Shown: positions 1 through 64,000 of the stretch, piece by piece
Numbering within the stretch: the first letter of the stretch is position 1
Layout: the number at the start of each line of letters is the position of its first letter
NCBI GenBank assembly: GCA_035513335.1
Contig: DATKCE010000053.1
Span: forward strand, 25,793-89,792
DNA length: 64,000 bases
Direction of reading: 5' to 3'
DNA from: Acidimicrobiia bacterium
Lineage (GTDB): Bacteria > Actinomycetota > Acidimicrobiia > Spongiisociales > ZC4RG35
Notes under the pieces: generated by a model
What the model saw: the letters and a program-made list of their open reading frames with translations, nothing else
Told to the model about the DNA's origin: nothing
Databases searched by the model: none
Program-made: the position numbers and the translations under genes

Positions 1-61
1 GAAGGTCGACGTGTACGTCGACGGGGAGCTGGAGGAGAAGCCGAAGACCAAATTCGGTTGA
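1..61 (+). CDS. 3' end of an unidentified CDS entering from upstream of the window
   Basis: Open frame from base 2 to TGA at 59-61 (..KVDVYVDGELEEKPKTKFG*) with strong GC3 bias. Too short to assign a family. Confidence 0.3.
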   Translation, partial: KVDVYVDGELEEKPKTKFG

Positions 62-64
62 CGT

Positions 65-853
65 CTACTCGGCGAGGTCGATAGAGCCGTCTCGGCGGCC
101 GCCCTCCGAGAAGAGCCTGAAGCCGAGCATGGCGATAACGAACCATCCCAGGCCTATCGCTATCTCGAGGCCCAGTTCGGCGAAGGCGCCGGAGCTGGGC
201 CCGTCGGACAGCAGAGAACGGGTGCCGAGGATTCCGTGGTGCATCGGGAGCACGTTCACCACCCGCTGCACTGTCTCCGGGAACACCTCGGTGGGGACGT
301 TGACCCCGGCGATGGCGACCAGCGTGTAGAAGACCAGGTTGAAGAGGATGTTGCCGATCCTGGGCCGGCGGATATTGATCGATGCGAGAAACAACCCCAG
401 CCCGTACGAACCCAGGCCAAGGGCAAGCAATCCGACCGGCAGCCACCACCAGTGCCCGGTGAACCCCAGGAATGGCGCCAGAAGGGCGAAGACGAAGGAC
501 GCCTCGGCCACTCCTTGGACGATGTAGAACGAGCACCGTCCGGCGAAAACCGGGAGCATTGACCTCGGCGCTGCCACGAGCAGCGGAAGGGTTCCCAGGC
601 CTCGCTCCCATGCGGTGTCGGGGCCGGCACCTTGCGGCATGAGCGCAGCCATGGCGCAAATGTTGCCCACAAACGCGAAGAGGATGAACTCGGGCCCGCC
701 CACCATGAGGCCCATGGCGGCGAAGAAGAGTACTTGTGCCGTGACCCGGGCGATCCAGCCGAACAGCCAGCTCTTCCAGGTGTATTGGGCCCGGACGTCT
801 TCGAGGCCCACCCGTGAGGCCTTCTGCACAATGCGCAATGTGCCGGCAGTCAT
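65..853 (-). CDS. ABC-2 type transporter permease
   Basis: 262-aa multi-TM ORF. ATGA overlap with the upstream permease. Last gene of an ATPase-permease-permease operon. Confidence 0.8.
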   Translation of the reverse strand: MTAGTLRIVQKASRVGLEDVRAQYTWKSWLFGWIARVTAQVLFFAAMGLMVGGPEFILFAFVGNICAMAALMPQGAGPDTAWERGLGTLPLLVAAPRSMLPVFAGRCSFYIVQGVAEASFVFALLAPFLGFTGHWWWLPVGLLALGLGSYGLGLFLASINIRRPRIGNILFNLVFYTLVAIAGVNVPTEVFPETVQRVVNVLPMHHGILGTRSLLSDGPSSGAFAELGLEIAIGLGWFVIAMLGFRLFSEGGRRDGSIDLAE

Positions 854-1590
854 ATCGTCGAGATCTCCCCGGTTCCGCGGACCTTGTCGAGGATGACCCG
901 AATCAGCCAGAGACCCGCAGCGAACCCCAACAGGCCGAGGACCACCACGACCGCGAGGCGGGCGAGAGCGTTCTCCACGACCAACTCGGTCACACTGTCA
1001 CGCATCAGGTCTGAGCTCCAAGACAGGAAGACGAGGCGGCCGAACGGGCGGACCCATTCGGGGAGCAACTCGAGCGGGACGAACACCCCTCCAAGGAGGA
1101 GGAAGGGGTAGGAGGCCGCGGCCTGGAACGTCACGGCGGCTCGGCTGAGGATCGTCATGCTCGAGAACACGATCCCGGTGCCCACGATGGCGAGAGCTGT
1201 GACGGTCAGCGTCGAGGTGAGAATCTCCCAGTTCCTCACCTCGACGTCGACGCCGTAGGTGAGCACCGCGGTGAGCAGAGTGACCGGAATGACCAGCAAC
1301 GACAGGAGGATGACTGCGGCGACCCTCGATGCCACTATCAGGCCGTAGGGCTGCGGTGAAGCGGCGTGGATCTCGAGGAGACCCAGCCATCGATCATCTC
1401 GCATGACTGCTCCGCCAGTCCACAGAGAAGCGGACCACATGTTCATCAGGATCGGAGCCATGAGGGCATTGGTGACGAGATCTGGTCGGTCGAAGACGTC
1501 CACCACCGAGAGAAACAGGACTACCTGCGGAGGTGTCGAGATCACCACCATCCAGTAGTTGGGCGTTCTCACCGCTAGCGACAGCTGCAT
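850..1590 (-). CDS. ABC-2 type transporter permease
   Basis: Hydrophobic 6-TM-like C-terminal 246 aa of ORF 850..1854. Start trimmed to ATG 1590 (MQLSLAVRT..) because the Arg/Gly-rich upstream part overlaps the ATPase gene. An alternative GTG near 1617 is possible. Confidence 0.7.
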   Translation of the reverse strand: MQLSLAVRTPNYWMVVISTPPQVVLFLSVVDVFDRPDLVTNALMAPILMNMWSASLWTGGAVMRDDRWLGLLEIHAASPQPYGLIVASRVAAVILLSLLVIPVTLLTAVLTYGVDVEVRNWEILTSTLTVTALAIVGTGIVFSSMTILSRAAVTFQAAASYPFLLLGGVFVPLELLPEWVRPFGRLVFLSWSSDLMRDSVTELVVENALARLAVVVVLGLLGFAAGLWLIRVILDKVRGTGEISTI

Positions 1591-1613
1591 TCGGAAGGCT
1601 GCGGCGGCGGCTC

Positions 1614-2567
1614 TCACACCTCCATGCCTCTGTCCCCCATCGTGCGCAGATAGACCTCCTCCAACGACGGATAGCCCGTTCGGACGGAGGCGAAGCCGTG
1701 ATTCAGAGCGAGTTGGAGTATCTCGGCTGATGCATCCTCCCGCTCCGGCTGGAAGCGAACCCATCCACCGGGTTGATCGGCGACCGAAGCAACCCCGGGA
1801 ACGGCCTCCAGGATGTCCCTGGTCTCGATGTCGAGTCCCAGTACCTCCACCCACTCGAACGCGCTGATCCAGGCTCCCAGTGTCCTGGGGCTCTCGGTGG
1901 CGAGGATCTCACCGTGGTCGATGAGGGTCACCCGGTCGCATATGGCCTCAGCCTCGGCCATGTCGTGGGTGGCGATGAAGATCGTCTTGCCTTCGTCGCG
2001 CAGCCCGGTGACCATTCCCCGAAAGTCGAGCGAAGCAACCGGATCGAGACCGACCGTAGGCTCATCGAGAAAGAGGACGGGCGGGTCAGCGACCAGGCCA
2101 CGAGCCAGGTGGAGGCGCTGGCGCATCCCTCGCGAGAAGGTCTCCACGCGGTCCTCGGCGCGGCCGTCCAGTCCGACGAGGTGGATGAGACGCTCGACCG
2201 TCTCCTTCGCCTGTTGGGTTGGTACCTCGTACAGGGCCGCCCAGTAGTCGAGGTTCTGCCGGGCGGTCAGCCGGGTGTAGAGGCCGCGGTCGCCCCCAAA
2301 GACCAGCCCGAACAGCTTGCGGACGGTCTTGGTGCTTTCGGTCACGTCGTATCCGAAGATCTCGGCGCGGCCGGACGTCGGGAGGAGAACTGTGGAGAGG
2401 ATCTTTATCAGGGTGGTCTTGCCGGCCCCGTTCGGTCCGAGAAGACCGTGTATCTCTCCCTCCTCGACGTCGAGAGAGACATCCTGCAAAGCAACGACCG
2501 TCTCGCCCCTGCGAAGCCCGCTCGTCCGAAACTCGCGTCGGAGGTCGAAGGTCTCAACCGCTCCCAT
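1614..2567 (-). CDS. ABC transporter ATP-binding protein (DrrA/NodI-like)
   Basis: Walker A GPNGAGKTT, signature SRGMRQRL, Walker B LFLDEPTVGLD. Confidence 0.92.
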   Translation of the reverse strand: MGAVETFDLRREFRTSGLRRGETVVALQDVSLDVEEGEIHGLLGPNGAGKTTLIKILSTVLLPTSGRAEIFGYDVTESTKTVRKLFGLVFGGDRGLYTRLTARQNLDYWAALYEVPTQQAKETVERLIHLVGLDGRAEDRVETFSRGMRQRLHLARGLVADPPVLFLDEPTVGLDPVASLDFRGMVTGLRDEGKTIFIATHDMAEAEAICDRVTLIDHGEILATESPRTLGAWISAFEWVEVLGLDIETRDILEAVPGVASVADQPGGWVRFQPEREDASAEILQLALNHGFASVRTGYPSLEEVYLRTMGDRGMEV

Positions 2568-2619
2568 TGTCTGTGAACCCTAGAGACGAAGTTGGCTACT
2601 TGCCCCTTATCCTGCCTCC

Positions 2620-3384
2620 ATGAGGCTCCCCAGGTTCACAGCCGTTGCCTTGGTCGTGGTGGCCGCCTGCACTCCCTCGGACGAGGTGCCCACCGAGCAG
2701 CACCTGCAAGGGAATTTCGTCCACGAGTCGGGACGGGAGATGCGGTATCTGGTGTGGTTGCCCGACGGATATGGGGAGGATCGGGACCATCGCTATCCGC
2801 TGATCTACTTCCTCCACGGCAGCGGAGACGAAGACTACGACTCGACCTTCGTCACCGCCTTCGGTCTTCCCGCGATGCTGGTCCTGGGAGAACAGCCCGA
2901 CAACTTCGAGTTCGTGGTGGTTTCCCCGCAGGCCGAGCCTCAGACCACCTGGTACACGCAGGGTCAACCGGAGATGGTGGACGCCCTCCTCGAGATGGTG
3001 CTCGACACGTATCTGGTCGATCCCGGCCGGGTTTACCTCACCGGTCTCTCCATGGGTGGCTTCGGGTCATGGCACATCGCCAGTCGTTATCCCGAGCGTT
3101 ACGCTGCCATGGCCTCCCTGTCCGGGAGTGGCTATCAACAGGCTTCGCCGCCACCGGCCGAGTTCGCCTGCCGGCTCGGCGACGTCCCGGTGTGGGCGAT
3201 ACACGGCGAGCGGGACCTGATCGCCGACTTCGACACGGTGCGGGCACAGGTGGAGGCGTGGGAGGATCTGTGTGGCCAGGAGTTGAGGTTCACCGCCCAC
3301 CCCGAGCTGGGCCATTTCTCCACCTACGAGGAGGCCTACCGCGACCCGGCTCTGTACGACTGGTTCCTCGATCACTCCCGGTAG
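2620..3384 (+). CDS. Secreted alpha/beta hydrolase (esterase / PHB-depolymerase-like) lipoprotein
   Basis: Lipobox VVAAC after the signal peptide. Nucleophile elbow GLSMGG, later HGERD and GH consistent with a Ser-Asp-His triad. Confidence 0.8.
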   Translation: MRLPRFTAVALVVVAACTPSDEVPTEQHLQGNFVHESGREMRYLVWLPDGYGEDRDHRYPLIYFLHGSGDEDYDSTFVTAFGLPAMLVLGEQPDNFEFVVVSPQAEPQTTWYTQGQPEMVDALLEMVLDTYLVDPGRVYLTGLSMGGFGSWHIASRYPERYAAMASLSGSGYQQASPPPAEFACRLGDVPVWAIHGERDLIADFDTVRAQVEAWEDLCGQELRFTAHPELGHFSTYEEAYRDPALYDWFLDHSR

Positions 3385-3387
3385 TAG

Positions 3388-3885
3388 TCAAGGGCGGAAG
3401 GGCTCGCTCGGCCCCATCGCCTCGGCCCGACCGTCGTCGAACTCGACCTCTGCCTCACAGTCGGTCGCCGATCGGGCCCGTTCCCCACTGAGCCCGATCA
3501 CGGTGAGCAGCGCGACGGTGGCCTGCTCGGTGTTGATGAACTGGACGCCGGTCGGGCCCAGCGGTGTGGTGGCCAGCCCCGCCGCCCGCAGGTAGACCGG
3601 GCCGGCACGGGTCGGGACGTCGGGCCGGGCGGCGAACGAGGAGATGTCGGTCTGGAGCCGTTCGTCGACGGCATCGGGACAGTCGAGCACCAGCCGATAG
3701 ACGTGAGGCCCCTCGACCCAGAACCCGGGTCCGAATTCGTGTGTGAACGCGACCGCCCACTGTTCGGGGTCGATCTCGTCGGGCAGCGAGGCCGGAGGCA
3801 GGTCGACTCCCTGGAGAGGCTCCACTCCGGAGCAGGCGGCGAGGAGGAGGAGCCAGGCAGTCACAATCGAGAGAACCGATCTCAC
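3388..3885 (-). CDS. Hypothetical lipoprotein
   Basis: Signal peptide plus lipobox LLLAAC. 4-nt overlap with the upstream oxidoreductase. No family recognised. Confidence 0.6.
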   Translation of the reverse strand: MRSVLSIVTAWLLLLAACSGVEPLQGVDLPPASLPDEIDPEQWAVAFTHEFGPGFWVEGPHVYRLVLDCPDAVDERLQTDISSFAARPDVPTRAGPVYLRAAGLATTPLGPTGVQFINTEQATVALLTVIGLSGERARSATDCEAEVEFDDGRAEAMGPSEPFRP

Positions 3886-5132
3886 AGCTGACCCGAGTTG
3901 GCGGCCTCGACGTCGCCGAGATAGGCCGGGTCCTGGTAGCGGCTGAGGCGGAAGGCGGGGGCGTATTCGGGGAGATCGGCCCCCACCAGATGGCGCGCCA
4001 GCAGGTCGGCGGCTCCGGCCGAGACCATCACCCCGAATCCCGACATGCCGGTGAGGAGGTGCACACCGGGAACATGGGTCGGCCCGATGAGCGGCCGGTT
4101 CTCCTCGGTCTTGGTGTAGTAGCCACCGTCGACGAACGACTCCGGAAGACGATCGAGATAGGCCCCCAGCCCGGGGACCATAGTGGTCAGGCCGCGCATC
4201 ACCACCTCCGGGTAGAGGGGATCCTGGGGGAGCGGCCAGGTCGGCTCGACGACCTCACCGTGATACTCCCAGAGGGCCAGCAGATAAGGAGACCCGGCCC
4301 CACCCTCCGGACGGAAGTGACAGAAGACGGGCATCTCCCCGAGGACCTCGTGACGACCCATCGACTCCAGCTCGGCCCGCTCCTCGTCAGACCAGTCCAG
4401 GGTCTGGGTGTCGCTCCAGATCGTCATCGGGGCGTCGCGAGGCACCACTCCGAGATGATCCTTGAACGCCACCTTGAGGTGGAGCTCCGAAAACAGGGGG
4501 AGGTCGACGCCGGCCAACGCGGCCACCTCGGCGGAGAGTGGTCCGGCGGCGATCACGACCTTGGGCGCATCGATCCGGGATCCGTCCGACAAGCCGACAC
4601 TCCCGTCGTCGATGGATGTCACCTCTGCCCGGATCAGCCTGGCTCCGGCGCCCCGGGCGCCCTCCAACATCCATTGTCCGAGATCCTGGGCCCGAAACCA
4701 TCCGGCCCGCTCCACCCTCACCCCGCCCACGGCATCGGCGGTCAGATATCCGTATCGCCGGCGGAGATCGGCGGCGTCGAGAACCTCGGCCCTCGCCCCG
4801 AGGCCCGTGACCTTGTCGACTTGCGCCGCCATCTCGGCGAGGGTCGCCGCCTCCCCGGTGGCGAAGAGATAGCCGTTCTGGTTGAAGCCGAAATCGGTTT
4901 CCCCGGCCAGCTCCTCGAATATGTCGATCGAACGGTTCATCAGCCCCACCATCGGCCGGTTGGGCCACCAGTTGCGATAGCACTCCGTCGACTTGTCCGA
5001 GGTGAGGGTGAGCGGTGGCCTGGGATCGACCAAGACGACATCTTCGACGCCGTGACGCACCGCGAGGTGGTAGGCCGCCGACACCCCCGCGATCCCGGCG
5101 CCGACGATGACGATGTCGGCGGTCGAGTTCAT
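3882..5132 (-). CDS. FAD-dependent oxidoreductase (DAO family)
   Basis: N-terminal dinucleotide-binding motif [17 protein letters not shown]. 416 aa. ATGA overlap with tkt. Confidence 0.85.
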
Positions 5133-7060
5133 CGGTCGAGGAACGTCGTCACCTTCCCGGCGATCGCCTCCGGTGTGAAACCGAATTGCTCCGCCATCAC
5201 CTCGGCGGGTGCCGAAGCTCCGAAGCGGTCGATGCCGATACTGAGGCCGTCCGGTCCCACGATCCGCTCCCAGCCGAAGATCGAGGCCGCTTCGATCGAT
5301 ACCCGGGGCAGTGAGCCGAGGACCTGGTCGCGATAGTCCTCGGGCTGCTCGTGGAACAGCTCCCAGGAGGGAAGGCTGACCACGCGCGCCGAGATTCCCT
5401 CTGCTTCGAGCAGGTCGGCGGCTCCCAGAGACGCCGACACTTCGGATCCGGTGGCGATCAGCGTCACGTCGGCTCCCTCGCGGACCACATATCCCCCACG
5501 GGGGAGGTCACCCGTGGGGAGGGTGGGGACGTCCTGGCGGGTGAGGATCAGAGCCACCGGGCCGTCGGTGCGGTTGAGGGCGACTTCCCACGCCTGGACG
5601 GCCTCGTTGGCGTCGGCGGGTCGGATCACCCACAGGTGGGGCATGGCCCGCATGGAGGCGAGGTGCTCGATGGGCTGGTGTGTCGGCCCGTCCTCGCCCA
5701 AGAAGATGGAGTCGTGGGTCCACACCCAGATGGAAGGGGCCTCCATGAGCGCGGAGAGCCGCACCGCCGGACGCATGTAGTCGGAGAAGACGAAGAAGGT
5801 TGCCCCGTAAGGGCGGAGGCCCCCGTGGACCGCCATCCCGTTGACCGCGGTGCCCATGCCGTGCTCGCGGACACCGAAGGGGATGTCACGTGCCGTCGGG
5901 TCGTCCGTGGAGAAGAGGCGACCGGAGTCGATCACCGTCTTGGTGGAGCCGGCCAGATCGGCGGACCCGCCGATGAACCCCGGGACCTTGTCGGCGATCT
6001 CGGCGATCACCTTGCCCGCGGAGGCGCGAGTCGCCATCTCCTCGCCCTCTTCGAAACCCGGCCCGTCGAGGCGGATTGGAGCGGTCGAGTGGAGAGCGTC
6101 CCACTCGGAGGTGTCGGCGGCTTCGAATCGCTCCTGCCACTCCTTGTATGCGGTTCGCCCCCGCTGCATCGCCCGGTCGAAGAACTCGTAGACGGCGTCG
6201 TCGATGTGGAAGGCGGGCTCCACGGGATATCCCATGCCCTCCTTGGTCATCCGGATCTCGTCGTCTCCCAGGGGAGAACCGTGGGCCTCGGCGGTGTCTT
6301 GCTTGTTGGGGGCACCGCGGGCGATATTGGTGTGGCAGACGATGAGTGACGGCCGCTCCTCTTCCGCCAGGGCTTCTTCGATCGCTCCGGCGATGGCGGG
6401 CCGGTCGTGCCCGTCGATGACCAGGCTGTGCCAGCCGTAGGCGTCGAAACGCTTGGCCACGTCCTCACTGAACGTGATGTCGGTAGAGCCGTCGATCGAG
6501 ATGTCGTTGTCGTCGTAGAGATAGATGAGTCGCCCGAGACCGAAATGGCCGGCGAGCGACGCCGACTCCGAGCTGACCCCCTCCATGACGTCCCCGTCGG
6601 AGACGAACCCGTAGGTGTGATGATCGACCAGGTCGGCTCCCAGACGGGCGCGGAGATGTGCCTCCGCCATGGCCATCCCAACACCGGTGCCGAAGCCTTG
6701 TCCCAGCGGGCCGGTGGTGGTCTCGATCCCGATCGCTTGGTCGATCTCGGGATGCCCGGCGGTGTGAGACCCCCATTGCCGGAAGTTCTTCAGCTCGTCG
6801 AGGGAGAGGGGGAACCCGGACAGATGGAGCAGCGAGTAGAGGAGCATCGAGCCGTGCCCGTTGGAGACGACGAATCGGTCACGATCGGGCCATTCGGGGT
6901 GGTCGGGGTCGACCTCGAGGTAGTTGCCCCAGAGAGTGACCGCGATGTCCGCCATGCCCATCGGCATGCCCGGATGACCCGAGTTGGCCTTCTGGACCGC
7001 GTCCATGGACAGGGCCTTGATCGTGTTGACAGCGAGTTGCTCGAGAGACGTGTCTGGCAT
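5129..7060 (-). CDS. tkt: Transketolase
   Basis: N-terminus [27 protein letters not shown] and full-length transketolase-like sequence. Start trimmed to ATG 7060 (MPDTSLEQ..). Confidence 0.95.
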
Positions 7061-7107
7061 CCCGCCGGAGGGTACCCGAACTGGAGGACACTCCCCCGGC
7101 CCCCACC

Positions 7108-7146
7108 TGTGAGGACTTCCGCTGCTCATCGGAAGAAAACCTCACA
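7108..7146 (-). terminator. Stem-loop downstream of the sigma/Ogt operon (candidate intrinsic terminator)
   Basis: Nested inverted repeats TGTGAGG/CCTCACA and CTTCCG/CGGAAG, 15 nt after the stop at 7161. A T4 bulge is present on the minus strand. Confidence 0.45.
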
Positions 7147-7160
7147 AAGGGATGGTGGGC

Positions 7161-7916
7161 TCAGATGTGGGGGCGGCACTGCTTGCATGCCCGGAAACCC
7201 GCCTCCTCGGCGGCGGTCCCGGACGGGAAGTCGACCACGTTCGAATCCCTGGAGCGGCGAATGGCTGCGCAGGTGGGATGGCAGTACACCCCTGTGGACG
7301 AGTTCCCCCGCACCCGGACGCGACGTGCCGCCAGCCCCTCCAGCTCGCTGGGGCGGGCTCCCTCGTGCTCCAGCAGCTCGATCTTGTTGTGCGGCCCGCC
7401 CAAGGAGTAGTTGCCGATGTGCCCGTCGGTGCGCACCACACGGTGACAGGGGATGATGAGGGGGATCGGGTTCCTGGCCACTGCGGACCCGACGGCGCGC
7501 ACCGCCCGGGGGCTGGCGATCTCCCGAGCCACCCACCCATAGGGGCGCACCTCGCCTTTGGGGATGGTGGCGGTGGTGCGCAGCACCCTCTCCTGGAACG
7601 AGGTGACCGTACGCAGGTCGACTGGCAGTTCGCCAGGGCTGCCCCGCTCGATCGCCTCCGGGATGTGCCGGGCCCAGGCCGAAGGCGCCTCCGCCCTGAT
7701 CAGGGGTCGACCGAGATGCGGCTGATGACGCTCCGCGAACCCATCGGCGATGTCGAGGGACGAGACCCCCCCGGGGTTGAAGGTGACCACCACCTCGCCG
7801 ATTGGCGAGTCGTAGAAGTCGTATCCCTCGGCGAGACCGGTTCCGAGGGCGACGCCCTCGCTGATCCCGGGAGGGAGATGGCCGGTCAGCTGTTCGAGCT
7901 GCTTTTCGATGCTCAT
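7161..7916 (-). CDS. Methylated-DNA--protein-cysteine methyltransferase (Ogt-like) with a C-terminal Ada-type Cys4 zinc module
   Basis: Active-site IIPCHRVV. C-terminal CHPTC-x27-CKQC matches Ada N-domain ligand spacing (CxxxC..CxxC). ATGA overlap with the ECF sigma gene. Confidence 0.85.
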   Translation of the reverse strand: MSIEKQLEQLTGHLPPGISEGVALGTGLAEGYDFYDSPIGEVVVTFNPGGVSSLDIADGFAERHQPHLGRPLIRAEAPSAWARHIPEAIERGSPGELPVDLRTVTSFQERVLRTTATIPKGEVRPYGWVAREIASPRAVRAVGSAVARNPIPLIIPCHRVVRTDGHIGNYSLGGPHNKIELLEHEGARPSELEGLAARRVRVRGNSSTGVYCHPTCAAIRRSRDSNVVDFPSGTAAEEAGFRACKQCRPHI

Positions 7917-8431
7917 AGTTCTTCCTCGATCGTGTGACGGAGCTTTGCCAGGCCGCGGTGGACATCGGCTTTCACGGTCCCCTCCGGTCTACCGGTGATC
8001 TCTGCGATCTCGCCGATCCCCATCCCCACGACATGACGCAGGACCACCGCCGTCCGCTGATGGCCATTCAAGACCGACATCCTTCGGTCCCAGGCTGCAT
8101 CGTCGACGGGCTCCGGGTCCTCGGCCCCGGTCTCGGTCATCGCCACATAGGTGGGACGTCGGGAGCGGGAGCGCAGATGGTTCCGACCCAGGTTGATGGC
8201 GATGGTCCACAGCCACGGCTGGAGGTCCATGTCCACGATTCGCTGGGACTCGTAGCCGGCCAGTGCCCGATAGGCCCTGATGAAGGTCTCCTGGGTGAGG
8301 TCCTCTGCCTCCTGGTGGTCGCCGCAGATACGCCGCAGCCCCCAGAACAGCTTCCGACCCATTGCCTCGACGACCCGAGGGAACGTTGCGTCCAGATCGG
8401 CCGCGAGGGCATCGGTGAGATCATCCATCAC
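7913..8431 (-). CDS. ECF-type RNA polymerase sigma-70 family factor
   Basis: Region 2 (EDLTQETFIRAYRAL..PWLWTIAINLGRNHLR) and region 4 HTH (IGEIAEITGRPEGTVKADVHRGLAKLR). Confidence 0.9.
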   Translation of the reverse strand: MMDDLTDALAADLDATFPRVVEAMGRKLFWGLRRICGDHQEAEDLTQETFIRAYRALAGYESQRIVDMDLQPWLWTIAINLGRNHLRSRSRRPTYVAMTETGAEDPEPVDDAAWDRRMSVLNGHQRTAVVLRHVVGMGIGEIAEITGRPEGTVKADVHRGLAKLRHTIEEEL

Positions 8432-8488
8432 GTAGAAGAACCCCGCTCGAGGTCATCCGGTTGCACCCGCGGCACCGTACCTATATTG

Positions 8489-9166
8489 GTGAGAGTGTCG
8501 CCGCCAGCCATCGAGGAGAGCCTGAGCCGGGCCGAAGCCGCGGTGTCGGCCGGGGAGAGCCTGGCCGGCACCGGCTTCTGGCGGGCCGTGTCGGAGGTGA
8601 AGCGCCGGCCGGAGCTCGTGGACCGCTACGCCGACCGGATCGCCCGCATCGATGCTCAGGCCCACCGCAACTGGGCACTGCTGATCGTCCCATTGCGGCT
8701 GGGCACAGTGTTGGCGATCGTCGTCACCCTGATCGGCCTGGCCTCGATCTGGTGGGCATATCACCTCACCGGTTGGGCCCAGGTCCTCATCTTCCTCGCC
8801 GGGGTGGGGATCCTCCTCGGATCGACTCACACGCTGGCCCACCTGGTGGTCGGACGGCTGATGGGGATCAGGTTCAGCTACTGGTTCGTCGGCGAGGTCA
8901 GCCGGCCCCAGCCCGGAGTGAAGACCGACTACTCCTCCTATCTGCGCACAGCGGCCAACAAACGCGCCTGGATGCACGCCTCCGGGGCGCTCGCCACCAA
9001 GACGATCCCCTTCCTCCTCATCGGAGCTGCGGTCGCCGCCGAGCTCCCGACATGGATCGTTTGGGCCCTCGCCGGGCTCGGTGTGGCGATGATCCTGACC
9101 GACGTGTTCTGGTCGACCAACGCTTCGGACTGGAAGAGGTTCAGGCGGGAGAGAGGCTACGTCTAG
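8489..9166 (+). CDS. Hypothetical integral membrane protein
   Basis: C-terminal two thirds of ORF 7934..9166 has about 5 TM segments. The upstream part is antisense to the sigma gene. Start set at in-frame GTG 8489 (TTG 8486 or GTG 8495 are possible). Confidence 0.55.
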   Translation: MRVSPPAIEESLSRAEAAVSAGESLAGTGFWRAVSEVKRRPELVDRYADRIARIDAQAHRNWALLIVPLRLGTVLAIVVTLIGLASIWWAYHLTGWAQVLIFLAGVGILLGSTHTLAHLVVGRLMGIRFSYWFVGEVSRPQPGVKTDYSSYLRTAANKRAWMHASGALATKTIPFLLIGAAVAAELPTWIVWALAGLGVAMILTDVFWSTNASDWKRFRRERGYV

Positions 9167-10821
9167 GAGTCTGGATCGGTCCTCGGGATCGAGCCGTCTG
9201 TCTGGTGGAGCCGGTCATGAGTGGCGACGAGACTCTCGAAGTCTGGCCGGTCCTCGACATCGATGGCGATCAGATGACGGGTGACCGGACCGTCCCCGCG
9301 GTCGAATGACCGAGCCCTCCTCAACAGGCCGGCTGCGGCGTCGTCGATCCTCCGATGTTGGGCGAGGTGATCCTCCCAGCTGCGCAGGATCATCACCTCG
9401 GTGAGGCGGGTCGGGTCGGAAGTGTTGCGAAACAGCCGCCAGCGGTAGGCGCCAGTGCTGAGACGGACCAGTCGAACCTCGTTCATCACGTCGGTGAACT
9501 CGGTGAAGTCGGACTCTTCGATCTGCCAGGTGTTGAGAACCATCACTGGCCCGCCGACGAACTCTTCTTGGTGGTGGGGAGAGTCGCCTGAGGAGATTTC
9601 GCTGAACTCGGGGGTGGCCACGTCATCGACGTGAGGCACCCTGAATCTGGGGGCCATCGAGCCCAGTGCCACCGCCCCGACGGAGAAGACGAGGAGTGAC
9701 CCGGGAGTGCCGACATAGTCCGCTACCAGCCCGGAAGCTATCGAGCCGATGGGCATGACCCCGGCGAACGCCAGGGTGTAGATGGACATCGCCCGGCCCC
9801 GAATCCAGGGGGGAGACATCAGCTGTGCGGTGGCGTTGAGGGTGGCCAGGGTCAGGAGCCAGAACAACCCCCCGAAGAACATCGCCACACCGGCTACCCA
9901 CACGCTGGGGGCGAGCCCCAGGAGGATCCCTGCGGCTCCGAACAGGCTGATGGTGTAGGGCACCCACGAGCCGTCGACCCAGGCGCTGATACGGGGTCGT
10001 ATCACCGCACCGGTCAGGGCACCCGCTCCCATGGCGCCGTAGAGGACACCGAAAGCCACCGCGCCGCCTCCGAGGTATGCGGTGTGCACCGGGAGCACCG
10101 CCTGAACCACCGCGGAGGTCACCGCGAAGATCGCCACCAGGACCGTGAGGTTGCGAAAGGCCGGGGTGAACCTGGCGAAGCGAATCCCGGTGGAGATCGC
10201 CGAGCGCATCGACTGGGGCCGCTCCCGTGCAGTGGCCACCAGTCGGGGCCCGATGATGGCGAGGGCGACGATGATCGCCAGGTAGGAGAGGGCGTTGAAG
10301 GCGAACCCGGCCTCGGCCCCGTAGATGGCCACCAGGGCGCCGCCGAAGGCGGGGCCGATGGCTCGGGCAGCATTGAAGGCGGCCGAGTTGAGTGCGACCG
10401 CCGACGCCACCAGGCCACGTGGAACGAGATCGGGAACCAGCGCCTGCCAGGCGGGGAGGTTGAGGGCCAGGCCGGTCCCGATGAGCAGGCCCAGCGTCAG
10501 GAGCAGACCAGGGGTCATCAGACCGAGGAACGTGAGTACGGCCATCACCGCGGCTGACGCGCCCATGACGGCTTGGGCGACCATCATGAGTTTCGCCCGG
10601 TCGAACCGATCGGCCAGAGCCCCAGCGCTCAGTGAGAAGAAGAGGAGGGGAAGGGTGGCCGATGCGACCATCAGGCCGACCCAGGTGCTCGACCCGGTCA
10701 GCTCGAGCATCAGCCAGGACCCAGCGACGGATTGGACGAAAGTGCCCGAGGCGGAGAACACGTTCCCGGCCCAGAGCCAACGGAAGTGAGGGTATTTGAG
10801 TGGCTCCACCGCCGAAGTCAT
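9163..10821 (-). CDS. MFS transporter (MFS_3/EntS-like) with a ~110-aa soluble C-terminal domain
   Basis: N-terminus YPHFRWLWAGNVFSASGTFVQSVAGSWLM and 12 TM-like segments, then a hydrophilic tail (VLNTWQIEESDF..SWEDHLAQHRR). Confidence 0.85.
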   Translation of the reverse strand: MTSAVEPLKYPHFRWLWAGNVFSASGTFVQSVAGSWLMLELTGSSTWVGLMVASATLPLLFFSLSAGALADRFDRAKLMMVAQAVMGASAAVMAVLTFLGLMTPGLLLTLGLLIGTGLALNLPAWQALVPDLVPRGLVASAVALNSAAFNAARAIGPAFGGALVAIYGAEAGFAFNALSYLAIIVALAIIGPRLVATARERPQSMRSAISTGIRFARFTPAFRNLTVLVAIFAVTSAVVQAVLPVHTAYLGGGAVAFGVLYGAMGAGALTGAVIRPRISAWVDGSWVPYTISLFGAAGILLGLAPSVWVAGVAMFFGGLFWLLTLATLNATAQLMSPPWIRGRAMSIYTLAFAGVMPIGSIASGLVADYVGTPGSLLVFSVGAVALGSMAPRFRVPHVDDVATPEFSEISSGDSPHHQEEFVGGPVMVLNTWQIEESDFTEFTDVMNEVRLVRLSTGAYRWRLFRNTSDPTRLTEVMILRSWEDHLAQHRRIDDAAAGLLRRARSFDRGDGPVTRHLIAIDVEDRPDFESLVATHDRLHQTDGSIPRTDPDS

Positions 10822-10846
10822 CGGCGCAGCGTAGGGTGAGAGTCGC

Positions 10847-11482
10847 GTGGTGCGTGACCTTGCATACTTCGTCCAACCCGAAGCAGGCAGGGGCCCGGGC
10901 GTTCTGATCCTTCACTCCCTGTGGGGCTTGACCTCGTCGGTGAAGACGCTCGGCGACGGCCTCGCCGATCGTGGGTTCACGGTTCTCGCTCCTGATATCA
11001 ACTTCGGCGAGCTGCCCGAGACCGAGGAAGAGGGGATCGACCGGCTTGGTGGTGCCAGCCCCGACCGTCTCGCCGCCCTGGTCCTCTCCTCCGTGCGTCT
11101 TCTCTCCGACCAGTCTGCCGATGGGCCGATTGGCGTGGTCGGCTTTGGGATGGGCGGGTCGCTCGGATTGTGGGCTTCGGTTCGTCTCGCCGACCTCATC
11201 GGAGCGGTGGTCTCTTTCTATGGGACCCAACAGATCGATTTTGCCGGTTCCCGGTCGTCATATCTGATCCACTTCGCCGAGGAGGACGGGTACATCACCG
11301 ACGACGAGGCGGCCTTCATGGAGGCCACCATGGGTCTCGAGTCGCTCCCTGTCGACGTGGTCACCTATCCGGGAACCCGGCACGGGTTCTGCGAGCCCGA
11401 CGGCGAGACCTTCGACCCGGACGCCTTCACCATCGCATGGGAGCGGACGATCGAGTTCCTGGTGGAGCGTCTAATGGACTAG
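10847..11482 (+). CDS. Dienelactone hydrolase family protein
   Basis: GVLILHSLWGL..GFTVLAPDI and VVGFGMGGSLG core typical of DLH-fold hydrolases. Confidence 0.75.
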   Translation: MVRDLAYFVQPEAGRGPGVLILHSLWGLTSSVKTLGDGLADRGFTVLAPDINFGELPETEEEGIDRLGGASPDRLAALVLSSVRLLSDQSADGPIGVVGFGMGGSLGLWASVRLADLIGAVVSFYGTQQIDFAGSRSSYLIHFAEEDGYITDDEAAFMEATMGLESLPVDVVTYPGTRHGFCEPDGETFDPDAFTIAWERTIEFLVERLMD

Positions 11483-11929
11483 TCGAACCGGGTCACCGGG
11501 CTCGATCCGCCCTCCTTCGAGAACTCGCGCGTAGACCCTCGACTCACCGGGATGCCTGCTGGCGTGCATCCGGTTGTACCTGCCCTCGATGAACCAACGC
11601 GCGTTCTTGGCGCAGGGAGTGGCGTAGCCGGTGATCTCGATCTCGACAGGCCCCATCGTCATCCTCGCGCCCGGCACCACCAGACCCCAGTCGAGCCCTG
11701 AGACCGTGATGTTCTCGCCGGTGGACCCGGGCTCGACGGGATGGCCCTCGGTCCGGAACCGCTCGATGACCTCGAGGGAGAAGAGACACAGGGCTTGCTC
11801 GGGATGACCGTGGTGAACCCGATCCTCCTGGACGTCGCCGATGACGCCCGAGACGCCGACGACCGCCTCGTCGACCGGTAGCTTCGGCACTCCTCCCTGG
11901 CTGGTGTTGATCTGATGGATCCTGCCCAT
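11471..11929 (-). CDS. MOSC domain-containing protein (YiiM-like)
   Basis: Last 152 aa of ORF 11471..12742 (MGRIHQINTSQGGVPK..GENITVSGLD..PCAKN..) match the MOSC beta-barrel. The upstream part of the ORF is antisense to the ALDH gene. Confidence 0.8.
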   Translation of the reverse strand: MGRIHQINTSQGGVPKLPVDEAVVGVSGVIGDVQEDRVHHGHPEQALCLFSLEVIERFRTEGHPVEPGSTGENITVSGLDWGLVVPGARMTMGPVEIEITGYATPCAKNARWFIEGRYNRMHASRHPGESRVYARVLEGGRIEPGDPVRLVH

Positions 11930-12004
11930 GAGACCGGGGAGTGTAAGACCGGTTCCGAGCCATTCGGCGGCCCTTTCTTGGAGCCGGCGTCGTAAGGTTG
12001 TCCC

Positions 12005-13585
12005 ATGGTTGTGACCCTGCGTGACGGTCTGGCCCCCCGTGTGAGTGAGCTGATGCTGGAGAGACTGGCGGAGCGTGTCGACGTCCCGGTGCAGCGTCCC
12101 TCGATCGGCGTTTTGTCCCCCTTCACCGAGACCGAGATCGGTCAGGTTCCCGAGGCCACTCGAGACGATGTGGCCGCTGCGGTGGACAGGGGCCGCGCCG
12201 CGCAGGAACCATGGTCGCAAACCCCAATCCGGGAGCGCGTGGCGATCCTCACTCGATTCCACGACCTGCTCATCGAGCGCGCCGACACCGCCATGGACAT
12301 CATCCAGCTCGAGGCGGGCAAGGCCCGGATCCCCGCCTTCGAAGAGGTCTACGACACGGTCGCCACCACCCGGTACTACATGAAGACCGGTCCGGGGTTG
12401 TTGAAGAGGAGGAGGAGGGCGGTCTCCTTCCCCGGCATGACCACGGCCTTCGAATACCGGCACCCGCTCGGCGTCGTCGGCAGTATCACGCCCTGGAACT
12501 TCCCGTTCACTCTGACCATCTCCGACGTAGTCCCCGCGTTGCTCGCGGGGAACGTCATCGTCGGCAAGCCGGACGAGAAGACCCCGTACTCCATGCTCTA
12601 CGGGGCGTCGCTTCTCGCCGAGGCCGGTCTTCCGGAGGGTGTCCTCCAGGTGATCACTGGACGCGGGGACGAAATCGGGCCCGCGCTCGTCGACGAAGTC
12701 GACTTCATAATGTTCACCGGTTCCACCGAGGTGGGACGGCAAGTGGCCAAGAGGGCGGGGGAGCGCCTCATCGGGATGTCCATGGAACTGGGCGGCAAGA
12801 ACGCGGCCATCGTCATGGCAGACGCGGATCTACGCAAGACGGTCCGCGGCCTCGCCCGAGCGGTGTACGCCAATGGGGGCCAGCTCTGCCTCTCCATGGA
12901 GCGGGTCTACGTCGACGATGCGATCCGGGACGAGTTCACCACCCGGTTCGTCGAATACTCCAGGAACCTGCCGATGACAGCTTCGTTCGACTTCTCCTCG
13001 ACGCTCTCCTCGATGATCACGAGGGAGCACATGGAGAAGGTGGAAGCGCACGTCGCAGATGCTGTGTCGGCAGGCGCCACCCTCCTCACCGGCGGCAAGC
13101 CGAGACCTGATGTGGGGCCGCTGTTCTACGAGCCGACCGCGCTCACCGCCGTCGATGACGCGATGTTGCTGTGTCGCAGTGAGACCTTCGGTCCTGTCGT
13201 CTCGATCTATGGATACGACGACCTCGAAGACGCGATCGCCATGGCCAACGACTCACATCTAGGGCTCAACCACTCGGTATGGACCGGAGACGCCCACCAG
13301 GGGGTGGAGGTCGCATCGCGGCTGGAGGCAGGCACGGTGGGGGTGAACGATGGATACGCGGCCACCTGGTCATCGTACGACGCACCCATGGGTGGCTGGA
13401 AGCGCTCCGGCATCGGCCGTCGTCACGGGTCTGAAGGGCTGCTCAAGTACACCGAGCCGCAGACCGTCGCCGTCCAGCGAATCGGGCCCGCCTTCGCCCC
13501 GCCGGGCGGTCTCGACTATCCGACCTATCAGCGTCTCCTGGGCAAAGCCCTCAAATTGCTGAAGCGGGTGCCCTTCTACAAGTGA
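12005..13585 (+). CDS. NAD(P)-dependent aldehyde dehydrogenase (succinate-semialdehyde dehydrogenase-like)
   Basis: ELGGKNA and the catalytic-Cys motif GGQLCLSMERVYV. 526 aa. Confidence 0.92.
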   Translation: MVVTLRDGLAPRVSELMLERLAERVDVPVQRPSIGVLSPFTETEIGQVPEATRDDVAAAVDRGRAAQEPWSQTPIRERVAILTRFHDLLIERADTAMDIIQLEAGKARIPAFEEVYDTVATTRYYMKTGPGLLKRRRRAVSFPGMTTAFEYRHPLGVVGSITPWNFPFTLTISDVVPALLAGNVIVGKPDEKTPYSMLYGASLLAEAGLPEGVLQVITGRGDEIGPALVDEVDFIMFTGSTEVGRQVAKRAGERLIGMSMELGGKNAAIVMADADLRKTVRGLARAVYANGGQLCLSMERVYVDDAIRDEFTTRFVEYSRNLPMTASFDFSSTLSSMITREHMEKVEAHVADAVSAGATLLTGGKPRPDVGPLFYEPTALTAVDDAMLLCRSETFGPVVSIYGYDDLEDAIAMANDSHLGLNHSVWTGDAHQGVEVASRLEAGTVGVNDGYAATWSSYDAPMGGWKRSGIGRRHGSEGLLKYTEPQTVAVQRIGPAFAPPGGLDYPTYQRLLGKALKLLKRVPFYK

Positions 13586-13589
13586 GCTC

Positions 13590-14129
13590 CTACCAGGGCG
13601 GCCCGTGGAGGTCGATCGTTCCAGACTTCGGCGCCGGCCGGTTCAGGTCTCCGGTCATCACCCTGTTGAACGTGAAGGTCTCCGGCTCCCCGAATTGGGT
13701 GACCAGCAGCTCACCGGCGAAGAGGGCCCAGCCGAGGCGGGAGTAGTAATCGACCAACTCGTCGCGACACACCAGCAGGGCGAAGTCGGTGTCTCGCGTC
13801 GTCAGATAGTCGAGGGCGCGTCCCATGCCCAGCGGGGCATAGCCCATTCCCTGGTGGTCGGGGTGAGTGGCGATGCCGCCGATGCCCCCGATGCTCGCCG
13901 GGCGCCCGTCGATGGAACCCTCTCGCTTCACGACTCCTGTGTAAGAGACCAGGTTCCCGGCGTCGTCGCGCACGAACACGCCCCAATCGGGCCCGGCCCA
14001 TTCCCTCGACGCGCCCTCCCAGGCGCTCTCCCGTTCCGGCGGGTAGACCGCCGCTTTCAGCTCTCGCAGCGTCTGTCGGTCCTCGTCGCTGAAGTCGTCG
14101 TGCGTCTTCAGGCTGATGGTGATGCTCAA
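13590..14129 (-). CDS. GNAT family N-acetyltransferase (AAC(2')-like architecture)
   Basis: Acetyl-CoA motif HPDHQGMGYAPLGM, 179 aa, C-terminal ..GPPW tail. Confidence 0.75.
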   Translation of the reverse strand: MSITISLKTHDDFSDEDRQTLRELKAAVYPPERESAWEGASREWAGPDWGVFVRDDAGNLVSYTGVVKREGSIDGRPASIGGIGGIATHPDHQGMGYAPLGMGRALDYLTTRDTDFALLVCRDELVDYYSRLGWALFAGELLVTQFGEPETFTFNRVMTGDLNRPAPKSGTIDLHGPPW

Positions 14130-14605
14130 CGCTCGCTCATCTCGGCGAGATCGGCCTGGAGGATGTCACGCTCCCCGTCGTCTTCGACTGCGGCCAGAGC
14201 CGACCTGGCCAGCTCGAGGTGCTCGGTGAACGTCTCGACGTCGTCCACCTCCGCCGCGGCGCGGGCGATGGCCTCGTGGGCGAATCCCTCGACGAAGGGA
14301 TCGAGATCGTATTCGATGGCCAGCTCCAGAGAGCGCTCCCCGAAACGCCTGCCCAGATCAGCGTAACCGAGGACGACGGCGACTCTCGACACCTGCCAGT
14401 CGGCGATGGCCCGGTTTCGCTCCGTGCCGACCTGGTACCAGTGGTAGCGCGAGGCGAAGGTGGCTGCCAGCATCTCCTCCTCCTCTTCCCGGGTCAGGTC
14501 GTTGGCGTCGAGGAGCTCCCAGGCGTGATTGAACGCCAGCTGCGCCATAGTCCGATGCCAGGAGGCGATGTCCTCGGCGCTGGGATCCTCGGTCGGTTGG
14601 GTCAC
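14126..14605 (-). CDS. Hypothetical helical protein
   Basis: 159-aa acidic, helix-rich ORF with good GC3. 4-nt overlap with the GNAT gene. Confidence 0.6.
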   Translation of the reverse strand: MTQPTEDPSAEDIASWHRTMAQLAFNHAWELLDANDLTREEEEEMLAATFASRYHWYQVGTERNRAIADWQVSRVAVVLGYADLGRRFGERSLELAIEYDLDPFVEGFAHEAIARAAAEVDDVETFTEHLELARSALAAVEDDGERDILQADLAEMSER

Positions 14606-14656
14606 ATTGCACTCCTAGTGTGCGTGGTTCGATGAGAGCCGCAACGATACGCCAAC

Positions 14657-15658
14657 ATGGCTGATCAGATCACCGTCGAGGTGGGAGGCGAGCAGGTCCG
14701 CGTCTCGTCGCCCGATCGGGTCGTGTTCCCAGATCAGGGCTGGACCAAAGGAGATGTGGTCGACCACTTCGTGATGGTGGCCGCAGGGGCCGCCCGGGGA
14801 ATCTCCAGACGTCCCACCATGCTCAAGCGGTACATGAAGGACGTGACCGTCGACCCGATCTATCACAAGCGCGCTTCGAAGAATTCGCCCTTCGAGACCG
14901 TCCAGGTCCGGTTTCCGTCGCAACGCCCCGGCCGGATGAACGTGCCCGGGACCGAGGCGGACGTGGTTCGCCTCGCTCAGTTGGGGTGTCTCGACTTCCA
15001 CCCCTGGCCGGTGCGCGCCGACGACATCGACCATCCCGACGAGCTTCGTTTGGACTTCGACCCTACGGAGGGGATCGGGTTCGACCACGTGAGAGAGGCG
15101 GTCGCCGGCGCCAGAGACCTGCTCGACGAGCTCGGTCTGGCGGGATGGCCCAAGACCTCGGGGAGCAGGGGCATCCACGTCTACGTGCGCATCGAGCCGC
15201 TATGGGACTTCTTTCAGACCCGCCGTGCCGTGCTCGCATTCGCCCGAGAGTTGGAGCGTCGCATGGAGGGTCTCGTCACCACCGCATGGTGGAAGGAGGA
15301 GCGCCGCGGAGTTTTCGTCGACTACAACCAGAACGCCCGGGACAAGACCGTGTCGTCGGCCTACGGCGTGAGGCCGACCGGATTCGTGTCGGCACCTTTC
15401 ACCTGGGACGAGTTGGACGATGTGGAGATCGAGCACTTCCCCCTCGGGTCGTTTCGGGAGCGGTGGGAGGCGACGGGCGACCTCACCGACGGCATCGACG
15501 AGGCCGGCGGGCGCATCGATACGCTGATGGAGTGGGTGCGGCGCGACGAGGAGAACGGGATCGGCGATGCCCCGTGGCCTCCTCACTATCCGAAGATGCC
15601 CGGGGAGCCGCCCCGGGTCCAGCCGTCGAAGCAGCGCCGCCCCGATGACGACTACTGA
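14657..15658 (+). CDS. Stand-alone LigD-type primase-polymerase (PolDom / Prim-Pol)
   Basis: Catalytic LRLDFDP (DxD) and KTSGSRGIHVYVRI motifs characteristic of the LigD polymerase domain. Confidence 0.88.
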   Translation: MADQITVEVGGEQVRVSSPDRVVFPDQGWTKGDVVDHFVMVAAGAARGISRRPTMLKRYMKDVTVDPIYHKRASKNSPFETVQVRFPSQRPGRMNVPGTEADVVRLAQLGCLDFHPWPVRADDIDHPDELRLDFDPTEGIGFDHVREAVAGARDLLDELGLAGWPKTSGSRGIHVYVRIEPLWDFFQTRRAVLAFARELERRMEGLVTTAWWKEERRGVFVDYNQNARDKTVSSAYGVRPTGFVSAPFTWDELDDVEIEHFPLGSFRERWEATGDLTDGIDEAGGRIDTLMEWVRRDEENGIGDAPWPPHYPKMPGEPPRVQPSKQRRPDDDY

Positions 15659-15678
15659 ACCGCGAACCCAGGGTTGCA

Positions 15679-15697
15679 GGCCCCGCTGAGCGGGGTC
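15679..15697. terminator. GC-rich hairpin between convergent genes (bidirectional terminator candidate)
   Basis: CCCCGC-TGA-GCGGGG core. It is embedded in a longer imperfect palindrome AACCCAGGG..CCCTG..TGGGTT (15665-15718). Confidence 0.5.
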
Positions 15698-15717
15698 CAG
15701 CGCCCTGAGTTCGTGGG

Positions 15718-16446
15718 TTAGAGGGCGTCGCGGCGGCGCAGGGCCCAGGTGAGCAGGCCGGCGCCGAGGACGACGACGACGGCGAGCTTGAGTGCCCCAC
15801 CACCGGCTCCGGGAGCCACTGGGCCGAGGACGATGTTCACCTCGATCCCACTGGCATTGACGAGGTCGACGTAGATCGACCCTGCGATCCGCCAGATCGA
15901 GAGTTGCGCCAGACCCGACACCAGGCCGGAGAGCGCCAATTCGACCAGGACCACATATCCCAGCCCGATCAGGACCGATCTGGAGAACAGGTAGCCCACG
16001 GGGACGAAGATGGCGGCATATCCCACCGCTGCGCTCACCAGGAGCGCCGCTCCCGGCAACATGAGCGACATCGGTGCCCCGTGGATCAGGCCGGCGAGAA
16101 CGGTGGACAGCCATCCACCGAGCCCGATGGTGGCCGCGGCGAGTGTCCCGGCGAGCAGTGACGACGCCGCGATGGTCGGCCTCGGGATCGGCCTCATGTA
16201 GATGTAGGGGAGGGTCCCCGCGTCCCGCTCGTCACGAAGGGTCGACACCGTGAGGATGAGGGCGGCGATGGCGTAGGTGAAGCCGACCGACATCATGATG
16301 GCGACGAACGCCTCGGCGAGCCCGTCGGAGCTCATGTCGATACCGGCCACGGCGATGATCACGCCAGGCACTGAGGCCAGCAAGACCAGCCAGAAGACGC
16401 GGCCCTTCATCATCAGACGTCGATAGAGGTGCATCGTCAGGGTCAT
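15718..16446 (-). CDS. ABC-2 type transporter permease
   Basis: 242-aa multi-TM ORF. 1-nt overlap with the upstream ATPase gene. Confidence 0.78.
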   Translation of the reverse strand: MTLTMHLYRRLMMKGRVFWLVLLASVPGVIIAVAGIDMSSDGLAEAFVAIMMSVGFTYAIAALILTVSTLRDERDAGTLPYIYMRPIPRPTIAASSLLAGTLAAATIGLGGWLSTVLAGLIHGAPMSLMLPGAALLVSAAVGYAAIFVPVGYLFSRSVLIGLGYVVLVELALSGLVSGLAQLSIWRIAGSIYVDLVNASGIEVNIVLGPVAPGAGGGALKLAVVVVLGAGLLTWALRRRDAL

Positions 16447-17363
16447 CAGCGTCCTTCCACCAGATAGCGGAACACCGACTCCAGCGACTCGTCGGCCGGC
16501 TCGATGCGAGAGATCGTCAGGTCGTCCTCCACCGCCAGCCGGGGGAGCAGTCGTGCGACCTGACTGACGTCGGCGGCCTCGATCATCAGTCGATTGCCGC
16601 TGAGATGGACCCCCAGCACGTGAGGTGTGGCCATTAGGGCGGACCCGAGCCTCCTGGGGTCGGTGCAGTCGACGAAGACCTGGCGGGGCTTGTCGGTCAT
16701 CGCGGCCCGGATCGTCGCCACACTCCCCACCGCGGCCAGTCTGCCGTCGACCATCGCGATGACCCGATCCGCCATCCGCTCCACCTCCCGCAGGACATGA
16801 GACGAAACCACGACCGTCCGACCCGCAGCGCCGAGCTCCTTGAAGAGCCGTATCAGCTGGGCTCGCTGCACCGGATCGGCCCCGTTCAGGGGTTCGTCGA
16901 GCAAGAGCACCTGTGGATCCGGGATCAGGGCCGCGGCCACCTTGGCCCTCTGACGCATCCCTTTCGAATACCCCCCGAGCGCCCGGTCCGCGGCATCGGT
17001 CAGTTCGACGGTTTCCAGCACCTCGCGTGCTCGACCGACAGGGTCGTCGACCTTGGCGAGCCGGGCGGCGAGCTCGACGAACTGGCGACCGGTGAGGTGC
17101 TCGTACACCGCCTCGTCCTCCGGGACCAGGGTCATCACCCGGTACACCGAGGGGTCGACCCGGGGATCTCTACCCAGGACGGACACCGAGCCCTGCGAGG
17201 GGACCTGGAGCCCGGCGATCACCCGCATCAGGGTGGTCTTACCGGCTCCGTTCGGTCCGAGGAGCCCGGTGACGCCCGGGCCGAAACCGATGGTCACCTC
17301 GCTCACCGCCACCTTTGGGCCGAACCACTTCGAGACCTCTCTCACCTCCACGGTGTTGGTCAT
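16446..17363 (-). CDS. ABC transporter ATP-binding protein
   Basis: Walker A GPNGAGKTT, signature YSKGMRQR, Walker B LLLDEPLNGAD. Start trimmed to ATG 17363 (MTNTVEVREV..), which overlaps the upstream permease stop (ATGA). Confidence 0.9.
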   Translation of the reverse strand: MTNTVEVREVSKWFGPKVAVSEVTIGFGPGVTGLLGPNGAGKTTLMRVIAGLQVPSQGSVSVLGRDPRVDPSVYRVMTLVPEDEAVYEHLTGRQFVELAARLAKVDDPVGRAREVLETVELTDAADRALGGYSKGMRQRAKVAAALIPDPQVLLLDEPLNGADPVQRAQLIRLFKELGAAGRTVVVSSHVLREVERMADRVIAMVDGRLAAVGSVATIRAAMTDKPRQVFVDCTDPRRLGSALMATPHVLGVHLSGNRLMIEAADVSQVARLLPRLAVEDDLTISRIEPADESLESVFRYLVEGR

Positions 17364-18241
17364 GCCAGCCTCCGATAGCGGTACCGCACTGCCACGACGC
17401 TGAGAACGGCCGAGACGGCGATCACGGCCGCCGAGGTCCAGCCGCCGAACCCGACCGCCTCCGCGGGGTAGGTCACCGTGTCTCGAAACAGGTCGTCCCG
17501 GATGATCCGGGGGAGATGGTCGAACGCCAGCAGAGAGGTCCAGCGCGCCCCGGCGAAGGAGGCCTCCGACAGCTGGCCGGCGATGAACCGACCCGGCACC
17601 AGCACTCCCAGGTAGGCCACGGATGCCACTCCGGGACGGTTGATCCAGGCGGCAAGCACGAAGGCGAGCGCCCCATGCATCGCCACGAACGCCACAGTGG
17701 TCGTCGGGACCTTCCAGAGGACCTCCAGGTTGTCTGTCATGTAGGTGAGGAATCCGTCGCTCGAGATCAATCCGAGACCGATGTGAAGGACGAGTTGGGG
17801 GACCAGGTAGATCGCCCCGACCACGGTGGCGAAGGCGGCCACCTTCGAGACGAGGTACCCATCGACCGTCAGCGGACGCGAGAAGTAGACCGAGAGCACT
17901 CCTCGCACCCGGTCGGGGACCAGCAGCCACGGCGCGGCGAAGGCGATGAAGAGAAGGCCGATCCAGCTGTAGAGATCGAACAACTCACCGTACGAAGGGA
18001 CTCCGGTGGCGAATGACTCGGCGAGGTCGCCGATGAGCCAATGGACACCGATGACGATGGCGGCCATCCCCACTGCGATGGCGATCATCACCCACGGGTA
18101 GACCTTCTCCCGGGCCTTCCGCCCCAGGCCGAGGACCCTGCGTATCCCGTCCTTGTAAACCGCCTTCCTCGCCCCCGAGGCCCCGGTCCGATCTCCGTCG
18201 TAGGTCCGATAGCCCCGGTCGTATATCACCTGGTCGCTCAA
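17360..18241 (-). CDS. ABC transporter permease (ABC-2 family)
   Basis: 293-aa ORF with 6 TM-like segments, coupled to the flanking ATPase genes. Confidence 0.75.
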   Translation of the reverse strand: MSDQVIYDRGYRTYDGDRTGASGARKAVYKDGIRRVLGLGRKAREKVYPWVMIAIAVGMAAIVIGVHWLIGDLAESFATGVPSYGELFDLYSWIGLLFIAFAAPWLLVPDRVRGVLSVYFSRPLTVDGYLVSKVAAFATVVGAIYLVPQLVLHIGLGLISSDGFLTYMTDNLEVLWKVPTTTVAFVAMHGALAFVLAAWINRPGVASVAYLGVLVPGRFIAGQLSEASFAGARWTSLLAFDHLPRIIRDDLFRDTVTYPAEAVGFGGWTSAAVIAVSAVLSVVAVRYRYRRLA

Positions 18242-19155
18242 GCGCCGGGTCCGTTACTCGGCTTGAGAAACAAGTCTTCGAGCGAGGCGACACCGCGGAC
18301 CATACGGATCAACCCCGTGTCGCCGGCGGCGCTCTCCTGGATGATCGCCTGCTCGATGCTGTGGTCTCCCGGCCCGACCACGAGCCGCAGTCCATCCAAA
18401 GTCACCGCGAGGCCGCGATTGGTGAGACGCTCGGCGAGGCGCGCCGGATCGGTCACCACCTCGACTTGAACCGTTCCTAGTTTCTCCGGGCCCAGCAGTG
18501 GTCCCGAGCGGAGAAGCCTTCCGCCGTCGAGCATGACCACCCAGGAACAGGTCTCCTCGATGTCGGTGAGCACGTGGGAGCTGACGATGACGTTGATGTC
18601 GAACTCCCCGAGACGGCGGATCAGCTGGAGCATCTGGGCCCGGCCGGCCGGGTCCAGCCCCGACGCCGGCTCGTCGAGGAGAAGGAGATCGGGATCGTGG
18701 ACGATGGCCTGAGCCAGCTTGACCCGCTGTTGCATCCCGGTCGAGAAGTCGCCCAGAAAGCGGAAGCGCTCCTCCTCGAGACCGACCAGGAAGAGGGTCT
18801 CGGACGAGCGCCTTCTCGCTTCCCTGGGCGGGATCCCGGCGAGCTGCGCGGCATAGGAGACGAAGTCGGCCGCCGTCTGGTCCCTGGGGAGGCACTCTCC
18901 CTCCGGCATGTAGCCGAGTCTCGCCCTGACCTCGAGCGGAGACGTCTGTGGATCGTGGCCCATCACCCACATCCGGCCTCGGGTGGGGTGGAGTAGACCG
19001 AGGAGCAGACGGAGCATGGTGGTCTTGCCGGCGCCGTTCGCTCCCACCAGCCCGGTCACACCGGGGGGTATCTGCAAGGTGAGATCGCGCAAGGCGACCA
19101 CTTCTCCGTAGTCGTGGGTCAACCCGTCGATCTCGACGATGTCCTCGCGGTTCAT
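18238..19155 (-). CDS. ABC transporter ATP-binding protein
   Basis: Walker A GANGAGKTT, signature FSTGMQQR, Walker B LLLDEPASGLD. Start trimmed to ATG 19155 (MNREDIVEI..). Confidence 0.9.
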   Translation of the reverse strand: MNREDIVEIDGLTHDYGEVVALRDLTLQIPPGVTGLVGANGAGKTTMLRLLLGLLHPTRGRMWVMGHDPQTSPLEVRARLGYMPEGECLPRDQTAADFVSYAAQLAGIPPREARRRSSETLFLVGLEEERFRFLGDFSTGMQQRVKLAQAIVHDPDLLLLDEPASGLDPAGRAQMLQLIRRLGEFDINVIVSSHVLTDIEETCSWVVMLDGGRLLRSGPLLGPEKLGTVQVEVVTDPARLAERLTNRGLAVTLDGLRLVVGPGDHSIEQAIIQESAAGDTGLIRMVRGVASLEDLFLKPSNGPGA

Positions 19156-19229
19156 CGACGGGAGTGTGGCATGGGCCAGGAGGCACCGAAATCGGGGATC
19201 ACCCCCCACCTGTCCCCGGGGGGGCTAAC

Positions 19230-19282
19230 CCGTTCTGTGAGGGTCTACCGCGCGTAACGCGCCACGAACCCGCACAGAACGG
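19230..19282. repeat. REP-like nested hairpin, copy 1 (CCGTTCTGTG-N33-CACAGAACGG)
   Basis: Perfect 10-bp arms. The spacer contains GGGT/ACCC and GCGCG-TAA-CGCGC helices. It lies 3 nt after the ligase stop codon. The same arms recur at 62010-62064. Confidence 0.7.
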
Positions 19283-19285
19283 TTG

Positions 19286-20305
19286 TCAGGTGACCACCTC
19301 GCGGAAGCCGAGGCCTTCAGGTCGCTCGAGTTGGTCCATGGTGCACTGGAGGGCTTCTTTGTCGGGGCGCCAGCGGTGGAACCGGGCGGCGTGGCGGAAC
19401 CGGTCGCCCTCCAACTGGTCGTAACTGACCTCCACCACCACACCCGGCTGCACCGGTGTCCATGAGCTGTCTTTCCCCGCCGACCATCGGCTCTCGGCCC
19501 CGGGCGCACGCGCCGCCTCGTCGAAGCTCTCGTCGGCCTGCAGCTCGAGGAACCTCTCGTAGATCTCCACCCGATCGACGTTGGGGAATCCCGAGCAGTG
19601 GCCGATGAAGTGGAAGTCCCCGCGGTGGTTGTACAGACCGAGGAGCAGAGATCCGATCTTGCCGCCGTCCTTGTGCTCGCGGAACCCTCCGACGACGACG
19701 TCGACTGTGCGGCGGTGTTTGATCTTGATCATGGCCCGTTTCCCGTGCTGATAGGGGAGTTCCGGCCTCTTGGCGATGATCCCGTCACATCCTGCGGGCT
19801 CGAACTCGTGGAACCACGCACGGGCCTTCTCCTCGCTACCGGTTTCGGGAGTGAGATGCCACGGGGGCTCGAGCGTCGTCGCCAGCGCGACGAGACGTTG
19901 GCGACGCTCGGAGAACGGCGCTTCCCGCAGGTCCTCGCCCCGGTCGGCGAGCAGGTCGAACGCCACCAGCTCGGCCGGGGTCTGGCCGGACAGCAGGTCG
20001 ATCCGTGACTCGGCGGGATGGATCCGCTGTTGCAGGGCGTCGAAGTCGGTGACACCGTCGATGACGACGACGATCTCGCCGTCGACCACGGTCCCCGAGG
20101 GGAGCTGGTCGAGAGCAGGGCGCAGCTCGGGGAAATAGCGGAGGAGAGGTCGCTGGTTGCGAGAGTCGAGGCGGGGATCCGGCGCCGACCAGGAGACCGA
20201 TCGGAAACCGTCCCATTTGGGCTCGTACACGAAGTCGCCGCGCGGCCAGTTCTCTGAGACCTTCGCCTCCATGGTCGCTACGGGCGGTTGAAACGGATGG
20301 CTCAT
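19286..20305 (-). CDS. ATP-dependent DNA ligase (LigC / LigD-ligase-domain type)
   Basis: Adenylation motif YEPKWDGFR (KxDG), later GCDGIIAK and an OB-fold region. Start trimmed to ATG 20305 (MSHPFQPP..). Confidence 0.88.
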   Translation of the reverse strand: MSHPFQPPVATMEAKVSENWPRGDFVYEPKWDGFRSVSWSAPDPRLDSRNQRPLLRYFPELRPALDQLPSGTVVDGEIVVVIDGVTDFDALQQRIHPAESRIDLLSGQTPAELVAFDLLADRGEDLREAPFSERRQRLVALATTLEPPWHLTPETGSEEKARAWFHEFEPAGCDGIIAKRPELPYQHGKRAMIKIKHRRTVDVVVGGFREHKDGGKIGSLLLGLYNHRGDFHFIGHCSGFPNVDRVEIYERFLELQADESFDEAARAPGAESRWSAGKDSSWTPVQPGVVVEVSYDQLEGDRFRHAARFHRWRPDKEALQCTMDQLERPEGLGFREVVT

Positions 20306-20342
20306 CGGCGCGGAGTGTATGTGCCGATAGCCTGAGAGCCGG

Positions 20343-21335
20343 ATGTGGAACAAGACCAAAGCGAACCTGCGTCTCACCTACGACGTCTTCGTGGCGGCGG
20401 GCAAGGAGTTCGCTGCCGTCCGGGGGAGTCGGATGGCCGCTGCCGTCGCCTACCGGACCATGTTCGCCCTGGCGCCTTTGTTCCTCCTTGCAGTGAGCAT
20501 CGCCGGGACGGTCTTGGGAAGTCGCGACGCCGCCCGGTTCGAGATCCTGTTTCGGGTCGAGGAGCTGGCGGGCCCACAGGTGAGGAGCGCCCTCAGCACC
20601 TTCCTCCAATCGGTCGAGGTCTCCAGAGACAGTGCCGTGATCCTCGGTGCTGCGCTTCTCTTCTGGACCGCCTCCAGCCTCTTCATGGAGATCCAGACCG
20701 ACCTCAACGACATCTTCGACGTGCCCCAGGAGAGGGTGAGGGGAGTAATGGGGTTCATCCGCAAGCGGACACTTGGTGTTCTCTGGGTGCTCGGGATCGG
20801 TGTCGCCCTGATCGCGGTGTGGCTGGTGAACGCGGTCTGGCGCTATTTCGGCGACTCGATCCTGCCCGCCGGTGCCGAGCATCTCCACTCTCTGGTGGGA
20901 TGGCTCACTCCGCTGGTGTCGGTCATTCTCCTCCCCCTCCTCCTAGGGCTCTTCTTCCAGACGATGGTCGCGGTCAAGGTGCGCTGGAGGGCCATCTGGT
21001 GGGGGTCCTTCTTCACATCGGTGGCGTTCCTCGCCGCCGCCTATGTAGTGAGCCTCTACTTCGCATGGGACAGCGAGACCTCGGCGTCACAAGTGGCTGC
21101 GTCACTGTTCGTGATCCTGCTCCTCGCCTTCGTCCTCGCCGCAGTGTTCCTCTTCGGGGCCGAAGTGACCAAGGTCTACGACGACTACCTCGACAACGGG
21201 GACGTTAAGACGCCGAGCGAGCGAAACGCCTACCGCCCCGAGATCGTGGTCTCCGAGCCGGAGCGATCGGTGACCCTCGCCGCGGTGTTCGCCTTCTTCG
21301 CCGGATGGCTCGTAGGCTGGCGCCGACGTCCCTGA
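20343..21335 (+). CDS. YihY/BrkB family membrane protein
   Basis: AAAVAYRTMFALAPLFLL N-terminal signature and a 6-TM profile. Confidence 0.82.
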   Translation: MWNKTKANLRLTYDVFVAAGKEFAAVRGSRMAAAVAYRTMFALAPLFLLAVSIAGTVLGSRDAARFEILFRVEELAGPQVRSALSTFLQSVEVSRDSAVILGAALLFWTASSLFMEIQTDLNDIFDVPQERVRGVMGFIRKRTLGVLWVLGIGVALIAVWLVNAVWRYFGDSILPAGAEHLHSLVGWLTPLVSVILLPLLLGLFFQTMVAVKVRWRAIWWGSFFTSVAFLAAAYVVSLYFAWDSETSASQVAASLFVILLLAFVLAAVFLFGAEVTKVYDDYLDNGDVKTPSERNAYRPEIVVSEPERSVTLAAVFAFFAGWLVGWRRRP

Positions 21336-21377
21336 TCCCTCGCCGATCTTCGACCAAGCCAATAACCTCGCGCGACG

Positions 21378-21944
21378 ATGGCAATCGACATTCCCGGCTT
21401 CATCGCCGACTTCAAAGAGCACGCCACTGACCATGGTTTCCACGTCCACGACGAACGCCACTTCGTAGAGACGTATTCACTGCGCCAGTCCTGGGAGGTC
21501 GACGTCCACCCCGAGGCCGGCTGTGGCGGCCCCATCGACCTCCACGTCGCCCTCGACGTCAATCCCAACGTACTGCTCTCGCTACGAGCCCAGCTCGAGC
21601 AGATGTCCGACTTCGAAGAGCCACCAGACGAGTTCTTCCTCGACCTCTATTTCAACTGGGCGGTGCCGCCTCTACACCACCCACCCGACCTGCTCATCCT
21701 CTCCACCGACCTCGCCGGTCTGGGTGGCATCGACCTCCCCATCGAGGTCTCGGCGGTCGACTCCTACGCCGACGTGATGGGATCCCCGGAGCGACGACTC
21801 CAGCTGACGGGCAAGGCGCAGGTGAGCCTGGTCGACATCCTGATGGGCAGAGAGCAGCTCTGCGACGTGCTCGACAATTCCCGCGAGGTGAGTCACTATC
21901 TGCTCGACCGGGTGGGCGGCTGGATGGAGCTGCCGGAGTCCTGA
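21378..21944 (+). CDS. Hypothetical acidic protein
   Basis: 188-aa ORF with coherent codon bias. No family recognised. Confidence 0.55.
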   Translation: MAIDIPGFIADFKEHATDHGFHVHDERHFVETYSLRQSWEVDVHPEAGCGGPIDLHVALDVNPNVLLSLRAQLEQMSDFEEPPDEFFLDLYFNWAVPPLHHPPDLLILSTDLAGLGGIDLPIEVSAVDSYADVMGSPERRLQLTGKAQVSLVDILMGREQLCDVLDNSREVSHYLLDRVGGWMELPES

Positions 21945-21961
21945 AGCCCGGGCTCCGACTC

Positions 21962-22384
21962 TCAGAAGATGATGCTGATCAGTGCCCAGAGGGCGAGGGC
22001 AGCCGTGATCAGGCAGAGGGCGTAGAAGAGACCCATGGTCAGCGGTCGAGCTGGGGGCGCTTCCCTCACTCCGTCGGGCGGCGCGGGATCGGGCGCGGGG
22101 GGCATAGCTACCGCGGGGGTGGTCTTCGGGGCTCCGTTGACCGCTGCTGCGAAGAGGCTGGGCTGGTTGGGGACGAATCGAAGCGTCTCGTCCTCGGCGG
22201 TGATGGCGTAGGTCGTGTCCTGGACGTGGTTTATCCGGCACTCGTCGACCGGCCAGTGGCCGATCTCGGTGCCTCCTGCGGACATCCGGACGTAGTCGTC
22301 GTCCAGTTCCACGATCACGGGGACGTCGTCGTCGGCGAGAGTCACCACGCCGTCGTACATAGCCAAGCTCTCAGTTCCCCCCAT
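21962..22384 (-). CDS. Hypothetical C-terminally membrane-anchored protein
   Basis: 140-aa ORF: a small N-terminal beta-rich domain, a Pro/Ala linker, and one C-terminal TM (LFYALCLITAALALWALISIIF). Confidence 0.55.
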   Translation of the reverse strand: MGGTESLAMYDGVVTLADDDVPVIVELDDDYVRMSAGGTEIGHWPVDECRINHVQDTTYAITAEDETLRFVPNQPSLFAAAVNGAPKTTPAVAMPPAPDPAPPDGVREAPPARPLTMGLFYALCLITAALALWALISIIF

Positions 22385-22436
22385 CAGGTGGGATCACAAA
22401 CTAGAGCCTCGAGTGGCCGGTGTCGACCTCTCCGGG

Positions 22437-23132
22437 CTAGAAACGGACCCCCGTGGCCTCGCACAGAAGTCGAGTGAAGGGCGCCGCCTTCTCGAACCGC
22501 TCCAGCAACTCATCGACGAAGCCCGCTGAGGTGACCTGCCTCTGGGTGAGCCGGGACGCAGCGGTGAAGCTCCGGAGGCGGAGATCGTCCGGGTAGGGAT
22601 GATCTCGGTCCCTCAGCTCCTTGGGAACCTGTCGCAGCCGGTCGTACTCACGTCCATCGAGGTTCCAGAAGTCGGTGAACGGTGGGGCATGCGCCGCCTC
22701 ACGCCACCCCGACGGATCGTCGTGGATGGCCCGTCGGATCCGCCGCGCCACCGCGGCCTCGGGGCGCCACAATCCTGCCCCGGCGAACGATCCCCCCGGT
22801 TCGAGATGGACGTAGAGCCCCGGGGCGTGGACGTCCTTTCCGGCGGCATGCCTGAAATGGATCCCCACATTCGTCTTGTAAGGGGCCCCTTTGGCGAATC
22901 GCATGTCCCGATGGGGCCTCATCAGCGAGCCGCCACTCACCCTGGTGTCGGCGGTGAGATGGGGGGAGATACGCTCTAGCTGCTCTCCGAGGTCGGCGAT
23001 GAGGTCGAGCGCGGGCTCACGGATGATGGAGACATAACGCTTCTTGTTCTTCTCCCACCACTCCCTGTCGTTGTTGGCGGCGAGCTCGCGGAGGAAGACG
23101 AACACCGCGGGCGTGAAGTATCGGGTTCCCAT
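22437..23132 (-). CDS. DUF2461 (TIGR02453) family protein
   Basis: FVFLRELAANNDREWWEKNKKRY.. N-terminal signature. Start trimmed to ATG 23132. Confidence 0.8.
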   Translation of the reverse strand: MGTRYFTPAVFVFLRELAANNDREWWEKNKKRYVSIIREPALDLIADLGEQLERISPHLTADTRVSGGSLMRPHRDMRFAKGAPYKTNVGIHFRHAAGKDVHAPGLYVHLEPGGSFAGAGLWRPEAAVARRIRRAIHDDPSGWREAAHAPPFTDFWNLDGREYDRLRQVPKELRDRDHPYPDDLRLRSFTAASRLTQRQVTSAGFVDELLERFEKAAPFTRLLCEATGVRF

Positions 23133-23255
23133 CGGGCGAATCCTTTCCGTGACTCCCCCCAACATAAGTCGCGCCGGTGACCGATTTGAAGGGGGTCGCG
23201 GCAGCGGGCCAGAGATTGCGCCTCACCCCGATGGCCATATCATTGCGCGCAGTAA

Positions 23256-24296
23256 GTGACCCTCTTCCTAGCCGCTGCCGAATCCGGCACCACCAACTTC
23301 GCCCGCTTCGAGGTCCCTGCATGGGCATGGATCTCGCTGGTGTCGGCCATCACCGTCATGCTGGTCGTGGACCTGCTCTTGGTCCATCGCACGCCCCACG
23401 AGATCACCATCAAGGAGGCGTCGATCGAGTCGGCCGTCTGGATAGGCATCGGACTCTCCTTCACCGGGGTCATGTTCTGGTGGCAGGGATCCACTGCATC
23501 AGGTGAGTACCTGGCCGGCTACCTGATCGAGAAGAGTCTCTCCATCGACAACGTTTTCGTCTGGGCGGTGATCTTCTCCTACTTCGCCGTCCCCCGGAAG
23601 TATCAGTTCAGGGTCCTGTTCTGGGGCATCTTCGGAGCCCTGGTCCTGAGGGCCATATTCATCTTCGCCGGTGTGGCGCTGCTGGAGCGGTTCGACTGGA
23701 TCCTCTACGTGTTCGGTGGGTTTCTCCTGTTCACCGCCTGGCGCATCTACAAGCACGACGAAGCCGAGGTCCATCCCGAGAACAACCCGATCCTGAAGTT
23801 CGTGCAGCGGGTGGTCCCCTCCACCCCGGAACTGGACGGTCAGAAACTGTTCACCAGGAAGCACGGACGACTTCTCGCCACGCCCCTGTTCGCGGTGCTC
23901 ATCCTGGTCGAGACCACCGACGTGGTGTTCGCGGTCGACTCCATCCCGGCAATCCTCGCCGTGTCCCGGGAGCCGTTCATCGTCTTCTCGTCTAATGCGT
24001 TCGCCATCCTCGGGCTCCGCGCCCTCTACTTCCTGCTCTCCGGGATGCAGGGCCGGTTCCGATACCTCAACGCGGGTCTGGGCATCATCATGGCCTTCGT
24101 CGGGGTCAAGATGCTCCTGGCGGAGGTATATCACATGCCCACCTGGCTTAGCCTCAGCGTGATAACCGTGGTGCTCGGCGTGACGATCTGGGCGTCACTT
24201 CGCGCCGAGCGTAGGGACGAGCAACCGGCCCCGGGCTCCGATCCGGACGCCCCAGCTCGCGTCTCCCGTGACGAGCCTGAGGACGGTGAGCGATGA
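23256..24296 (+). CDS. TerC family integral membrane protein
   Basis: YLIEKSLSIDNVFVW and VETTDVVFAVDSIPAI repeats typical of TerC/Alx. GTG start. Confidence 0.88.
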   Translation: MTLFLAAAESGTTNFARFEVPAWAWISLVSAITVMLVVDLLLVHRTPHEITIKEASIESAVWIGIGLSFTGVMFWWQGSTASGEYLAGYLIEKSLSIDNVFVWAVIFSYFAVPRKYQFRVLFWGIFGALVLRAIFIFAGVALLERFDWILYVFGGFLLFTAWRIYKHDEAEVHPENNPILKFVQRVVPSTPELDGQKLFTRKHGRLLATPLFAVLILVETTDVVFAVDSIPAILAVSREPFIVFSSNAFAILGLRALYFLLSGMQGRFRYLNAGLGIIMAFVGVKMLLAEVYHMPTWLSLSVITVVLGVTIWASLRAERRDEQPAPGSDPDAPARVSRDEPEDGER

Positions 24297-25063
24297 GTCG
24301 CACCCTTGCCTTCGGGGACGACGGTTCCGACGGTGCCGCCCGCTGCTGGGATTGGATCGCCAGTCACGTCTGGGACGGTTGGGAGCTCGAGGTGGTGACG
24401 ACCGAGCCGCCGGCAGACATGCACCCCGTCTCCCCCGATGAAGCTGAGCTCCATTCGTGGGAGCCGGACCAACCCCGCGACACCGCTGGTCTCGGTTTCG
24501 CCTCTATCGAGTATCTTCGAGCCCAGATCGACCCCCGGGTAGCGCTCATCGCCCGGGCTTGGGACCTGGTGGCTATCGGGCCGCGCGGGTCTGGCGTCCT
24601 CAAGACGCTCCATCTCGGGAGCACAGCCGATTGGTTGCTGCGTCAGCCCACCTCTCCGCTGCTGATCGCCCACCGGGGAGAGCCGGTGAGACGGGTCCTG
24701 GCCTGTGCCGACGGGTCTGGCCACGCCCGGCGGGCCATCGAGACGTTGGCCTCGCTACCACTGGTGGCCGGACTGCCGGTGACGGTGATGGCTGTCGACG
24801 ACGGGCGGGTCGACGCCCGGTCAGCCGTCGAAGGGGCCGGGGAGCTCCTCGTCGGCTCCGGAGCGGAGATCGACAAGGTGATACTCCAGGGAAGGCCGAC
24901 CAGGGTGATCCTGGACCAGATCGCGGAGGCAGAGCCCGGTCTGGTGGTCATGGGAGCGCGCGGCCACGCGGGCTTGAAGCGGTTGGTCCTCGGTTCCACC
25001 ACCTCTGCGGTAGCGCGGTCTAGCGACGTGTCACTGCTGGTGGCACACGCCCGGATGGAGTGA
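24293..25063 (+). CDS. Universal stress protein (tandem Usp domains)
   Basis: Second domain ends in VVMGARGHAGLKRLVLGSTTSAVARSSDVSLLVAH. ATGA overlap with terC. Confidence 0.82.
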   Translation: MSRTLAFGDDGSDGAARCWDWIASHVWDGWELEVVTTEPPADMHPVSPDEAELHSWEPDQPRDTAGLGFASIEYLRAQIDPRVALIARAWDLVAIGPRGSGVLKTLHLGSTADWLLRQPTSPLLIAHRGEPVRRVLACADGSGHARRAIETLASLPLVAGLPVTVMAVDDGRVDARSAVEGAGELLVGSGAEIDKVILQGRPTRVILDQIAEAEPGLVVMGARGHAGLKRLVLGSTTSAVARSSDVSLLVAHARME

Positions 25064-25077
25064 TCGCCGGGCCCGGC

Positions 25078-26244
25078 TCAGTCGAGGACCCTCTTGCAGT
25101 TCCAGGCGTGCCAGTAGTCGTAGCCCAGCTGCTGGTAGCGATTCGCCAGCCACGCCGCACTGGCCGTGTTGGCCTCCGGATCCAACGGGCTGGTGTCCGG
25201 ATAGCCGGCCGCGGGGGCGGTCGTCGCCCAAGTGGAAGGGAGGAACTGGAACAAACCTGCAGCTCCGGAGTAGGGGTTGACCGCGTTGGGGTCGCCGTTC
25301 GACTCGCAGTTGATGATCCGAAGTGCCTCCTCGACCCGGTTCGACGGGAAGAACTGCTGCACCAACGACCGCCATTGCTCGACGGCCGGTGGATGGTTCC
25401 AGGGCCCGCCGCCGCCGGAGCTGGTGGTGGGTGGTGTCGACGTGGTCGTGGTGGTGGGATTCGACGGACTCGTCCCGGGCGGGCTCGTCGCGGGCGGGGA
25501 GGTGGTGGTCGTGGAGGGGTTGCGGTTCTCCTGGCGCTGCCGCTCCTCTGCCTTGGCCCTGGCCACTTCCACGGCGCTGAGGGCGGCCCGATACTCGCGA
25601 TCTGCTCGATCCGCGGTTCGAATGGCCTCGGCGACCTCGGCATCGGCCTGCTCGAAGAGCGAGGTGTAGTTGGCTACTTCGGCATCGACTGCGGCTTGTA
25701 GCTCCGCATATCGTTCCTGTTCGGTGAGGAAGGTCTCCTTGAGGGCAACCAGGCCCTTGCGTTTGGTCAACAGCTGGCTCACGCTGAGCCGACCGTCGGC
25801 CACGACGTCTTCCACGACGGAGCTGGCCACCATCGCCCGCTCCACGGTTCCGCTGTTGACGAGAGAGACGCTGGGCGAGGCCACGACGGTCATGTAGGCG
25901 TCGACTGCTTGGACTTCTAGATCGGCCTGGATCCCGGCGAGCTCGACGTCGGCATATCCGACCTGAGCCGCGATGCGGTCGACATCCGCACCCACCTGGG
26001 AGAGTTGGGCCGTCAATTCGTTGAGCCGGGCGATCGAGTCGGCCAGTTGGCGTTCGATCTCCTCGCGATTCGTCACCGCCTCGTCGACCAGCCCGGAAGC
26101 GGTGTTGGCTCTCTGCCGTGCTTCGTCGACTGTCTCCTCGGCCTCTTCGGCGGACTGGGCGAGCGCGAGACCCTGCCCTGTGGCCACGAGTGAACCCAGG
26201 AGGGAGAAGGCGAGAAGAGCCGTGAACTGGCGCAAGAACCGCAT
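25078..26244 (-). CDS. Secreted coiled-coil protein with a C-terminal SLT-type lytic transglycosylase domain
   Basis: Signal peptide MRFLRQFTALLAFSLLGSLVATG, a long heptad-like region, a Thr/Pro linker, and catalytic region CESNGDPNAVNPYSGAAGLFQF. Start trimmed to ATG 26244. Confidence 0.82.
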   Translation of the reverse strand: MRFLRQFTALLAFSLLGSLVATGQGLALAQSAEEAEETVDEARQRANTASGLVDEAVTNREEIERQLADSIARLNELTAQLSQVGADVDRIAAQVGYADVELAGIQADLEVQAVDAYMTVVASPSVSLVNSGTVERAMVASSVVEDVVADGRLSVSQLLTKRKGLVALKETFLTEQERYAELQAAVDAEVANYTSLFEQADAEVAEAIRTADRADREYRAALSAVEVARAKAEERQRQENRNPSTTTTSPPATSPPGTSPSNPTTTTTSTPPTTSSGGGGPWNHPPAVEQWRSLVQQFFPSNRVEEALRIINCESNGDPNAVNPYSGAAGLFQFLPSTWATTAPAAGYPDTSPLDPEANTASAAWLANRYQQLGYDYWHAWNCKRVLD

Positions 26245-26331
26245 CGGGTACCAACGAGGGTAACCAGAACGGAGACGGTGCGAGAAGTGGGACTCCGCCT
26301 TCGCCCATGCGTGCACCACCGACCCTGGCTC

Positions 26332-26375
26332 GGAGATTCTCATAGGCTGAGCCCATGCAGCGTCAGAGAATCTCC
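26332..26375 (+). promoter_or_regulatory. 10-bp perfect inverted repeat enclosing the RidA-family gene start codon
   Basis: GGAGATTCTC (26332-41) and GAGAATCTCC (26366-75). ATG 26355 lies in the 24-nt loop. Confidence 0.4.
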
Positions 26376-26738
26376 TCAGGATCCCCCTACGAGCCCCGGT
26401 ACGGCTTCTCACGAGCGGTCCGGGTCGGTGATCGCATCATCGTCGCCGGGACCGCCCCGATCTGGCCAGACGACTTCGTCGATCCCGATCCCGCAACTCA
26501 GTCCCGCCGGTGTCTCGAGATCATGCTCTCGGCTCTCGACGAGGCCGGAGGCAAGCCCTCCGACGTGGTTCGCACCCGCATGTACATCACCGACGCCGCC
26601 CATGCCGACGTCATCGGGGAGGCTCATGGAGAGGTGTTCGGCGAAATAAGACCGGCGGCGACGATGGTTGTAGTTGGAGGGCTCAACGATCCGCGTTGGC
26701 ATGTCGAGATGGAACTGGAAGCCGTGGTCGTCGATTGA
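26355..26738 (+). CDS. RidA/YjgF family protein
   Basis: [29 protein letters not shown].. typical RidA-family N-terminus. 127 aa. Confidence 0.82.
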
Positions 26739-26754
26739 GCTCGAGGAGGTTGTG

Positions 26755-27393
26755 ATGTTTGGCAGGAAGTCGAGAGAGATGCCGCCCGCCAGTGAGGCAC
26801 TCCCCGGCCGGAGGGAGACGGTGGAGGTGCCCGAGCGGCACTTCGTGAATGGCAATCCCCTGGTGGGCCCGTTCCCGGAAGGCACCGAGCTCGCCGTGTT
26901 CGGGATGGGCTGCTTCTGGGGAGCAGAGCGTCGTTTCTGGAAGCTCCCCGGCGTGTACACGACCTCTGCGGGATATGCTGGTGGTTCCACCCCGAACCCG
27001 ACCTACGAAGAGGTATGTTCGGGGATGACCGGTCACGCCGAAGTGGTGATGGTGGTCTATCGCCCGGAGGAGACCTCCTACGACGAGCTGCTGCGGGTGT
27101 TCTGGGAGACGCACGATCCCACCCAGGGCTACCGGCAGGGAAACGACATCGGCACCCAGTACCGGTCGGCCATATACACCACCACCGACGAGCAACTCGA
27201 TCAGGCCAAAAGTTCGAAGGACGTCTACCAGGCAGTGCTGCTCGAGCGTGGCTTCGGTGAGGTCACCACCGAGATCGAGTTGCTGACCGACTACTACTAC
27301 GCGGAGGACTACCACCAGCAGTACCTGGGCAAGAACCCCCATGGCTACGACTGTCACGCCAACACCGGCATCACCTACCCCGGTCTGGGCTGA
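26755..27393 (+). CDS. msrA: Peptide-methionine (S)-S-oxide reductase
   Basis: Active-site [18 protein letters not shown] 6 nt upstream of ATG 26755. Confidence 0.93.
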
Positions 27394-27409
27394 CGCTCGA
27401 GGAGGCCAG

Positions 27410-27808
27410 ATGCACCACAAAGTCCTGTGGGCCCTTCAGTGGCTCCTCGGTCTGTACTTCATCTCCATTGGCGTCATGCATCTCGCGGTGCCGGATGGCC
27501 TGCCGGACCCGCTCTCCTGGATGTACGACCTGGGCGACACCGTCCACGTCGTGGCCGGCGTGGTCGAGATCCTCGGTGGGCTCGGTCTCATCCTGCCGGC
27601 GTTGACCCGGGTGCTCCCCATCCTGACTCCGATCGCTGCGATCGGTCTCGGGCTGGTGATGATCGGGGCCGCGGCCTGGCATGCGTCCCGGGGAGAGATC
27701 CAGAGCATCGCGGTCAACCTGATCAACGTGGCGGTGCTCGCCTATGTCGCCTACGGGCGCTTGCGTTTGGCGCCGATCGAGGCGAGGACCGTCGACTCAG
27801 CCGGCTGA
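27410..27808 (+). CDS. DoxX family membrane protein
   Basis: 132-aa 4-TM protein (LQWLLGLYFISIGVMHL..). GAGGAGG SD precedes ATG 27410. Confidence 0.7.
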   Translation: MHHKVLWALQWLLGLYFISIGVMHLAVPDGLPDPLSWMYDLGDTVHVVAGVVEILGGLGLILPALTRVLPILTPIAAIGLGLVMIGAAAWHASRGEIQSIAVNLINVAVLAYVAYGRLRLAPIEARTVDSAG

Positions 27809-29218
27809 GGTGACCGCCGACACCAGTTGCTCGGCGGAGAGACCGTCGACCTGGAGCCTGATGTCGGGCTCGACCCCGGTGCCCCCGAAGTCCTGGCCGT
27901 TGGGAGTGAGCCAGCGGGCGATGGTGAGTTTGAGCGCACCCCCGTTGGAGAGGCTGAACCGTTGCTGGACCGTGTTCTTGCCGAAGGTGTTGGCCCCGAC
28001 GATCACAGCGCGTTCCGCCTCCTGGACGGCAGCGGCCACGACCTCCGAGGCCGAGGCGCTGCCCCCGTTGACCACGATGTAGACGTTGATGTTCTCGGGC
28101 ACGATGGCGTTCCCGTTCACCGGGTAGCTGGTGGATTCGCCCGGGCCGGGTCCCTCTGTGACCACGACGTTGCCTTCTTCGACGAACACCGACGTGACTT
28201 CGATCGCCGTGGTGAGAAAACCTCCAGGGTTGTTCCTGAAGTCGATGACCAGCTCGTCGACGCCGTCGGAGAGACGATCCACGATCGCTTGCTCGAAGAG
28301 TGAGCCCGCGTTGCCGGTGAAGTTGGCGAGGCTTATGTAGCCGACGTCGCCGATGGTCTCGGTTTCGATCGTCGGCACCTGGACGGAGGCGCGAGTGATG
28401 GTGACGTCGAACTCCTCGCCGTCCCTCTCCATGGTGAGGGTGACGTCGGTCCCCGCCGGGCCCCGCACGGCCGCGGTGACTTCGTCGATGGTCCACCCGG
28501 CGATCGACTCGCCGTCGACACCGACTATGACGTCATCGGTCATCAGACCCGCGGCCTCGGCTGGGGCGCTGGAGATGGTCGACACGATGCGGATCCGGCA
28601 GGTCTCGGAGATCACCCCGCATTGCTTGTTGTCGCCGGGGATCGTGTCGTCTTCGGGGGAGACAAGGGCGCCGATGCCCTCGATCTGCCCGTCCTGGTCG
28701 TCCTGCAGCAGGGCCAGCGCTTGGGGGTCGAGATATGCCGAATTGGGGTCGAGACCATATGTCACCATCCCGGTGACCATTGCCTCGGCCGCCTCGACAC
28801 TGTCGTCGGCGGCTCGGGCCGCTACGTCGCATGTCGATTGGAAGGCGGGAACCGGTGTAGCGCAAACCAGCAGTTCGTCGGAGTCGGCCCCGTCGAGCAT
28901 CTCGAGTCCGAGGACGGCTGCATCGGCGAGATATGCCACGTCCACGTCGTCGACATAGCGCTCCAGGACCAGGTCGAAGGTCTCGCAGACGATGGCGACG
29001 TCTTCGTCGGCATCGTCACATTCGACGAGAGCCAGCTCCCGGTCGAGAGTGGGGGAGGTGGTGGTGGGACCCGGGTCAACGGAAGTGGTGGTGGTGGAAT
29101 GCGTGGAGGTGGTGACTGCCGCCGACGTGGTGGTGGGTCCGTCCTCGCCGGTGGACGTGCAGGCAGCTGTGATCAACGCCACAGCGGCCATTGCCGGCAC
29201 GATCTTCCTGGATGTCAT
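27797..29218 (-). CDS. S41 family C-terminal processing peptidase, lipoprotein
   Basis: Lipobox LITAAC, Thr-rich linker, a PDZ-like segment, and an S41 core (RNNPGG.., SASASEVVAAA, ..KLTIARWLTPNG). Confidence 0.88.
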   Translation of the reverse strand: MTSRKIVPAMAAVALITAACTSTGEDGPTTTSAAVTTSTHSTTTTSVDPGPTTTSPTLDRELALVECDDADEDVAIVCETFDLVLERYVDDVDVAYLADAAVLGLEMLDGADSDELLVCATPVPAFQSTCDVAARAADDSVEAAEAMVTGMVTYGLDPNSAYLDPQALALLQDDQDGQIEGIGALVSPEDDTIPGDNKQCGVISETCRIRIVSTISSAPAEAAGLMTDDVIVGVDGESIAGWTIDEVTAAVRGPAGTDVTLTMERDGEEFDVTITRASVQVPTIETETIGDVGYISLANFTGNAGSLFEQAIVDRLSDGVDELVIDFRNNPGGFLTTAIEVTSVFVEEGNVVVTEGPGPGESTSYPVNGNAIVPENINVYIVVNGGSASASEVVAAAVQEAERAVIVGANTFGKNTVQQRFSLSNGGALKLTIARWLTPNGQDFGGTGVEPDIRLQVDGLSAEQLVSAVTSAG

Positions 29219-30603
29219 GAGGTCGCTTCCAGCGCAAGCTCGACGATCTCCTCGACGGTGGCTCCCGATGGCCAGCTGACCTCGATGTCGGGGATCAACC
29301 CGCCTTCTGCGACGGTGTCGCCCGACGGTGTCGACCAGCGGGCGACGGCCAGGTGGAACTCGCCGCCGTTGCGCAGGGAGAAGGGTATCTGCACCGCGTC
29401 TTTACCGAACGTGTCGTTGCCGACGACGACGGCGTTGCGCCGGTCTCTCAGCGCACCGGCGAGGATCTCGGCGGACGAGGCCGTCCCCTGGTTCACCAGG
29501 ACGAGGAGACGCTGGGAGGTGGCAAAGCCGCCCGCCGTGGCCGGGTAGTCTTGGGAGCCGGATGGCGAGAGGCTGGACATGACGGTTCCCCCGTCGATGA
29601 ACAGGTCGGCCACCGCCACCACCGCGTCGATATAGCCCCCCGGGTTGTCACGGAGGTCCACGACGATGGTCTCTGCGCCCCCGGAGACGATGTCGTCGAT
29701 GCTGTCGGCGACCAACAGCGGCACGTCGAGCTCGAAGTCGGGGATCCTGATGTAGCCGATCCCGCTGCGGGGCACCCCGAACTCGACGGCCGGTATCTCA
29801 AGCTCGGCGCGTTCGAGCGTGTATGAAGACTCCGACCCTGCGCGCTCGATGGTGATGTCGACCGGGCCCGACTCGTCGCCGGAGATGAGCGCGACGACCT
29901 CGGTGAAACCCTTCCCTGCAACGGGATCTCCATCGACCGCCGTGATGAGGTCGCCGGGCATGAGGCCGGCGTTCGACGCCGGATTGTCTTCCAGGACCAT
30001 GACGATCTCCAGTGCGCAGACCTCGGTGATCCGGGTGCACTTGGATCCGGCGGCGTCTCTGGCATCGAGCAGGACTCCGATACCGCCGACGATCCCGTTG
30101 AGACGCAGCGATCCCACCTGCCCGGGCGGCAGGTAGTAGCTGAAAGGGTCCAGCCCGAAGTCGATCATGTGTGCCATGGCCGCTTCCACCGCAGGCCCCA
30201 CGGGTATGTGGTCTGAGTCGACTCGGGAGACCAATGCGTCGCACAGCGGTATGAACGCACGATGGGGAATCGCGCAGATGAGAGTGCGAGGTGGTTCCTC
30301 GGTCTCGGTGGTGGTGAACCCCTCGAGACCTTCGATCGCCTGGCTGGCGAGCATCTCGGCGTCCACCGGGGCATCCATGTACCACTCCTCGAGCAGCTCG
30401 AAGATCTCACAGAGCGGGCTGAAGGTCACCGGGGGCGAGTTGCAGCCCCGAACCTCCATCGCGGTCGTCTCGGTGGTCGTGGTGAGCGTTGGCGGTCGAG
30501 CCGTCTCCAGAGCAGGGTGCGTCGTGCTGGTGACAGCTTCCGGGACCGCGCACGCCGAGACGAACATCAGAAGGACGACGAGAAGCCGGTTCATTGACGC
30601 CAT
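29215..30603 (-). CDS. S41 family C-terminal processing peptidase, lipoprotein (tandem paralogue)
   Basis: Lipobox MFVSAC and an S41 core (LRDNPGGY, TASSAEILAGAL, HLAVARWSTPSG). Start trimmed to ATG 30603/30594 within ORF 29215..31257. ATGA overlap with the downstream paralogue. Confidence 0.85.
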   Translation of the reverse strand: MASMNRLLVVLLMFVSACAVPEAVTSTTHPALETARPPTLTTTTETTAMEVRGCNSPPVTFSPLCEIFELLEEWYMDAPVDAEMLASQAIEGLEGFTTTETEEPPRTLICAIPHRAFIPLCDALVSRVDSDHIPVGPAVEAAMAHMIDFGLDPFSYYLPPGQVGSLRLNGIVGGIGVLLDARDAAGSKCTRITEVCALEIVMVLEDNPASNAGLMPGDLITAVDGDPVAGKGFTEVVALISGDESGPVDITIERAGSESSYTLERAELEIPAVEFGVPRSGIGYIRIPDFELDVPLLVADSIDDIVSGGAETIVVDLRDNPGGYIDAVVAVADLFIDGGTVMSSLSPSGSQDYPATAGGFATSQRLLVLVNQGTASSAEILAGALRDRRNAVVVGNDTFGKDAVQIPFSLRNGGEFHLAVARWSTPSGDTVAEGGLIPDIEVSWPSGATVEEIVELALEATS

Positions 30604-30636
30604 TATGAGGAATCGTCGGCAGTTACCGTCCCAATC

Positions 30637-31701
30637 GTGAGTCTTCGAGTCGTGCTCAGGTCTCCCTCCGGAGAGAGGGTGGTGCGTGATGTCGTCGACG
30701 GTCGCTGGGCCGAGGCCCGGGGAGATGCTGATACGACCGTGGGAGAGGATCTCTGGGCCCTTCCCGGGCTGGTGGACGCCCACACCCACCTGGCCGCTGC
30801 CGAGCTCGACTATCAGCCCGGTGTGCTCGACGAGGCCCTCGAACGGGCCCAGGCCGCGCTCCGCGCCGGGGTCACCCTGGTGCTGGACAAGGGCTGGACG
30901 GACGATGTCACCATCCGGCTGATCGACCAGCTGGAGGAAGGAAATCGGCCCGAGATCGAGGCCGCGGCGGAGATCATCGCCAGCGTCGGCGGGTATTACC
31001 CCGGTTTCGCCCTCGAGGTCTCCGAAGACCGGTTCGCCGCCACGGTGGCCGCCCAGGCCGCCGCCGGAGCAGGATGGGTCAAGCTGATCGGCGACTGGCC
31101 CCGACGTGGCATCGGCCCGGTGGCCAACTTCGACGGTGCACAGTTGCGCACCGCGGTGGAGATCGCCGAGTCGGCTGGAGCGCGTGTGGCGATCCATACC
31201 ATGGCCCGCGAGGTGCCGTCGGCGGCGGTTGCCGCGGGTGTCCATTCCATCGAGCACGGAATGTTCCTCGAGGAGAGTGATCTCGATGTCCTGGGGGGTC
31301 GCGAAGGCATGTGGGTGCCGACCGTGCTGCGCTGTGAGGCGACGCTGGCTCAGCTGGGGGAGTCATCCGGTGGCGGGAGGCTCTTCGTCGAGGGCCTCAA
31401 ACGGTTCCGGAGCCTGTTGCCGCCGGCGATCGAAGCCGGAGTTCGAGTCCTGGCGGGCACCGACCTCGTCGGCTCACCGGCGGATGTCGCCGCCGAAGCG
31501 ATCCGGTTGGGCGACTACGGGCTCTCCAGCCGCCAGGTCGTCGATGCGGTGTCGACCACCGCCTTTGTCGCCACCGGTCGCCCGGCTGTGTTCGAAGTCG
31601 GGGCCCCCGCCGATGCGGTGCTCTTCGCCGAGAACCCGATCGACTCATTGGAGGTTCTCAACCACCCGGCCCGGATCATCCGCCTGGGGGGTCTGCGGTG
31701 A
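30637..31701 (+). CDS. Amidohydrolase family protein (metal-dependent)
   Basis: LPGLVDAHTHL metal-binding motif, later HTMA and EHG. 354 aa. Confidence 0.8.
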   Translation: MSLRVVLRSPSGERVVRDVVDGRWAEARGDADTTVGEDLWALPGLVDAHTHLAAAELDYQPGVLDEALERAQAALRAGVTLVLDKGWTDDVTIRLIDQLEEGNRPEIEAAAEIIASVGGYYPGFALEVSEDRFAATVAAQAAAGAGWVKLIGDWPRRGIGPVANFDGAQLRTAVEIAESAGARVAIHTMAREVPSAAVAAGVHSIEHGMFLEESDLDVLGGREGMWVPTVLRCEATLAQLGESSGGGRLFVEGLKRFRSLLPPAIEAGVRVLAGTDLVGSPADVAAEAIRLGDYGLSSRQVVDAVSTTAFVATGRPAVFEVGAPADAVLFAENPIDSLEVLNHPARIIRLGGLR

Positions 31702-32282
31702 GGCTGCTACTCGCCTCGGGCTCCTCACGGAGGGCCGACCTGTTGGCTCAACTCGGGCTTCGGTTCGACGTGAAGACGCCAGACGTCGACGAGACCAGGA
31801 GACCCGACGAGGAGCCGAGCACCTATGTCGAGCGAGTCGCCCGGGACAAGGCGGAGGCAGTGGCAACCGCCGACGCCGTCGTGGTGGCCGGCGACACCGC
31901 AGTCGTGTACGAGGGACACATCATGGGAAAGCCCGGTCACCCCGAAGAGGCGAGGTCGATGCTGAGAAGACTCCAGGGCGACGTCCACGAGGTGCTGACC
32001 GGTCTCGCCGTGGCCGCGTCCGGCGAGATCCACTCGCTCGTCGACGTGACGATCGTCAGAATGCTGCCCATGACCGACGATGAGATCGGTGACTATGTCG
32101 ACACCGGTGAGCCGATGGACAAGGCTGGAGCCTACGCCCTGCAGGGAAGAGGAGGCGCCTTTGTCGAGTCGGTGAATGGGAGTCCCTTCACCGTCGTCGG
32201 GCTGCCGATCCACCTCCTCCCCCGGTTGCTCGCCCGGGTGGGAGCCGACATACGCCGTTTCGATACGAGCCGGCCGGTCTAA
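31698..32282 (+). CDS. maf: Maf-like nucleoside triphosphate pyrophosphatase
   Basis: LLLASGSSRRADLLAQLGL.. and DKAGAYALQG motifs. GTGA overlap with the upstream gene. Confidence 0.9.
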   Translation: MRLLLASGSSRRADLLAQLGLRFDVKTPDVDETRRPDEEPSTYVERVARDKAEAVATADAVVVAGDTAVVYEGHIMGKPGHPEEARSMLRRLQGDVHEVLTGLAVAASGEIHSLVDVTIVRMLPMTDDEIGDYVDTGEPMDKAGAYALQGRGGAFVESVNGSPFTVVGLPIHLLPRLLARVGADIRRFDTSRPV

Positions 32283-32293
32283 GTTGTAGCCAC

Positions 32294-33244
32294 ATGCGCA
32301 AGACGACCCTGGTCATCGCCATGTTCGCTGCGGCCTGCAGCCCGGCCGACTCCGCCGACACCACGACGTCGACCGAGCCCTCCCTGCCATCGACCACATC
32401 CGCGAGCCCCGTCACCACGACGACCGCACCGCCCGCCACCACCACGATTCCCCCGACCACGACCACATCCCTCGGCGACACGACGACCACGACAGAACTC
32501 GAAGGCAACTGGGCACACGGGCCGTTGGTGACCACCGGGTTCGGTGCGCTCGGCTGGTGGGATGGCAGCGGATGGCTGGACGCGGAGAGCGAGGGAGCGC
32601 TGCCGGTCGCCGGGGGAGAGGATTACCAGGTGATCGTTCTCGACCAGTTGGGACGGACCACGGGCGGGGCCCAGATCACGGTCTGTGAGCCGCTGGATCT
32701 CATCAGCGTCGAGCTCGCCGATCCCGAGCTGCTCGGACAGTTCCCCGGGCCCTACGGGGTCGCCATCTCCGCGCCATGGCCCCTCCAACCTCACTTGTTC
32801 GAGGTCGTCACCGACGACGGCACCTACGCCGGCTTTGCCGCACAGCTGCTCGCCGAACGTGGCCTCGACGTCGCCGAGCCCGTCATCAAGCAGCTGTTCC
32901 GAACCGACCTCGAGGGTGACGGCATCAACGAAGTGCTCGTCGTGGCCGAGGAGGTCAGCCCCGGATTCATCATGGAGGAGGGTGACTACTCGATCGCCTT
33001 CATGCGCAAGGTGGTCGACGGAGAGGTCCAGACCGCGATCCTCGGTGAGACGCTGGTCTTCGACGAGATGGACCAGTTCGGGGCGGCGCACTTCTTCGGA
33101 GGAGTCGCCGATCTCAACGGTGACGGGAAGATGGAGATCATCGTCAACGCGGCTTTCTTCGAGGGGTTCGCCGTAGAGGTCTGGGAGTATGTGGACGACG
33201 ACCTGGGGCCCCTCCTGGTCTTGCAGATGGGATGCGGAAGCTGA
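32294..33244 (+). CDS. Hypothetical lipoprotein with a Thr-rich linker and FG-GAP/VCBS-like Asp-Gly motifs
   Basis: Lipobox MFAAAC, a ~50-aa Thr/Pro tract, then DLEGDGINEV and DLNGDGKMEI. Confidence 0.6.
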   Translation: MRKTTLVIAMFAAACSPADSADTTTSTEPSLPSTTSASPVTTTTAPPATTTIPPTTTTSLGDTTTTTELEGNWAHGPLVTTGFGALGWWDGSGWLDAESEGALPVAGGEDYQVIVLDQLGRTTGGAQITVCEPLDLISVELADPELLGQFPGPYGVAISAPWPLQPHLFEVVTDDGTYAGFAAQLLAERGLDVAEPVIKQLFRTDLEGDGINEVLVVAEEVSPGFIMEEGDYSIAFMRKVVDGEVQTAILGETLVFDEMDQFGAAHFFGGVADLNGDGKMEIIVNAAFFEGFAVEVWEYVDDDLGPLLVLQMGCGS

Positions 33245-33651
33245 TGGAGAACCCGTTCGAAGATCGCCCGACGTTCGTGATGCACAGTGGCATAGAGCTC
33301 ACCGATGCCTCGGTGGATCATTGCGAGGGTCGTGTCGAGGTGACCCCTAATCATCACCAGCCCTATGGCGTGGTGCACGGTGGCGTCTACTGCACCCTCA
33401 TCGAGACCCTCGCCTCCACCGGCGCCGCCCTCTGGGCCATGAAGCAAGGGATGGCCGGGGCCATGGGCGTCTCCAACAAGACCGACTTCCTCAGGGCGAC
33501 CACTGACGGAGTCCTGGTCGGCAAGGCGACGCCGATCCATCGTGGGCGGACCCAGCAGCTGTGGCAGGTCGATGTCACCAGGGAGGAGGATGGACGACTG
33601 GTGGCCCAGGGCCAGGTCAGGCTGCAGAACGTGACGAAGACCGACTTCTGA
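33244..33651 (+). CDS. PaaI-family hotdog-fold thioesterase
   Basis: NHHQPYGVVHGGVYCTLIETLAS motif. ATG 33244 overlaps the upstream stop (TGATG). An alternative ATG is at 33232. Confidence 0.8.
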   Translation: MENPFEDRPTFVMHSGIELTDASVDHCEGRVEVTPNHHQPYGVVHGGVYCTLIETLASTGAALWAMKQGMAGAMGVSNKTDFLRATTDGVLVGKATPIHRGRTQQLWQVDVTREEDGRLVAQGQVRLQNVTKTDF

Positions 33652-33659
33652 GTCGGGGG

Positions 33660-34088
33660 TCACTCACCGGTGTCTGGTGGAACCTGCCGACCCTCGGACA
33701 CCGCGGCGAGGCGCGGGATGTAGCGTTGCCAGCCCGCCAGGTGCAGAGGGACCTCATCCTCCGGCAGATCATGATGACTCAGCGTGACCAACGATCCACC
33801 GTCTACCTCGGTGATCTCGACCTCGACTGTCGATGACCCCGGCGGGATCCTCGGGTGGTCGTCCCACCCCCAGGTAAATGCCACCTTCTCGTTGGGCACC
33901 AGCTCGAGGAACCGTCCCCGGGCCACGGCTCCAGTCGGCATCGTCATGACGAGCTCGCCGCCCGGCCTCGGCTCGATGACCGAGTCGACACCTTGCCACT
34001 GCACCCATCGGCTCGACTCGGTGAAATACCGGTACACCGTCTCGGGCGGAGCAGCGACATGCCGCGTGACGACGATCGGGTTGCTCAC
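33660..34088 (-). CDS. SRPBCC/AHSA1-family protein
   Basis: VTRHVAAPPETVYRYFTESSRWVQWQG.. typical Aha1/START-like N-terminus. GTG 34088 overlaps the ArsR stop (GTGA). Confidence 0.75.
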   Translation of the reverse strand: MSNPIVVTRHVAAPPETVYRYFTESSRWVQWQGVDSVIEPRPGGELVMTMPTGAVARGRFLELVPNEKVAFTWGWDDHPRIPPGSSTVEVEITEVDGGSLVTLSHHDLPEDEVPLHLAGWQRYIPRLAAVSEGRQVPPDTGE

Positions 34089-34390
34089 CGATCGTCCCGC
34101 TCGATGGTCTCCGCCAGGTCGTCTAGGGCACCGGCCCACATTGCTTCCAAGACGGGTCGTAGTGGGCCGAGGGCCTCCTTGTCGGCTCGATACAGACGCC
34201 GGTTTCCCTCCTTGCGCACGTTCACGAACCCCGAGTAGCGGAGGACGGCTAGGTGCTGGGATACCGCGCCGAAGGTGATGTCGAAGCTCTCCGCGATATC
34301 GCCAGCCGCGAGCTCGTCGTCCCACACCAGGCCGAGTATCCGTCGCCGTCGCGGCTCGGCGATCACCTGGAGTCCGTCCACGGAAGACAC
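34085..34390 (-). CDS. ArsR/SmtB family transcriptional regulator
   Basis: LQVIAEPRRRRILGLV..AGDIAESFDITFGAVSQHLAVLRYSGFV winged-HTH. Confidence 0.88.
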   Translation of the reverse strand: MSSVDGLQVIAEPRRRRILGLVWDDELAAGDIAESFDITFGAVSQHLAVLRYSGFVNVRKEGNRRLYRADKEALGPLRPVLEAMWAGALDDLAETIERDDR

Positions 34391-34475
34391 TCTACCGGCC
34401 AGTTTTAGTCAGAGTTGAAATAGTTGCGAAACGCGAGTATCTTAGCCTTGTCTAAAATAGAACGAAGGAGCGGAT

Positions 34476-34913
34476 GTGGGCACGTACGCGGTGCAAGCCA
34501 GATTCGAGACTGGGGCCTCGAGAGCAGACGTCATGAGGTGGATCGTCGACGCCGAAGGGATCGCCGGCTGGTGGTCGGACGGGGTGACCGGCTCAGCCTC
34601 CTCAGACGGTGACGAGTTCCACGTCACCTTTCCAACGACCGACGTGGTGTTCGACCTGGTCGTGACCGAGATGACAGACCGAACGGTCGAGTGGCACGTC
34701 TCGGAGAGCCCGCCGTGGTGGAAGGGCACCACAATCAGATTCGAGCTCGGCGACGGCGTGGAAGGCGAGGGGACATCCCTGTTGTTCACCCATCGGGGTT
34801 TCGAGCCCGACGACCCGGTGATCGCGGTGATCACACCAGCTTGGGTCGGGTTCCTCAACAATCTCATCGCGGTGTCGGAATCGGGCGAGCCCGCTCCCGC
34901 CGTCGTCAACTGA
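34476..34913 (+). CDS. SRPBCC family protein
   Basis: 145-aa ORF (GTG start), divergent from arsR. It has the IAGWW motif typical of AHSA1-like proteins. Confidence 0.7.
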   Translation: MGTYAVQARFETGASRADVMRWIVDAEGIAGWWSDGVTGSASSDGDEFHVTFPTTDVVFDLVVTEMTDRTVEWHVSESPPWWKGTTIRFELGDGVEGEGTSLLFTHRGFEPDDPVIAVITPAWVGFLNNLIAVSESGEPAPAVVN

Positions 34914-34950
34914 TATCCGCGCGTGTGCCTACATCTAGGCTCACGCCCAC

Positions 34951-36618
34951 ATGCTCGATCTCACGTTTCCACTGCACGCTCCCCATGGCGCGGACCTGAA
35001 CACAAAGGGATGGCTCCAGGAGGCTGCGCTCAGGTGCCTGCTCAACAACCTCGATCCGGAGGTCGCCGAGGACCCAGAGAACCTCGTGGTCTACGGTGGT
35101 CGGGGCAAGGCAGCGCGTGACATCGACTCGCTCCACGCCATCGTCCGCACCCTCGAGCGTCTCGAGGACGACGAGACCATGCTGGTCCAGTCGGGCAAAC
35201 CGGTAGGCGTCTTCACGACACACGAGTTGGCGCCGCGGGTCCTCATCGCCAACAGCCTCTTGGTGCCGAGATGGGCGACTCTCGACCACTTCTGGGAGCT
35301 GGAAGCAAAGGGTCTGATGATGTACGGGCAGATGACGGCCGGATCGTGGATCTACATCGGGACCCAGGGCATCCTCCAGGGCACGTATCAAACCTTCACA
35401 GCCATCGCCAACAAGGAGTTCGGAGGGAGTCTCGCCGGGACCCTCACGCTCACCGGCGGTCTCGGAGGCATGGGCGGGGCTCAGCCACTGGCGATCACCA
35501 TGAACGGCGGGGTGGCACTCTGCGTGGAGGTCGATCCGGTCCGGATCCGCCGGAGGCTGGAGACCGGCTACCTGGATGTGGAGGCCGACTCACTCGAACA
35601 CGCCATCGAGTTGGCGGCCGAGGCGAAGGAGGCGAAGAAGGCGCTCTCCATCGGTCTCCTCGGAAATGCCGCCGATGTGTTTCCCGAGCTGCTCGACATG
35701 GGTCTCGACGTGGACATCGTCACCGACCAGACCTCCGCACACGATCCCCTCTACGGATACATCCCGTCGGGATACACCCCCGAAGAGGCGGCGAAGTTGA
35801 GAGAGGACGACCCCGACACCTACATCAAATCGGCCCGGGAGTCGATTGCGACGCATTGTGAGGCCATGGTCGGCTTCTCGCGGGCGGGGGCCGAGGTCTT
35901 CGACTACGGGAACAACCTGCGTGGCGAGGCCCAGACGGCCGGTTACGCCGATGCCTTCTCCTATCCCGGCTTCGTCCCGGCATACATCCGGAACCTCTTC
36001 TCGGAGGGCTCCGGGCCGTTCCGATGGGTGGCATTGAGTGGCGACCCCGCCGACATCGCGGCCACCGATCGCGCCATCGCCGATCTGTTCCCCGACAACG
36101 AGCCGCTGCTGCGTTGGCTGGAGTTGGCCGGCGAGAGAGTCCACTACCAGGGTCTCCCGGCCCGGATCTGCTGGCTGTCCTATGGGGAGCGGCATCTCGC
36201 CGGTCTCCGCTTCAACGAACTGGTGGCCTCCGGCGAGGTCTCGGCTCCGATCGTCATCGGGCGGGATCACCTCGACTCCGGTTCGGTGGCCTCGCCGTTC
36301 CGGGAGACCGAGGCCATGGCCGACGGCTCAGACGCCGTCGCCGACTGGCCCATCCTCAATGCGATGCTCAACGTGTCGTCCGGGGCTGCCTGGGTCGCGG
36401 TCCACCACGGAGGCGGAGTGGGGATCGGCAACTCGATCCATGCCGGTGCCCAAGTCGTGGCCGATGGGACCGATCAGGGGGCCTTCCGGGTGCAGCGGGT
36501 GCTGACCAACGACCCCGGCACGGGTGTGATGCGTCATGCCGATGCCGGGTATGCCCGAGCCCGGGAGGTGGCCAGGGAGCGCGGCGTCGATATCCCGATG
36601 CTCGATCGTGACGACTGA
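34951..36618 (+). CDS. hutU: Urocanate hydratase
   Basis: Full-length match by eye to urocanase ([46 protein letters not shown]). Confidence 0.95.
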
Positions 36619-37504
36619 CGCCCACTGGCCCCAGGCCAACATCTGGCTTGCCGGCGAGGCCGAAGAAGCCGACCTGTTGGTCGTAGGGGTTCCCTCGTCG
36701 AAGGCCAGTCTCTTCCCCTCGCGCGCCGACCTCGCCCCACTCGAGGTGCGGCAGCGGCTCGACCGTTTCTCGACCTTTCACGGCGAGACCGGGATCGACT
36801 TCTCTTCGGTAGCCGTGTGGGACATGGGCAACTGGCCGGTGTCGGAGGTCGCCATGGTCGACCTGGTCGACGAGATCGCCTTGCTGACGCGAGACCTGCC
36901 CTCGGCCGAGCTCATCCTGTTCCTCGGTGGCGACAACGCCATTACCCGTCCCCTGGTCTCCGCGGTGGCGGACGACCTCTCCGATGTCGGGTTGATCACC
37001 TTCGATGCCCACCACGACGTTCGCACTCTCGCCAACGGCCCTACCAACGGAACTCCGGTTCGGGGCCTGATCGAGGAGCACGGGCTTCCCGGGGCAAATG
37101 TGGTCCAGATCGGCATCCACTCGTTCGCCAATTCGGCGGAGTACCGGAGCTACTGCGAGGAGGCCGGTGTCACCAGCGTGACAGTGGACCAGGTGGAGAC
37201 GATGGGGATGGCCGCCGCCGTGGACTCCGCCCTGGAGCAACTCAGCGCCTCCTGCTCGGCGGTCTACGTCGACGTGGACGTCGATGTTCTCGACCGCGCC
37301 TTCGCCCCGGCCTGCCCCGGCGCCCGGCCCGGGGGGCTCACCGTGCGACAGCTCGCCCAGGGGGTGGCCCGGTGTGCAGCACATCCCGCGGTGCGAGCGA
37401 TGGACTTCGTCGAGGTGGACCCCACCATCGACATCGCCCACCAGACCGTCGACGTGATGGCCCACCTCCTGATGACCGCCGCCGCCGGCTTCGCGTCGCG
37501 CTGA
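36608..37504 (+). CDS. hutG: Arginase-fold hydrolase, probable formimidoylglutamase
   Basis: GGDNAIT, DAHHD and VDVDVDVLD Mn-binding motifs. GTG 36608 overlaps the hutU end. Assignment is by context with hutU. Confidence 0.65.
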
Positions 37505-37513
37505 CCACTTTCC

Positions 37514-37531
37514 TCGTCGGAGTTCCGACGA
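37514..37531 (+). terminator. Short hairpin after the hutG stop
   Basis: TCGTCGGA-GT-TCCGACGA, 10 nt after the TGA. No T-tract. Confidence 0.35.
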
Positions 37532-37622
37532 CGCCGGGGCCATTGGGAATCCCACCTCCCCGTCTCTCCCCCAGCGGGGAGAGCACCGGCGCAGCGGGGG
37601 AGAGGAGAGCCTCTTCCCTTGG

Positions 37623-37650
37623 CTCCCCCAACGTCGCTCCGCTCCTGGGG
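37623..37650. repeat. 28-nt repeat copy A (CTCCCCCAACGTCGCTCCGCTCCTGGGG) in the dus 3' UTR
   Basis: 26/28 identical to 55212-55239 inside nrdJ, in the same orientation. It lies in the hairpin-rich convergent intergenic region 37505-37662. Confidence 0.75.
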
Positions 37651-37662
37651 AGGAAGCGGGGC

Positions 37663-38778
37663 TCAGCCGCCGCTCACCACCTGCTCTGCTCCGCGATCGA
37701 GACTGCGGGCGGACCTGGTCTCGAGGAACCCCTGGGGGAGGCGGACCGGGCGGGGCCCATGGCTGTGGCCGCGCACCATGCGGTGGGCCTCCTCGGGGAA
37801 GGAGATGTCGGCGTCGAGTTTGGCGACCAAGCCGGCGAGCTCGATGACCGATGACACCCGGGCGAAGGCGTCGCGCAGCACGGGGCCCACCGGAAACCCC
37901 TTCAAGTACCACGAGGGGTGCTTGCGAAACAGGTTGATGCCAAACGGGTCGCCGAAATGATCGACCAGCAAGGTGGCGTGGCGAATCATGATCCGGCCCA
38001 CCTCACCGAGGGTGGGTGGCTCCTGTGGAGGTCGTCCGGCGAAGACATCGGCGAGATCGCGGAACAGCCAGGACCGACCCAGACAGCCCCGTCCCACGAC
38101 CACCCCGTCGCAGCCGGTGGCCTCCATCATCTCGACGGCGTCTCCGGCGGTCCAGATGTCGCCGTTGCCCAGGACCGGGATCGAGGTGACGGTCTGCTTC
38201 AGTGTGCGGATCGCCTCCCAATCGGCCTCACCCGAGTAGAGCTGACGGGCGGTGCGCGCGTGCAGAGCAATGGCCGCTGCTCCCTCCTCCTCGGCGACCA
38301 GACCGGTCTCCACGTAGGTGAGGTGATCGTCGTCGATTCCCTTGCGGAACTTCACCGTGACCGGGACGCCCCCGGCGTTGGAGACTGCCGCTCTCACGAT
38401 CGATCGGAACAGGTCGGTCTTCCAGGGAAGGGCGGCGCCGCCTCCGTGACGGGTCACCTTGCCCATCGGGCAGCCGAAGTTCATGTCGATGTGGTCGACA
38501 TCGCTCTCTGCCACCAGGTAACGGACCGCCTCTCCGAGAGACACGGGGTCGGTCCCATAGAGCTGGATCGATCGGGGCACTTCGTCGGGGTCGAAGCGTG
38601 CCAGGGCCAGGGTCTTCTCGCTCCTCTCTACCAGGCCGCGCGCCCCGATCATCTCGGAGACGTACAGACCGGCACCGAACTCCCTGCACAACCGTCGGAA
38701 GGGTGCGTTGGTCACCCCTGCCATGGGGGCGAGCACGACCGGTGGGTCGACCTGAAGGCGGCCGATGGTGAGGGACAT
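37663..38778 (-). CDS. dus: tRNA-dihydrouridine synthase
   Basis: VVLAPMAGVTNAPFRRLCREFGAGLYVSEM and NFGCP motifs. Confidence 0.92.
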   Translation of the reverse strand: MSLTIGRLQVDPPVVLAPMAGVTNAPFRRLCREFGAGLYVSEMIGARGLVERSEKTLALARFDPDEVPRSIQLYGTDPVSLGEAVRYLVAESDVDHIDMNFGCPMGKVTRHGGGAALPWKTDLFRSIVRAAVSNAGGVPVTVKFRKGIDDDHLTYVETGLVAEEEGAAAIALHARTARQLYSGEADWEAIRTLKQTVTSIPVLGNGDIWTAGDAVEMMEATGCDGVVVGRGCLGRSWLFRDLADVFAGRPPQEPPTLGEVGRIMIRHATLLVDHFGDPFGINLFRKHPSWYLKGFPVGPVLRDAFARVSSVIELAGLVAKLDADISFPEEAHRMVRGHSHGPRPVRLPQGFLETRSARSLDRGAEQVVSGG

Positions 38779-38801
38779 GCCGGAGATGTTATTTCTCTCC
38801 G

Positions 38802-38849
38802 TTTTCGCGCATCAAATGGCGCGTTCTCAGCGCAGCTGATGTGCGAAAA
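38802..38849 (-). terminator. 13-bp imperfect inverted repeat after the ABC operon and upstream of dus
   Basis: TTTTCGCGCATCA / TGATGTGCGAAAA (1 mismatch) with A/T-rich flanks, in an unusually AT-rich 80-nt spacer. Confidence 0.4.
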
Positions 38850-38859
38850 GGTGAGGCGG

Positions 38860-39669
38860 CTATTTCCTCAGCATGCCGTCGAGACGCCGGGCGGCTATCG
38901 CTGCCCCCACCACGCCCATCACGACCAGGAAGGCGGCGTGGCCGAGCATGGTCCAGTCGACCATCCCCAGGGTGAAGCCGCGCAACAGTTCGGTGCCGTG
39001 GTACAGCGGAGACAGCTTGGCGATGAGCTGCAGGGCCGGCGGGTAGACGTCGAGGGGATAGAAGGTCCCCGAGAAGAGGAACAACGGCATCGTCACCAGG
39101 GTGACCAGGTCGAAGTCCTGCCATGACTTCATCCACGTGCTGGCGGCGAGGCCGACCGCCCCGAAGGCGAACCCGATGAGAGTGGCCGCAGGGACCGCGA
39201 AGATCGCCAGCCAGGACTCGGTCATCCCCAGTCCCCACATCACGCCGACGAATGCCGTCGAGTAGAGCACCCCGCGCAGCAGCGCCCAGCCGATCTCCCC
39301 GATGGCGATGTCCATCGGCTGCATCGGCGTGGTGAGGATCCCCTCGTAGACCTTGCCGAAGTGGAGCTTGAAGAAGATGTTGAACGTGGTCTCGATGACG
39401 GCCCCGTTCATCGCCGATGCGGCCATCATCGCCGGAGCGACGAAGGCGGCGTACGTCACCGCCTCGCCGCTGGGCAGGGCGACGTCGCCGACCAGTGCAC
39501 CGACACCGATCCCGACGGCGAGTAGATAGAACACAGGCTCGAAGAACCCGCTGAAGACGACTTTCCAGAGCCGTCGGTAGGCGAGATAGTTCTTCTCCCA
39601 GATCCTCTGGGCGCGGAAGGGGGTCATCCGCCCCACCGGCGTGATCCTGCTGGGCGCGGAGACGCTCAC
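38860..39669 (-). CDS. ABC-2 type transporter permease (NodJ/DrrB-like)
   Basis: Multi-TM. GTG 39669 overlaps the upstream permease stop (GTGA). An alternative ATG is at 39627 (MTPFRAQRIWEKNYLAYRR..). Confidence 0.8.
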   Translation of the reverse strand: MSVSAPSRITPVGRMTPFRAQRIWEKNYLAYRRLWKVVFSGFFEPVFYLLAVGIGVGALVGDVALPSGEAVTYAAFVAPAMMAASAMNGAVIETTFNIFFKLHFGKVYEGILTTPMQPMDIAIGEIGWALLRGVLYSTAFVGVMWGLGMTESWLAIFAVPAATLIGFAFGAVGLAASTWMKSWQDFDLVTLVTMPLFLFSGTFYPLDVYPPALQLIAKLSPLYHGTELLRGFTLGMVDWTMLGHAAFLVVMGVVGAAIAARRLDGMLRK

Positions 39670-40463
39670 TGACGGATCCTCCTGTCGAGCAATCGGATCG
39701 ACAGGTAGAGCCCCGCCACGGACATCACCACCAGATATGCCACGTGGACCCAGGGCGAGATGGAGGTGACGATCGACTCGTCGACGCCGGGAAGAGAGAT
39801 CTTCCTCACCAACTCGACACCGTGGAAGAGCGGAGTGGCGTAGGCAACCGGCTCCAGCCAGTCGGGCAGCTGGCTTATCGGGAAGAACGTTCCCGAGAAG
39901 AGGAACATGGGGACGATGAGAAACCGGAACAGGGTGGAGAGGCTGCGCCCATCTTTCTGGGTGAGAGTCCAAGCGGTGATGGCGGTGGTGAAGGCCACAC
40001 CTGTGAGGATCGCTGGAGGGATGGCGGCCAGCGCCGGGCCGATCTCGAGCGCACCGAACGAGAACGCGATCACCGCGAACACGAGGAGAGTGAAGGTGAG
40101 GCGTCCGACACCCCAGATCAGACGTCCCCAGACGATGTCCTTCGGACCCAGGGGAGTGGTGACGGTGCCGTGGAAGTTCTTGCGCCAGAGGATCCCGGCC
40201 ATGACCGGGAACGAGCCATCGCCGGCCCCGTTTTGCATGGCGTTGGCGGCCATCAGACCGCTGGCCACGAACGCCAGGTAGGAGATCGACAGTCGTTGTC
40301 CCGATCCTTCGTCGACCAGGGCGCCGAGACCGGCGCCCATCGCGGCGAGGAAGAACACCGGGTTGACGAAGGAGGTGATGACCGTGCCCCGCCAGGTGCG
40401 CCGATAGGCGATCACCTCCGACTCGGCATAGCGAAGCGAACGGCTGAGAGTGCTCGATGTCAC
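39666..40463 (-). CDS. ABC-2 type transporter permease (NodJ/DrrB-like)
   Basis: 265-aa paralogue of the downstream permease (..YAESEVIAYRRTWRG..). Confidence 0.82.
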   Translation of the reverse strand: MTSSTLSRSLRYAESEVIAYRRTWRGTVITSFVNPVFFLAAMGAGLGALVDEGSGQRLSISYLAFVASGLMAANAMQNGAGDGSFPVMAGILWRKNFHGTVTTPLGPKDIVWGRLIWGVGRLTFTLLVFAVIAFSFGALEIGPALAAIPPAILTGVAFTTAITAWTLTQKDGRSLSTLFRFLIVPMFLFSGTFFPISQLPDWLEPVAYATPLFHGVELVRKISLPGVDESIVTSISPWVHVAYLVVMSVAGLYLSIRLLDRRIRQ

Positions 40464-40473
40464 AGGCGGCCCA

Positions 40474-41400
40474 CTAGTCGACCAACCCGCGCCCCGTCAG
40501 CCGCAGGAACACGTCTTCCAGGGTGGAGCGGCGCACCAACACCTGCTCGGGGTTCATGCCCCGCTCGTGAAGCCCGTGTTGGGTGGCTTCGGCGTCGTCG
40601 GTGTAGAGGAGGACGCGGTCGGCGAGGACCTCGGATCGCGAGGCGAGACCGTCGAGACGTAGGACTGCCTCGTCCTTCTGCCCTTCCTCGAACCGAAGCT
40701 CCACGACCTCACGGGGGGCGTAGCGCTGGATGAGCTGACGCGGTGAGCCCTCGGCAGCGATCTTGCCCTGGTCCATGACCACCAGCCGATCGCAGAGCTG
40801 CTCGGCCTCGTCCATGTAGTGGGTGGTGATGATGAGTGTCGCCCCTTGCTGTTTGAGACGGTAGAGGCGGTCCCAGAGCAGATGACGGGCCTGGGGGTCG
40901 AGACCGGTGGTGGGCTCGTCGAGGATGATCAGGTCGGGATTGTTGATGAGGGCGCGGGCGATGGTGAGACGGCGTTTCATCCCCCCCGACAGGGGCTCGA
41001 CCTCGGAGTCCTTCCGCTCTGTGAGCTGGGCGAACTCGAGCAGCTCCTCGATGCGGGGGTTGATCTCCGACTTCTTCATGTCGTGGTAGCGCCCGTAGAT
41101 GTAGAGGTTCTCGGCCACTGTCAACTCTTGGTCGAGATTGTCTTCCTGGGGCACCACCCCGATGCGCTGGCGGATGGAGCGTCCGTCGACATTGGGGTCG
41201 ATCCCGAACACGCTCAGCTTGCCTTCGGTGATCGGGCTCACCGTGGTGATCATCTTCATGGTCGAGGTCTTGCCCGCGCCGTTGGGCCCGAGGAAGCCGA
41301 ACGCCTCTCCCTTGTGGATGTCGAAGTCGATGGAGTCGACTGCGGTGAAGTCGCCGAATCGCTTGGTGAGGCCGCGCGCCTGGACGAGAGATTCAGTCAT
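40474..41400 (-). CDS. ABC transporter ATP-binding protein (NodI/DrrA-like)
   Basis: Walker A GPNGAGKTST, signature LSGGMKRRL, Walker B IILDEPTTGLD. Start trimmed to ATG 41400. Confidence 0.92.
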   Translation of the reverse strand: MTESLVQARGLTKRFGDFTAVDSIDFDIHKGEAFGFLGPNGAGKTSTMKMITTVSPITEGKLSVFGIDPNVDGRSIRQRIGVVPQEDNLDQELTVAENLYIYGRYHDMKKSEINPRIEELLEFAQLTERKDSEVEPLSGGMKRRLTIARALINNPDLIILDEPTTGLDPQARHLLWDRLYRLKQQGATLIITTHYMDEAEQLCDRLVVMDQGKIAAEGSPRQLIQRYAPREVVELRFEEGQKDEAVLRLDGLASRSEVLADRVLLYTDDAEATQHGLHERGMNPEQVLVRRSTLEDVFLRLTGRGLVD

Positions 41401-41453
41401 CAGTCGGAGGACGGTAGTGCCCGTCGGTGACAAGTCTCGAACGGATTCTCCCG

Positions 41454-41497
41454 GCGTTGCTATAGCAACAGGTAGCGATTTCCGAGACTCGGTGCAC
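41454..41497. repeat. 44-bp repeat copy 1, containing the perfect palindrome GTTGCTATAGCAAC
   Basis: 35/44 identical to the reverse complement of 54979-55022. The palindrome is at 41456-41469, 56-70 nt upstream of the ABC ATPase start. Confidence 0.75.
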
Positions 41498-41542
41498 GCC
41501 AAACCGGAGCTTCGCACGGCTTCCGAAAGCGGCGTCCGGGGA

Positions 41543-42037
41543 TCAGTGGCTGTCGAGTCTGATCACCTCGGCGGCTCGCTTCCTGCCGCCGAAGTTGCGC
41601 GGCTTGGCGTCGGCGGAGGGATAGCCGAGGGCGATGGCGTAACGAGCCACCGCCATGTCTAGTACGCCGAGGAAGGCGGCGGCGGCCCGGTCGCGATGCA
41701 AGGTGACGGGGCACGATGCCACGCCGATCGCCTTGGCGGCCAACATCATGTTCTGCGCCGCCCTGCCGATATCGAACTCGTTGCCTCCCGGCTCCTGGAC
41801 CAGGACGATCGTGGCCACAGAGTCGCGCACCGGCTGGGTGAAGTCACCGTGCTCGGCGAGACCCTGGAGCCGCTCCGGGTCGGTAACCGCGATGAACGAC
41901 CACGACTGCTGGTTCTTCGAGCTGCCGGTCCAGCGGCCGGCCTCGAGGATCGCTCCTAGGTCGTCGTTGCTGAGAGGTTGGTTGTCGTAGTCGCGGATGG
42001 CGCGCAGGCCGAGGATGAGGTCGTAGATGTCAGTCAT
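41543..42037 (-). CDS. Nitroreductase family protein
   Basis: LRAIRDYDNQPLSNDDLGAILEAGRWTGSSKNQQSW.. typical nitroreductase N-terminus. Confidence 0.82.
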   Translation of the reverse strand: MTDIYDLILGLRAIRDYDNQPLSNDDLGAILEAGRWTGSSKNQQSWSFIAVTDPERLQGLAEHGDFTQPVRDSVATIVLVQEPGGNEFDIGRAAQNMMLAAKAIGVASCPVTLHRDRAAAAFLGVLDMAVARYAIALGYPSADAKPRNFGGRKRAAEVIRLDSH

Positions 42038-42059
42038 GAACGGAGAGTATGCGCCGCGG

Positions 42060-42497
42060 TCAACCTCTTGGGTACAGGATCATCTGGGTGGCCCTGAAGT
42101 AGGCCAGTCTGCGTCCGGTCGCTTCGTCGCTGACCTCGACGTCCCACACCTGGGTGGTACGGCCACCGTGGATCATTCGTCCTTCGGCGAGCATCGCCCC
42201 CTCGAGCAGCGTTCCGGTGAAGTTGGACTTCAGTTCGATGGTGGTGAAGCCGGAAGCACCGTCGGGGAAGTTCCCCACACAGCCGAACCCGGCGGCGGTG
42301 TCGGCCAGTGTGATGACCGAGCCGGCATGCAGGTACCCGTTGGGGGCGAGGTGGAAGGGTTGGATCTCACAACGCATGCGGGCGGTGCTTTCGCCGATGT
42401 CGATCAACTCGAGTCCCATGTGGCCGGGCAGGGTGGCCTCGCTGGCCTGTCGCAGCATGTCCGCCACCGTTTCCCGATCGGTCTCCTGATACATCAT
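42060..42497 (-). CDS. PaaI-family hotdog-fold thioesterase
   Basis: [24 protein letters not shown] motif. Start trimmed to ATGATG at 42497. Confidence 0.8.
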
Positions 42498-42585
42498 CGG
42501 GGCGACGTTACCGGTCGGGTTTGGCTGTGCGAGGTGCCGTTCCGATAGGTTGTTCTCCGCCCCAAGACAGAGGAGACCGCGAAGC

Positions 42586-43302
42586 ATGCCCACCCCACAC
42601 ATCTCTGCGCCCGAAGGCGAGTTCGCCCCTTCGATCCTGCTTCCGGGCGATCCGCTCCGCGCCCGGCACATCGCCGACAACTTCCTCGACGAGGCGAGAC
42701 AGGTCAACGAGGTCCGCAACATGCTCGGCTACACCGGGTCATATCGGGGGGTGCCGATCTCGGTGATGGGAACGGGCATGGGCATTCCCTCGGCGTCGAT
42801 CTATGCCACCGAACTGGTCAACGAATACGGGGTGGAGCGGCTGATCCGGGTGGGATCGTGTGGGGCGGTCACGGAGCGGGTCGAGGTGCGCGACGTCATC
42901 CTGGCGATCGGTGCCTGCACCGACTCCCTGGTCAACCGGACCCGCTACGGGGGTCTCGACTTCGCGGCCGTTGCCGACTTCTGGCTCCTGAGAGCGGCCG
43001 CCGAAGCTGCCGAGGCCAAGGGGATCGAAGTCAAAGTGGGCAACGTCCACTCGGCCGACCTGTTCTACAACCCCGACCCGGAGGCCTTCAACCGCATGGA
43101 GGCGATGGGGGTCCTGGCCGTGGAGATGGAGGCGGCCGGCTTGTACGGGGTCGCCGCCGAGCACGGGGCGCGGGCTCTGACCATCTGCACCGTCTCCGAC
43201 CACATTCGAACCGGCGAGGCCACCTCCTCCGACGAGCGCCAGAAGACCTTCAACGAGATGGTCGAGATCGCCCTCGAGACCGTGCGCATCGACGTCGGCT
43301 AG
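42586..43302 (+). CDS. deoD: Purine-nucleoside phosphorylase, DeoD type
   Basis: [36 protein letters not shown] 42586 is preceded by AGGAGA. Confidence 0.92.
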
Positions 43303-43364
43303 GGCCGCCGACGGCCGGTAATGGGTGTACAGTCGGTTGCTCATTACGCTAAGGTGCCCCGGCC

Positions 43365-44045
43365 ATGTCCGTCGACCGTGTCATCGTCAAGAGGGCAATA
43401 GCCGACGCCCTGCCCCTGTTCGTCCCGGCGGTTCCGTTCGCCCTGGTCATCGGGCTGGCCATCGTCGAGGCCGGGATCAACCCATTCTCCGGATGGTCGG
43501 GCTCCTGGCTGATCTTCGGAGGGGCGGCTCAACTCACGTTGATCTCCCTGCTCGGCTCGGGTGCCGCCGTGGCGGCGGCGGTCACCGCCGCGCTCGTCGT
43601 CAATGCCCGCCACCTGATGTATTCGGCGGCCCATGCTCCCACTTTCCAGAAACAGCCCTCCTGGTTCCGATGGCTCGGCCCGTATCTCCTCATCGACCAG
43701 ATGTTCGCCTTGACCATCATCGAGGCTGACCGCGACCCTGAGACCTTTCGCACTTACTACCTGGCCGCAGGGGCGACCTTTTGGACCCTGTGGCAGGCCA
43801 CGACGGCATTGGGCCTGGCTCTCGGCCCGGTCGTACCCCTGGAGTGGAATCTCGAGTTCGCCGTGCCTCTGCTCTTCATCGGACTGATCGTCCTCGGTAT
43901 CGACAAATGGCCCAAAGCAGTGGCCGCCCTCGTCGGAGGTGGCGTGACCTTTCTGGTCGCGGGCATGCCCAACAGGACGGGGCTCTTGGTGGGGGCATTG
44001 GCCGGAATCGTCGTGGGCACCGCCCTGGAGAGGATGAGACCGTGA
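43365..44045 (+). CDS. azlC: AzlC family branched-chain amino acid exporter subunit
   Basis: 226-aa multi-TM protein, followed by an overlapping azlD-like gene. Confidence 0.8.
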   Translation: MSVDRVIVKRAIADALPLFVPAVPFALVIGLAIVEAGINPFSGWSGSWLIFGGAAQLTLISLLGSGAAVAAAVTAALVVNARHLMYSAAHAPTFQKQPSWFRWLGPYLLIDQMFALTIIEADRDPETFRTYYLAAGATFWTLWQATTALGLALGPVVPLEWNLEFAVPLLFIGLIVLGIDKWPKAVAALVGGGVTFLVAGMPNRTGLLVGALAGIVVGTALERMRP

Positions 44046-44350
44046 TCGCTTTCCTCGCCACGGTCGTCGTCGGCGTCGGCACGTACCTGAGTCGGTCGAT
44101 CTTCATTCTCGCCCTGGCCCAGAAGAAGATCCCCGAGCCGGTGTTACTCGCCCTCCAATTCGTGGCCCCGGCCGTACTAGGGGCTCTCATCGTTGCTTTG
44201 CTCATCAACGATGACGGCTCCGTGGCCATGGGCCTGCCCGAGCTCACCGCACTCGGCGTGGGTGGATTCATCACCTACAAGACCCGCAACCACATCCTCA
44301 CCCTCGTCGTGGGCATGGCCGTCTTCTGGGTGGTCAGGGCTCTGATCTAG
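44042..44350 (+). CDS. azlD: AzlD family branched-chain amino acid exporter subunit
   Basis: 102-aa 3-4 TM protein (..VGVGTYLSRSIFIL..). GTGA overlap with azlC. Confidence 0.72.
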   Translation: MIAFLATVVVGVGTYLSRSIFILALAQKKIPEPVLLALQFVAPAVLGALIVALLINDDGSVAMGLPELTALGVGGFITYKTRNHILTLVVGMAVFWVVRALI

Positions 44351-45120
44351 CCCCGGCGGTCGTCGATGACTATCGACATGCAGGTGAGCCCACCGTCGGC
44401 CGCCTGGATCTCTGAGACATCGATGGGGACCGGGATCAACCCGAGATCGGCGACCAGGGCGGTGGTGTCCGGGGCGTCGGCGGTGACGAGGACACCACCG
44501 TTCCCCAACGGCAATGCGCTGAACGCATGACGCTCGTGGGGTGCTTCGTAGACGATGCGCAGCCCGGACAGCACCGACTCGTCTACGGATCCCTTCGTCA
44601 CCACGACGGTGTGGTCGTCGACGGGGAGCACACCGGACTTGAGGTGCAGTATTCCCTCGACCGGCACGGTGGTCACCGACAACCCCTGCGATTCGGCGAC
44701 CCGGCTCAGCTGGGCTATACCCTCGTCGTTGGTGCGCTTCGACCGCCCGACGAACACGTTGTCCCCCATCATCATCACGTCGCCACCGTCGAGCGTCCCA
44801 GGTGCCTCGATCTCGTCGACCGGGAACTTCCGCTCCAGACGTTCTATCACCGGCCGCACCTCGCCCCGTCGCTCCTCTGCCCCCGGTCGTGCGGCCACGG
44901 CGACCGACCCGACGATGACGGCCGTGTCCTCGATGAAGACGCAGTCGGGATGGTCGTTGTCTGCGGCCACGAACTCGATCTCGTATCCCGCATCCCGGAG
45001 GGCCGTGGCGTAGCTCTCGTGTTGCCGCCGTGCTTTGGGCACGTTCGGAGCGCGCCCACCGTCCGACACGATGGCCCGGTCGAAGGTGTCGGCGATCACG
45101 CGGAGCAGTGCTGTCGACAT
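44347..45120 (-). CDS. Dimethylarginine dimethylaminohydrolase-like amidinotransferase
   Basis: DCVFIEDTAVIV and C-terminal GGLTCMS (catalytic Cys) motifs. Confidence 0.8.
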   Translation of the reverse strand: MSTALLRVIADTFDRAIVSDGGRAPNVPKARRQHESYATALRDAGYEIEFVAADNDHPDCVFIEDTAVIVGSVAVAARPGAEERRGEVRPVIERLERKFPVDEIEAPGTLDGGDVMMMGDNVFVGRSKRTNDEGIAQLSRVAESQGLSVTTVPVEGILHLKSGVLPVDDHTVVVTKGSVDESVLSGLRIVYEAPHERHAFSALPLGNGGVLVTADAPDTTALVADLGLIPVPIDVSEIQAADGGLTCMSIVIDDRRG

Positions 45121-45139
45121 CCGACGATGCTACGTCGCC

Positions 45140-45171
45140 GAAGAGAGACCCGGGACTCCGGGTCTCTCTTC
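45140..45171 (-). terminator. Perfect 14-bp stem / 4-nt loop hairpin after the NCS2 permease gene
   Basis: GAAGAGAGACCCGG-GACT-CCGGGTCTCTCTTC, 26 nt after the stop at 45198. No U-tract (I-shaped, as is common in high-GC genomes). Confidence 0.65.
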
Positions 45172-45197
45172 TGACTCCGCCCGCTCTCCAGTCGGGG

Positions 45198-46595
45198 TCA
45201 GCCGAACAGCTGGTTGATCCAGCCCGCCTCCAGGGCGACGATGAGGATCGTCAGCACCCAGAGCACCGGATGGATCTCCCTGATACGCCCGCTGAGGGCC
45301 ATCAAGACGGTGTGGGCAACCAATGCCAGGCTGATGCCGAAGGTGATCGAGTAGGCGAACGGCATGCCCACGATGGCGAGAAATGCCGGGATCGACTTGG
45401 TGTAGTCGCTCCAATCGACTTTGACGGCACCAGTCATCATCATGGCCCCGATGACGATCAGGGCTGCCGACGTGGCCACGGCCGGTATGGCCTGCGCCAG
45501 TGGTGAGGCGAACATGGCGAGAAGAAACAGCCCGGCCACCACCAAGGCGGTGAGCCCGGTCTTTCCACCCTCCTCGACACCTGCCGCCGACTCGATGTAG
45601 GTGGTGGTGCTCGAGGTCCCGAGTGCGGCGCCGATGGCAGTGGCGGTGCCGTCTGCGGCAAACGCCGCCCTTGGCGCCTCGATGTTGCCCTCGTCGTCGA
45701 GCATCCCCGCCTTTTCCGTCAGACCGATCAGCGTTCCTGCCGTATCGAAGAAGTCGACGAACAAGAACGTGAACACGACGGCGACGATGCCGAGCCCCAG
45801 CGCCGCTCCGAGGTCCATGGCCAAGAACAAGTCGGTCGGTGCGGTGAAGCCGAAGAACCCGGCCTCGAAGCCGGCGAACGACTCCAGGGTCTCGCCTCCG
45901 TAGTTGTAGGCATCGGTTCCCATGATCATCACGAACGCCGTGACCAGGAGGATGCCGATCAGGATCGCGCCTTTGGCTCTCCTCGCCAGAAGCGCACCGG
46001 TGATGACCAGGCCGGCCAGGGCGATCCAGGGGAGCGGCCCGGTGAAGTCACCGACCGTGACGAAGGTGGCCGGAGAGCCCTGGATGAACCCGGCCCCGGC
46101 GAACCCGATGATCGCCAGGAAGGCGCCGATGCCTGCCGTGATGGCGTGTTTGAGATGAAGGGGGATCGAGTTGAGCACGTATTCCCGCAACCCGGTTAGG
46201 GCGACGATCAAGAACAGGATTCCCGAGAAGAACACCGCACCCAATGCGGTCTGCCACGCGATGCCCAGACCCAGGACCACGGTGAAGGTGAAGTAGGCGT
46301 TGAGCCCCATCCCAGGCGCCAATGCGAACGGTAGCTTGGCCCACAGGGCCATGATCAAGGTTCCCGCCGCCGCGGCCAGGGCGGTTACGGTCAGCAGCTG
46401 CGGGAAGGCCCCGTCGAAGTCGATGGCCACGGAGAGGATGGCCGGGTTGACGAAGACGATGTAGGCCATCGCCAGGAACGTGGTGATGCCGGCGCGCACC
46501 TCTTGACCTACCGACGACCCCCTCTCGGTGATGTGGAAGTACTGGTCGAGCCCGCTGTCTCTACTCGCTACCGGCGGCGTCTCGGTGGTGGCCAT
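45198..46595 (-). CDS. NCS2 family purine (adenine/guanine/hypoxanthine) permease
   Basis: 465 aa. N-terminal LDQYFHITERGSSVGQEVRAGITTFLAMAYIVFVNP is typical of AzgA/PbuG-type permeases. Confidence 0.88.
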   Translation of the reverse strand: MATTETPPVASRDSGLDQYFHITERGSSVGQEVRAGITTFLAMAYIVFVNPAILSVAIDFDGAFPQLLTVTALAAAAGTLIMALWAKLPFALAPGMGLNAYFTFTVVLGLGIAWQTALGAVFFSGILFLIVALTGLREYVLNSIPLHLKHAITAGIGAFLAIIGFAGAGFIQGSPATFVTVGDFTGPLPWIALAGLVITGALLARRAKGAILIGILLVTAFVMIMGTDAYNYGGETLESFAGFEAGFFGFTAPTDLFLAMDLGAALGLGIVAVVFTFLFVDFFDTAGTLIGLTEKAGMLDDEGNIEAPRAAFAADGTATAIGAALGTSSTTTYIESAAGVEEGGKTGLTALVVAGLFLLAMFASPLAQAIPAVATSAALIVIGAMMMTGAVKVDWSDYTKSIPAFLAIVGMPFAYSITFGISLALVAHTVLMALSGRIREIHPVLWVLTILIVALEAGWINQLFG

Positions 46596-46799
46596 GGGTC
46601 AGCTCCTCCCTGTCGATGGCGCACGGGGAGTAAACCACGCGGGAGCCCGCGGTGTCGGCGGGAGAGGGTCTTTTGTCATGCGGGTCCTCGAGGCGTCATG
46701 TCTGCCGGTTTCGGTGGCGTTTTCACCCCCTGTTCCACCGACGTGACCTGCATGGTCAGCTCGATTGGAGCACGACCCGGAGTCGAATAGCGTGAGGTC

Positions 46800-47180
46800 A
46801 TGACCGAGTTCTTCGTCAGCGCCCACGCCTGGTGGCAGTACGCGGTCCTGCTCGCCGTCGTCGTCTCTCTGATCTTTTCGTTCCGTAGCGCGATGATGGG
46901 CTCGACTGCCGAGACCGTCTACCGCGTGACTGCTGTGGTGGTGGACATCCAGGTGGCGTTCGGGATCGTCATCTGGCTCGCCACCGCTGGTTGGGACGGG
47001 GGTTTCCTGCAGGGCTGGTTGCACCCGATCCTGGGGCTGGCCGCACTGGGAGTGCTCCACGTCTCCATCGGTCGCGCCCGCAAGGGCCACCCCGAGGTGG
47101 CCAATCGCACGGTGCGCACCGGGCTCATCATCGCCATCGTCCTGGTGGTCGGGGCCATCGGCGTGGCCGAGATGGCCTAG
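46800..47180 (+). CDS. Hypothetical 4-TM membrane protein
   Basis: 126-aa hydrophobic ORF with good codon bias. Confidence 0.55.
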   Translation: MTEFFVSAHAWWQYAVLLAVVVSLIFSFRSAMMGSTAETVYRVTAVVVDIQVAFGIVIWLATAGWDGGFLQGWLHPILGLAALGVLHVSIGRARKGHPEVANRTVRTGLIIAIVLVVGAIGVAEMA

Positions 47181-47219
47181 ACGAAGCCACCCTGGCGGCG
47201 GGCGCTACCGTCGCCCGTC

Positions 47220-47972
47220 GTGTTCACAACGGGCGGTCTCATCGCCGGCGGCATCGCCGCCTTCATCGTCGGCCTCTCCAAGACAGGACTACCCGGCGTC
47301 TCCCTGGCGGCGATCCCGCTGATTGCGCTGGTGGTGGAGGGGCGGCTCATCCCCGGCGCCACGCTGCCCCTCCTGATCGTGGCCGATCTCTTCGCCATCT
47401 TCTGGTACCGGAGATTCGCCAGGTGGGACCTCCTCCGTGGCCTGACCCCGTCGATCGGAGTCGGATTCGTGCTCGGCATGGCCTTCTTCGTCATAGTGGG
47501 AGCGGCGACACGGCAGTTGGAGCGATCGATCGGGATCATCCTCTTCGTCATCGTTCTGCTCCAGATGTGGCACATGTTCAGAGAGCCGAGCCCCCACCTC
47601 GGTCGGGTGGCGATAGCCGGGTTCGGCATCGGCGGCGGCTTCACCACTTTCGTGGCAAACGCCGCCGGACCGGTGATCAACACCTATCTCGCCGCCCTGA
47701 GGCTGCCCAAGACCGAGTTGCTCGGGACGGCGGCGTGGCTCTACTTCGTGGTCAACCTGGCCAAGATCCCCTTCTATCTGGCGCTCGGCGCCTGGACGGT
47801 GGGCGGGGTCTTCTTCACGGGTGAGAGCCTGTTGTGGAACCTCGCGCTCGTCCCAGGCATCGTCCTCGGGGTCGTGATCGGCCGGCAGGTCTATCACCGG
47901 ATTCCCCAACGGCAGTTCCTCCTCGCGGTTTTGGCACTGTCGGCAGCGGGGGCGCTGGTGCTGATCGTCTAG
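47220..47972 (+). CDS. TauE/SafE family sulfite exporter-like membrane protein
   Basis: GIAAFIVGLSKTGLPG and a duplicated 4-TM architecture. GTG start. Confidence 0.78.
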   Translation: MFTTGGLIAGGIAAFIVGLSKTGLPGVSLAAIPLIALVVEGRLIPGATLPLLIVADLFAIFWYRRFARWDLLRGLTPSIGVGFVLGMAFFVIVGAATRQLERSIGIILFVIVLLQMWHMFREPSPHLGRVAIAGFGIGGGFTTFVANAAGPVINTYLAALRLPKTELLGTAAWLYFVVNLAKIPFYLALGAWTVGGVFFTGESLLWNLALVPGIVLGVVIGRQVYHRIPQRQFLLAVLALSAAGALVLIV

Positions 47973-48616
47973 TCGGCCGCCGCCGCTTGGGGGAGCGGTG
48001 TCCCCTGGTGGAAGCGGAGACGCCAGCCCTCGTTGGTGTTGACCCAGACCGAGGTCCGGTGGGCGTGGCGTTCGACGCCGTCGTAGGTGTCGTGGCTGAT
48101 GTAGCGGGCGAGGGCGACGTCCTCATCGACGAGATCGACCCGGAGGGCCTCGTGAGGGAGGCGAGGCTGCAGGTCGCAGGGCGGCGTGTTAACCGCGTCG
48201 TCACGGGTGTAGGTGCGGCCCGACATCCCCACCTCGCTGAAGTCGGGATGGAGGATCTTGTCCATCCACGCCCCGTCGAAACGGGTCTCGAGCCACAAGC
48301 CCTCCTCGAGATGGGTGAGATAGGGGCCGGTCTGCACGACCGCCGATGTGGGCACCGGTCCATACACGTGCGGGAACTCCTCGCCCCCACCGTCGAGATC
48401 CTCATACACCAGGGTCTGGTCGTCGAGGCCCTCGGTGTCGATGGTGAGCAGGATGAGAGCGTTGTGGTCGATGTATCTCTCCCTGGCGACCGCGGGCAGT
48501 TGCCGCGCAGTCGAGCAGTGCACGAATCCCTCGGCTTCGACGCTGGGTGGGCTGTAGGTGTCGATGCTCCGTGCCCAGTCGGCGGGCTCGGCGAGGTGGT
48601 ATATCGGCTCGGTCAT
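47969..48616 (-). CDS. DUF952 domain protein fused to an NTF2/DUF4440-like domain
   Basis: IYHLAEPADW..GFVHCSTARQL..FPHVYGPV (DUF952), followed by a SnoaL/NTF2-like C-terminal half. Start trimmed to ATG 48616. Confidence 0.7.
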   Translation of the reverse strand: MTEPIYHLAEPADWARSIDTYSPPSVEAEGFVHCSTARQLPAVARERYIDHNALILLTIDTEGLDDQTLVYEDLDGGGEEFPHVYGPVPTSAVVQTGPYLTHLEEGLWLETRFDGAWMDKILHPDFSEVGMSGRTYTRDDAVNTPPCDLQPRLPHEALRVDLVDEDVALARYISHDTYDGVERHAHRTSVWVNTNEGWRLRFHQGTPLPQAAAAD

Positions 48617-48686
48617 CTGCTCACTTCCCTCACCCCACACCAGTACCTCGACCGATGAGGGTCGAAACTTGACCGCTTGGGAGCCC

Positions 48687-48974
48687 TCAGTCGTCGACCT
48701 CGACGATCGTGAGGGTCCGGTCGCAGGCCTCCTTGGCTATGCCGACGATGGCCTGGTATTCGTCCGACTGGTAGGCCTCGATGGCCCGTTGGTAGGTGGG
48801 GAAGCGGACTAGCACGTTACGTGGGTGGTCCTTGCCCTCCATCTGCCGATAGCGGCCGCCTCGGGCGATGAACTCGCCGTCATAGGCCGCCACCACCTGA
48901 CTCGAGCCCTCGATGTACTGCGCGTACTTGTCGTCGTCTGTCACGTCGATGTGGGCGACCCACATTCCTGCCAT
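48687..48974 (-). CDS. DUF1330 domain-containing protein
   Basis: 95 aa. WVAHIDVTDDDKYAQYIEGS..FPTYQRAIEAYQSDEYQ. Confidence 0.8.
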   Translation of the reverse strand: MAGMWVAHIDVTDDDKYAQYIEGSSQVVAAYDGEFIARGGRYRQMEGKDHPRNVLVRFPTYQRAIEAYQSDEYQAIVGIAKEACDRTLTIVEVDD

Positions 48975-49061
48975 CGCGTCTCCTGGTCGCTATGACACGA
49001 CGGTACCCGCGGGGCTCCTTGCTCAACCGCCGGTGTGCGGCTGTTGCGCTGCGAGGGGAGT

Positions 49062-49089
49062 ATGGGGATGCCCGGGCGGGCACCCCCAT
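49062..49089 (-). terminator. 12-bp stem hairpin after the OsmC-family gene
   Basis: ATGGGGATGCCC-GGGC-GGGCACCCCCAT (one G-U pair on the minus-strand RNA), 12 nt after the stop at 49101. Confidence 0.5.
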
Positions 49090-49100
49090 AGCCATCTCTC

Positions 49101-49664
49101 TCAGATCACCTCGAGCGTGGTCTCCACCGGGACCGGGTTGGCCAGGCTGTCGCGGACAGGTGAGGTGTCCTGGACGTACTGACAGAGCGCTTCGAGCTGC
49201 TCCCTCGTTGCATTGGGGCTCGAGACCCGTCCCTTCGCCCGGATGTTGGTGAAACCCGGGCGGGCGCCTTCGAGCCCGAGGAACGAGCGGACATCGAAGT
49301 CTCCCTCGATCTCGTATTCCATCGAGTCGATCTCGATGCCCTTGGCGGCTGCATTGGCCACATATCCCACCGCATAACAGAAGGCCAGGCCCTGGAGCAG
49401 CAGCTCGACGGCGTTGGGCCCTCTGTTGGACCCGAGGAGAACCGGGGGCTCGTCACCTTGGAGCTGGAAAGGGGCATCGCGTGAGGTGTCTTCCTCTCCG
49501 GCGTGACGGAAGGCCAGGATCTTACCCTTGTTGTAAGTGCCTTTCTCCCAGCTACTGGTCGCCCGGAAGGTGAACCAGGCGAGCGAAGGGTCTTCTTTCA
49601 CCGCCTCGATCGTGTTGACGAGCTGGTCCATGTCGATTCCGTTGCTGGTTTTGATCGTTGTCAT
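49101..49664 (-). CDS. OsmC family protein
   Basis: 187 aa, with GPNAVELLLQGLAFCY typical of OsmC/Ohr-fold proteins. Confidence 0.78.
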   Translation of the reverse strand: MTTIKTSNGIDMDQLVNTIEAVKEDPSLAWFTFRATSSWEKGTYNKGKILAFRHAGEEDTSRDAPFQLQGDEPPVLLGSNRGPNAVELLLQGLAFCYAVGYVANAAAKGIEIDSMEYEIEGDFDVRSFLGLEGARPGFTNIRAKGRVSSPNATREQLEALCQYVQDTSPVRDSLANPVPVETTLEVI

Positions 49665-49843
49665 TCATAGCTCCTTCGTTGTCGATCTCTAGGCCGGCCT
49701 TCAGTCATTCAGACGCACGCCGGCCCGAGTCGATTGCGCGGCTATCGATGAAGAGTTGTCCCGGGGATCATCTGTTGGGACCGACCGGTGGGTCGTGCGT
49801 CAGGGGCTGTCGGCGACGTTTCGCGGTGTGTGAAGCGTGGATC

Positions 49844-50773
49844 TCACTCGCCGTGGACCGTTTCGACGACCGGCCCCATCGCCTCGATGGTGGCCGGCGA
49901 CCTGGGCCAGAGGTCACATCTGACCTCGGAGAACCCGAGGTCAGAGAACGCGAGTATGTGCTCTGCGATCTGGTCGGTGCTTCCGCTGACCAGTTTGTCC
50001 ATTGGCAGGCCGACATTTCCGGCCTCCTCCGCGAACTCCTCCGGTACGACCGTGTACAGGTCGAGAGTACGTTCCAGGGTGGCCGGGTCGCGGCCGTGGC
50101 CCTCACATGCGGTGTCGAGCTGGTCGATGATCGGACCCAGGCGTGTCGTGGCCTCCTCCAGCGACTCGTTGCCGCTCCACCAGTTCCAGGCGTCGCCATA
50201 CCGGGCTGCCAGCTCGAGCATCTTCGGCCCTCCGGCCGCGATGTTGATGGGAGGACCTTGCGGTCGCGGCCCGCGCAGGACCATCTCCGCCTGCTTCACC
50301 GAATAGAACTCACCTTCGAAATCGACGAGCCCGTTCTTGAGCAGGCCGTAGATGATCAGGATTGCCTCGGCGAAGCGCGAGTACCTGTGGTCGGTGGGAA
50401 ACCCGAAAGCCTCGTAGTCCGAATCTGGTGTGTTGCCCGCCCCGATCCCGAGCACATACCGGCCTCCGGAGATCTCGTCGACGGTCTCGGCGATCTTCGC
50501 TGTCATCGCCGGTGACCGATAGGGCGAGTTGATCACCGATTGGCCCAGGTCGATCTTCTCGGTCGTGGCCGCGAGAGCTGAGGCGATCGAGAACGACTCC
50601 CAGAGACCGTTGGTTTCGGTCTCGCTCCTGTAGAGCAGCCCGTCCTCGAAGACGAACATGTCGAAGCCGGCCAGCTCGGCGACGGCTGCCCGCTCGTGGA
50701 TCGACATCCATGTCGGCGCCGGTTTGTCGCTGCCAGGACGTCCGTTGAGTTGGTTGATCAGACCGATGCGCAT
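49844..50773 (-). CDS. LLM-class flavin/F420-dependent oxidoreductase
   Basis: Luciferase-like TIM-barrel features (FDMFVFED.., ISGGRYVLGIGAG, F.F..DHRYSRF.E). Confidence 0.82.
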   Translation of the reverse strand: MRIGLINQLNGRPGSDKPAPTWMSIHERAAVAELAGFDMFVFEDGLLYRSETETNGLWESFSIASALAATTEKIDLGQSVINSPYRSPAMTAKIAETVDEISGGRYVLGIGAGNTPDSDYEAFGFPTDHRYSRFAEAILIIYGLLKNGLVDFEGEFYSVKQAEMVLRGPRPQGPPINIAAGGPKMLELAARYGDAWNWWSGNESLEEATTRLGPIIDQLDTACEGHGRDPATLERTLDLYTVVPEEFAEEAGNVGLPMDKLVSGSTDQIAEHILAFSDLGFSEVRCDLWPRSPATIEAMGPVVETVHGE

Positions 50774-50862
50774 GGGAGAGCACCCTAGATGCCGGCCCGC
50801 TGCCGACGTGATGATCAGGGACTTCTGCCCCCATCGCGTCGGGACTTCTGCCCGATGTTCGG

Positions 50863-51384
50863 ATGGCCGGCTCGGGGGATCATGTGGGCATGAACGGAAC
50901 TGGCGCTCCCGAAGCCGAGGCGTGGGCGAAATTGGCTCGATTGATCACGTTGTTCGGCGTGGTGCTAGGCGGGTCGATCGCGGTCATCCTCGTCGTCGGG
51001 TGGCTCAATATGCCGATGTATGAGGATGTGCCTCCCATGGCCGGCCCCGGCGACATGGGAGCCATGGCTCCGCCCGGTGTGCTGTCGGCGGATGAGGTGC
51101 CACCTGCCTTGAAAGAGCACTACGAGGCTGCCCAGACGCACTTCGCGGTCTTCGAGTCGGTTCCCTGTTTCTGTGGCTGCCAGGAGATGCTCGGGCATCG
51201 CCACCTGCGCGACTGCTTCCTCAGACCCGACGGAACCGGGCTCGAGGCCCACGCCCTCGGATGTGGAGTGTGCTTGGGAGAAGCTGCGCAGGTGGCCTCC
51301 CTCATCGAATCTGGTGTGACGGACGTCGAGCAGATCAGGACCGCGGTCGTCGCTTCATGGGGCGACCCCTATTTCGACGATTGA
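50863..51384 (+). CDS. Membrane-anchored PCYCGC-motif protein
   Basis: One N-terminal TM, then ESVPCFCGCQEMLGHRHLRDC (a PCYCGC-type Cys cluster). Exact start uncertain (ATG 50890 is possible). Confidence 0.6.
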   Translation: MAGSGDHVGMNGTGAPEAEAWAKLARLITLFGVVLGGSIAVILVVGWLNMPMYEDVPPMAGPGDMGAMAPPGVLSADEVPPALKEHYEAAQTHFAVFESVPCFCGCQEMLGHRHLRDCFLRPDGTGLEAHALGCGVCLGEAAQVASLIESGVTDVEQIRTAVVASWGDPYFDD

Positions 51385-51400
51385 TCAGCGGAGAGGACTC

Positions 51401-51889
51401 ATGCTCAAGAGAAACGGTCGCAGGCGAGACCCGTCGGTGGTCTGGATGGTCGTGATCGGCGGATTCGCAGTTGGGGCGATGGCCTTGTTCTCGTTCAGAG
51501 CGGCGACGCTCCCCGATGGCGGTGTAGCCGATGGATCTGAGTTCGCGACCCAAGGTTTGGTCGCATCGGGCGGGGTGGTGGTCGAGGGATCGGAGATCGC
51601 GATGGGTCAGGTCCCGCTCAACGTGACGGTGACTCCGACGTGGACTCTGGTCAACGAGAGCGCAGAAGCAGTTTCGTTGGGCGAACCTCACGCCAGTGTG
51701 ATCGAAGGTTGTTGCCCCGGCCCGTTGACCCTGTCGTCCTCGGCGCTCGCTCCCGGTGAGTCGGCCCAGCTCAGTTTCCCGCTGGAAATGCACCCCGGGA
51801 TGGACGGGCCGCATCGCTTCGACATTCACGTTCCAGTCGGAGTCGATGGCGAGTACTTGACCCTCGAAGTGACGGGCGACTTCGGCTGA
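51401..51889 (+). CDS. Membrane-anchored hypothetical protein (beta-sandwich-like, CC motif)
   Basis: N-terminal TM. The extracytoplasmic domain carries GCCPGP. It lies 16 nt downstream of the PCYCGC gene. Confidence 0.55.
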   Translation: MLKRNGRRRDPSVVWMVVIGGFAVGAMALFSFRAATLPDGGVADGSEFATQGLVASGGVVVEGSEIAMGQVPLNVTVTPTWTLVNESAEAVSLGEPHASVIEGCCPGPLTLSSSALAPGESAQLSFPLEMHPGMDGPHRFDIHVPVGVDGEYLTLEVTGDFG

Positions 51890-52021
51890 TCCGCCCGACG
51901 TGTCGTCTGTGCCGTGTGTGACATCCAACGGAACGCATCGTGGCATCCCACGAATCTGGGATTTCGAGAGGTGATTCGACGTCACGCGCTCTTAGCCTGA
52001 GTTCCCCGATGGAGATTCGAG

Positions 52022-52454
52022 ATGATCGTTGAGCGAACCGCCGTTGTCCCCCTCCCCATGGATGAGACGTGGGAGGTGTTCTTCGGAAACGAGATGCAGA
52101 ACTGGCGCGAGCTCTCGGACATGGTCGTGGAGATCCGCGACTATCGAATGCGGGCTGATGGCACGCCTGTACGTGATGGTGAACCAAGCGGGACCCATGA
52201 CGACCAGCCACCGTTCCGACTATGTCGTCTATGACCCTCCTCACCGCGCCGAGGACGACACACTCGAGTCGATGCTGGGAGGGCGTTGGGTCACGATCCA
52301 CGAGCCGGTGGAAGGAGGGACCCGAGTCATCCACCGCTGGGATGTCGAGCCTCACGGGATCATGAAGCTGCTCTTCCCGCTGATTCGTCCCGTCTTCGCC
52401 AGACAGTTTCAGGCCGACCTGGACCAGATGGTGGCCCGGATCACAGTGAGTTGA
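52022..52454 (+). pseudogene. SRPBCC (polyketide cyclase/dehydrase-like) gene split by a +1 frameshift near 52160-52172
   Basis: The N-terminal half (MIVERTAVVPLPMDETWEVFF..RMRADGTP) is in the frame of 52022. The C-terminal half (YVMVNQAGPMTTSH..DLDQMVARITVS) is in the frame of 52029. Together they give one ~143-aa SRPBCC protein. Confidence 0.7.
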
Positions 52455-52737
52455 GCACCGACCCGCCGGTGCATCGGAACAGACACCATGTTCCTCGACC
52501 GCGCCCCGGGCGCCAGCACTCCTGAGTCGATCGATCTCTGGCGCCAGTACAGCCCGGAGATCACGGAGTCACTGTCCGGCTGAGATCAGCCGCTTTCTGG
52601 GAATGGAGAGGTCGCCGAGGGCGGGATCGGGCTACTCGCCCGGTCCCGCCACCACGATCGGTGGCCTCTTCGAAAAGTATCTCTTTGGATACCCTGTTCC
52701 GGGCAAATCTGTCGGGGGCCGCTTGTACGTTCTCGGT

Positions 52738-53907
52738 ATGGGGAAGGGAACGACCTCGCTGAGGGTGATGCCGATCATCATCCCCCGCCTCGAGGATCCG
52801 GCGTCGGCCTCGGTCGACGAGCGCGACGAGCATCTGATGCTCCTGGAGGCGGCACGGCACCATCTCGACATCGAGTGGACCGAGACTCTGGCTGCCGCTG
52901 AGTCAGCAGGCGACCACGATGTCATGGGCTATCCCTCGACGGTGGCCTACCTCGAGCACCGGCTTCGCATGGCCGGCGGCCGGGCCCATCGGTATGTGAG
53001 GAACGCCAGGGCCGCCCTCGAACACGCCGCCACCTTCTCCGCCTGGAGACATCGTCAGATCTCCGGCGACGAGGCCGAGCTCATGTTCCGGGCCGCCGAG
53101 CGGATGCCCGACAAGTACCCGGAGGCCGAGAACGTCCTCCTGGAGTTGGTCGGCGACGGTTTCGACGAGACGAGGAGAGTGCTCGAGTACTGGCGCGACG
53201 ATGTCGACCTCCCTGGTGTGAAGCTCGATATCGAAGACCAGCTGGCCCGGCGCCACTTCGACCTGTCCAGGAAGGCCCACGGTATGGTCGCCGGTGAGTT
53301 CTCCCTGCCCTCGCTGGAAGGCGAGGCGCTGCTCACTGCTGTCGACACCCTGATGCCGCCCTCCGCCGAGGACGACGATAGATCCACCACCCAACGTCGG
53401 GCCGATGCCCTCGGCGACCTCGCCCGCGGCTTTCTCGAAGGCTCTGAGACTCCGATCGTCGGCGGTGAGCGACCTCACATGAACGTCCATGTCGATATCC
53501 CGGCGTTGCGAGGCGATGCCGGCGGTCTCCACGAGACCGAGGACGGGTTCGTGTTAGACCCCTTCGCGATGAGCCAGCTCGCATGCGCTGCCTCGGTTTC
53601 GAGAATCGTGTTCGGTCCGGGCTCCGAAGTCCTCGACGTCGGCCGCAAGACACGGGTGATCCCCGCCGGTCTCCGTCGTGCCGTCGTGGCTCGAGACCGC
53701 ACCTGCGTGCGTCGTGGCTGCGGTCGCTCGGCCAAATGGTGCGACGTCCACCATCTCGTTTCATGGGCAGAAGGTGGCGAGACCGTCATCGACAACCTCT
53801 GTCTCCTCTGCCGCTATCACCACACCCAACTCCACCTCGGGTTGATGACCCTCGAGGACCTGGAGATCACACCCCTCGCCGCAACGGCACGGCGACGAAG
53901 TACCTAG
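52738..53907 (+). CDS. DUF222 / HNH endonuclease family protein (REP13E12-like)
   Basis: C-terminal CVRRGCGRSAKWCDVHHLVSWAEGGETVIDNLCLLCRYHHTQLH HNH motif and a DUF222-like N-terminal region. Start uncertain (ORF opens at 52603). Confidence 0.82.
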   Translation: MGKGTTSLRVMPIIIPRLEDPASASVDERDEHLMLLEAARHHLDIEWTETLAAAESAGDHDVMGYPSTVAYLEHRLRMAGGRAHRYVRNARAALEHAATFSAWRHRQISGDEAELMFRAAERMPDKYPEAENVLLELVGDGFDETRRVLEYWRDDVDLPGVKLDIEDQLARRHFDLSRKAHGMVAGEFSLPSLEGEALLTAVDTLMPPSAEDDDRSTTQRRADALGDLARGFLEGSETPIVGGERPHMNVHVDIPALRGDAGGLHETEDGFVLDPFAMSQLACAASVSRIVFGPGSEVLDVGRKTRVIPAGLRRAVVARDRTCVRRGCGRSAKWCDVHHLVSWAEGGETVIDNLCLLCRYHHTQLHLGLMTLEDLEITPLAATARRRST

Positions 53908-53949
53908 GGGCGGTCCCTTCCCTGAGGGCCATCCCTGAGCGGCGAATTC

Positions 53950-54680
53950 TCACTCCTTCAGCCACACCGAGACGTGCTGTCTGCTCTCGGCCGTGAAAGG
54001 TGAACCCTGCCAGTCGGCGTAGCGCTCGCTGAGCTCCATCCCCGCCATCTCGGCCATCAGGTCGAGCTCGGCCGGCCACACGTAGCGAAACGCATCGAGA
54101 CCTGTCCCACATCGCCTTTGGTCCGGTCGACGTGGTGGGAGATGAGTCCCTGGTTGGCGACGTCGTACTCGTCGATGCCCCATCCCGCGTCATCGGCACG
54201 GAAGACCACGTGCGATTCCCCCGGCGGGAGACGACGCAGATCGGGGACGGTGACCTCGACGACGAATGCACCGTCCGACTCGAGGTGATCGGCGGCGTTG
54301 AGGAAACATCGCACCTGCTCGGCCTGGGTGGTCAGGTTCATGATCGTGTTGAAGACCAGGTAGACGAGGGAGAACGAGCCATCGACACGGGTCGTGGCGA
54401 AGTCGCCCATGACCACTTCGATTGCCTCACCGCCATGCTTGTTGGTCAGCTGTCCGATCATCGGCATTGAGAGGTCGATTCCCGCCACATCCACGCACCG
54501 ACGGGCCAGGGGTAAGGCGATCCTCCCGGTTCCGATGCCGAATTCGAGCACGCGGCCGCCCCGGCTCCGCTCCACGAGGAAGTCGACCACGGGGTCGACC
54601 ATATGACCGGCGAACATGTCCGCGGACGACTCGTCGTAGTGTTCGGCGATGTCGCGATCGAAGTATCCGTGTTCTGACAC
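53950..54680 (-). pseudogene. Class I SAM-dependent methyltransferase disrupted by a 1-nt frameshift near 54083-54090
   Basis: ORF 54057..54680 carries VLEFGIGTGRIALPLA (motif I). The conserved C-terminus RYVWPAELDLMAEMAGMELSERYADWQGSPFTAESRQHVSVW continues in the frame of ORF 53950..54183. The junction reads ..atgcgtttc|gctacgtg... Confidence 0.75.
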
Positions 54681-54709
54681 CTGGGAGATCTAAGGAGGAT
54701 CCTCACTCA

Positions 54710-54856
54710 GACGTAGCCGAATTACTTCCCGCCCTGAATAAGACGGTGAGTAATCACATCTCGAACATCTTCACCAAGCTGCACCTCACCGACCGGGCCC
54801 AGGCTATCTTCGCCGCCCGTGAAGCCGGTCTGGGTCGTGGGTTCTCCCCGACTTGA
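54710..54856 (+). pseudogene. 3' remnant of a LuxR/GerE-type HTH regulator
   Basis: ..DVAELLPALNKTVSNHISNIFTKLHLTDRAQAIFAAREAGLG* matches only the last ~45 aa of a GerE domain. No receiver domain or first helix lies upstream. Confidence 0.6.
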
Positions 54857-54978
54857 CCGTTCCCCCTGGTAACAGCGCTTCTACGGCTGTCGTCTTCAGC
54901 CGGGAGGGGCCTCGCTGGGCGGGCCACCCCCGATGACTTCGAAGAGCAGGGCGACGACCGCACCGACCATGGTCCAAT

Positions 54979-55022
54979 GTGCAAGAAGTCTCGGAATCCG
55001 AGAACTCTTGCTATAGCAACGC
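54979..55022. repeat. 44-bp repeat copy 2 (inverted relative to copy 1), containing TTGCTATAGCAA
   Basis: 35/44 identical to 41454-41497 after reverse complementation. It also contains TCTCGGA-A-TCCGAGA. It lies 18 nt beyond the nrdJ stop. Confidence 0.75.
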
Positions 55023-55040
55023 TGGGTGGACCAATTCACA

Positions 55041-58000
55041 TCAGCTACAACCCGTGGTGTCCCCGCAGGTGAGACAGACGTAGCAGCTGCCGTTGCGGAT
55101 GGTCATGTGGCCGCAGTTGGAGCAGGCCGGAGCGTCGCCCATGTTCTCCTTGAGAGCCACGTCGGCCACCGCAGTGCTCGCAGAGGTTTCCCCTCCGGCA
55201 CTGCGTGGTGCCTCCCCCAACGTCGCTTCGCTCCTCGGGGGTGAAACAGGCTCCCGTTCTGGCGCTCTCACGTCCTCATCGGGACCGTCGAGGAACTCGA
55301 CCGCCGACCTCACCGCGTCGACGTCGGAGTCGGCAGCGGCGTCGCTGAGGTCGAGTTGGACCCCGGCCTCCACCGCCAGCCCCTTGGGTGGCTCGGGAAG
55401 GTCGTTCTCCCGGTCGGGCGGCACCTGGGCCAGCTCATCGCGCTGCAGGTACTCCACCCCGAGAGAGCGGAACACGTAGTCCACGATGGAGTTGGCCATC
55501 TTGATGTTGGGATGGCCCTCCACCATGCCCCGGGGCTCGAAGGTCTGGAACGTGAAGGTGTCCACGAACTCCTCCAACGGCACTCCGTACTGGAGCCCCT
55601 TCGAGACCGCGATGGCGAAACAGGACAGGATCCCCTTCAGGGTCGCCCCTTCCTTGGCCAGGTCGATGAAGATCTCTCCGAGGGTTCCGTCCTGGTACTC
55701 GCCGGTGCGCAGGTAGACCTTGTGGCCGCCGACCCGGGCCTCCTGGTTGAAACCGGAGCGCCGGGCTGGAAGCAGGAACCGCGGCGGCTTCATCCCCTGG
55801 GCGTAGGCCTGGGTCGGGGAGATGCCCGCGGGCAGGTTGCCCCAGTGGATGGTCTTCTCCGCTTCCACGGCGGCGGTGATCGTCTCGTCCTCGTCCTCGT
55901 TGTCCTCGCCCTCGTCGGCGGTCGAGTTGAGTGGCTGGGCAGCCTTCGAACCGTCCCGGTAGAGGGCCATGGCCTTGAGGCCGAGCTCCCAGGAGAGGTG
56001 GTAGGCGCCTTCGATCTCGTCGACGGTCACCTCGTGGGGCATGTTGATCGTCTTCGAGATCGCGCCCGAGATGAACGGCTGGGCCGCCGCCATCATCTTG
56101 ATGTGGCCGTTGTGGTGGATGAACCGCGTGCCGTACTGGCCGTTCTTGTTGGCGGTGTCGAACACGGAGAGATGCTCGTCCCTGATGTGAGGCGCACCCT
56201 CGATGGTCTGCCGACCGCAGATGTGGTCGTTGGCCCCAGTGATCTGGGCCCTGGTGAATCCGAGCGCCCGGAGCAGGTCGAATTCCCAGCTGGTGTACTC
56301 GTCGACGGAGAAGCCGAGCCTCGCCATCGTCTCCTCGCCGAAGGTGAACACGTTGAAGGCGTGCTTCAGCTCGAACACCGCGGGCAGGGTCGCCTGCAGC
56401 TTGAGGATGTCTTCCTCGCTGAAGCCCTTCTCCAGCAGCGTGTCGGTGTTGATGTGGGGAGCACCTTCGATCGAGCTGGTCCCCACGATGTAGGTGACGA
56501 TGTCCGAGATCTCTGCCGGTGAGTACCCGAGACGGACCAGAGCCGGAGCCACCGACTGGTTGACGATCTTGAAGTAGCCGCCGCCGGCCAGCTTCTTGAA
56601 CTTCACCAGGGCGAAGTCGGGCTCGACACCGGTGGTGTCACAATCCATTAGAAGCCCGATGGTCCCTGTAGGAGCTAACACACTGGCCTGGGCGTTGCGG
56701 TAGCCATGCTTCTCGCCACGCTCCAGTGCCAGGTCCCATGAAGTCCGGGCCGCCTGGAGCAGGTCGTCGGGGCACGCGTCGGCATCGACGCCCATCACCT
56801 TGGTGGAGATGTTGTCGTAGTCGTTGCCGTCATAGGCAGCCACCTGGTGGTTGCGGATCACCCGCAGCATCGCATCCCGGTTCTCCTCGAACTTGGGGAA
56901 CGGCCCGACGACGTCGGCGATCTCGGCGGAGGTGGCATAGGAGTAGCCGGTCAGAACCGACGTGATGGCGCCGGCGATGGCTCGGCCTTCGTCGGAGTCG
57001 TAGGCGATGCCCTGACGCATCAGCAGCGACCCCAGGTTGGCGTACCCGAGACCGAGGGTCCGGTAGTCGTAGGAGCCCTGGGCGATCTCCTTGGAGGGGA
57101 AGTGGGCCATGGCCACCGAGATCTCGAGGACGATGGTCCAGAGCCGGATGGCGTGCTGGTAGCCCCCGATGTCGAACTCACCACTCGCGTCGTCGTAGAG
57201 CCTGACCAGGTTGATCGACGCCAGGTTGCAGGCGGTGTCGTCGAGGAACATGTACTCGGAACATGGGTTAGAGGCGTTGATCCGTCCTCCCGCCGGGCTG
57301 GTGTGCCACTCGTTGATGGTGGTGTCGAACTGGAGGCCGGGGTCGGCGCATGCCCAGGCGGCCTCGGCGATCTGGTTCCACAGCTCGCGGGCCTTGACCG
57401 TCCGGCGCACCGAGCCGTCGGTGCGGTTGATCAGATCCCAGTCGCCGTCCTCTTCGAACGCCTTGATGAAGTCGTAGGTGACCCGGACCGAGTTGTTGGA
57501 ATTCTGCCCGGACACGGTGGCGTAGGCCTCGCCGTTGAAGTCGGCGGGGAAGCCGCCGTGTTGGATGAGGACCTTGGCTTTCTCCTCCTCGATCTTCTTC
57601 CAGTCGACGAAGGTCTCGATGTCGGGGTGGTCGACGTCGAGGATCACCATCTTGGCGGCACGTCTGGTGGTGCCCCCCGACTTGATGGCGCCGGCGGCAC
57701 GGTCGCCGATCTTGAGGAACGACATGACCCCCGAAGACTTGCCTCCGCCGGAGAGCAGCTCGCCCTCGGCGCGAATGGCGGAGAAGTTGGACCCGGCGCC
57801 GGAGCCGAACTTGAAGATGCGGGCCTCACGAAGCCACAGATCCATGATGCCGCCCGGGTTGACCAGGTCGTCGCTGACCCCGTTGATGAAGCATGCGTGG
57901 GGGGCGGGGCGGCTGTACGAGTCGGGAGACTCGACCAGCTCTCCGGTCTCGTCGTCGACGAACCAGAAGCCCTGGGCCGGACCGGTGATGCCGTAGGCGT

Positions 58001-58451
58001 GATTGAGCCCGGTGTTGAACCACTGCGGAGAGTTGGGGGCGGCGATCTGGGCGGCGAGCATGTACTTGAGCTCATCTTCGAAGGCGTCGGCGTCGTCGGT
58101 GGAGGCGAAGTAGCCCTTCTTCTCGCCCCAATGACGCCAGGTCCCGGCGAGACGGTCGAAGACCTGCTTCGAGGAGCGTTCCGGCCCGGTGACAGGGTTG
58201 CCGTCCTCGTCGTCCATCTGGTTGCCCTCGGCGTCGAACTGGGGGACACCGGCCTTGCGGAAGTACTTGGACACCATGATGTCCGACGCCACCTGGCTCC
58301 AGTGGGCAGGGATCTCGGCGTCGGTCATCTCGAACACGACCGAACCGTCGGGGTTGGTGATGCGGGAATCTCGATGCGACCACTCGAACTGGCTGTAGGG
58401 GTCGGTACCGGCCTCCGTGAAGCGTCGGGTGATCCGCAGGCCTGTGCTCAT
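55041..58451 (-). CDS. nrdJ: Adenosylcobalamin-dependent (class II) ribonucleotide reductase
   Basis: N-terminus LRITRRFTEAGTDPYSQFEW..MVSKYFRKAG, catalytic core NPCSEY, and a C-terminal CxxC..CxxC tail (CSNCGHMTIRNGSCYVCLTCG). Start trimmed to ATG 58451, with GAGGAGGAG upstream. Confidence 0.95.
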   Translation of the reverse strand: MSTGLRITRRFTEAGTDPYSQFEWSHRDSRITNPDGSVVFEMTDAEIPAHWSQVASDIMVSKYFRKAGVPQFDAEGNQMDDEDGNPVTGPERSSKQVFDRLAGTWRHWGEKKGYFASTDDADAFEDELKYMLAAQIAAPNSPQWFNTGLNHAYGITGPAQGFWFVDDETGELVESPDSYSRPAPHACFINGVSDDLVNPGGIMDLWLREARIFKFGSGAGSNFSAIRAEGELLSGGGKSSGVMSFLKIGDRAAGAIKSGGTTRRAAKMVILDVDHPDIETFVDWKKIEEEKAKVLIQHGGFPADFNGEAYATVSGQNSNNSVRVTYDFIKAFEEDGDWDLINRTDGSVRRTVKARELWNQIAEAAWACADPGLQFDTTINEWHTSPAGGRINASNPCSEYMFLDDTACNLASINLVRLYDDASGEFDIGGYQHAIRLWTIVLEISVAMAHFPSKEIAQGSYDYRTLGLGYANLGSLLMRQGIAYDSDEGRAIAGAITSVLTGYSYATSAEIADVVGPFPKFEENRDAMLRVIRNHQVAAYDGNDYDNISTKVMGVDADACPDDLLQAARTSWDLALERGEKHGYRNAQASVLAPTGTIGLLMDCDTTGVEPDFALVKFKKLAGGGYFKIVNQSVAPALVRLGYSPAEISDIVTYIVGTSSIEGAPHINTDTLLEKGFSEEDILKLQATLPAVFELKHAFNVFTFGEETMARLGFSVDEYTSWEFDLLRALGFTRAQITGANDHICGRQTIEGAPHIRDEHLSVFDTANKNGQYGTRFIHHNGHIKMMAAAQPFISGAISKTINMPHEVTVDEIEGAYHLSWELGLKAMALYRDGSKAAQPLNSTADEGEDNEDEDETITAAVEAEKTIHWGNLPAGISPTQAYAQGMKPPRFLLPARRSGFNQEARVGGHKVYLRTGEYQDGTLGEIFIDLAKEGATLKGILSCFAIAVSKGLQYGVPLEEFVDTFTFQTFEPRGMVEGHPNIKMANSIVDYVFRSLGVEYLQRDELAQVPPDRENDLPEPPKGLAVEAGVQLDLSDAAADSDVDAVRSAVEFLDGPDEDVRAPEREPVSPPRSEATLGEAPRSAGGETSASTAVADVALKENMGDAPACSNCGHMTIRNGSCYVCLTCGDTTGCS
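55212..55239. repeat. 28-nt repeat copy B inside the nrdJ C-terminal linker
   Basis: CTCCCCCAACGTCGCTTCGCTCCTCGGG(G). 26/28 identical to 37623-37650. It encodes ..PPRSEATLGEA.. on the minus strand. Confidence 0.75.
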
Positions 58452-58523
58452 GTACTCCTCCTCGACCGGGGTCCGCCCCTCCCTACCGGGAAATGTCGGG
58501 ACGGTGTCCATTCTCAACTCCAA

Positions 58524-58539
58524 CCACAAGATGTGGTGG
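58524..58539 (-). promoter_or_regulatory. NrdR box (proximal)
   Basis: CCACAAGATGTGGTGG fits the NrdR-box consensus acaCwAtATaTwGtgt. It lies 73 nt upstream of the nrdJ start. Confidence 0.7.
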
Positions 58540-58554
58540 TCTACAGGGAAGTGA

Positions 58555-58570
58555 CCACTAGATCTTGTAT
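58555..58570 (-). promoter_or_regulatory. NrdR box (distal)
   Basis: CCACTAGATCTTGTAT fits the NrdR-box consensus. The 31-bp start-to-start spacing from the proximal box is typical of tandem NrdR boxes. Confidence 0.7.
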
Positions 58571-58580
58571 GGACTTCAAC

Positions 58581-58609
58581 ACTGTAATTACACGAGTGTC
58601 ATCCGTCAA
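58581..58609 (-). promoter_or_regulatory. Candidate sigma-A type promoter of nrdJ
   Basis: On the minus strand: TTGACG (58609-58604), 17-nt spacer, TACAGT (58586-58581), immediately upstream of the NrdR boxes. Confidence 0.45.
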
Positions 58610-58775
58610 CCATCAGTTTTCCACAGGCGCGAAAGGCCTGTTCAGACATCGTCGGTCAGATGCCGACGGGGGAAGTAGAGGTCAGCGGCATGCACCGGGG
58701 GAAGTGGGGTGACCATAAACCGGCGTGATCGACCAGTCCAGCGGATTCGTTCCGCGGTTTTCGCGGCCCGAGAGG

Positions 58776-59282
58776 TCAGTTCACGTCCACGTCGACGTCG
58801 AGTTTCCCGTCGTCCCATCGGACCTCTACCCGGACGTCGGTGTCTGCGGCCTCGAATTCGACCCGCACCCGGGGCGGGCCGGGGTCGTCGACCTCCACCG
58901 AGAAGCCGGGCGCCGGAGTAGCCGCCTGGAGCTCGACTTCGCCAGGGCGGTAGCGAACCACCACCACACCGCCGGGCGTGGTCACTGTGCGGAGGCTCCA
59001 TGCGGCAGCGGAAGTCGACGACGACGTGGACGGAGAAGACGAGCTGGAGGTGGTGGCGCCGGGGATGGTCGTCGTGGTCGGCGCCGGCGTTGCCGTCGAA
59101 CCAGTGTCGGCGGTGGTGGATGTCGTCGAGTCCGGGTGGTCCGGGGGCGTGGTGAGGGTAGGGGCCAGGGCCACGGGCTCCTCACCGACCTGGGAGTCGG
59201 CGAGACCGACGATCTGCCACGTGAGAACGGTGGCCACGACCAGGGCCACGACCCATGCGGCTGCCATGCGCCAGGTGATCAT
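58776..59282 (-). CDS. Membrane-anchored Ser/Thr/Pro-rich protein with a conserved ~70-aa C-terminal beta domain (paralogue of 61340..61924)
   Basis: N-terminal TM AAAWVVALVVATVLTW, an S/T/P linker, and C-terminal ..PAPGFSVEVDDPGPPRVRVEFEA..VRVEVRWDDGKLDVDVDV. ATG 59282 is preferred over the TTG at 59321. Confidence 0.65.
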   Translation of the reverse strand: MITWRMAAAWVVALVVATVLTWQIVGLADSQVGEEPVALAPTLTTPPDHPDSTTSTTADTGSTATPAPTTTTIPGATTSSSSSPSTSSSTSAAAWSLRTVTTPGGVVVVRYRPGEVELQAATPAPGFSVEVDDPGPPRVRVEFEAADTDVRVEVRWDDGKLDVDVDVN

Positions 59283-59384
59283 GTGCCGATTGTCCCAGGC
59301 CCATCCGCAACGCAGGGTCAACGGCTTCTCAAGGTTCCCTCAAGACGACGAGGTGATAACGACGACGACCGTAACCTCACACCC

Positions 59385-60068
59385 GTGCCACGGATCGTCC
59401 TCATCGAAGACGACGTCGAGATCAGACGGCTCGCCGCCGCCGCCCTCGCCGAGCAGGGCCACGACGTCGAGAGCGCCGACCGCGCCCTCGACGGGCTCGA
59501 GCTTGCGGTCAAGACCGACCCCGACCTGGTCCTGCTCGACCTCGGGCTTCCTGATGTCGACGGGACCGAGCTCCTGCGGATGATCCGCGCCGTGAGCCAG
59601 GTCCCGGTGATCGTGATCACCGCGCGCGGAGCCGACGAGACGGTGGTCGCCACGCTCGACTCGGGTGCCGACGACTATTTGGTGAAGCCCTTCTCGATGA
59701 CACAGCTCGAAGCCCGGGTGAGGGCCGTGCTTCGCCGCCGCGGCGGTGGGACCCAAGAGAGCCGCATCACCGTCGGTGATCTGGTGGTCGACGTCCCGGC
59801 CCGCACCGCCACCCTGGGCGATGAGACCCTCGACCTCAGCCCCAAGGAGTTCGACATTCTCCGGGTCCTCGTCGAGCGTGCCGGTGAGGTGTTGACCAAA
59901 CGCGAGCTGCTCGCCGAAGTGTGGCGGGAGCCATACGGCGGGTCCGACCACACCGTCGACGTACACATCTCCTGGCTGCGCAAGAAGCTCGGTGAGACCG
60001 CCCAGCAGCCCCGGTACATCCACACGGTCCATGGCGTCGGGGTGAAGCTGGTCGACCCCGGGCAGTGA
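59385..60068 (+). CDS. OmpR/PhoB family response regulator
   Basis: Receiver domain (IVLIEDD..LVLLDLGLPDVDG..) plus a winged-helix domain (LSPKEFDILRVL..TVDVHISWLRKKL). GTG 59385 within ORF 58725..60068. Confidence 0.9.
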   Translation: MPRIVLIEDDVEIRRLAAAALAEQGHDVESADRALDGLELAVKTDPDLVLLDLGLPDVDGTELLRMIRAVSQVPVIVITARGADETVVATLDSGADDYLVKPFSMTQLEARVRAVLRRRGGGTQESRITVGDLVVDVPARTATLGDETLDLSPKEFDILRVLVERAGEVLTKRELLAEVWREPYGGSDHTVDVHISWLRKKLGETAQQPRYIHTVHGVGVKLVDPGQ

Positions 60069-61327
60069 GACGCCGACTCGTCTTGCTCAGCCTGGCCACG
60101 ACGGTGCTCGTCGTGGTGGCGTTCGTCGTGCCGCTCGGGCTTCTGGTCCACAGACAGGCGGAAGACAGCGCCAAGGTGGCCGCCGAACGGGACGCCCGAT
60201 CGGTGGCGGGGCTGGTCGCCCTCGCCTCGGCTGTCGGCGATGGTCTCGATGACGTGGCCCCGGCCATCGGGGACCTTCCCGAAGGCACGATCGTCATCCT
60301 CGACGACGGGGTCCTCGGTGAGCCGCGTGGGGGGCAGGGCTCGCTGGCAGCGGTGGCGGCCGAATCCCAATCCACCGTGGCCGACGAGGTGGCAGGAGGC
60401 TGGGAGATCGCCCTCCCCGTGGTTGGAGCATCCGGTGTCGCCGTGGTCGACTCGTTCGTCACCAGCGCCGAGCTCACTTCGGGGGTGATGACGGCGTGGG
60501 CCCTGCTCGGCCTGCTCGCCCTGGCCCTCATCGGCCTGGCGGTTTGGATCGCAGACCGTCTCGGCGGGAGCCTCACCACTCCCATCGGCGACCTGGCCCG
60601 GTCGGCTCATCGGCTCGCAGAGGGCGACCTGAGCGCCCGGGTCGAGCCCACCGACCCCGAGGAGCTGCGAGAGACAGGGGAGGCGTTCAACTATCTCGCC
60701 GAGCGTCTCGGCCAGCTACTGGCGGAGGAGAGGGAGAGCGCTGCCGACCTCTCCCATCGCCTGCGCACGCCCCTCACCTCATTGCGTCTCCCGGCCGAGG
60801 CGCTGGGCGACGAGGCGGAGCGGAAGGCGATGGTCGGCCAGGTCGACAGGCTCGAGCACGCCATGAACCAGGTGATCGACCTGGCACGGTCGAGAGCGGC
60901 GCGAGAGCCCGGAGAGTGTGACCTCGACCGGGTGGTGTCTGATCGGGTCACCTTCTGGAGCGTCCTCGCCGAAGAGCAGAACCGCGATCTGACCCCTACC
61001 CTGGCTGCCGCTGGGGCCCGGGTTCCGTTGAGCTCCGAAGACTTGGGAGTGATGGTCGACACGATCGTCGGAAACGTCTTCGCCCACACCCCGCCCGGCA
61101 CGGCCTTCACCGTCCGCACCGGGGCGACTCCCGCTCCATGGTTCGAAGTGGCCGATCGAGGGCCGGGATTCGGAGGACGGCCGCAGGTCGAACGCGGGGT
61201 CAGCGGGTCGGGCTCGACCGGTCTCGGTCTTGACATCGTGCGCAAGACCGTCTCGGCAGCCGGGGGAACCTTCGACGCACACGACCGCCCCGGGGGAGGG
61301 GCGGTCGTGTGCGTCAGTTTCGGCTGA
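60065..61327 (+). CDS. Sensor histidine kinase (2 TM, HAMP, HisKA, HATPase_c)
   Basis: H-box DLSHRLRTPLTSL. N/G boxes (VGNVFAHTP.., DRGPGF, GSTGLGLDIV). 4-nt overlap with the regulator gene. Confidence 0.9.
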   Translation: MRRRLVLLSLATTVLVVVAFVVPLGLLVHRQAEDSAKVAAERDARSVAGLVALASAVGDGLDDVAPAIGDLPEGTIVILDDGVLGEPRGGQGSLAAVAAESQSTVADEVAGGWEIALPVVGASGVAVVDSFVTSAELTSGVMTAWALLGLLALALIGLAVWIADRLGGSLTTPIGDLARSAHRLAEGDLSARVEPTDPEELRETGEAFNYLAERLGQLLAEERESAADLSHRLRTPLTSLRLPAEALGDEAERKAMVGQVDRLEHAMNQVIDLARSRAAREPGECDLDRVVSDRVTFWSVLAEEQNRDLTPTLAAAGARVPLSSEDLGVMVDTIVGNVFAHTPPGTAFTVRTGATPAPWFEVADRGPGFGGRPQVERGVSGSGSTGLGLDIVRKTVSAAGGTFDAHDRPGGGAVVCVSFG

Positions 61328-61339
61328 CGTCGAGACGGG

Positions 61340-61924
61340 TCAGCCGAGCTCGACCTCGATCTCGACCTCGACCCGGCCGTTCTTCAGCCGGGCGTCGAAC
61401 TCGGCCTCCGCCTTGAGACCGGAGGTGAATTCGAGCTCGATGCGGTCGGGCTCGATCTTGTTTCGCTCCACCTTCCATCCGGGAGCCGAGACGGAGACCA
61501 GGACGAGCTGGCCGGAGCTCACCTCGAGGGTGACGGTCCCGACTCCAGGGATCAGGTGGGTGCTCACACCGTCCGGGACCTGTCTGGCGTCACTGTCGTC
61601 GACGCTCGTCGAGGTCGAGGAGCCGATCGAGGTCGAGGTGGTCGAGTTGCCTGCAGCGCTCGTCGAAGTGGTTCCGGCGATGCTGGTCGAGGTCGACGCG
61701 TTGGTACTCGTTGAACTCGAGGCCTTCACGCTCGTCGACGTGGACGAGTCGGGAGTCGTCACCGCGGTCGACGGTGTGGAGACGCCGGCCGCGACAGTGG
61801 CCGACGTGCCGGATGTGGCGGTGATCGACGTCGAGGTGCTGTCATCGCCACCCGCCCAGGCCACACCGACCACCACCAGAGCTGCGACGATCGACGTGAA
61901 CACTCCGAGCATCTTCTTGATCAT
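61340..61924 (-). CDS. Membrane-anchored Ser/Thr-rich protein with a conserved C-terminal beta domain (paralogue of 58776..59282)
   Basis: N-terminal TM LGVFTSIVAALVVVGVAWA, a ~95-aa STS-repeat tract, and C-terminal ..SAPGWKVERNKIEPDRIELEFTS..RLKNGRVEVEIEV. Confidence 0.7.
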   Translation of the reverse strand: MIKKMLGVFTSIVAALVVVGVAWAGGDDSTSTSITATSGTSATVAAGVSTPSTAVTTPDSSTSTSVKASSSTSTNASTSTSIAGTTSTSAAGNSTTSTSIGSSTSTSVDDSDARQVPDGVSTHLIPGVGTVTLEVSSGQLVLVSVSAPGWKVERNKIEPDRIELEFTSGLKAEAEFDARLKNGRVEVEIEVELG

Positions 61925-62009
61925 GGGTTACCTCCTTGGTGAACCATGACCACCACTGTGTCTCGCCCCGCGTCATCAGGTCCTCAGACGATGCTCAAGG
62001 AGTCCTCAA

Positions 62010-62064
62010 ACCGTTCTGTGAATGCTACGTGAGAGATATTCTCAGCCCCCGTTCACAGAACGGT
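62010..62064. repeat. REP-like nested hairpin, copy 2 (ACCGTTCTGTGAA-N29-TTCACAGAACGGT)
   Basis: Perfect 13-bp arms. The spacer contains a TGAGA-GATAT-TCTCA helix. It lies 6 nt after the stop at 62071. It shares its arms and CTAC/CCCG internal-loop bases with 19230-19282. Confidence 0.7.
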
Positions 62065-62070
62065 CTCGGG

Positions 62071-62706
62071 TCAGCGGGCGGGGTGATCCCAAGCGTCCTC
62101 CGGCCGACCGGTGTCGATGCTCCAGCGGGGGAGGAAGAACTGGACGATGGGGCCGATGAGGAGGGCAAAAGCGATGGTCCCGACACCGAAAGTCCCACCC
62201 ATCAGGAATCCCGTGATCAGCACCACGATCTCGAGACCCCATCGGGTGACCCGGATCGACGGGCCGCGCCCGGCGATTGCGGTCATCAGGCCATCGCGTG
62301 GCCCTGGCCCGAGATTCGCTCCGATGTACATGCCGGATGCCAAGCCGATGAGGATGATCCCTGCTGTCAGCATGACCGAGGCGAGCCATGTGTTGGGTGG
62401 GCGCGGGATGACCAGGACGCCGAGGTCGATGACCACTCCGATGATGACGGCATTGAGAATGGTGCCGATCCCGTAGCGCTCCCGCAGCGGCAGCCACAGC
62501 AGGAGGACGACGAATGAGATGATGATCGACCAGATTCCCACGGTGAGGCCGAACTGTTCGGTGAGCCCCTGATGGAGGACGTCCCAGGGGGGCAGTCCCA
62601 ACCCGGACTGCAACACCAGAGCGATGCCCAGCCCGAACAGCACCAGCCCGACGTTGAGTTGGATCATGCGGCGGCGCAGGTTCTTGCCGCTGACGGAGAT
62701 GAACAT
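62071..62706 (-). CDS. YczE/YitT-like membrane protein
   Basis: 211-aa 5-6 TM protein (LNVGLVLFGLGIALVLQSGLGLPPWDVLHQGL..). Confidence 0.65.
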   Translation of the reverse strand: MFISVSGKNLRRRMIQLNVGLVLFGLGIALVLQSGLGLPPWDVLHQGLTEQFGLTVGIWSIIISFVVLLLWLPLRERYGIGTILNAVIIGVVIDLGVLVIPRPPNTWLASVMLTAGIILIGLASGMYIGANLGPGPRDGLMTAIAGRGPSIRVTRWGLEIVVLITGFLMGGTFGVGTIAFALLIGPIVQFFLPRWSIDTGRPEDAWDHPAR

Positions 62707-62767
62707 GGCCGCGGCACGCTAATGCTTCGCGCCAGAATGACTCCCACCCAGACAGGAAGCGCGACGC

Positions 62768-63442
62768 ATGACATTGGACTTCACCGTCACCGACACCGCC
62801 GGTAGGCCATGGACTCTCTCCGACCATCTCGATGCCGGGGTGGTGCTCACCTTCCACAGAGGGGACTTCTGAAGCTATTGCCACGGCCAGTTGGCCGTCA
62901 TGGCTGACCGGCATGGGGAGCTTCTCGACCGCGGAGGCCGCGTGTTCGGGATCAGCGCAGACACCCATGCGATGAACGCGGCGGTCGTGGAGAAGCTGGC
63001 CCTCCCGTTCCCGATCCTCTCCGACCCGGACCGCGACAGGGCGATCACCCCGCTCGGGTTCGCCGATGAGAAGGACCCGCGAGAGTTAGCCCGCAACGGT
63101 GCACTCCTCATCACGCCTGACGCCGAGGTGGTCTGGTCGGTGGTGGGGCGTGATTACGCCGATCGGCCCGAAGAGGATGAGCTTCTCGACCGTCTGAGCG
63201 CGCTCGACATTCCACCGACCACTCAACCGGAGCCAGAGATCGGTGAGGCGGAGCCGGGGGAAAGGGCGATGCCACTCGACGGCCTGGCCAACTATCTCCG
63301 TGGCGCGAAGTTCGCCGCTCTTGCGGTCAGGAGCCGTCACCGTGCTCTGAGCCCGGAGTTCGCCGACGATGTCAAGAAGTACATCCAGATGGTCGACCGC
63401 TATCTCGATGCATTGACCCGCGTGGAGGAGCGCAGGGAATAA
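62768..63442 (+). CDS. Peroxiredoxin-like (AhpC/TSA-redoxin family) protein with an in-frame TGA at the redox-active Cys position: candidate selenoprotein (alternatively a nonsense pseudogene)
   Basis: A single frame from ATG 62768 gives ..VVLTFHRGDF-TGA(62870)-SYCHGQL..GISADTH..LPFPILSDPDRD.. . The ORF track reports only the truncated 62891..63442, which lacks the active site. AGGAAG SD upstream. Confidence 0.55.
62880..62904 (+). promoter_or_regulatory. SECIS-like hairpin downstream of the in-frame UGA
   Basis: GCC-ACGGCC-AGUU-GGCCGU-CAU-GGC. A 6-bp GC-rich upper stem and a GU-containing apical loop that begins 16 nt after the UGA. Confidence 0.45.
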
Positions 63443-63451
63443 CCTCGCCCC

Positions 63452-64000
63452 ATGGAGGGGCCGAAGGTCCAGTTGTTCGTCACCTGCCTGATCGATTCGC
63501 TCGCTCCCGAGGTCGGTCGGGCCACGGTGGACGCGCTCGAGAAGGCCGAGTGTGTCGTCGAGTTTCCTCCCGAGCAGGGATGTTGCGGCCAGCCTGCCTT
63601 CAACGTTGGGCTCGTCGACGATGCCCGGGTGATGGCCGCCCACACCCTCGACGTGCTCGACGCCACCGAGGGCCCGGTCGTGATCCCTTCGGGCTCATGC
63701 GCGGCGATGATCGCCCGCCATTACCAGGGCCTCTTCGACACCACCGACCGGACCGAACAGGCCGGCCGGGTCGCGTCGAGGATCCGGGAGCTGACCGCCT
63801 TCCTCGTCGATGAGCTCGAAGCCGAGGTCACCGCCTCCTGCGATGGCTGCACCATCGCCTACCACCACTCCTGTCACGGGCTGCGTGAGATGGGTCTGGA
63901 CCACCAGGCAGGTCGGCTCCTTGAGGACGTCGAGCGCGCCGACCTCGACGGGGCGCGTGACTGCTGCGGGTTCGGGGGCCTCTTCTCTGTGGAGATGCCT
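63452..64000 (+). CDS. lutA: LutA/LldE-like (Fe-S)-binding CCG-domain protein, 3'-truncated by the window end
   Basis: KVQLFVTCLIDSLAPEVGRATVDALEKAECVVEFPPEQGCCGQPAFN.. and a second CCG motif (DCCGFGG). Open to base 64000. Confidence 0.8.
   Translation, partial: MEGPKVQLFVTCLIDSLAPEVGRATVDALEKAECVVEFPPEQGCCGQPAFNVGLVDDARVMAAHTLDVLDATEGPVVIPSGSCAAMIARHYQGLFDTTDRTEQAGRVASRIRELTAFLVDELEAEVTASCDGCTIAYHHSCHGLREMGLDHQAGRLLEDVERADLDGARDCCGFGGLFSVEMP

What the first reader, a model, noticed from the sequence alone, without database searches (positions are those of the whole stretch)
7161..8431. ECF sigma factor translationally coupled to an Ogt protein with a C-terminal Ada-type zinc module, in the anti-sigma position
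The ECF sigma gene (7913-8431) overlaps by ATGA a 251-aa protein. Residues ~1-190 of that protein form a complete O6-alkylguanine-DNA alkyltransferase with PCHRV. The last ~50 residues read GVYCHPTCAAIRRSRDSNVVDFPSGTAAEEAGFRACKQCRP. This is a CxxxC-x27-CxxC pattern whose spacing matches the Cys4 zinc site of the Ada N-terminal domain, the methylphosphotriester acceptor. Relative to E. coli Ada the domain order is reversed and the AraC-type HTH is missing. No recognisable anti-sigma gene (ZAS HxxxCxxC or a single-pass TM protein) follows the sigma gene. One hypothesis is that the Ogt/Ada-Zn protein acts as an alkylation-sensing partner or anti-sigma. Cys methylation would then switch sigma activity, giving a sigma-factor-based analogue of the adaptive response. 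I cannot tell from memory whether this pairing is already catalogued among actinobacterial ECF groups.
Basis: partly seen in the sequence, partly recalled or inferred. Interest (0 to 1): 0.68.

Follow-up and report, generated by a model that had tools for sequence, protein, structure and literature searches.

The report
ECF sigma paired with Ogt–Ada-zinc protein
A small sigma factor gene is fused end-to-end with a gene for a DNA-alkylation repair protein carrying an Ada-type zinc module; the pairing is real, widely conserved and already listed in the ECF sigma catalogue, but nobody has shown how it works.

Summary
Window 7913-8431(-) is a minimal ECF sigma. It overlaps by ATGA a 251-aa protein with a canonical O6-alkylguanine alkyltransferase (PCHRV) and a C-terminal Ada-type Cys4 zinc module whose four Cys align with Ada C38/C42/C69/C72.

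The pairing is not new. Casas-Pastor et al. 2021 list it as ECF203 (Ogt at +1 plus Ada_Zn_binding) and ECF122, both with no anti-sigma and unknown mechanism.

New findings here:
- The pair is adjacent in 76/76 informative loci from Acidimicrobiia and Chloroflexota, and in Rubrobacter, Nonomuraea, Streptomyces, Micromonospora and Microtetraspora.
- The genes overlap in 74/76 loci.
- A conserved ECF-type promoter, TGCAAC-N16-G(G/T)GTTC, sits directly before a probably leaderless sigma start.
- In Micromonospora and Microtetraspora the same motif precedes a canonical ogt, an MFS transporter and an SDR/monooxygenase operon.
- A Streptomyces-type branch has lost the DNA base-flipping residues but keeps the Cys-His-Glu triad and all zinc Cys, and has a separate canonical Ogt beside it.
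- Rare natural sigma–partner fusions exist.

Best reading (about 0.5): an alkylation-consumed regulator of the sigma. Binding to sigma was not tested.

The parts
8438..8465 (-). ECF-type promoter TGCAACCGGATGACCTCGAGCGGGGTTC: -35 TGCAAC at 8460-8465 and -10 GGGGTTC at 8438-8444. It ends 9 nt before ATG 8428 (6 nt before GTG 8431), so the transcript is probably leaderless.
   Evidence: It is the only match in the 64 kb window and the top PWM score at 33.3 bits; the next hit scores 14.6 and lies inside an ORF. The same motif with a fixed 16-nt spacer precedes the sigma gene in 65/73 loci by a strict pattern; the remaining 8 have close variants, apart from L024. It also occurs in Streptomyces, Nonomuraea, Micromonospora and Microtetraspora, and with a GAAAC -35 in Rubrobacter.
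7913..8431 (-). ECF sigma factor gene (171-172 aa; the likely true start is ATG 8428), with sigma2 and sigma4 only and no extension.
   Evidence: Pfam Sigma70_r2 and Sigma70_r4_2. NCBIfam sigma70-ECF superfamily 59.4 bits against a 42.9 cut-off. It is 43% identical to the Streptomyces sigma that sits in an ECF203-type context.
7913..7916 (-). ATGA overlap: the sigma stop TGA and the partner start ATG share 4 nt, with GAGGA at 7923-7927 as a ribosome-binding site.
   Evidence: Read directly from the sequence. The overlap is 4 nt in 68 loci, 11 nt in 5 and 1 nt in 1 of 76.
7161..7916 (-). Ogt-AdaZn partner gene (251 aa): N-terminal extension, two-domain alkyltransferase and C-terminal Ada-type zinc module.
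   Evidence: The AlphaFold model has pLDDT 90.2 and pTM 0.85.
7830..7916 (-). Family-specific N-terminal extension (aa 1-29; helices 3-9 and 20-26). G27, Y32 and D33 just after it are invariant across both branches. It is a candidate sigma-contact surface (inference only).
   Evidence: Invariant columns in alignment A5 of 85 sequences. Model pLDDT here is 70-80. No Pfam match even at E<=10.
7356..7601 (-). Alkyltransferase C-domain (aa 106-187) with the helix-turn-helix. It carries the Arg finger R140, Asn hinge N149, the active site P156-C157-H158-R159-V160 (nt 7437-7451), Y170 and E185.
   Evidence: Pfam DNA_binding_1 at 104 bits. PCHR is present in 199/199 Acidimicrobiia/Chloroflexota homologues.
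7170..7313 (-). Ada-type Cys4 zinc module (aa 202-249). C212 (nt 7281-7283) corresponds to Ada C38; C216, C244 and C247 correspond to Ada C42, C69 and C72.
   Evidence: Pfam Ada_Zn_binding. Alignment to 1ADN/1U8B. pLDDT is 96-98. Foldseek hit to 1U8B at E 1.7e-3.

Best explanation
This is a two-gene, self-amplifying alkylation-damage module of the ECF203 type.

Shown:
- A minimal ECF sigma and an Ogt-AdaZn protein are made from one probably leaderless transcript, with an overlapping stop and start.
- The transcript is driven by a promoter of ECF architecture that is conserved wherever the pair occurs.

Inferred:
- The sigma reads its own promoter.
- The Ogt-AdaZn protein is both a suicide alkyl acceptor and the sigma's cognate regulator.
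- Unalkylated, it holds the sigma inactive, in the manner of an anti-sigma.
- Irreversible transfer of an alkyl group from damaged DNA consumes the partner. The acceptor would be the PCHRV Cys157 and, where present, the Ada-type Cys212.
- Alkylation changes or destabilises the partner and frees the sigma.
- The freed sigma makes more sigma plus fresh partner, and in actinomycetes also a canonical Ogt, an MFS exporter and an SDR/monooxygenase.
- The circuit resets once unalkylated partner again exceeds sigma.
For: 1. A sigma gene lies immediately upstream on the same strand in 76/76 loci that have upstream DNA, down to 44% partner identity, in Acidimicrobiia and about 30 Chloroflexota MAGs. The same holds in Rubrobacter, Nonomuraea, Streptomyces, Micromonospora and Microtetraspora.
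2. The stop and start overlap in 74/76 loci.
3. The promoter TGCAAC-N16-G(G/T)GTTC is conserved directly before the sigma start across all these lineages. This implies positive autoregulation, which needs a co-expressed brake.
4. No other neighbour is universal. The divergent membrane protein occurs in only 28 close loci. TetR and SARP regulators were seen only in the annotated Streptomyces loci.
5. In 47 actinomycete partner clusters the Arg finger survives in only 4/47, and the Tyr114-like and Tyr158-like residues in 0/47. His, Arg and Glu of the catalytic network and all four zinc Cys are 47/47, and the PCHR Cys is 42/47. A separate canonical Ogt lies next to the pair there. So that partner is kept for something other than O6-alkylguanine repair.
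6. The same promoter motif precedes the canonical ogt in Micromonospora, and it forms divergent pairs between the MFS and SDR/FAD-monooxygenase genes in Micromonospora and Microtetraspora.
7. Natural sigma-partner fusion ORFs occur in three Streptomyces strains.
8. There are precedents for Cys methylation as a transcriptional switch. One is Ada Cys38 (as summarised in PMC10957082). The other is Cada2, where methylation of the PCHR Cys267 of an Ogt-type domain turns the regulator on (PMC10957082).
Against: - No sigma-partner interaction was predicted or measured. Co-folding was not possible with these tools.
- The partner shows no resemblance to known anti-sigma domains: there is no Pfam anti-sigma hit and no such fold match.
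- A conserved +1 gene can be merely the sigma's target. To my knowledge this is the case in ECF41, from Wecke et al. 2012, recalled and not checked here.
- The fusion proteins have a degenerate sigma2 that Pfam does not detect, so they are weak Rosetta-stone evidence.
- The Ada-Cys38 equivalent is His in 22/199 homologues, so that site cannot be the universal sensor.
- The PCHR Cys is missing in 5/47 actinomycete clusters.
- No second promoter site was found in this 64 kb window. The regulon of this organism is therefore unknown.
Confidence: 0.5

Rival explanations
1. Effector only. The Ogt-AdaZn protein is simply the main product of the sigma's regulon, a repair enzyme with two acceptor sites. 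It does not touch the sigma. Sigma activity is set by something else, such as transcription from another promoter, a distant regulator like the TetR or SARP seen in Streptomyces, or proteolysis.
For: - The window protein keeps every residue expected of an active alkyltransferase.
- Casas-Pastor et al. proposed the TetR repressor, not the Ogt, as the regulator of ECF203.
- In ECF41 the conserved neighbour is, to my knowledge, a target rather than a regulator (recalled, not checked here).
- Overlapping start and stop codons are common in high-GC operons.
- No anti-sigma-like fold was found.
Against: - TetR and SARP are absent outside the annotated Streptomyces loci, while the pair is universal.
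- The sigma has no regulatory extension.
- The actinomycete branch has lost its base-flipping residues yet is retained beside a canonical Ogt, which is hard to explain for a pure repair enzyme.
- An autoregulated promoter without a co-expressed brake would run away.
Confidence: 0.25
2. Ada-like co-activator. Once methylated, the partner binds DNA or sigma region 4 and helps the ECF holoenzyme start transcription. The sigma would supply in trans the sequence-specific DNA binding that the AraC domain supplies in Ada.
For: - Methylated Ada activates transcription after Cys38 methylation, and methylated Cada2 contacts RNA polymerase (PMC10957082).
- The Ada-Zn module is intact and confidently folded.
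- A conserved GTAC(G/C)GT element lies 8-10 nt upstream of the -35 in many Acidimicrobiia and several Chloroflexota loci, where an activator could sit.
Against: - There is no helix-turn-helix other than the non-specific one of Ogt.
- The upstream element coincides with the likely -10 of the divergent gene in Acidimicrobiia and is absent from many loci.
- The His variants of the Cys38 position cannot use the Ada electrostatic switch.
- ECF sigmas rarely need activators.
Confidence: 0.15
3. Chance or annotation artefact. The two genes are unrelated neighbours and the C-terminal Cys pattern is fortuitous.
For: None found.
Against: - 76/76 conserved adjacency.
- Pfam scores well above the cut-offs.
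- The four zinc Cys are invariant in the 79 genome loci and the 47 actinomycete clusters.
Confidence: 0.01

Closest known systems
ECF203 and ECF122 groups of the ECF sigma classification (Casas-Pastor et al. 2021, NAR 49:986; supplementary text of bioRxiv 10.1101/2019.12.11.873521)
   Same: - Both are ECF sigmas without a recognisable anti-sigma and with an O6-methylguanine methyltransferase gene at +1.
- For ECF203 the context also holds an Ada_Zn_binding domain (1.22 per ECF) and an MFS transporter (0.78 per ECF).
- The window sigma is 43% identical to a Streptomyces sigma whose context (TetR, HTH regulator, Ogt-AdaZn, second Ogt) fits the ECF203 description.
   Different: - The catalogue gives Actinobacteria 100%; here the pair also occurs in about 30 Chloroflexota MAGs.
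- The catalogue reports no conserved promoter for ECF203, and CTCAC-Xn-CGTCTAC for ECF122. Here a strongly conserved TGCAAC-N16-G(G/T)GTTC is found.
- There is no TetR near the window pair.
- The catalogue proposed TetR, not the Ogt protein, as the regulator.
E. coli Ada (adaptive response regulator)
   Same: It has the same two methyl-acceptor modules: the Cys4 zinc site, whose ligands align one to one, and a PCHRV alkyltransferase domain, with 1SFE the best structural match. It is also autoregulated and consumed by its own reaction.
   Different: - The domain order is reversed, with Ogt first and the zinc module last.
- The AraC-type HTH is absent.
- The first 17 positions of the Pfam zinc-domain profile are not matched.
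- Transcriptional output would go through a dedicated ECF sigma rather than through DNA binding by the protein itself.
Caulobacter Cada2 (Kamat et al. 2024, PMC10957082)
   Same: It is a regulator in which methylation of the PCHR Cys of an Ogt-type domain is the on-switch. This shows that the alkyltransferase site itself can be the sensor.
   Different: Cada2 carries its own DNA-binding domains, lacks the Ada zinc module and has no partner sigma.
Zinc-containing anti-sigma factors such as RsrA/RshA (ZAS family)
   Same: These are cytoplasmic, co-transcribed partners of an autoregulated ECF sigma that are inactivated by chemical modification of zinc-bound Cys (own knowledge).
   Different: The partner here has no HxxxCxxC motif, no anti-sigma domain fold and no Pfam anti-sigma hit. 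Modification here would be irreversible alkyl transfer from DNA rather than reversible oxidation.
B. subtilis AdaA/AdaB and M. tuberculosis AdaA-AlkA/Ogt operons (own knowledge, not checked here)
   Same: In both, the Ada functions are split or re-shuffled among adjacent genes.
   Different: Those systems keep an AraC-type regulator. None uses an ECF sigma or an Ogt-then-zinc fusion.

Membership tests
ECF (group 4) sigma-70 factors | Only sigma2 and sigma4 domains, about 170-200 aa | tested here: met
   Pfam Sigma70_r2 and Sigma70_r4_2, 172 aa. NCBIfam TIGR02937 scores 59.4 against a 42.9 cut-off.
ECF203 (Casas-Pastor 2021) | O6-methylguanine methyltransferase gene at position +1 | tested here: met
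   The partner gene overlaps the sigma stop by 4 nt.
ECF203 (Casas-Pastor 2021) | Ada_Zn_binding domain in the genetic context | tested here: met
   PF02805 at 50.6 bits in the +1 protein.
ECF203 (Casas-Pastor 2021) | [quoted passage not shown] | tested here: not met
   There is no TetR or HTH gene among the 14 called genes of the syntenic locus L081 or among the flanking window genes scanned. Both are present in Streptomyces L087.
ECF203 (Casas-Pastor 2021) | MFS transporter nearby (0.78 per ECF) | tested here: met
   MFS_3 at 9163-10821(-).
ECF203 (Casas-Pastor 2021) | Score above the group HMM threshold | not testable with these tools
   The group HMMs are not available. The nearest proxy is 43% identity and a shared promoter motif with a Streptomyces sigma in an ECF203-type context.
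ECF122 (Casas-Pastor 2021) | Predicted promoter CTCAC-Xn-CGTCTAC | tested here: not met
   The conserved promoter is TGCAAC-N16-G(G/T)GTTC.
ECF122 (Casas-Pastor 2021) | Conserved Cys in sigma2 | tested here: not met
   The window has C36, but that column is Cys in only 23 of 73 sigma sequences.
O6-alkylguanine-DNA alkyltransferase (Ogt/AGT, PF01035) | PCHRV active site with the His-Glu network, Arg finger, Asn hinge and two-domain fold | tested here: met
   P156-C157-H158-R159-V160, R140, N149, Y170 and E185 are present. The profile aligns to 1SFE over aa 25-187, and Foldseek gives TM 0.76-0.77. Catalytic activity was not measured.
Ada N-terminal methylphosphotriester-repair zinc domain (PF02805) | Four Cys zinc ligands in register with Ada C38/C42/C69/C72 | tested here: met
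   Alignment to 1ADN. The Pfam score is above the gathering cut-off. Foldseek hit to 1U8B.
Ada N-terminal methylphosphotriester-repair zinc domain (PF02805) | Nucleophilic Cys38 equivalent conserved, and methyl acceptance from DNA phosphotriesters | tested here: inconclusive
   The window has Cys212. Across homologues the position is Cys in 177 and His in 22 of 199, and Cys in 47/47 actinomycete clusters. Acceptor activity cannot be tested here.
E. coli-type Ada transcription factor | AraC-type helix-turn-helix between the zinc and Ogt domains | tested here: not met
   There is no HTH_18 or HTH_AraC hit. Canonical Ada relatives do show them.
Class I anti-sigma domain / ZAS | Helical anti-sigma domain, HxxxCxxC in ZAS | tested here: not met
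   No Pfam anti-sigma family at E<=1, none for aa 1-104 at E<=10, and no such fold among the PDB matches.
Anti-sigma factor in the functional sense | Binds and inhibits its cognate sigma | not testable with these tools
   No multimer prediction is on offer. The block alignment needed to model the natural fusion could not be produced.

The most novel reading that the evidence does not exclude
The Ogt-AdaZn protein is a new class of sigma regulator, a 'suicide anti-sigma'. This would be an adaptive response built on an ECF sigma instead of an Ada-type transcription factor, and it is shared by Actinomycetota and Chloroflexota.
Probability: 0.45. Interest if true: 0.8.

Novelty: new member of a known kind. 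Interest (0 to 1): 0.55.

Why it matters
[quoted passage not shown] If the partner works as proposed, DNA alkylation would be sensed by the repair protein itself and passed on through a sigma factor. That is a sensing principle not described for anti-sigma factors. It would also be a third solution to the bacterial adaptive response, after Ada and Cada2.

The comparative data gathered here turn a catalogue entry into a directly testable hypothesis in culturable Streptomyces or Micromonospora. They provide a defined promoter, likely regulon members, two candidate sensor cysteines, and natural variants that lack one or the other.

For this window alone, the pair is an ordinary member of that group.

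Tried and rejected
1. Modelling the natural Streptomyces fusion as a stand-in for the complex. MAFFT aligned the sigma-only rows onto the Ogt part whenever Ogt-only rows were present, so no block alignment could be built.
2. The first AlphaFold run, with 14 close homologues, was unusable (pLDDT 54.8). A deeper alignment fixed it.
3. The divergent 223-aa membrane protein (8495-9166) as the real anti-sigma. Rejected because it is conserved in only 28 close Acidimicrobiia loci and has no significant family match. An earlier scan of this gene used coordinates two bases out of frame. My first tblastn with it used a wrong frame and was redone.
4. The conserved sigma2 cysteine, an ECF122 hallmark, as a possible acceptor. 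It is not conserved.
5. Looking for regulon members in the window. Only the sigma's own promoter matches, and the next-best site lies inside an ORF.
6. Looking for more sigma fusions among long relatives. They are canonical Ada proteins, a kinase fusion or unrelated proteins.
7. Organism names for the short relatives that lack the zinc module. The cluster look-up gave none, so the link to ECF122 partners stays untested.
8. Literature searches for an experimental study of this pairing found none.
9. A regular expression briefly suggested 'PAHR' active-site variants. These were false matches upstream of an intact PCHRV.
Full report
**The observation**

The sigma ends ...GAA GAA CTA TGA and the next gene starts at the ATG that shares its A with that stop. 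The two genes therefore overlap by ATGA at 7913-7916, with GAGGA a few bases upstream.

Pfam finds Sigma70_r2 and Sigma70_r4_2 in the first protein. In the second it finds DNA_binding_1 (aa 106-187, 104 bits) and Ada_Zn_binding (aa 202-249, 50.6 bits against a cut-off of 23, profile positions 18-64 of 65). NCBIfam agrees.

A direct alignment of the C-terminal 53 residues to E. coli N-Ada puts C212, C216, C244 and C247 on Ada C38, C42, C69 and C72. A family profile aligns aa 25-187 to Ada-C (1SFE) and aa 204-250 to N-Ada.

With a deeper alignment, AlphaFold gives one compact body with pLDDT 90.2 and pTM 0.85. From N to C it comprises:
- two short N-terminal helices (aa 3-9 and 20-26, pLDDT 70-80);
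- the two-domain alkyltransferase;
- a linking helix (aa 189-197);
- the zinc module (pLDDT 96-98).

Foldseek returns Ada-C and M. tuberculosis OGT at TM 0.76-0.77, and the methylated N-Ada/DNA complex 1U8B over 65 columns. It returns nothing resembling an anti-sigma domain. The organism is an Acidimicrobiia-type actinobacterium, judged from the names attached to close homologues and loci.

**Conservation of the pairing**

A scan of one genome per species returned 80 loci encoding a full-length relative of the partner. In all 76 loci that contain upstream DNA, a homologue of the window sigma lies immediately upstream on the same strand. This holds down to 44% partner identity and about 37% sigma identity.

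About 30 of these loci come from Chloroflexota MAGs, including complete chromosomes. The rest are mostly labelled Acidimicrobiia.

The stop-start arrangement across the 76 loci is as follows:

| Arrangement | Loci |
|---|---|
| 4-nt overlap | 68 |
| 11-nt overlap | 5 |
| 1-nt overlap | 1 |
| 1-nt gap | 1 |
| broken sigma hit | 1 |

A tblastn of the plasmid collection added Rubrobacter radiotolerans, Nonomuraea gerenzanensis and four Streptomyces records. All have a sigma gene overlapping the partner gene, except one where the two are a single ORF. Chromosomal loci of Streptomyces sp. SH5 and Microtetraspora show the same overlapping arrangement. Micromonospora sagamiensis has the same gene order, but a 59-nt gap as called.

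Nothing else is universal. The MFS_3, dienelactone hydrolase, transketolase and DAO genes, and the divergent 223-aa membrane protein, are confined to the closest Acidimicrobiia. Chloroflexota have other neighbours.

**Is it already catalogued?**

Yes. The supplementary group descriptions of Casas-Pastor et al. 2021 cover it in two groups.
- ECF122: Actinobacteria, no anti-sigma, a 6-O-methylguanine DNA methyltransferase at +1, and predicted promoter CTCAC-Xn-CGTCTAC.
- ECF203: Actinobacteria, 104 members, an O6-methylguanine methyltransferase at +1 (1.44 per ECF), Ada_Zn_binding (1.22 per ECF), TetR, an HTH protein and an MFS transporter. No conserved promoter is reported. The authors suggest the TetR as regulator, because no anti-sigma was seen.

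A 2022 review lists ECF122 under 'unknown mechanism'. I found no experimental study.

The Streptomyces loci fit the ECF203 description: a TetR or SARP regulator, the sigma, an 'Ada metal-binding domain-containing protein', then a second canonical Ogt. Their sigma is 43% identical to the window sigma. I therefore file the window pair as an ECF203-type member. The group HMMs could not be run, and the TetR is absent here.

**The promoter**

Aligning the DNA upstream of the sigma genes reveals TGCAAC, exactly 16 nt, then G(G/T)GTT(C). Six to eight bases later comes a conserved (G/A)TG ATG GA start.
- A strict pattern finds it in 65 of 73 loci, with spacer 16 in 64. All but one (L024) of the remaining 8 have close variants.
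- In the window it is at 8438-8465(-) and is the only match in 64 kb. Shuffled sequence gives about 0.05 matches.
- Within the 80 loci, 65 of the 74 matches are these sigma promoters.
- The motif is also present before the Streptomyces, Nonomuraea, Micromonospora and Microtetraspora sigmas, and with a GAAAC -35 before the Rubrobacter sigma.

Three things follow. The operon is very probably autoregulated. Its mRNA is probably leaderless. The true sigma start is probably ATG 8428. The motif differs from the ECF122 motif, and it fills the 'not conserved' entry for ECF203.

**Regulon hints**

In Micromonospora sagamiensis a second copy of the motif points at a divergently transcribed canonical ogt and ends 35 nt before its start. 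In both Micromonospora and Microtetraspora, a back-to-back pair of high-scoring motifs (21-30 bits) lies between an MFS transporter gene and an SDR gene. In Micromonospora the SDR gene is followed by an FAD aromatic-ring hydroxylase gene; Microtetraspora has only a C-terminal fragment of it. In Streptomyces the canonical ogt follows the pair in the same operon.

So in actinomycetes the sigma appears to drive its own operon, a genuine Ogt, an exporter and a small oxidoreductase set. In the window itself no further site exists, and the regulon of this organism is unknown.

**What the partner's sequence says**

In the Acidimicrobiia/Chloroflexota set, every catalytic and DNA-lesion-binding residue of an alkyltransferase is kept. 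PCHR is present in 199 of 199 sequences. The Ada-Cys38 equivalent is Cys in 177 and His in 22. Two His variants I looked up are still overlapped by the sigma gene, in the same synteny.

The actinomycete branch (47 clusters) shows the reverse pattern:

| Feature | Kept in |
|---|---|
| Arg finger | 4/47 |
| Tyr114-like residue | 0/47 |
| Tyr158-like residue | 0/47 |
| His, Arg and Glu of the catalytic network | 47/47 |
| Asn hinge | 46/47 |
| PCHR Cys | 42/47 |
| All four zinc Cys | 47/47 |

In that branch the Pfam score of the Ogt domain also falls from about 104 to about 40 bits.

A protein that has lost what it needs to flip and bind O6-alkylguanine, yet is retained beside a canonical Ogt and always overlapped by the sigma gene, is most simply a sensor or regulator. 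Across both branches a few residues of the family-specific N-terminal region (G27, Y32, D33) are invariant. This marks a candidate surface for a family-specific function. That is an inference only.

**Fusions**

In Streptomyces sp. NBC_00212 the sigma and the partner form one 448-aa ORF followed by a canonical ogt. The database holds two further clusters of this fusion, from S. sp. WM6378 and S. violascens, at 88-96% identity. The fusion has therefore persisted through some divergence, which argues for a physical link. However, Pfam no longer recognises its sigma2 region, so I give it little weight. No other fusions turned up.

**Mechanism**

Shown:
- co-transcription geometry, overlapping translation signals, and a conserved promoter of ECF architecture at the sigma start;
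- an intact alkyltransferase and an intact Ada-type zinc site in the window protein;
- family-wide retention of at least one acceptor Cys in nearly all members.

Inferred:
- the sigma reads that promoter;
- the partner binds the sigma;
- alkylation relieves the inhibition.

The model I favour (about 0.5) is an alkylation-consumed anti-sigma. Because the alkyl transfer is irreversible, each repair event removes one brake molecule. The freed sigma then replaces both itself and the brake. The circuit thus keeps a pool of unspent repair protein and, in actinomycetes, switches on further genes.

Both possible sensor sites have precedents: Ada Cys38, and the PCHR Cys267 of Cada2 (PMC10957082). The His variants argue that the PCHR site, not the Ada-type site, is the common denominator in the window's clade. 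The actinomycete branch may lean on the zinc site instead.

The rivals are an effector-only role (about 0.25) and an Ada-like co-activator role (about 0.15). Neither is excluded, because no interaction could be computed or measured here.

**Verdict**

This is a real feature, correctly described, and a member of a catalogued but mechanistically unexplored kind. It remains unproven, and its emphasis on the Ada-type Cys needs revising.

Five results appear to be new relative to the catalogue:
- the extension to Chloroflexota;
- the conserved promoter;
- the regulon hints;
- the two complementary branches of the partner;
- the fusions.

Noticed in passing
window 8428-8431 and 8438-8465 (-): The -10 element ends 9 nt before ATG 8428 (6 nt before GTG 8431), and relatives share ATGGA(T/C)GA at that spot rather than the GTG at 8431. 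The mRNA is probably leaderless, and the annotated-style GTG start is probably one codon too early.
   Followed up: partly
window 8473-8487 (-); also L046, L049, L075, L079, L080 about 8-10 nt upstream of the -35: A conserved element, A(T/C)NTA(A/G)GTACGGTG (AATATAGGTACGGTG in the window), sits just upstream of the -35 in many Acidimicrobiia. A similar GGTACCGT occupies the same place in several Chloroflexota. It may be the -10 of the divergent gene, an operator or an activator site. It is unexplained.
   Followed up: partly
window 8495-9166 (+): A divergently transcribed 223-aa membrane protein has a helical N-terminal region of about 60 aa and several transmembrane segments. It has no significant Pfam or NCBIfam family. 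It is conserved in this position in only 28 close Acidimicrobiia loci.
   Followed up: yes
window 5129-7129 (-) and 7130-7160; L085 4846-5520: Transketolase starts 31 nt after the partner's stop, with no terminator-like hairpin between them. In Rubrobacter the gene after the pair is ribulose-phosphate 3-epimerase. Two pentose-phosphate genes thus follow the pair in distant lineages. This may be coincidence.
   Followed up: no
L087, L089, L090 (Streptomyces): The Streptomyces modules sit beside a SARP regulator. In L087 and L089 they also sit beside methyl-cycle genes (metK in L089, metF in both, metH in L087), and PfkB-type kinases occur in L089 and L090. This may reflect high SAM flux or a biosynthetic cluster for a methylating compound.
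   Followed up: no
L088 3356-4702; P0241, P0242: A natural single-ORF fusion of the ECF sigma and the Ogt-AdaZn partner occurs in three Streptomyces strains. Its sigma2 region is degenerate.
   Followed up: yes
P0243-P0287 (actinomycete partners), column of window G168-S171: The GNYS lesion-binding loop is replaced by a conserved C-D-A-A (Cys in 41/47 clusters). This adds a new conserved cysteine near the active site.
   Followed up: no
window protein aa 202-243 (nt 7188-7313): There is a weak NCBIfam hit (E 0.12, 12.5 bits against a cut-off of 27) of the zinc module to the 42-residue 'sunset domain' model NF051437. It may be a related small zinc module.
   Followed up: no
representatives, e.g. 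P0338, P0360, P0404: Proteins of about 195 aa share the family's N-terminal extension and Ogt domains but lack the zinc module. They could be the partners of ECF122-type sigmas. Neither their organisms nor their gene contexts could be retrieved.
   Followed up: partly

What the first reader, a model, noticed from the sequence alone, without database searches (positions are those of the whole stretch)
19230..19282. Conserved ~55-nt nested hairpin (REP-like) directly after a stop codon, copy 1
The element reads CCGTTCTGTG-N33-CACAGAACGG. Inside the spacer are a 4-bp helix (GGGT/ACCC) and an apical GCGCG-TAA-CGCGC hairpin. It begins 3 nt after the ligase stop codon and precedes the four-gene ABC operon. 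The same arms recur 43 kb away at 62010-62064, in the same orientation and in the same gene context (between two co-directional minus-strand genes, just after a stop). The apical helices have different sequences (GCGCG/CGCGC versus TGAGA/TCTCA), yet both pair. The internal-loop bases CTAC (5' side) and CCCG (3' side, plus-strand view) are shared. Conserved arms with a covarying inner helix suggest a structured RNA or REP-like family rather than chance.
Basis: seen in the sequence. Interest (0 to 1): 0.6.

Follow-up and report, generated by a model that had tools for sequence, protein, structure and literature searches.

The report
REP-like hairpin repeats with cognate nuclease
The two 53-base hairpins are copies of a repeat family scattered between genes in Acidimicrobiia genomes. 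The family travels with its own DNA-binding nuclease gene, much like the REP/RAYT repeat systems of other bacteria but built on an unrelated enzyme, and I found no published description of it.

Summary
Both sites read CCGTTCTGTG-N33-CACAGAACGG (53 nt), where chance predicts none. They are two of about 27 copies in this 2-Mb, 68%-complete genome. The family occurs in 20 of 21 sister species and widely in Acidimicrobiia MAGs.

The arms are invariant. All 15 variable stem pairs covary. Copies sit at gene 3' ends: 56% lie between convergent genes, against 23% expected.

This is not an Rfam RNA, not a canonical terminator (no U-tract) and not a RAYT-type REP (no Y1 transposase in 22 genomes). The key result is a gene for an AbiEi-type DNA-binding domain fused to a Vsr/EDxHD-type nuclease. 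Two copies of the element bracket this gene at fixed geometry, in this genome (twice) and in about 17 relatives. Each genome's scattered copies match the interiors of its own bracketing copies.

Window copy 1 belongs to the subfamily of one nuclease paralogue and copy 2 to that of the other. Compared with a roughly 95%-identical relative and outgroups, the second cassette is a recent gain. Its subfamily has since made new insertions and overwritten older copies in place, including window copy 2.

The enzyme's action on the repeats is inferred, not shown. This scan has noted the same system before on other genomes.

The parts
19230..19282 (.). Copy 1 of the 53-nt palindromic element, subfamily A (interior AGGGTCTACCGCGCGTAACGCGCCACGAACCCG). 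Cognate to the cassette at G000:C29:6179-7231.
   Evidence: The interior is 82% identical to the C29 cassette copies and 36% to the C39 ones. The orthologous site is occupied in G014, G010 and G002 with other interiors, decayed in G011, G012 and G003, and empty in others.
62011..62063 (.). Copy 2 of the element, subfamily B (interior AATGCTACGTGAGAGATATTCTCAGCCCCCGTT). Cognate to the cassette at G000:C39:23356-24424.
   Evidence: The interior is 85% identical to the C39 cassette copies. Its last 25-mer ATATTCTCAGCCCCCGTTCACAGAA occurs elsewhere in the genome only in the cassette's upstream copy. At the identical junctions G014 carries a C-type interior and G011 an A-like one.
19286..20377 (-). 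ATP-dependent DNA ligase gene. Its stop codon (19286-19288) lies 3 nt from copy 1.
   Evidence: PF01068 E 1e-28, PF04679 E 3e-13.
18238..19209 (-). ABC-transporter ATPase gene downstream of copy 1. The start codon is uncertain; 19209 is the most upstream candidate.
   Evidence: PF00005 E 1e-26.
62071..62706 (-). 211-aa ORF with no Pfam match. Its stop lies 7 nt from copy 2.
   Evidence: An element follows the stop of this gene's orthologue in 7 of 20 genomes of the genus, each with a different interior.
61340..61924 (-). 194-aa ORF downstream of copy 2, starting 86 nt from the element.

Best explanation
The two hairpins are solo members of a dispersed 53-bp DNA palindrome family of Acidimicrobiia that works like a REP/REPIN system but has a different partner enzyme.

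**Element.** Each has a 10-bp invariant foot (CCGTTCTGTG/CACAGAACGG), a further covarying stem of about 5 bp, a loosely paired middle, an apical helix of 4-6 bp and a 3-nt loop.

**Partner gene.** It encodes a protein of about 300 aa: an AbiEi-type winged-helix DNA-binding module fused to a Vsr/EDxHD-type PD-(D/E)XK nuclease. The gene sits between two copies of the element in this order: element, about 47 nt with a promoter-like GGGGGTTGA box, gene, element. The last codons and the stop of the gene lie inside the downstream copy.

**Shown.**
- The bracketing recurs in about 17 genomes.
- Each genome's scattered copies carry the interior of its own bracketing copies.
- This genome has two paralogues with two cognate subfamilies (A and B). 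Window copy 1 is A and copy 2 is B.
- The B cassette is a recent gain of this lineage. B copies are the ones that are new or that have replaced older copies at unchanged junctions.

**Inferred.**
- The wHTH module recognises the invariant foot and the paralogue-specific interior, either as duplex or as extruded hairpin/cruciform.
- The nuclease nicks or cuts there.
- The break is mended by copying another family member. This overwrites interiors (concerted evolution) and occasionally seeds copies into other hairpin-prone gaps at gene 3' ends, where selection tolerates them.
- Any effect on transcript 3' ends is a by-product or a secondary host use.
For: **Family**
- 20 exact and about 27 total copies in the genome.
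- Present in 20 of 21 sister species and widely in Acidimicrobiia MAGs.
- Length is 53 nt in 112 of 153 copies.

**Hairpin**
- 86% of cells are paired against 67% in shuffles, and covariation is 0.444 against 0.127 (0 of 500 shuffles reach either value).
- All 15 variable pairs show compensatory changes. Slid controls give 0.07-0.15.

**DNA-level symmetry**
- G.U 30 against A.C 27 on sense strands.

**Context**
- 62 convergent, 40 co-directional and 8 divergent, against a background of 23/55/22%.

**Cassettes**
- G000:C29:6179-7231 and G000:C39:23356-24424 each consist of element, gene, element.
- The same geometry occurs in G020, G011, G009, G005, G013, G010, G017, G016, G003, G012, G035, G015, G004, G030, G019 and G002.
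- More distant paralogues are bracketed by palindromes with diverged arms.

**Cognate matching**
- Scattered interiors are 72% identical to their own genome's bracketing copies and 50% to those of other genomes.
- The own genome gives the best match in 45 of 59 copies (chance about 8). 0 of 2000 label permutations reach the observed mean.

**Protein**
- PF13338 and PF04480/PF18741. PADLOC AbiEi, E 1e-26 over residues 1-177.
- Invariant D233, E244, D246, H251 and D260 in 12 orthologues.
- The top Foldseek hits for the C-terminal domain are I-Bth0305I (3r3p, TM 0.76 on the target) and Vsr.

**Dynamics against G014 (flanks 91-99% identical) and outgroups**
- The B cassette site is an ordinary spacer in G014, G011 and G010.
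- Of the 9 scored B-type solos, 1 is shared as B, 4 lie where G014 has a C-type copy at identical junctions, and 4 lie where G014 has none. Three of those four are also empty in G011.
- 8 of 10 A/C-type solos are shared unchanged (Fisher p = 0.005).
- The ancestral A cassette is syntenic in at least 12 species. In G014 it is cleanly missing from outer end to outer end.
Against: - No biochemical evidence shows that the protein binds or cuts the element.
- A Vsr-type nuclease has no known strand-transfer activity, so how new copies arise is unexplained.
- The arms offer only 10-15 bp of homology for repair-templated copying.
- New insertions replace 8-15 nt of old spacer instead of inserting cleanly. 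That fits break repair but is not diagnostic.
- Copy number does not track gene presence perfectly. G014 (10 exact copies) and G006 (4) show no close homologue in their fragmented assemblies, while G017 has the gene but no exact-arm copy.
- Subfamily C of this genome has no cassette in the 68%-complete assembly.
- Related genomes are not independent samples.
- The clean loss of the cassette in G014 could be replication slippage across the stem formed by the two flanking palindromes, with no enzyme involved.
- The structure model is mediocre (pLDDT 69; residues 71-130 below 50).
Confidence: 0.7

Rival explanations
1. The elements are primarily host RNA signals: hairpins at mRNA 3' ends that terminate transcription or protect transcripts. 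A host RNA-binding protein or RNase recognises the conserved foot. The link with the nuclease gene is incidental, since that gene merely has such hairpins on both sides.
For: - 3'-end location and enrichment between convergent genes.
- Very stable hairpins identical at the foot on both strands, so they would work for both converging transcripts.
- Mild T enrichment after the stem: about 33% T in the first 6 nt against 17.6% in the genome.
Against: - Only 10 of 121 tails have at least 4 T in 6.
- There is no G.U over A.C excess on the sense strand.
- There is no Rfam match.
- A vertically kept signal would not swap its interior between genomes about 95% identical while the junctions stay fixed. 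It would also not match the copies bracketing one gene.
- The B-type expansion coincides with the gain of the B cassette.
- 8 copies lie between divergent genes.
Confidence: 0.12
2. The palindromes are operator sites. The AbiEi-like domain binds them to autoregulate its own gene, as AbiEi antitoxins do at inverted repeats in their promoters. The scattered copies are additional binding sites (a regulon or decoys), and the nuclease domain has an unrelated role such as defence.
For: - AbiEi homology over residues 1-177.
- One copy lies directly upstream of a promoter-like GGGGGTTGA box about 35 nt before the start codon in all cassettes.
Against: - This does not explain the second copy overlapping the 3' end of the gene.
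- It does not explain why the interior must be self-complementary.
- It does not explain the location of most copies at 3' ends rather than promoters.
- It does not explain the lineage-specific insertions and in-place replacements.
- No AbiEii toxin gene is adjacent.
- The idea is compatible with the best explanation as an additional function.
Confidence: 0.1
3. The elements are ordinary MITEs or true REPs, moved by a classical transposase (DDE, or a Y1 RAYT) encoded elsewhere. The nuclease gene is a passenger or a preferred target.
For: - The 10-bp terminal inverted repeats are formally MITE-like.
- Genome-specific subfamilies are typical of master-copy amplification.
- The genome is only 68% complete, so a transposase could be missing from the assembly.
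Against: - There are no target-site duplications at any copy or at filled/empty comparisons.
- No long element has these ends except the nuclease cassette.
- No Y1_Tnp occurs in 22 genomes, 14 of them at least 90% complete, while the control genomes ring.
- The REP hallmark GTAG at the hairpin foot is absent.
- The bracketing of one gene family at fixed geometry in about 17 genomes is not what a passenger would show.
Confidence: 0.05

Closest known systems
REP/REPIN-RAYT systems ('REPtrons') of Proteobacteria (Nunvar et al. 2010; Bertels & Rainey 2011, PMC3116915; PMC3337134)
   Same: - Short extragenic palindromes in tens of copies at gene 3' ends.
- A single dedicated gene bracketed by two copies.
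- Scattered copies match the bracketing copies.
- Several gene/repeat pairs can coexist in one genome.
- The main gene is vertically inherited at a syntenic locus.
   Different: - The partner is a wHTH-Vsr/EDxHD nuclease, not a Y1 HUH transposase (none in 22 genomes).
- There is no GTAG at the foot.
- The unit is one long 53-bp hairpin with an invariant 10-bp foot and a variable interior, not a REP doublet.
- The host group is Acidimicrobiia.
Free-standing homing endonucleases of the EDxHD/Vsr-like family (I-Bth0305I, PDB 3r3p) and Vsr (1cw0)
   Same: - The fold of the C-terminal domain (Foldseek TM 0.76 on the target, probability 1.00).
- The conserved acidic/His motif.
- A nuclease gene whose presence is polymorphic with clean boundaries.
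- In-place overwriting of target sites resembles homing-type gene conversion.
   Different: - It is not in a phage, intron or intein.
- The chromosomal locus is syntenic across a genus.
- It is fused to an AbiEi-type module.
- Its presumed targets are dozens of short palindromes, not one allele of a host gene.
- Cleavage is untested.
AbiEi antitoxins of type IV AbiE toxin-antitoxin systems (PDB 6y8q)
   Same: The N-terminal 170-180 residues match AbiEi profiles (E 1e-26). The fold search lists 6y8q. From my own knowledge, AbiEi proteins bind inverted repeats.
   Different: There is no AbiEii nucleotidyltransferase partner. The C-terminal domain is a nuclease. The gene is a single-gene unit between two hairpins.
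MITEs such as Correia elements of Neisseria, and integron attC sites
   Same: Conserved ends with a variable, self-complementary middle. Placement right after stop codons. Some copies supply the stop codon: 8 cases where the stop is the TGA at element positions 9-11.
   Different: - No target duplication, and no DDE transposase or integrase partner.
- Copies are not in arrays.
- The core sites do not fit RYYYAAC/GTTRRRY (read directly from the sequence).

Membership tests
REP/REPIN-RAYT | Short palindromic repeats dispersed in extragenic space, tens of copies or more | tested here: met
   About 27 copies in 2.03 Mb. All lie in gaps between genes or overlap gene ends by a few nt.
REP/REPIN-RAYT | Associated Y1 (HUH) transposase, RAYT (PF01797) | tested here: not met
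   No match in the own genome or in any of 22 genomes of the genus, 14 of them at least 90% complete. The control genomes ring.
REP/REPIN-RAYT | Conserved GTAG tetranucleotide at the 5' foot of the hairpin | tested here: not met
   The foot is CCGTTCTGTG. CTAC/GTAG occurs only in the internal loop of some subfamilies.
REP/REPIN-RAYT | Partner gene flanked by two repeats that match the genome's scattered repeats | tested here: met
   Met in form, but with an unrelated gene.
MITE | Target-site duplication, and an autonomous element with the same ends encoding a transposase | tested here: not met
   No direct repeats at the flanks. Filled/empty comparisons show none. The only gene between such ends has no transposase domain.
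Intrinsic (Rho-independent) terminator | G+C-rich hairpin followed by a U-tract | tested here: not met
   The hairpin is present. Only 10 of 121 downstream tails have at least 4 T in 6 nt.
Any Rfam RNA family | Covariance-model match at the gathering score | tested here: not met
   None in the window at the gathering score. Around copy 1 there are only sub-threshold chance hits, E 0.07-0.6.
EDxHD/Vsr-like homing endonucleases | Vsr-like fold with conserved catalytic residues | tested here: met
   Foldseek hits to 3r3p and 1cw0/1vsr. D233, E244, D246, H251 and D260 are invariant. PF04480/PF18741.
EDxHD/Vsr-like homing endonucleases | Cuts a cognate site lacking the gene and is copied into it (homing); typically in a phage, intron or intein | tested here: inconclusive
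   Presence/absence with clean ends and one recent gain. However, the locus is chromosomal and syntenic, no viral contig carries the element, and cleavage is not testable here.
AbiE type IV toxin-antitoxin | AbiEi antitoxin encoded next to an AbiEii nucleotidyltransferase toxin | tested here: not met
   The AbiEi domain is present, but the cassette holds a single gene between the two hairpins.

The most novel reading that the evidence does not exclude
This would be a second, independently evolved kind of bacterial repeat-plus-enzyme partnership. A Vsr/EDxHD-type nuclease fused to an AbiEi DNA-binding module cuts 53-bp palindromes. Break-induced copying then overwrites and multiplies them, which amounts to 'homing' onto hairpin sites scattered through the chromosome. 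Each nuclease paralogue maintains its own repeat lineage. The process was still active in the recent past of this lineage.
Probability: 0.45. Interest if true: 0.85.

Novelty: new variant of a known kind. Interest (0 to 1): 0.72.

Why it matters
REP/REPIN-RAYT systems are so far the only well-supported case of short repeats kept for long periods inside bacterial genomes by a dedicated, vertically inherited enzyme.

A parallel system in a different phylum, with an enzyme of an unrelated fold, would show that this lifestyle evolved more than once. It would also assign a role to the large, uncharacterised family of AbiEi-DUF559 proteins of Actinomycetota.

The sister-genome comparison offers a directly testable case. 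One lineage gained a cassette, and its cognate repeats then spread and replaced older copies. If the nuclease proves to be specific for a sequence or a hairpin, it may also be useful as a reagent.

For annotation, these elements explain many odd stop codons and tiny convergent spacers in Acidimicrobiia MAGs. They also explain contig breaks at repeats.

Tried and rejected
- **Rfam.** Nothing at the gathering score over the window and only sub-threshold chance hits around copy 1 at the E-value threshold.
- **RAYT.** None in the own genome or in the genus.
- **Target-site duplications.** None.
- **RNA-strand signature.** G.U against A.C shows no asymmetry.
- **U-tract test.** Not met.
- **Viral contigs.** The exact pattern gives 0 hits.
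- **Sequence-only PDB search with the protein profile.** The top hits were spurious kinases, and the DUF559 structure 3hrl scored only E 0.06. The fold search was needed.
- **Donor for the flank of the new C12 insertion.** I searched the genome for the extra bases beside it (TTCGGGGACCC). No informative match.
- **Second palindrome family.** I looked for a gene bracketed by the CCGTTTTCGCGCATC... family. None is present in this assembly.
- **Distant DUF559 paralogues of this genome (C10, C21, C49).** None is bracketed by the element.
- **Outgroup polarisation of the five in-place replacements.** This was only partly informative, because each genome carries its own type at those sites.
- **attC-like reading.** Rejected from the sequence: the core sites do not fit and the copies are not in arrays.

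Full report
**1. Observation**

Window 19230-19282 and 62011-62063 both read CCGTTCTGTG-N33-CACAGAACGG, exactly 53 nt. There are two matches and none in 100 dinucleotide-preserving shuffles.

Folded as single strands, both strands of both copies form one long hairpin with z-scores of -5.5 to -6.7 against shuffles.

Copy 1 ends 3 nt before the stop of an ATP-dependent DNA ligase gene and precedes an ABC-transporter ATPase. Copy 2 ends 7 nt before the stop of a 211-aa ORF.

**2. A large family**

- The window's genome is 2.03 Mb in 57 contigs, 68% complete and 64.8% G+C.
- It holds 20 copies with exact arms and 25 with at most one mismatch per arm, plus one copy cut by a contig end and one more degenerate copy.
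- All but one of the 25 copies with at most one mismatch per arm are 53 nt.
- The reversed pattern, used as a control, occurs nowhere.
- In a sample of 60 relatives, 20 of 21 genomes of the same genus have 1-25 exact-arm copies. So do 2 of 15 other genera of the family and 1 of 24 genomes of other families of the order.
Nearly all are in MAGs labelled Acidimicrobiia, Acidimicrobiales, Microthrixaceae, Ilumatobacter or Iamiaceae.
- No viral contig has the pattern.

**3. Anatomy**

I compared 86 different copies from many genomes.

- The ten outer pairs are essentially invariant. This is partly by construction, because the copies were found through the arms.
- All 15 inner pairs vary with compensatory changes.
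- 86% of cells are paired against 67% in column shuffles. 446 cells show double-sided changes against 182. The covariation score is 0.444 against 0.127. None of 500 shuffles reaches these values.
- Sliding the 3' partner by 1-3 columns drops the covariation score to 0.07-0.15.
- Pairs 11-15 are paired in 83-92% of copies, with three or four Watson-Crick pair types each. Pairs 16-20 are paired in 60-69% of copies (an internal loop in many subfamilies). Pairs 21-25 form the apical helix.
- A run of four or more G lies 1-10 nt outside one end in 25% of the sides. Random 14-mers show this 5% of the time, and the complementary control about 7%.
- The same GGGGG box follows the upstream copy in the gene cassettes described below.

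**4. Position**

- Of 110 unique copies with both neighbours called and no spanning ORF, 62 lie between convergent genes, 40 between co-directional genes and 8 between divergent genes. The same crude gene finder gives 23%, 55% and 22% for all gaps of this genome.
- The stop codon of an incoming gene is usually 0-20 nt away. In 8 cases the stop is the TGA at element positions 9-11.
- No flank shows a target-site duplication.

**5. What it is not**

- It is not an Rfam family.
- It is not a canonical intrinsic terminator. Only 10 of 121 tails downstream in the direction of transcription have at least 4 T in 6 nt.
- There is no RNA-strand signature. In co-directional contexts the sense strand has 30 G.U-type and 27 A.C-type mispairs (p = 0.79). 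Copies occur in both orientations relative to transcription.
- It is not a RAYT-type REP. PF01797 finds nothing in this genome or in any of 22 genomes of the genus, 14 of them at least 90% complete. The control genomes respond.

**6. The partner gene**

Two 1-kb segments of this genome are each bracketed by two copies of the element: C29:6179-6231 with 7179-7231, and C39:23356-23408 with 24372-24424.

Each segment holds one gene. The two products are 54% identical.

- They match AbiEi_4 (PF13338), DUF559 (PF04480) and REase_MTES_1575 (PF18741).
- PADLOC AbiEi profiles cover residues 1-177 at E 1e-26.
- Twelve orthologues keep D233, E244, D246, H251 and D260, among other residues.
- An AlphaFold model has mean pLDDT 69 and is poor in residues 71-130. 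For its C-terminal domain the best PDB matches are the homing endonuclease I-Bth0305I (3r3p, TM 0.76 normalised on the target) and Vsr. For the N-terminal part the fold search lists AbiEi (6y8q), at weak E-values of about 0.1.

I reached this before consulting earlier notes of the scan. Those notes describe the same arrangement on other Acidimicrobiia genomes.

**7. The bracketing is general**

Homologues with 40% or more identity are bracketed by two copies at fixed geometry in G020, G011, G009, G005, G013, G010, G017, G016, G003, G012, G035, G015, G004, G030, G019 and G002. For G001 only one side can be seen, because the contig ends.

- The layout is: element, about 47 nt, gene of about 897 nt, element.
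- The leader carries a conserved GGGGGTTGA box.
- The gene's last codons and its stop lie inside the downstream copy.
- The outer arms of the unit are better kept than the arms next to the gene.
- Paralogues of 30-42% identity are bracketed by palindromes whose arms have diverged. Examples are TCGTTCTGGGCGC..., CTTCTGTGTCGATT... and GTTTCCTGTCAATC....

**8. Cognate matching**

I compared 59 scattered copies from 7 genomes with the copies bracketing the gene.

- Interiors are 72% identical to the bracketing copies of their own genome and 50% to those of the other genomes.
- The own genome gives the best match for 45 of 59 copies (chance about 8).
- None of 2000 label permutations reaches the observed mean. 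These genomes are related, so this is not a strict probability.

Within this genome the copies fall into three groups:

- **Subfamily A**, like the C29 cassette (79-85% identical).
- **Subfamily B**, like the C39 cassette (64-85% identical).
- **Subfamily C** (GACAC...GTGTC), a smaller group without a cassette in this incomplete assembly.

Window copy 1 is A (82% against 36%). Window copy 2 is B (85% against 36%). The last 25 nt of copy 2's core occur elsewhere in the genome only in the C39 cassette's upstream copy.

In the protein tree the C39 paralogue groups with the G012 protein (63% identical, support 99/97). G012's elements have the same AT-rich apex type.

**9. Inheritance**

The clade-1 cassette, to which C29 belongs, has the same neighbouring genes on both sides in at least 12 species of the genus. 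It is therefore vertically inherited, like RAYT genes.

**10. A natural experiment**

G014 is the closest relative. Its flanks at the element sites are 91-99% identical.

- **A cassette.** At the C29 locus G014 lacks the whole unit, from the outer end of one element to the outer end of the other. It reads TCTGACCA-CGG-TTCAGGG. Given the synteny, this is a derived clean loss.
- **B cassette.** At the C39 locus G014, G011 and G010 all have an ordinary spacer of 70-95 nt. The B cassette is therefore a gain in this lineage. It replaced the old spacer, and one neighbouring gene now ends at the TGA inside the element.
- **B-type solo copies (9 scored).**
  - One is shared as B with G014.
  - Four lie at nucleotide-identical junctions where G014 has a C-type copy: C43:15439, C43:26471, C57:8394 and window copy 2.
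  - Four lie where G014 has no family member: C12:8770, C23:38317, C31:70282 and C36:93436.
  - Of these last four, C12, C23 and C31 are also empty in G011. Each new copy replaces 8-15 nt of the old spacer.
- **A/C-type copies.** 8 of 10 are shared with G014 in the same type (Fisher p = 0.005).
- **Subfamily census.** G014 has 24 core-arm copies, mostly C-type, one B, and a D-type absent here.
- **Window copy 1.** It is A-type here and C-type in G014 at the same junctions.
- **A flip.** At C53:101812 the interior is the exact reverse complement between the two genomes, while an arm variant stays on the same side.
- **Other states in G014.** One site keeps only CCGTTCACAGAACGG, an internally deleted copy. 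At another site G014 carries a member of a different palindrome family.

**11. The two window sites across the genus**

- **Site 1.** Occupied in G014, G010 and G002, each with a different interior. Decayed in G011, G012 and G003. Five further genomes aligned (G005, G009, G001, G004, G019) show no element there.
- **Site 2.** An element follows the stop of the same gene in 7 of 20 genomes, again with genome-specific interiors.

Sites are long-lived. Interiors are not.

**12. Interpretation**

Shown:

- The family exists and its hairpin is constrained.
- Copies sit at gene 3' ends.
- The nuclease gene is bracketed at fixed geometry.
- Gene copies and scattered copies match by genome and by paralogue.
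- The main cassette is vertically inherited.
- The gain of one cassette is coupled with new insertions and in-place replacements by its cognate subfamily.

Inferred:

- The AbiEi-type module reads the foot and the interior.
- The Vsr-type domain cuts.
- Repair copies another family member.

The flip, the interior replacements at fixed junctions and the loss of a few spacer bases at new insertions fit break repair at hairpin-forming DNA better than cut-and-paste transposition. None of these is diagnostic. The clean loss in G014 could also be replication slippage across the stem formed by the two flanking palindromes.

A role of solo copies at transcript 3' ends is possible as a secondary effect.

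**13. Comparison and novelty**

The system works like REP/REPIN-RAYT, but it fails the membership tests on the enzyme and on the GTAG foot. Its nuclease domain is of the I-Bth0305I/Vsr kind, but its setting is chromosomal and syntenic.

Full-text searches found no description of such a partnership. I searched for DUF559, for REP with Vsr, and for REPIN/RAYT with Actinobacteria.

Earlier agents of this scan reached the same reading on other genomes. That is not independent evidence.

I class the finding as a new variant of a known kind.

Noticed in passing
window about 38799-38851 (G000:C53:64591-64643): One copy of a second palindromic repeat family, CCGTTTTCGCGCATC...GATGCGCGAAAACGG, about 52 nt. 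The genome has at least 25 copies. It shares the outermost CCGTT...AACGG with the family studied. In G014 one of its members occupies the site where this genome has a B-type copy (C31:70282). No bracketed gene was found in this assembly.
   Followed up: partly
window 19190-19209: AAATCGGGGATCACCCCC (a small GGGG-ATCA-CCCC hairpin) lies just upstream of, or at the start of, the ABC ATPase gene. It is conserved in most genomes of the genus whether or not the 53-nt element is present. A sub-threshold Rfam 'ffh sRNA' hit overlaps it (E 0.07).
   Followed up: no
window 61973-62009: The motif TCATCAGGTCCTCAGACGATGCTCAAGGAGTCCTCAA lies between copy 2 and the 194-aa gene. It is conserved in many genomes of the genus and may be a promoter or operator of that gene.
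   Followed up: no
G000:C53:101812-101864 (12 kb beyond the window end): A third copy on the same contig. Its interior is the exact reverse complement of the orthologous copy in G014, while the arm variant CCATTC stays on the same side, so the hairpin core has flipped.
   Followed up: partly
L095, L109, L116, L123, L131 (MAG labelled Mycobacteriales bacterium SMAG_U3176): Five contigs of one MAG labelled Mycobacteriales carry copies of 53-55 nt with the exact arms. Either the label or binning is wrong, or the family has spread outside Acidimicrobiia.
   Followed up: no
G014:C68:10677-10765, G010 (L280), G011 (L279); G000:C24:about 6146 and C31:about 92186: The ancestral spacer at the B-cassette site contains another palindrome, GCGAACCCAGGGTTCG...CGAACCCTGGGTTGCGC. 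Similar strings (...CCCCGAACCCTGGGTTC) recur in this genome. This may be a third repeat family, and it hints that new copies land on pre-existing hairpins.
   Followed up: no
G014:C10 (L220), orthologue of G000:C29:28844-28896: G014 keeps only CCGTTCACAGAACGG at this site, a copy whose middle 38 nt are deleted.
   Followed up: partly

Follow-up and report, generated by a model that had tools for sequence, protein, structure and literature searches.

A conserved in-frame UGA with an adjoining hairpin points to a Prx-like UxxC selenoprotein encoded ahead of lutABC in Acidimicrobiia

The window analysed here, a stretch of 64,000 nucleotides from an Acidimicrobiia bacterium with a GC content of 65.5%, carries close to its 3′ end a frame that opens at ATG 62768, crosses an in-frame TGA at codon 35 and ends at TAA 63440-63442 (Table 1). 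In the Pfam search, for which a Cys placeholder was put at the TGA, the AhpC/TSA match spans this codon with 73.5 bits over residues 4-123, against a cut-off of 26. ORF listing under standard rules gives a 183-aa fragment only (62891-63442). The same headless call had been made in a sequence-only reading of this DNA and was reproduced; the coordinates given in that reading, its peptide strings at both ends of the gene and its hairpin position all match the sequence. It had presented the gene as a candidate selenoprotein, a proposal which now gains support from the conserved TGA, from the hairpin, from the contrast with Cys-type relatives and from the alignment of the redox motif to CxxC proteins.

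Table 1. Features at and around the candidate selenoprotein gene (positions are those of the window)
Feature	Position	Strand	Remarks
Divergent 211-aa membrane protein	62071-62706	-	Upstream, on the opposite strand in 23/26 loci
Shine-Dalgarno-like AGGAAG	62754-62759	+	Read from the sequence; 8 nt before ATG 62768
Complete candidate selenoprotein gene	62768-63442	+	224 codons including the putative Sec35, then stop TAA 63440-63442
AhpC/TSA (thioredoxin-fold) domain, residues 4-123	62777-63136	+	Pfam PF00578, E = 1.9e-20
UGA predicted to be read as Sec (U35), first position of U-S-Y-C	62870-62872	+	TGA in 27/27
Cys38, predicted second redox residue of U-S-Y-C	62879-62881	+	
SECIS-like hairpin	62879-62905	+	RNAalifold consensus and synonymous-site conservation
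C-terminal extension, about residues 147-224: Pro-rich linker, then two-helix hairpin	63206-63439	+	Conserved in Sec-type and Cys-type relatives
lutA-like gene (CCG domain)	63452-64000	+	Pfam PF02754, E = 1.4e-17; runs off the window end

A scan of species-representative genomes, with tblastn matches covering query residues 1-223 or nearly so, provided 26 further loci, mostly from Acidimicrobiia MAGs. In every one of them lutA lies directly downstream on the same strand, at a spacing of 13-19 nt in 22; in the window the lutA-like gene starts 9 nt after the stop of the candidate gene, and 183 LutA residues are contained in it. Wherever the sequence extends far enough past lutA, LutB and LutC are encoded (LutC in 23 of 23), and so is a hydrolase in 22 of 23. 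The gene heads a lutABC (lactate-utilisation) operon in all the loci where the sequence is long enough. The complete order can be read on a 294-kb metagenome contig (L034), namely Sec-Prx-like, LutA (CCG), LutB (LUD + 4Fe-4S), LutC (LUD) and alpha/beta hydrolase, with overlapping stops and starts between the operon genes. Our literature search found no paper joining LutABC and a selenoprotein, and the invariant operon Sec-Prx-like, LutA, LutB, LutC, hydrolase appears to be undescribed so far. A scan of the 61-nt divergent intergenic region detected no sigma-70 promoter, and a terminator-like match inside lutA was discarded as being at chance level.

Several observations concern the wider neighbourhood. 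On the L034 contig, the record for the counterpart of the 211-aa membrane protein gives PF19700 DUF6198, but no Pfam match at E <= 0.001 was obtained for the copy in the window. A class II ribonucleotide reductase gene is found nearby in the loci, the window copy being at 55041-58529 on the minus strand, and a DUF222/HNH endonuclease gene (52603-53907, plus strand) adjoins it in the window; the same adjacency occurs on an unrelated metagenome contig (L034:882-1643). Genes for an OmpR-type response regulator and a HAMP histidine kinase, joined by an overlapping GTGA stop/start, occupy 59370-61327 on the plus strand, and the pair is also found upstream of the candidate gene in L001, L003, L004, L006, L008, L018, L021 and L034. 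Six loci (L011, L012, L014, L016, L018 and L022) are labelled Gammaproteobacteria, Acidobacteria, Boseongicola, Gemmatimonadetes or just ‘bacterium’. They display, within the reach of their contigs, the Acidimicrobiia-type synteny of ribonucleotide reductase, membrane protein, Sec-Prx-like gene and lutABC, and their ribonucleotide reductases are 59-84% identical; their bins or labels are probably wrong.

Comparison of the 27 sequences (the window and its 26 species-level relatives, at 55-93% protein identity) shows TGA at codon 35 in all of them, within a nearly invariant context, HRGDF-U-(S/T)YCHGQLA. Such agreement greatly exceeds what chance would produce. The 224-codon frame is collinear in the 26 relatives, with no indel and no other in-frame TGA. 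Variability at codon positions 1, 2 and 3 is 0.12, 0.08 and 0.39 for codons 2-34, and 0.19, 0.14 and 0.41 for the codons downstream of the UGA. From their values, the upstream codons behave as coding sequence under purifying selection, and judged by this substitution pattern the first 34 codons are translated. In each of the 26 relatives, the upstream start is preceded at 5-12 nt by a purine-rich stretch of the AGGA/GGAG type, so that all 27 genes have a Shine-Dalgarno-like sequence there. There is no reassignment of the genetic code, because UGA is the ordinary stop of six of the seven verified neighbouring genes and because the family has no other in-frame TGA. As a side observation, the family's own stop is TAA in 25 of 27 (TAG and TGA once each), as compared with TGA in six of the seven neighbours; this preference could reflect either avoidance of a UGA stop in an mRNA where UGA is recoded or a constraint that the ribosome-binding site of lutA, 9-19 nt downstream, imposes. 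A GC3-based scan for further genes with TGA read-through in the window was uninformative at 65.5% GC: it missed even the UGA at 62870, and its candidates resemble off-frame noise.

One consequence of the in-frame UGA can be seen in the databases. A search of 5.8 billion proteins found 242 homologues. Among the best 120 of the 242, 119 are 177-190 aa long and one has 166 aa; their starts coincide with the Met past the TGA or lie shortly after it, and not one includes the active site. Gene calls are truncated in all the database entries examined (i.e. these best 120 of 242), and this truncation appears to be undescribed so far.

The codon is followed by a hairpin, for which the 27 sequences could be used jointly. 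The consensus computed with RNAalifold independently returned the structure proposed in the sequence-only reading (GCC-ACGGCC-AGUU-GGCCGU-CAU-GGC, 62880-62904), with one extra base pair that extends it to 62879-62905. It consists of a lower stem of 4 bp, an upper stem of 6 bp (ACGGCC/GGCCGU, 62883-62888 with 62893-62898), an apical loop AGUU (62889-62892) and a 3-nt bulge CAU on the 3′ side (62899-62901), i.e. 10 bp overall; folded alone, it has an energy of -14.7 kcal/mol. In bacterial SECIS elements the distance from UGA to loop is reportedly 16-37 nt, the loop 3-14 nt long with a G within its first two nucleotides, and the upper stem at least 4 bp long. Here, the upper stem begins 10 nt past the UGA, the loop has a G at its second position, and the 16 nt from UGA to apical loop were measured as first proposed; together with the AGUU loop and the 6-bp upper stem, this geometry is that of a SECIS-like stem-loop.

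The same segment stands out by its lack of variation. CACGGCCAGTTGGC (62882-62895) is a run of 14 nt identical in 27 of 27 sequences, the longest such run in the gene; the second longest is TTCTGA, and all the others are 3 nt or less. Across species down to 55% protein identity, the 16-nt upper stem-loop is almost invariant. Codons 39-43 (CAC GGC CAG TTG GCC) have a normalised synonymous entropy of 0.023, the lowest among 161 five-codon windows, the gene mean being 0.65, and they contain an invariant rare TTG Leu codon; at the other invariant Gly, Leu and Arg residues of the gene, codon entropy is about 1.9-2.4 bits. In the consensus hairpin 96.3% of the cells of the alignment are paired, as compared with 53% at most in controls with shifted partners. 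Pairing is kept in all 22 one-sided changes, most of which replace C by U and produce a G-U pair, and a covariation test on the 27 sequences found no two-sided compensatory change. Covariation is lacking because the sequence hardly varies, and what supports the structure is therefore the suppression of synonymous variation and not covariation. Within the window and the loci searched, the core GGCCAGTTGGCC is confined to this gene family: two matches with one mismatch were found elsewhere, neither of which follows a TGA.

Folding of individual sequences gave a less uniform picture. The fold proposed for the window stood as the consensus of the family, but when 61-62 nt of the window are folded freely by themselves, another structure is favoured (-27.5 versus -15.2 kcal/mol). 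This alternative, at 62871-62924, has an outer stem GAAGCU/AGCUUC and an inner hairpin GUUGGCC-GUCAU-GGCUGAC; its loop starts with GU, 24 nt past the UGA, and would also suit SECIS geometry. It is specific to the window, as its 3′ half is not conserved in the relatives. The conserved upper stem forms in 22 of 27 free folds of 72 nt, and in 26 of 27, window included, when the 5′ nucleotides are masked that would lie under a ribosome decoding the UGA. An Rfam scan of the window at gathering thresholds detected neither a SECIS nor a tRNA-Sec match. With the E. coli fdhF-type SECIS, the hairpin at 62879-62905 shares a stem-loop located directly 3′ of the UGA in the coding region, an upper stem-loop at about 10-11 nt from the UGA and a small GU-containing loop; it differs by its sequence, its 4-nt AGUU loop and its 3′-side bulge, and none of the Rfam models matches it.

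Relatives in which the UGA is replaced by a Cys codon provide a natural control. An exhaustive search of representatives found full-length Cys-type proteins at 31-44% identity which have the whole architecture in common with the Sec-type ones; in at least 10 of them the motif is RGDW-C-xYC, its Cys being aligned to the UGA. For seven the DNA was compared: the first Cys is encoded by TGC or TGT in 7 of 7, at the place where the initial reading had put it, and the motif is C-x-(Y/F/W)-C-(N/Q)-(G/C)-Q-L. Their Gly and Leu codons vary (GGG, GGC or GGT, and CTC or CTG), TTG is never used, and none of the seven has a hairpin at the equivalent site. Thus, the hairpin travels with the UGA: it is present in 27 of 27 genes having UGA and absent from 7 of 7 having Cys. 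The sequence-only reading had suggested inspecting orthologues in this way, and a TGA conserved together with the hairpin, one of the outcomes it named, was found in 26 of 26 relatives; its other proposed checks at the sequence level were favourable as well. The neighbours known from the window were found beside none of the seven Cys-type genes, two of which have contexts of informative length; lutABC is lacking in both of these.

As regards the protein, alignment to solved structures places U35 and C38 on both Cys residues of the WCxxC motif of ResA. With respect to BCP/PrxQ, U35 is aligned to the conserved Thr/Ser of TxxC, whereas the peroxidatic Cys is matched by C38. These alignments indicate a thioredoxin-type UxxC motif with Sec in the nucleophilic position, and not a TxxU motif, in agreement with the UxxC assignment first proposed; U-S/T-Y-C is found in 27 of 27. 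By its Pfam domain and its Sec motif, the predicted protein belongs to an already known class, ‘Prx-like thiol:disulfide oxidoreductase, PF00578, UxxC’. The published reference of the class is WP_010940744.1, and membership is assigned here by domain and motif. That ‘Prx-like, PF00578, UxxC’ proteins are an established class, as had been assumed, agrees with the selenoproteomes of the Sargasso Sea and GOS and with reviews. With Prx-like 1 of these datasets the protein shares PF00578, UxxC in place of the TxxC of Prx, and the grounds of prediction, i.e. a Sec/Cys pair and a SECIS-like hairpin; in contrast to it, the present clade has a C-terminal linker and helical hairpin of about 78 residues and a fixed position at the head of lutABC.

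Other assignments were considered and rejected. The motif H-R-G-D-F-U-S-Y-C is not that of a true peroxiredoxin (PxxxTxxC), since Thr is replaced by Sec and Pro is absent. No NCBIfam model reaches its own cut-off: with the PrxQ, PrxU, AhpC and BCP models 26-32 bits are obtained where 140-272 would be required, and the best match, SelL-related redox protein NF040769, scores 39.7 bits against 120. SelL-related proteins likewise combine a Sec/Cys redox motif with a Prx-like fold, and by score the protein is not one of them. Peroxiredoxin selenoproteins (TxxU, PrxU) carry Sec at the peroxidatic position, whereas here it would be three residues earlier. ResA/TlpA proteins are the best PDB sequence matches for the N-terminal half and match its fold as well. 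However, ResA is anchored in the membrane, acts in cytochrome maturation outside the cytoplasm and has Cys instead of Sec, whereas the candidate selenoprotein has no evident signal or anchor and its similarity to ResA is limited to E ~ 3e-4.

For structure prediction we used the closest of the Cys-type relatives, P0130. Its AlphaFold2 model (pLDDT 97.7, pTM 0.93) comprises a thioredoxin/Prx fold, from which an extended linker leads to two long helices at the C terminus (170-190 and 192-216). Its Foldseek matches to AhpE, BCP and ResA are limited to about 150 residues, with TM scores of up to 0.89 (target-normalised); BCP/PrxQ and AhpE are the best structural matches (0.88-0.89 for AhpE, target-normalised), C38 corresponding to the position of their peroxidatic Cys. 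The helical hairpin has no PDB match, by Foldseek or by sequence; the extension lies outside every whole-protein Pfam match and, searched alone, has no NCBIfam match. This extension, already noted as unassigned on first reading, is real and conserved in both Sec-type and Cys-type proteins, and it appears to be undescribed so far.

If UGA is decoded as Sec, the host should possess the corresponding machinery. Across 457 kb, made up of the window and the 26 loci, we found no selA, selB, selD or tRNA-Sec gene; tblastn with E. coli SelA, SelB and SelD probes gave no match in this set. ARAGORN reported a 96-nt ‘tRNA-???’ with a 4-base anticodon at L003:17906-18001, probably a false positive since Rfam finds neither tRNA nor tRNA-Sec in L003:17700-18200 even at E <= 1. 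The trait is documented in the class itself: Ilumatobacter coccineus, I. nonamiensis and Ca. Microthrix parvicella, all cultured and positive for SelD, SelA and SelB, have 15, 10 and 7 selenoproteins, respectively (Peng et al. 2016, PMC5029168, Tables S1, S2), and NCBI taxonomy places Ilumatobacter and Microthrix in Acidimicrobiia. In addition, selABCD was reported for all Actinomarina genomes (2026 preprint). Given the published Sec trait of its cultured members, the lineage is selenoprotein-rich and not an unexpected host; the earlier statement that high-GC actinobacteria seldom use Sec does not apply to it.

We consider it very likely that the UGA at 62870 is read through by the SelB/Sec pathway with the help of the hairpin, giving a 224-residue UxxC protein co-transcribed with lutABC. 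That the codon is translated under the control of the hairpin at 62879-62905 is the part in which we place high confidence; for the identity of the inserted residue, predicted to be Sec from the motif and the hairpin, our confidence is slightly lower, because Sec machinery was not seen in the window and the loci. In the mechanism that we propose, translation would start at ATG 62768, and the hairpin would act at UGA 62870-62872 as a bacterial SECIS recruiting SelB-GTP-Sec-tRNA(Sec). Insertion of Sec at codon 35 would produce a 224-residue, thioredoxin-fold, Prx-like thiol:disulfide oxidoreductase with U35-x-x-C38 as its redox centre. U35 and C38 would cycle between the selenol/thiol and the selenylsulfide forms, Sec acting as the nucleophilic first Cys of CxxC, and the gene would be co-transcribed as the first of the lutABC operon.

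Other explanations of the in-frame TGA have to be weighed. It might be a nonsense mutation, the sign of a pseudogene or a base-call error in the assembly, which was the alternative put forward in the earlier reading, where two frameshifted genes were said to lie within 10 kb. This caveat about damaged genes nearby would favour a lesion, but it was not reproduced over 52.6-64 kb: eight neighbouring frames are open there, five of them with Pfam domains, and for six an alignment to relatives was obtained, which is full-length in five cases and covers residues 6-232 of 232 in the response regulator. Moreover, the frame is intact on either side of the TGA, the same codon is TGA in 26 independent assemblies from different species, and more than 100 truncated metagenome clusters start just past it. 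Conservation in 27 of 27 and purifying selection on the upstream codons exclude this possibility for all practical purposes. Very improbable too is that the UGA is a true stop, separating a 34-residue peptide from a protein of about 180 residues, with the hairpin as a regulatory or re-initiation element. Gene callers do predict the product of 177-183 aa, and ATG 62900 sits in the bulge of the hairpin. However, Met45 is encoded by ATG in only 20 of 27 sequences, three others having CTG or TTG and the remaining four ATC, TCG or ACG, and this internal Met is not preceded by a Shine-Dalgarno-like sequence. The thioredoxin fold would be interrupted at the active site, in a protein that is continuous in Cys-type relatives, and the 34 codons ahead of the UGA, which hold conserved strands and the RGDF motif, are under selection at the protein level.

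Finally, the hairpin might direct the insertion of a residue other than Sec, either Cys by a tRNA-Sec-like tRNA or Trp/Cys by near-cognate read-through. Sec codons are said to be recoded to Cys in some bacteria, Cys is functionally tolerated at codon 35 as the Cys-type relatives indicate, and Sec machinery was not directly observed in the window and the loci. We nevertheless regard this as improbable: a strict UGA and a hairpin would be a costly way to obtain Cys when TGC or TGT serves in the relatives, the geometry of the hairpin matches a SECIS of the SelB type, and the class has cultured members with SelA, SelB, SelD and many selenoproteins.

As to function, insertion of Sec would place a selenoprotein first in the lutABC operon and, from gene order only, it is probably a redox partner or a protector of the Fe-S/CCG LutABC complex. 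A more specific proposal, which we think unlikely, is that it is a dedicated component of LutABC: the HdrB-like CCG clusters of LutA would reduce the U35-C38 selenylsulfide, lactate oxidation would be coupled to disulfide or peroxide reduction, and the C-terminal hairpin would serve for docking. If this were true, LutABC would gain a protein electron acceptor. Whatever the exact role, the results correct a systematic annotation error, in a case where no NCBIfam model would rescue the full-length protein. The hairpin would represent an unusually clean natural SECIS, with a 14-nt invariant run across species as little as 55% identical. A well-supported selenoprotein is added to Acidimicrobiia, a class abundant in soil and marine environments, and its invariant place before lutABC is a concrete, testable hint on the redox partner of a widespread lactate-oxidising complex.
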